Shown: positions 1-8,341 of the stretch, in pieces
Layout of the letters: every line of letters begins with the position of its first letter
Position numbering within the stretch: position 1 is the first letter of the stretch
Assembly: GCF_006345805.1 (NCBI RefSeq)
Contig: NW_021828492.1
Coordinates: 1-8,341, forward strand
Direction: 5' to 3'
Length of the DNA: 8,341 bases
From: Octopus sinensis
Taxonomy: Eukaryota
The notes under the pieces: generated by a model
Told to the model about the DNA's origin: nothing
What the model saw: the letters and a program-made list of their open reading frames with translations, nothing else
Databases searched by the model: none
Program-made: the position numbers and the translations under genes

Positions 1-285
1 AATGTTGACAGCCATAAACAACAAACAACCACGACCTAAGGAACACATTAGGTCAAACACCACTAACTGAAAACGACATAAAAACAAGTAACCAACCACC
101 CACACACAACACCACCACAACACATTAAAATAATACACGTACACAGAACACATACAGCACCCTGAAATCTCTTTAACCCTGATGCAGTAGGGAGATTTCA
201 AAAGTATTCATCGAAAAAACTGTACAAAAGCCTCATAGAAGAAGACCGTGAGGTGAAAGACAAAGGACTTTCGAACAACAAGTAA
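1..285 (+). pseudogene. Probable C-terminal end of LINE ORF1 (disrupted)
   Basis: A/C-rich sequence with a short open stretch (...KKLYKSLIEEDREVKDKGLSNNK) ending TAA at 283-285, 66 nt before the ORF2 ATG. The call is positional only; no ORF1 domain was recognised. Confidence 0.4.
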
Positions 286-351
286 CCTTTTCTCTCTCTC
301 TTTCCTTTTTTGCACTTTCTTTTTCGTGTGTAAAACACAATTTTATCGGAC

Positions 352-3300
352 ATGCTCAGAATAGGCAGTATAAATGTACGTGGTTTGGGGTCGCCTTGGA
401 AACAAGGCTACCTGTTAAATGACATCAAATCACTAAATCTGAATATCATAGCCATCAGTGAGACCAGACTCCACAGCTTGCGGGCACTTCAGCACATTTT
501 CGGTACAACATTTCAACATTTATTTTTCTCCGTGTCTACCGAGAATGGGCGGAGGTGGCACCGCGGTGCTTATCCGAAGAGTCTGGATCTCAAAGTAAGA
601 GCAAATTTCCTAGACCCGGAGGGTAGGCTGGTCGTTTTGGATGTCGATGGCAGCAATGAGTGTGCTTTTCGACTGATAGCAGTTTATGCTCCGTCCTTAA
701 CAGGCCGACCAGATTTCTTTCGACGTCTAGAGTCTTTCATGGGAACGTCTCGTCCTTTACTTTTAGTGGGGGATTGGAATGCCACCCTGGACACGCATCT
801 AGACTACGTGGGCAGAGATAGCAATAGAAAGGGGATGCAAATGCCTCAAAGACCTGCTCAGACGTTTCCAACTGTCTGACAGGTACCGACTGGACCACCC
901 GAATGTGCCAATGTGGACAGGAGTAACCGCATCGGGTCGTCCAGATCATACTTAGATAGAGTATTCTGTAGGACAATAGATAAAAATAGTGTAGGTTGTC
1001 CACAATTTCATATAGTCAGTTACACAGATCACAAGTTTGTGACTTGTACACTTTGACTTAGATAAGACACATAGGCAGGGTCCTGGTTACTGGAACTGAA
1101 CGCGTCTTTTACAGCACGACAGGTTACAGGGACCGGATCAGCACATTAGTTAAGAGAGCTTTGACGGGTACCATCATCAACAACAGAATGGTGGTATGCC
1201 CTAAAAAAGCAATTAAAGCAGAATCAGTCAGATACAGTAGAGCCCTAGCATTAGACCGAAATAGAATAGAGGGAGAATTAGTTAAGGTTTTAGAAGAGGC
1301 ACTTAGAACTGGCATCGCGTCCAACGTGCTGGCGGCGAGATTGGCCCTCGACCAACACCTCACGCCAAACACGAGGGATGCGTTGTCAGAGCTAGGATGC
1401 GTGCTCTGAGGAACGAAGGAGTTGGAGCCGCCCAGAGGCCCGAGTGGTGGAGACGCAACGAGGCAACAGAGCCACCATCAAGTCTCTTATAGATGAACAG
1501 GGGCGCGAATTGCTCGAGCCTAAAAGGATGTGGGGGCTTTTCAACAACCACTTCACCCAACTGTTTGGGACAAGTGGTGAGTCAGAACGCAGAGTGGACT
1601 TTAGTGCCTACCTGCATGCCTTGCCACGACTCTCAGCAAGAGAGGTGGAGTCTTGTGAAAGTCTATCACAGCTGCGGACGTACATGATGCGATGGTAGGC
1701 TGCGCGAGAGACAAGTCACCAGGCTTGGATGGTCTGCCCTACGAACTTTATTTTCATATGCCAGACTTGTTTGGAGGCGTCTTGGCAGCTGTCTACTGCA
1801 ACTGGCAGCAGAACGGGAGTATTCCTGATTTTGTAAAGCGAGGAGCAGTGGCACTGATCAAGAAAGACCCAAACAAGGGGGACGTCATAGATAATTTCAG
1901 GCCCATCACTCTGCTCAACGCAGATTTGAAAATTTTGGCCAAGGTGTTAGCCGAGAGGTTGGCGCTTGTCATCAAGAAACTAATCGACAAGGCGCAAACA
2001 TGCGCCGTGCCGGGTAGAAGTATTCATGACAACCTCCATCTGATGCGCTACATCATAGACAGGGTAGTTAAAATCCTGGCATGGGTGGGGCGCTGATCAA
2101 TTTGGATCAATCAAAAGCCTTCGATAGGGTAGACCATCACTACTTGGAGGCTGTCCTTAAAGCGGCTGGTTTCGGTCCAGTTTTCCGCGGTTGGATCGCT
2201 GCCTTATACAGCGGCATCCGCTCAGTAGTTCGCGTAAATGGTCATCTATCCAGACCTTTTAACATCATGCGTTCGGTTCGTCAGGGATGCCCCCTCTCAT
2301 CGCTGCTGTATGTACTGACTCTTGAGCCACTACTCTGGGAAACTGGCGACGCTGAGGGGCATCCCACAAGAGCTGGGATGCGGGAGGAGCGTGTCTGCAT
2401 ACGCGGATGACGTCACCGTCATAGTGTCGAGCTACGAGCACATCGAGTTGGTCGGCGAGACACTAAAAGAATACGAAGCGGTAACGGGAGCAAAAATTAA
2501 CCGGGAAAAGTCAGTGGGCTTGCGGCTCGGCACCTGGAGAAGCAAGCCCATGCCGTCCAACAGCGTCTCCATCGTGGGACGATGGACGGACGGACCGGTT
2601 AAATTGCTCGGGTCTGGTTCGGTCCGGACCTCCAAATGGAGAAGAACTGGGGCGAGATAACGACTAGGGTGGCTACTCTCACCCAGAAATGGCTGAGAGA
2701 AAGCTATCCCTAAAAGGTCGGGCGGAGGTGGCGAACGCGTACATCGCATCCGTCATCGAGTATCGTCTGACCGTCGTGCCTTGTCCCGACCCTACCATCA
2801 CCAAACTGGAACGTATACTCTTCCGCTTCTTGTGGAAGGGAAACGTTCCGATGGTTAGGCGATCCATTTGCTGCCAACACCCGCTAAATGGAGGGCTGGG
2901 CATGCGTGGTTGATGATGCGCAGACATGCGCTGAGACTGCGACATCTCCGGCGCTTCATAGACAAAGGTGAACAGGTGTGGTCGCCTTTTTGTGCGGCGC
3001 GCTTTCCCGCAGCTCGTCCCTCCTTGACGAACTACAGTCATTGATCAAGCAGAGACCGAGGCTAGGCGAATGGCACCGTGAGTGTCGCGTTGCTCTCAAG
3101 CAACTCTGCCGTCCGGGATCGAACTTGTGCGACTCCATCACAACAAAGGCATTCTATAGAGGATTAGTGGAGGGGAGGTGCGACGACGAACTCGGGCAGA
3201 GTCTGGGTGTCGACGAGGAACACCTGACCCGCCTGTTCAGGACAACTTTCGGGCCGGGACCTATGAACAATCACCAAAGATCCCTGGCCTGGCAGTGCTA

Positions 3301-3767
3301 TCGAGAAGCATTACCTGTTCGGGATAAGCTCTACAGACACGGTTCCAGACACACTGGACCGACTTGCCCGAGATGCGGTCAGAGCGACGAAACCGTTCTG
3401 CACGCACTCGTGCATGTCCAACCATTTCCGACCTGTGGGCTTATGCCGAACGGCTGCTGTCACGTGTGGGACGAATCCGCCTATCGCGCCGAGTCTATCG
3501 TGAGAATTGCTCCGCCCCCTTCCCTCAACCGGGAGGCAAGCAGTTTTCATCGTACTGGTGGCCATGGTGAAAGAATGTGTGTGGTGGACTCGAGCGAAAG
3601 GATTAGAGACAAACACTTACCTCTCTGGCCAATCGCTCATCAACTTTTTCAAGTACCACTTGAAAAGGAAGGTGAGAATGGAGAGGGAAGTTTTGTCTCG
3701 CGAAAGATTAAAAAAAAGATGGGTGAATGTTGCAAAGATGGTGCGTGCTAGTACGAAACCATTTTGA
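352..3767 (+). pseudogene. LINE ORF2 polyprotein (endonuclease / reverse transcriptase / zinc knuckle), frameshifted as assembled
   Basis: Motifs in order across frames. APE: SINVRGL, ISETRL, VYAP, VGDWN, SYLDRV, TDH (1024-1032). Linker: GPGYW(K)LN (~1080-1101). RT: KSPGLDGLP, FRPITLLNADLKILAK, LDQSKAFDRV, VRQGCPLS, YADD (2400-2411), GAKINREKS. C-terminal: LSLKGR, GGLG, CPRC-x8-H-x4-C (3365-3417, last Cys one base out of frame). Stop at 3765-3767. Confidence 0.95.
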
Positions 3768-4071
3768 GCATGATCCTGTAGATCGTAAAAAAGAAAGAAG
3801 AGAGCATTTTGATCTCATGTGGTTATTTCCTCCCTGACTGGGGTTCCCGTGGTCTTTTCTGTAGGCTTTTCTTCCCACGGATGAACCCAATCTTATTATA
3901 TCAATGTTTATATCATTATTTCTGTGATACACGATTTCCTTTTTTTTTCCTTTTTTTCCTCCTCTCGATCCCTTTTGATCGCAATCTTACATTTATTTTC
4001 TTTTTTTCCACCCTCGAAAAGAAAAGCTCTGCATTTGTATTTGTCCCCTCTGTATTCAGCCCTGTGTGGCT

Positions 4072-4077
4072 AATAAA
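4072..4077 (+). promoter_or_regulatory. Polyadenylation signal at LINE 3' end
   Basis: AATAAA 7 nt before the (TATC)n tract that ends the element. Confidence 0.65.
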
Positions 4078-4083
4078 AGAAAG

Positions 4084-4274
<191 letters not shown>

Positions 4275-4309
4275 AGAGAAAGAGAAAGAAAATGGAATTC
4301 ATGACGGTT

Positions 4310-4338
4310 TTTATTCAACTCTACGATCATTTTGACCC
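4310..4338 (-). ncRNA. Decayed 3' half of a hammerhead motif plus AATAAA (Penelope-like remnant ~4275-4382)
   Basis: The - strand reads gggtc-AAAA-tgatcg-TA-gagt-tg-AATAAA. Two CpG-type transitions convert gtc-GAAA-cgatcg-TA into this. No CTGANGA half is present. Confidence 0.45.
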
Positions 4339-4382
4339 ATCGTATATCTGTCCCACGCGGGTGTGTCCAAATTTAAAATGAC

Positions 4383-4460
<78 letters not shown>

Positions 4461-4492
4461 GTTTATGTATATGTATATGTATAAGTATATGT

Positions 4493-4527
<35 letters not shown>

Positions 4528-4528
4528 T
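4383..4528. repeat. (TAT)~24 microsatellite followed by TA/TG-rich simple repeat
   Basis: Read directly from the sequence. Confidence 0.97.
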
Positions 4529-4764
4529 AACAATTGAGGATAAAATCTTTAAAAGAATTATCAGTAGTCAGCGTGAAAAACCTCGTAAGAGAAAAAATCC
4601 GTAAATTCTTCCTCTTTGAAATATTCATTTATATTATATTGAGGGTACTACTATTCGTAGATACCAACACGCTAAGAGGGACCAATGCGGTCAAAACTAC
4701 TAAAAATAAACAAAATTTTACCGAATGCAAAACTTCAAAACACATCATTTTAAAAAAGAATTCA

Positions 4765-4828
4765 GTTACATATCACATGTGATTTCGCATTTAATACAGA
4801 ATATGCATTTCATGTTCATCAGTGCAAC
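4765..4828 (-). ncRNA. Type I hammerhead ribozyme motif (in Penelope-like/retrozyme remnant ~4529-4921)
   Basis: The - strand reads gttgca-CTGATGA-acatgaaatgcatattctgtattaaatgc-GAAA-tcacatgtga-TA-tgtaac. Stem I is 6 bp, stem II is long with an A.C first pair, and stem III is a perfect palindrome. Predicted cut between 4771 and 4770. Confidence 0.85.
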
Positions 4829-4921
4829 AAACTCAAGAAATATAATAGAAAAACATAACATTACAAGCTCGATAGCCAACCGTAGAATTCGTCGTAGCAT
4901 GTCCGAATGTTTATCTTTTCT

Positions 4922-4935
4922 TATATATCTTATAT

Positions 4936-5018
<83 letters not shown>

Positions 5019-5100
5019 TACACACAATTATTACTGATATATATATATACACACACACACGCATGCACGCACGTGCGCGCACATACACATACACACACAT
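4922..5100. repeat. (TA)n / (CA)n compound microsatellite
   Basis: Read directly from the sequence. Confidence 0.95.
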
Positions 5101-5173
5101 TTATGTTAAATAAAATGAGGCAAAAGAGCCAAGGCTGTGCGGAATTTTCAAGACATTTATTAAGAGAAATTTA

Positions 5174-5221
5174 GTCTTACTGCTGTTTCTAGGATATTAG
5201 AGACATCCCTTCATCAGAAAC
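5174..5221 (-). ncRNA. Minimal type I hammerhead ribozyme motif (in Penelope-like remnant ~5101-5346)
   Basis: The - strand reads gttt-CTGATGA-agggatgtctctaatatccta-GAAA-cagcag-TA-agac. Stem II is gggatgt/atatcct, and stem III is one change from the palindrome cagctg. AATAAA lies 12 nt downstream (5156-5161). Confidence 0.8.
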
Positions 5222-5346
5222 GATATGAGAGAGTTAACTAGAGTAGATATCAATATAAGGAGTTATTTTGGAAAAAGATGGATATAAAAGGTAAAAAGGG
5301 AAAGAAGGGAATAAAAGTAAAAATAAATGAAGGATGTTATAGTTGC

Positions 5347-5386
5347 ATATGTATATGTATGTATGGTATGTATGTATTAATATATA

Positions 5387-5426
<40 letters not shown>

Positions 5427-5477
5427 TATATAGTATATATTATATATATTATTTACATACATATTTACATACATATA
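5347..5477. repeat. (TATG)n / (TA)n microsatellite
   Basis: Read directly from the sequence. Confidence 0.95.
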
Positions 5478-5637
5478 TTAATAATTATGATTATAACAAG
5501 GGATTGGCTATAAGCCTCTCCACGCGCTAGGAAAATAGGCGCCTAAAGACGCTATTACCACCTTAAAAACTCCGAAAAAATAAAACACGAACTGTAGTCG
5601 GGCAAAAGAAAGATAATGAATTAAACTTTTGGTTAAC

Positions 5638-5701
5638 TGTGTACAAGAACCTGTTTCAAGCTGAAGGTAAAAAATATATATCTTGCGCTCTCATCGGCAA
5701 A
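5638..5701 (-). ncRNA. Variant hammerhead motif in left arm of the inverted repeat
   Basis: The - strand reads tttg-CCGATGA-gagc...gctt-GAAA-caggttcttg-TA-caca. The core has C at position 4, and stems I and III carry mismatches. Confidence 0.6.
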
Positions 5702-5924
5702 CGATATCCCATAGCATATATTTACGAGTACCTACACATACGTATACGATCAGCAATATATATACACACTCGTAGAAATATACAGTAAAGTAGAATTCTC
5801 ATCTGCCTTTTCAACCACTTATAGTATATCAAAACAAACTTTGCAATGAATGTAGTTTTGATCAAGAAGTAAATTTTTCAAATAGTAATTATGATAATAT
5901 TTTCCTATAATTATATTATAATTA

Positions 5925-6521
5925 TTGTTATAATTATGTATATAATTATTAAAATGTTGGTAAAATTTACCTATAAGGTTTTATTTCCTCGCTGACCCCC
6001 TGGTAAAATCATTATTGATTTTTACCCTTTATTATAATTACTATTTGAAAAATTTACTTCTTGATCAAAACTACATTCACTGCAGAGTTTGTTTTGATAT
6101 AATACAAGTGGTTGAAAAGGCAGATGAGAATTCTACTTTACTGTATATTTCTACGAGTGTGTATATATATTGCTGATCGTATACGTATGTGTAGGTACTC
6201 GTAAATATATGCTATGGGATATCGTTTGTCGATGAGAGCGCCAGGTATAATTTTCTTTACCTTAAGCTTGAAACAGGATCTTGTACAAAGTTAACCAAAA
6301 GTTTAATTCATTAACTTTCTTTTGCCCGACTACAGCCCGTGTTTTATTTTTTCGGAGTTTTTAAGGTGGTAATAGCGTCTTTAGGCGTCTATTTTCCCTG
6401 CGCGTGGAGAGGCTTATAGCCAATCCCTTGTTATAATTATGTATATAATTATTAAAATACCTATAAGGGTTTTTTTTCCGCGCTGACCCCTTGGTAAAAT
6501 CATTCATGATTTTTACCCTAT

Positions 6522-6529
<8 letters not shown>
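5925..6529 (+). repeat. Direct repeat 5925-6038 / 6428-6529 defining ~1.2 copies of a 503-bp unit
   Basis: ttgttataattatgtatataattattaaaat...acctataagg...cgctgacccc..ggtaaaatcatt..tgatttttaccc..tattataat occurs twice, with starts 503 bp apart. The first copy has a ~13-bp insertion. Confidence 0.93.
6225..6289 (+). ncRNA. Variant hammerhead motif in right arm of the inverted repeat
   Basis: tttg-TCGATGA-gagc-gcc-aggta-taattttctt-tacct-taa-gctt-GAAA-caggatcttg-TA-caaa. All three stems pair, but the core differs from CTGANGA at two positions. Confidence 0.65.
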
Positions 6530-6574
<45 letters not shown>

Positions 6575-6580
6575 ATATAT
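6530..6580. repeat. (TA)n microsatellite
   Basis: Read directly from the sequence. Confidence 0.97.
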
Positions 6581-6664
6581 GTAGGTCCGGGTTGATTCGG
6601 GGTTAACCACAGTAAATAAGGTACTCAATACATAGCAGAGTAAATTAATTTATTATATAGAAGG

Positions 6665-6715
6665 AGCTTCTACAGGACTAGAACTGTTTCATTCAAGAGA
6701 AATCTTCAGGAAGCT
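6665..6715 (-). ncRNA. Type I hammerhead ribozyme motif (in Penelope-like pLTR remnant starting ~6581)
   Basis: The - strand reads agcttc-CTGAAGA-tttctcttgaat-GAAA-cagttctagtcctg-TA-gaagct. Stem I is a perfect 6 bp, stem II is ttc/gaa, and stem III is cag/ctg around CTAG. GUA cut predicted between 6671 and 6670. TATAAA upstream (6739-6744) and AATAAA downstream (6649-6654). Confidence 0.85.
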
Positions 6716-6959
6716 AGTTAACAAGAATTGTATTGGCATTTATACATTTAGGCAGGTTTAAAGGGGTGTTGGTGGGGGACTTTTTGGGGGTAGGCATAGC
6801 GCAAAATATCATACTTGGGGGAGTGGTCAAGGAGTCAGTGTTAAATTAGATAGAAGAATAAATAAAAAAATAAAAAAATAAAAAAATAAAAAATCTATAT
6901 ATAAAAAAAAAAATGGGGAATAGAGTTTTAGGTAAATAAGGAGATTCTCACTTATACCT

Positions 6960-7220
6960 ATGCACACATGTATACATACATACACACACATACAAACATA
7001 ATACATAACATACACACATACACATACACACACATATATATACATATATATACACTTACACATACATATACGCACAGAAGAATATATATACACATACACA
7101 CACATACTCACATACACGCATACACACACATATCCACACACACACATGCACACACAGCACACTAGTCCCTATAAACACATATATACACATACACACACCA
7201 TAACACACACATACATACAT

Positions 7221-7268
<48 letters not shown>

Positions 7269-7650
7269 TATATATATACATATGTGTACCTATGCATACC
7301 TACACATACACACATATATATACACATACAAATACAGACCCATTCCCTAATTTTAATTTTATTATCTTCGTTTATTACTTTTGTTATCTTTGGCCGCTTG
7401 GTCACAAACATCTTGCTATGACAGCCAGTCCATTATCTGTCTACTGAAACAAGCACTCATTCACTCACGCACATCTTTAGCACGCACACTCTTAGCACGT
7501 ACACTCACTCATTCGTACACTCATACACATACACGCACGCACGCGTTATATTCATACATACATACATCTGCATACATTCACGTATATACACATACGTACG
7601 CGTACCTACAGATTCATGTCTACACTCTTAGAAGGCTAGTCTATATATAT
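6960..7650. repeat. Degenerate (CA)/(TA)/(CATA) low-complexity tracts interrupted by a unique island at ~7336-7455
   Basis: Read directly from the sequence. Confidence 0.9.
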
Positions 7651-7705
7651 ACACCAATACAATAAAAATGGTAAATAATTTTCCTGTGGTTTTTCATGTA
7701 ACCAA

Positions 7706-7783
7706 CAATTATTTACCGGTAAATTTCGGTATATAAATACGACAAAATAATTGTCAAGACCTTTGTAAGGTTCAGTATATACC
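7706..7783 (-). ncRNA. Truncated hammerhead-like motif (stem II, GAAA, stem III, cleavage site; CTGANGA absent)
   Basis: The - strand reads ggtatata-[two internal hairpins]-tatatacc-GAAA-tttaccggtaaa-TA-attg. There is an 8-bp stem II closure and a perfect palindromic stem III. Confidence 0.55.
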
Positions 7784-7790
7784 CAATAAA

Positions 7791-8341
7791 TATAAATACA
7801 CACACATACATATACACCTACATACAAATACATACAGGTATAATATATATATAATATATATATATATATTCACATATATATACACATATATATATATATA
7901 TACATACACATACACATACACACACATATACATATAATACAACACATACACATACATACATATACACACAATACACATACATACATATACATACATACAT
8001 ACATCCATACCATCCATACATACATACATTTATACACATACACACACCCACATACATACATATATATACGCGCATATATATATATCTATATATATATTTT
8101 CATACACACACATACATATACATACATACATATAAAAATATACGCACACACATACATACATACTCATATACTCATACACGCACATACACATGTACATGCG
8201 TTACCCATACACCACACACACGCGCGCATCCATATATACACATAAGTACACACATGCGTAAAAGTATACATATATCTATGCTTACACATACACACACACA
8301 CACGCGCCTCCTTATATTCATACTTACATGCATACTCAAAA
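7791..8341. repeat. Degenerate (CA)/(TA)/(CATA) microsatellite region
   Basis: Read directly from the sequence. Confidence 0.95.

What the first reader, a model, noticed from the sequence alone, without database searches (positions are those of the whole stretch)
5925..6529. 1.2 copies of a 503-bp hammerhead-containing unit: possible footprint of a circular or tandem retrozyme RNA
Seen: a ~110-bp terminal direct repeat brackets a non-coding unit with one hammerhead motif in the middle (6225-6289), so the unit is circularly permuted relative to the cleavage site. Known: tandem hammerhead repeats such as newt satellite 2, Schistosoma Sm-alpha and cricket pDo500 self-cleave to monomers, and retrozymes accumulate as circular RNAs. 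Inference: this copy may derive from reverse transcription of a ~490-500-nt circle or multimer for slightly more than one round.
Basis: partly seen in the sequence, partly recalled or inferred. Interest (0 to 1): 0.75.

Follow-up and report, generated by a model that had tools for sequence, protein, structure and literature searches.

The report
Penelope-pasted ribozyme repeat, head-to-head insertion
This is one worn copy of a dispersed, protein-free 500-base repeat that carries a hammerhead ribozyme motif and sits as two back-to-back arms, one ending at each of two fixed points, which likely records a borrowed Penelope-type enzyme copying a longer-than-unit RNA, possibly a circle, onto both sides of one DNA break.

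Summary
The 503-bp-spaced direct repeat and the hammerhead fold are real. Both window cores are mutated (U4C shared; C3U on the right); 21 of 35 family copies keep a canonical core.

In 157 loci, 5' ends vary but 3' ends fall at two sites about 80-95 nt apart. 58 of 63 head-to-head pairs with both ends classed have one of each. A coding Hydra-type Penelope element in the same genome follows the same rule (13 of 13 pairs). No ORF-bearing version of the unit was found.

Repeat copies within a locus are closer than between loci (15 of 16), so the unit is re-copied past its own start. Copying does not stop at the cleavage site (7 of 91). A circle fits, as does uncut longer RNA. No array reaches two units and no RNA evidence was obtainable.

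Verdict: a new family of a known kind (non-autonomous Penelope-like, retrozyme-like). The circle idea is already in print for Penelope elements, and this scan found the same architecture in other families and genomes.

The parts
5347..5478 (.). Left flank, TA-rich microsatellite (likely target site)
   Evidence: TRF; 138 of 223 classed family 3' ends have (TA)3 within 20 nt, against 8.3% of background 20-mers
5475..5897 (-).
   Evidence: about 95% identical to the right arm; shares 12 of the right arm's 17 rare letters
5635..5704 (-). Second type I hammerhead motif, core CCGAUGA (U4C) at 5697-5691, predicted cleavage after GUA at 5644-5642
   Evidence: fold poorly populated in silico (mean pair probability 0.07)
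5898..5924 (.). 27-nt AT-rich spacer between the 5' ends of the two arms
   Evidence: gaps in 41 inverted pairs ran from -18 to 46 nt
5925..6038 (+). First repeat copy: 3' end of a 5'-truncated upstream unit (partial tandem, pLTR-like), holding both end sites E2 (about 5944-5958) and E1 (about 6036-6045)
6001..6027 (+). Conserved hairpin just upstream of the long end, inside the tail; candidate RT start signal (inferred)
   Evidence: fold; a family form of this palindrome has 31 exact hits and 0 control hits
6039..6529 (+). One full non-coding unit ending at the long end (E1)
6222..6291 (+). Type I hammerhead motif: core UCGAUGA 6229-6235 (C3U, U4C), long helix II, GAAA 6270-6273, near-palindromic helix III 6273-6284, GUA 6283-6285
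   Evidence: helix III self-dimer -14.8 kcal/mol
6428..6529 (+). Second repeat copy; its last ~70-85 nt (13-nt deletion here) are the tail that the left arm lacks
6530..6580 (.). Right flank (TA)n

Best explanation
The insertion at 5475-6529 is two back-to-back, 5'-truncated copies of a ~500-520-nt non-coding hammerhead-bearing unit, likely pasted into a TA repeat by the borrowed RT/GIY-YIG protein of a Penelope-like element. Inferred steps: (1) the protein nicks both strands of (TA)n; (2) each nick primes reverse transcription at one of two fixed internal sites about 80-95 nt apart on the RNA, giving one short-ended and one long-ended arm; (3) each cDNA stops at a variable point and the two are joined head-to-head; (4) the right-arm cDNA ran 1.2 units because the template continued past its own start. 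A ligated unit-length circle is my single most likely template (about 45%), an uncut longer-than-unit transcript next (about 40%). The ribozyme likely processed the RNA in the family's active past. This copy's cores are mutated and it is probably inert. Hydra-clade elements are the likeliest donors, but the partner is not identified.
For: Shown: 223 of 265 arms end at one of two sites (117 short, 106 long, 42 elsewhere). There are 86 diverging inverted pairs and 0 converging. 58 of 63 pairs with both ends classed have one short and one long end (p 1.7e-12), and 43 of 46 in the pattern-selected subset. TA flanks at 138 of 223 ends against 8.3% background. A coding element in the same genome (717-aa frame with RWK, DKT, YKDD, CxCx5C, YVG, CxxC, CxH; these are the Hydra motifs of PMC8557442 section 11) has the same anatomy, a 71-nt tail, and one long plus one short end in 13 of 13 opposite-strand pairs. 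Partial tandem, adjacent inverted copy, one-sided tail and (TA)n targets are the published PLE signature (PMC8557442). The tail equals the distance between two RT start sites, with both strands cut and extended in vitro (PMC11167929). Repeat copies within a locus differ by 0.147 against 0.211 between loci (closer in 15 of 16; same-round 0.211 vs cross-round 0.211; 89 shared minority letters vs 27 expected). Only 7 of 91 arms at risk stop within 6280-6295, hazard 0.08, similar to neighbouring bins. The family core is canonical in 21 of 35 copies, with 17 two-sided pair changes against 8.1 in shuffles.
Against: No sequence link to a coding PLE: the unit has no meaningful BLAST match to the Hydra family's loci, and no PLE ORF runs into the unit at any of 157 loci except one single junction (L300) that none of 19 other loci of that PLE family shows. 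The tail is longer than the published 30-40 bp. 42 of 265 arm ends and 5 of 63 classed pairs break the rule; 23 of 86 pairs could not be classed. Against the circle: only 2 of 265 arms span two cleavage sites, so source loci for a monomer are rare or unseen; both window arms share U4C, so the template core was likely already non-canonical; hammerhead cleavage was dispensable for PAc insertion in vitro. Covariation controls are weak: pairs with two-sided change 29 of 500 shuffles, pair types 68 of 500, and related copies inflate the scores. The active fold is 3-25 kcal/mol above the MFE in all 30 copies. Arm ends come from BLAST against the window copy and are blurred by TA flanks. Loci are the best-scoring ones, not a random sample.
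Confidence: 0.75

Rival explanations
1. Same enzyme and double priming, but the template is a linear, uncut, longer-than-unit transcript from a partial-tandem locus (or RT jumps between linear RNAs). The hammerhead is a passenger and no circle is needed.
For: PAc inserts from unprocessed RNA regardless of ribozyme mutations (PMC11167929). The window's template likely carried U4C. Only 2 of 265 arms span two cleavage sites. The longest arm is 1.7 units. 8 of 9 Xenopus retrozyme dimers did not cleave in vitro.
Against: Pure linear inheritance predicts that first-round and second-round repeats form separate lineages. They do not (same-round 0.211 vs cross-round 0.211, within-locus 0.147), so the overlap must be regenerated from one unit at least once per sublineage. 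The core and helices look conserved in two sub-types.
Confidence: 0.4
2. The unit is only the long terminal repeat (pLTR) of an old coding Penelope-like element whose ORF-bearing copies were not sampled.
For: Earlier notes on this genome reached this result for other families (e1-9820579, e1-10336371; unchecked). About 157 of perhaps 700-1000 loci were seen. One junction with a PLE endonuclease end exists (L300).
Against: The unit closes on itself: 26 long-end motifs read straight into the next unit, 17 arms of >=545 nt give periods of 455-523 nt, and no locus shows a recurring ORF upstream or downstream. The L300 junction is absent from 19 other loci of that PLE family.
Confidence: 0.12
3. 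A classical tandem satellite retrozyme (newt satellite 2 or Sm-alpha type) that spreads as arrays, or a local DNA-level duplication plus fold-back.
For: Type I hammerhead with dimer-type helix III, low GC, no ORF.
Against: No arm reaches two units. The 41 exact helix III hits include no same-strand neighbours a unit apart. Fixed paired ends and TA targeting are not predicted by DNA duplication.
Confidence: 0.06

Closest known systems
Metazoan non-LTR retrozymes (Cervera and de la Pena 2020, PMC7229834, passages read; Li, Clavereau and Pollet, bioRxiv 10.64898/2026.07.22.740005, parts 1-3 of 5 read, supplements not seen)
   Same: Non-coding, low-GC unit with one type I hammerhead and a palindromic helix III; proposed to be PLE-derived and PLE-mobilised; proposed circular intermediate.
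   Different: Dispersed partial copies of at most 1.7 units rather than dimers to multimers; unit 500-520 nt (above the 150-450 of the 2020 paper, within the 51-972 of the preprint); head-to-head arms with paired fixed ends; no homologous pLTR found; expression and circles unshown.
Hydra-clade Penelope-like elements (Craig et al. 2021, PMC8557442; passages, section 11 and one supplement search; Hydra-1_Obim is listed for Octopus bimaculoides, 2507 bp, (TA)n, not compared by sequence)
   Same: Partial tandem, adjacent inverted 5'-truncated copy, one-sided tail, hammerhead near the 3' end, (TA)n targets. A coding element with Hydra motifs in this genome shows the identical two-end rule.
   Different: No ORF; no sequence match to the three coding families looked at; tail about 80-95 nt against 71 nt in the local Hydra-type family and 30-40 bp in print.
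PAc (Poseidon of Anolis carolinensis; Frangieh et al. 2024, PMC11167929, parts 1-2 of 4 read)
   Same: Two internal RT start sites that define the tail; both DNA strands nicked and extended at AT-rich targets; hammerhead upstream of the start sites.
   Different: PAc is autonomous, starts in an AC-rich stem loop not homologous to the target, and has a 30-40 nt tail. Here both ends fall in TA-like sequence next to hairpins and could pair with the target (inferred).
PLE hammerheads and the circle hypothesis (Cervera and de la Pena 2014, PMC4209133, parts 1-2 of 4 read)
   Same: Dimer-type hammerheads, opposite-strand pairs 100-700 bp apart, and the proposal that ligated circles template more-than-unit reverse transcription.
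   Different: This motif is larger than the minimal ones: a 4-5 bp helix III and a ~45-nt helix II with an internal loop.

Membership tests
Non-LTR retrozyme | Type I hammerhead with canonical core | tested here: met
   Family level: 21 of 35 copies CUGANGA/GAAA/NUH, fold supported. The two window copies fail (U4C; C3U+U4C); Rfam gave no hit.
Non-LTR retrozyme | No protein-coding capacity, GC below 45% | tested here: met
   Longest stop-free frame 73 codons, GC 33%.
Non-LTR retrozyme | Tandem arrays of two or more units, each with a hammerhead | tested here: not met
   Longest of 265 arms 860 nt; 2 of 265 span two cleavage sites; no same-strand pair among 41 exact helix III hits.
Non-LTR retrozyme | Self-cleavage of the RNA | not testable with these tools
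   Folding only.
Non-LTR retrozyme | Accumulates as unit-length circular RNA | not testable with these tools
   Only assembled contigs of uncertain type were available.
Penelope-like element (autonomous) | ORF with RT and GIY-YIG endonuclease | tested here: not met
   None in the unit; none recurring in register at 157 loci.
Penelope-like element (insertion signature) | Partial tandem forming a pseudo-LTR | tested here: met
   23 of 265 arms >=503 nt; 26 read-throughs of the long end.
Penelope-like element (insertion signature) | Inverted 5'-truncated copy adjacent to the 5' end | tested here: met
   86 diverging pairs and 0 converging pairs within 60 nt, in 157 loci.
Penelope-like element (insertion signature) | Tail present at only one end | tested here: met
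   58 of 63 classed pairs; length about 80-95 nt, longer than the published 30-40 bp.
Hydra-clade PLE partner | Insertion into (TA)n | tested here: met
   138 of 223 ends vs 8.3% background. Shared with Naiad, so not diagnostic for Hydra.
Hydra-clade PLE partner | Sequence homology of the unit to a coding element's pLTR | tested here: not met
   No match to L102-L131 beyond AT-rich snippets and the unit copy beside L102, or to L313-L331 beyond one weak 49-nt hit; the L205 element has its own separate end. Other PLE families were not tested.

The most novel reading that the evidence does not exclude
The family is a true circular RNA parasite. A ~510-nt ribozyme-made circle is loaded with a dimer of Hydra-type Penelope RT/endonuclease and copied from two set start points at once, one from each nicked DNA strand. 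That would explain the one-short-one-long rule, the seamless passage through the cleavage site and the matching repeat copies, and it makes the unit a minimal substrate for solving how Penelope elements integrate.
Probability: 0.3. Interest if true: 0.65.

Novelty: new member of a known kind. Interest (0 to 1): 0.38.

Why it matters
How Penelope-like elements form tandem and inverted ends, and what their hammerheads do, is still open (stated in PMC8557442 and PMC11167929). An ORF-less unit that obeys the same one-short-one-long rule as a coding element in the same genome, and regenerates its overlap from a single unit, turns the 2014 circle hypothesis into a direct in vitro test. The weight is limited: the family is old (median identity between loci 76%), this copy is core-mutated, the parts of the idea are in print, and the scan has met younger families with the same anatomy.

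Tried and rejected
Rfam scan at E<=1: no hammerhead among 29 matches, which were mostly microsatellite-driven miRNA hits.

RNA evidence: no RNA holder listed. Four contig runs were laid; family pieces are present, but contigs of uncertain type show nothing on expression, ends or circles.

Partner search: PLE ORF pieces near unit copies at L034, L205, L081, L039, L283, L029, L061 and L300. L034 and L205 were read and have their own separate ends. L300 is a single junction. The rest are in the wrong orientation or order, or were not followed further. A protein search with the L029 fragment was not run.

Pile-up of 5' ends at the cleavage site: rejected (7 of 91; none of the junctions inspected starts cleanly at 6286). 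A pile-up at 6344-6359 (36 of 151) may be RT stalling at a U-run, a start site or a BLAST edge effect; left open. Apparent breakpoints at 6170-6177 come from an internal TA site hit by later insertions and a small deletion in the window copy.

Target-site duplication: not callable in TA flanks. Pfam and PDB sequence searches did not recognise the 717-aa comparator protein, so its clade rests on published motifs.

Literature: searches listed no description of this family; one search was uninformative. Lunse et al. 2017 on dimeric PLE hammerhead variants is recalled only and not relied on.

Full report
Setting. The window is the whole 8341-nt contig C4963 of a 2.72-Gb animal genome. The host looks octopus-like; this is my inference, and an earlier scan note uses the same wording.

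Observation. The direct repeat is real: 5925-6038 and 6428-6529, 503 bp apart, with six substitutions, a one-base insertion and a 13-nt deletion in the second copy. The insertion is therefore two arms reading away from each other, joined by a 27-nt spacer, between TA microsatellites. No frame exceeds 73 codons and unit GC is 33%.

Ribozyme. Each arm holds a type I hammerhead fold, and Rfam did not detect either. Of 63 right halves found in the first 75 loci, 35 had upstream family context. Of these, 21 have CUGANGA, GAAA and NUH intact (the script misses a few with deletions). I aligned 30 of the 35, leaving out four with deletions in the motif and one second arm nearly identical to its partner. 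The named three-helix structure is 86.7% paired, against 28-47% with slid partners, with 17 two-sided changes against 8.1 in shuffles. The two measures less sensitive to relatedness are not significant (29 and 68 of 500). Helix III is a 12-nt near-palindrome that self-pairs at -14.8 kcal/mol, the dimer type; the active fold lies 3-25 kcal/mol above the MFE in all 30 copies. The window cores are UCGAUGA (right) and CCGAUGA (left). U4C is among the 12 of 17 rare letters that both arms share, so it was likely already in the template, unless the arms were later homogenised. U4C lowers activity in vitro but is tolerated in a viroid (PMC3088659, passage). The extra C3U breaks the C3-G8 Watson-Crick pair; changes at C3 or G8 abolished cleavage in PAc (other substitutions).

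Family anatomy. From 280 fetched stretches I kept 157 distinct loci with 265 arms (L294 and L295 look like a segmental duplicate and are counted twice). First-look candidates numbered 609, 289, 508 and 277. Exact patterns gave 41, 76 and 31 hits with 0 control hits. Two of 30 loci recur among about 70, which suggests very roughly 700-1000 loci (hand estimate). Identity between loci has a median of 76% (68 arms of the 157 loci), and between the two arms of one locus 85% (42 pairs), with 93.5% in the window. The family is old and this copy is among the youngest seen. 5' ends vary. 3' ends fall at a short site (117 arms) or a long site about 80-95 nt further on (106 arms), with 42 elsewhere. There are 86 diverging inverted pairs and no converging pair within 60 nt. 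Of the 63 pairs with both ends classed, 58 have one short and one long end; in the 98 loci holding an exact pattern hit it is 43 of 46. The window follows the rule. TA repeats follow 138 of 223 classed ends, against 8.3% of background.

Comparator. Beside one copy lay a coding element. It belongs to a young, abundant family (34,534 candidates, 114 scored, 91-100% protein identity) with a 717-aa open frame. Pfam and PDB did not recognise it, but it carries RWK, DKT, YKDD, CxCx5C, YVG, CxxC and CxH, the motifs given for Hydra-clade PLEs (PMC8557442 section 11). It has a pLTR hammerhead motif, a 71-nt tail, TA flanks, and one long plus one short end in 13 of 13 opposite-strand pairs among 30 loci. 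Partial tandems, an adjacent inverted copy and a one-sided tail are the published PLE signature. In PAc the tail is the stretch between two internal RT start sites and both DNA strands are nicked and extended. This is the basis for inferring double priming by a PLE enzyme. The unit shares no meaningful sequence with this family, so the comparator shows the mechanism class, not the partner.

Is the unit just a pLTR? It closes on itself. After the long-end motif, 26 of 109 cases read on into the next unit, 64 into TA repeat and 19 into other sequence, and long arms give periods of 455-523 nt. PLE ORF pieces lie near eight loci. The only in-line case, L300, joins the unit at 6337 to another PLE cut inside its own 3' repeat, and none of 19 other loci of that family continues into the unit.

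More than one round? For 16 arms with both rounds of an overlap of 50 nt or more (17 arms >=545 nt; one overlap too short), the two rounds of one locus differ by 0.147 against 0.211 between loci, lower in 15 of 16 (Wilcoxon p 9e-5). Same-round and cross-round distances are equal (p 0.43), and minority letters are shared 89 times against 27 expected. Copying does not halt at the cleavage site: 7 of 91 arms at risk stop in 6280-6295, a hazard of 0.08 among neighbours of 0.02-0.14. A cleaved linear monomer is therefore not the usual template. A ligated circle explains both results. So does uncut RNA with occasional template jumps, and PAc needs no cleavage in vitro. Against the circle, only 2 of 265 arms span two cleavage sites and none reaches two units, so no plausible intact source locus was seen; this locus cannot be one. 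Sequencing-run data could not address expression.

Comparison. It works like a non-autonomous PLE derivative, which is what animal non-LTR retrozymes are proposed to be (bioRxiv 10.64898/2026.07.22.740005; its supplements were not visible). It fails the tandem-array criterion of that class (PMC7229834), so I file it as retrozyme-like and PLE-mobilised, not as a classical retrozyme. More-than-unit copying from ligated circles was proposed for PLEs in 2014 (PMC4209133). Searches listed no account of this family. The scan's notes describe the same two-end, head-to-head anatomy in other families of this and other genomes (unchecked); a search by sequence found no look-alike of this unit.

Verdict. 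Real feature, new family of a known kind. PLE-type double priming about 0.75; circular template about 0.45, conditional on that; interest 0.38.

Noticed in passing
window 334-4085 (+): Frameshifted non-LTR retrotransposon with an endonuclease-family N-terminus, RVT_1 pieces and zf-RVT, ending at a (TATC)n array; L1/Tx1-like by recall. Unrelated to the finding.
   Followed up: partly
L125 (G000:C5:61733963-61738027) and L102-L131: Young, very abundant Hydra-type PLE family with intact 717-aa frames. Its pLTR hammerhead core reads CCGAAGA (U4C) in nearly all copies displayed, so U4C is fixed in an evidently successful element.
   Followed up: partly
L300:1520-2640 (-): Single chimera: the endonuclease end and 3' repeat of a second PLE family (2095 candidates, 78-86% identity), cut inside its hammerhead-like motif and joined in line to the unit at 6337. 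Could be a template switch pointing to the partner, or a chance insertion.
   Followed up: partly
L205:5744-7845 (-): Near full-length ORF of a third PLE family (37-48% identical to the L125 protein) with its own minimal hammerhead motif about 1 kb downstream.
   Followed up: no
window 6156-6172 equivalent in L026, L033, L034: An internal TA stretch of the unit expands and receives later insertions of other elements.
   Followed up: partly
window 6344-6359 and 6248-6263 equivalents: 5' truncation points cluster at two U-rich tracts (hazard 0.24 and 0.14), in short arms and in arms one unit longer; RT stalling, a transcription start or an alignment artefact.
   Followed up: partly
alignment A1: Two ribozyme sub-types (core CUGAUGA and CUGAAGA) with matched changes in helix I and helix II.
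   Followed up: partly
L280:1540-1685 and 3171-3316; L294 and L295: Short head-to-head insertions repeated by larger segmental duplications.
   Followed up: no
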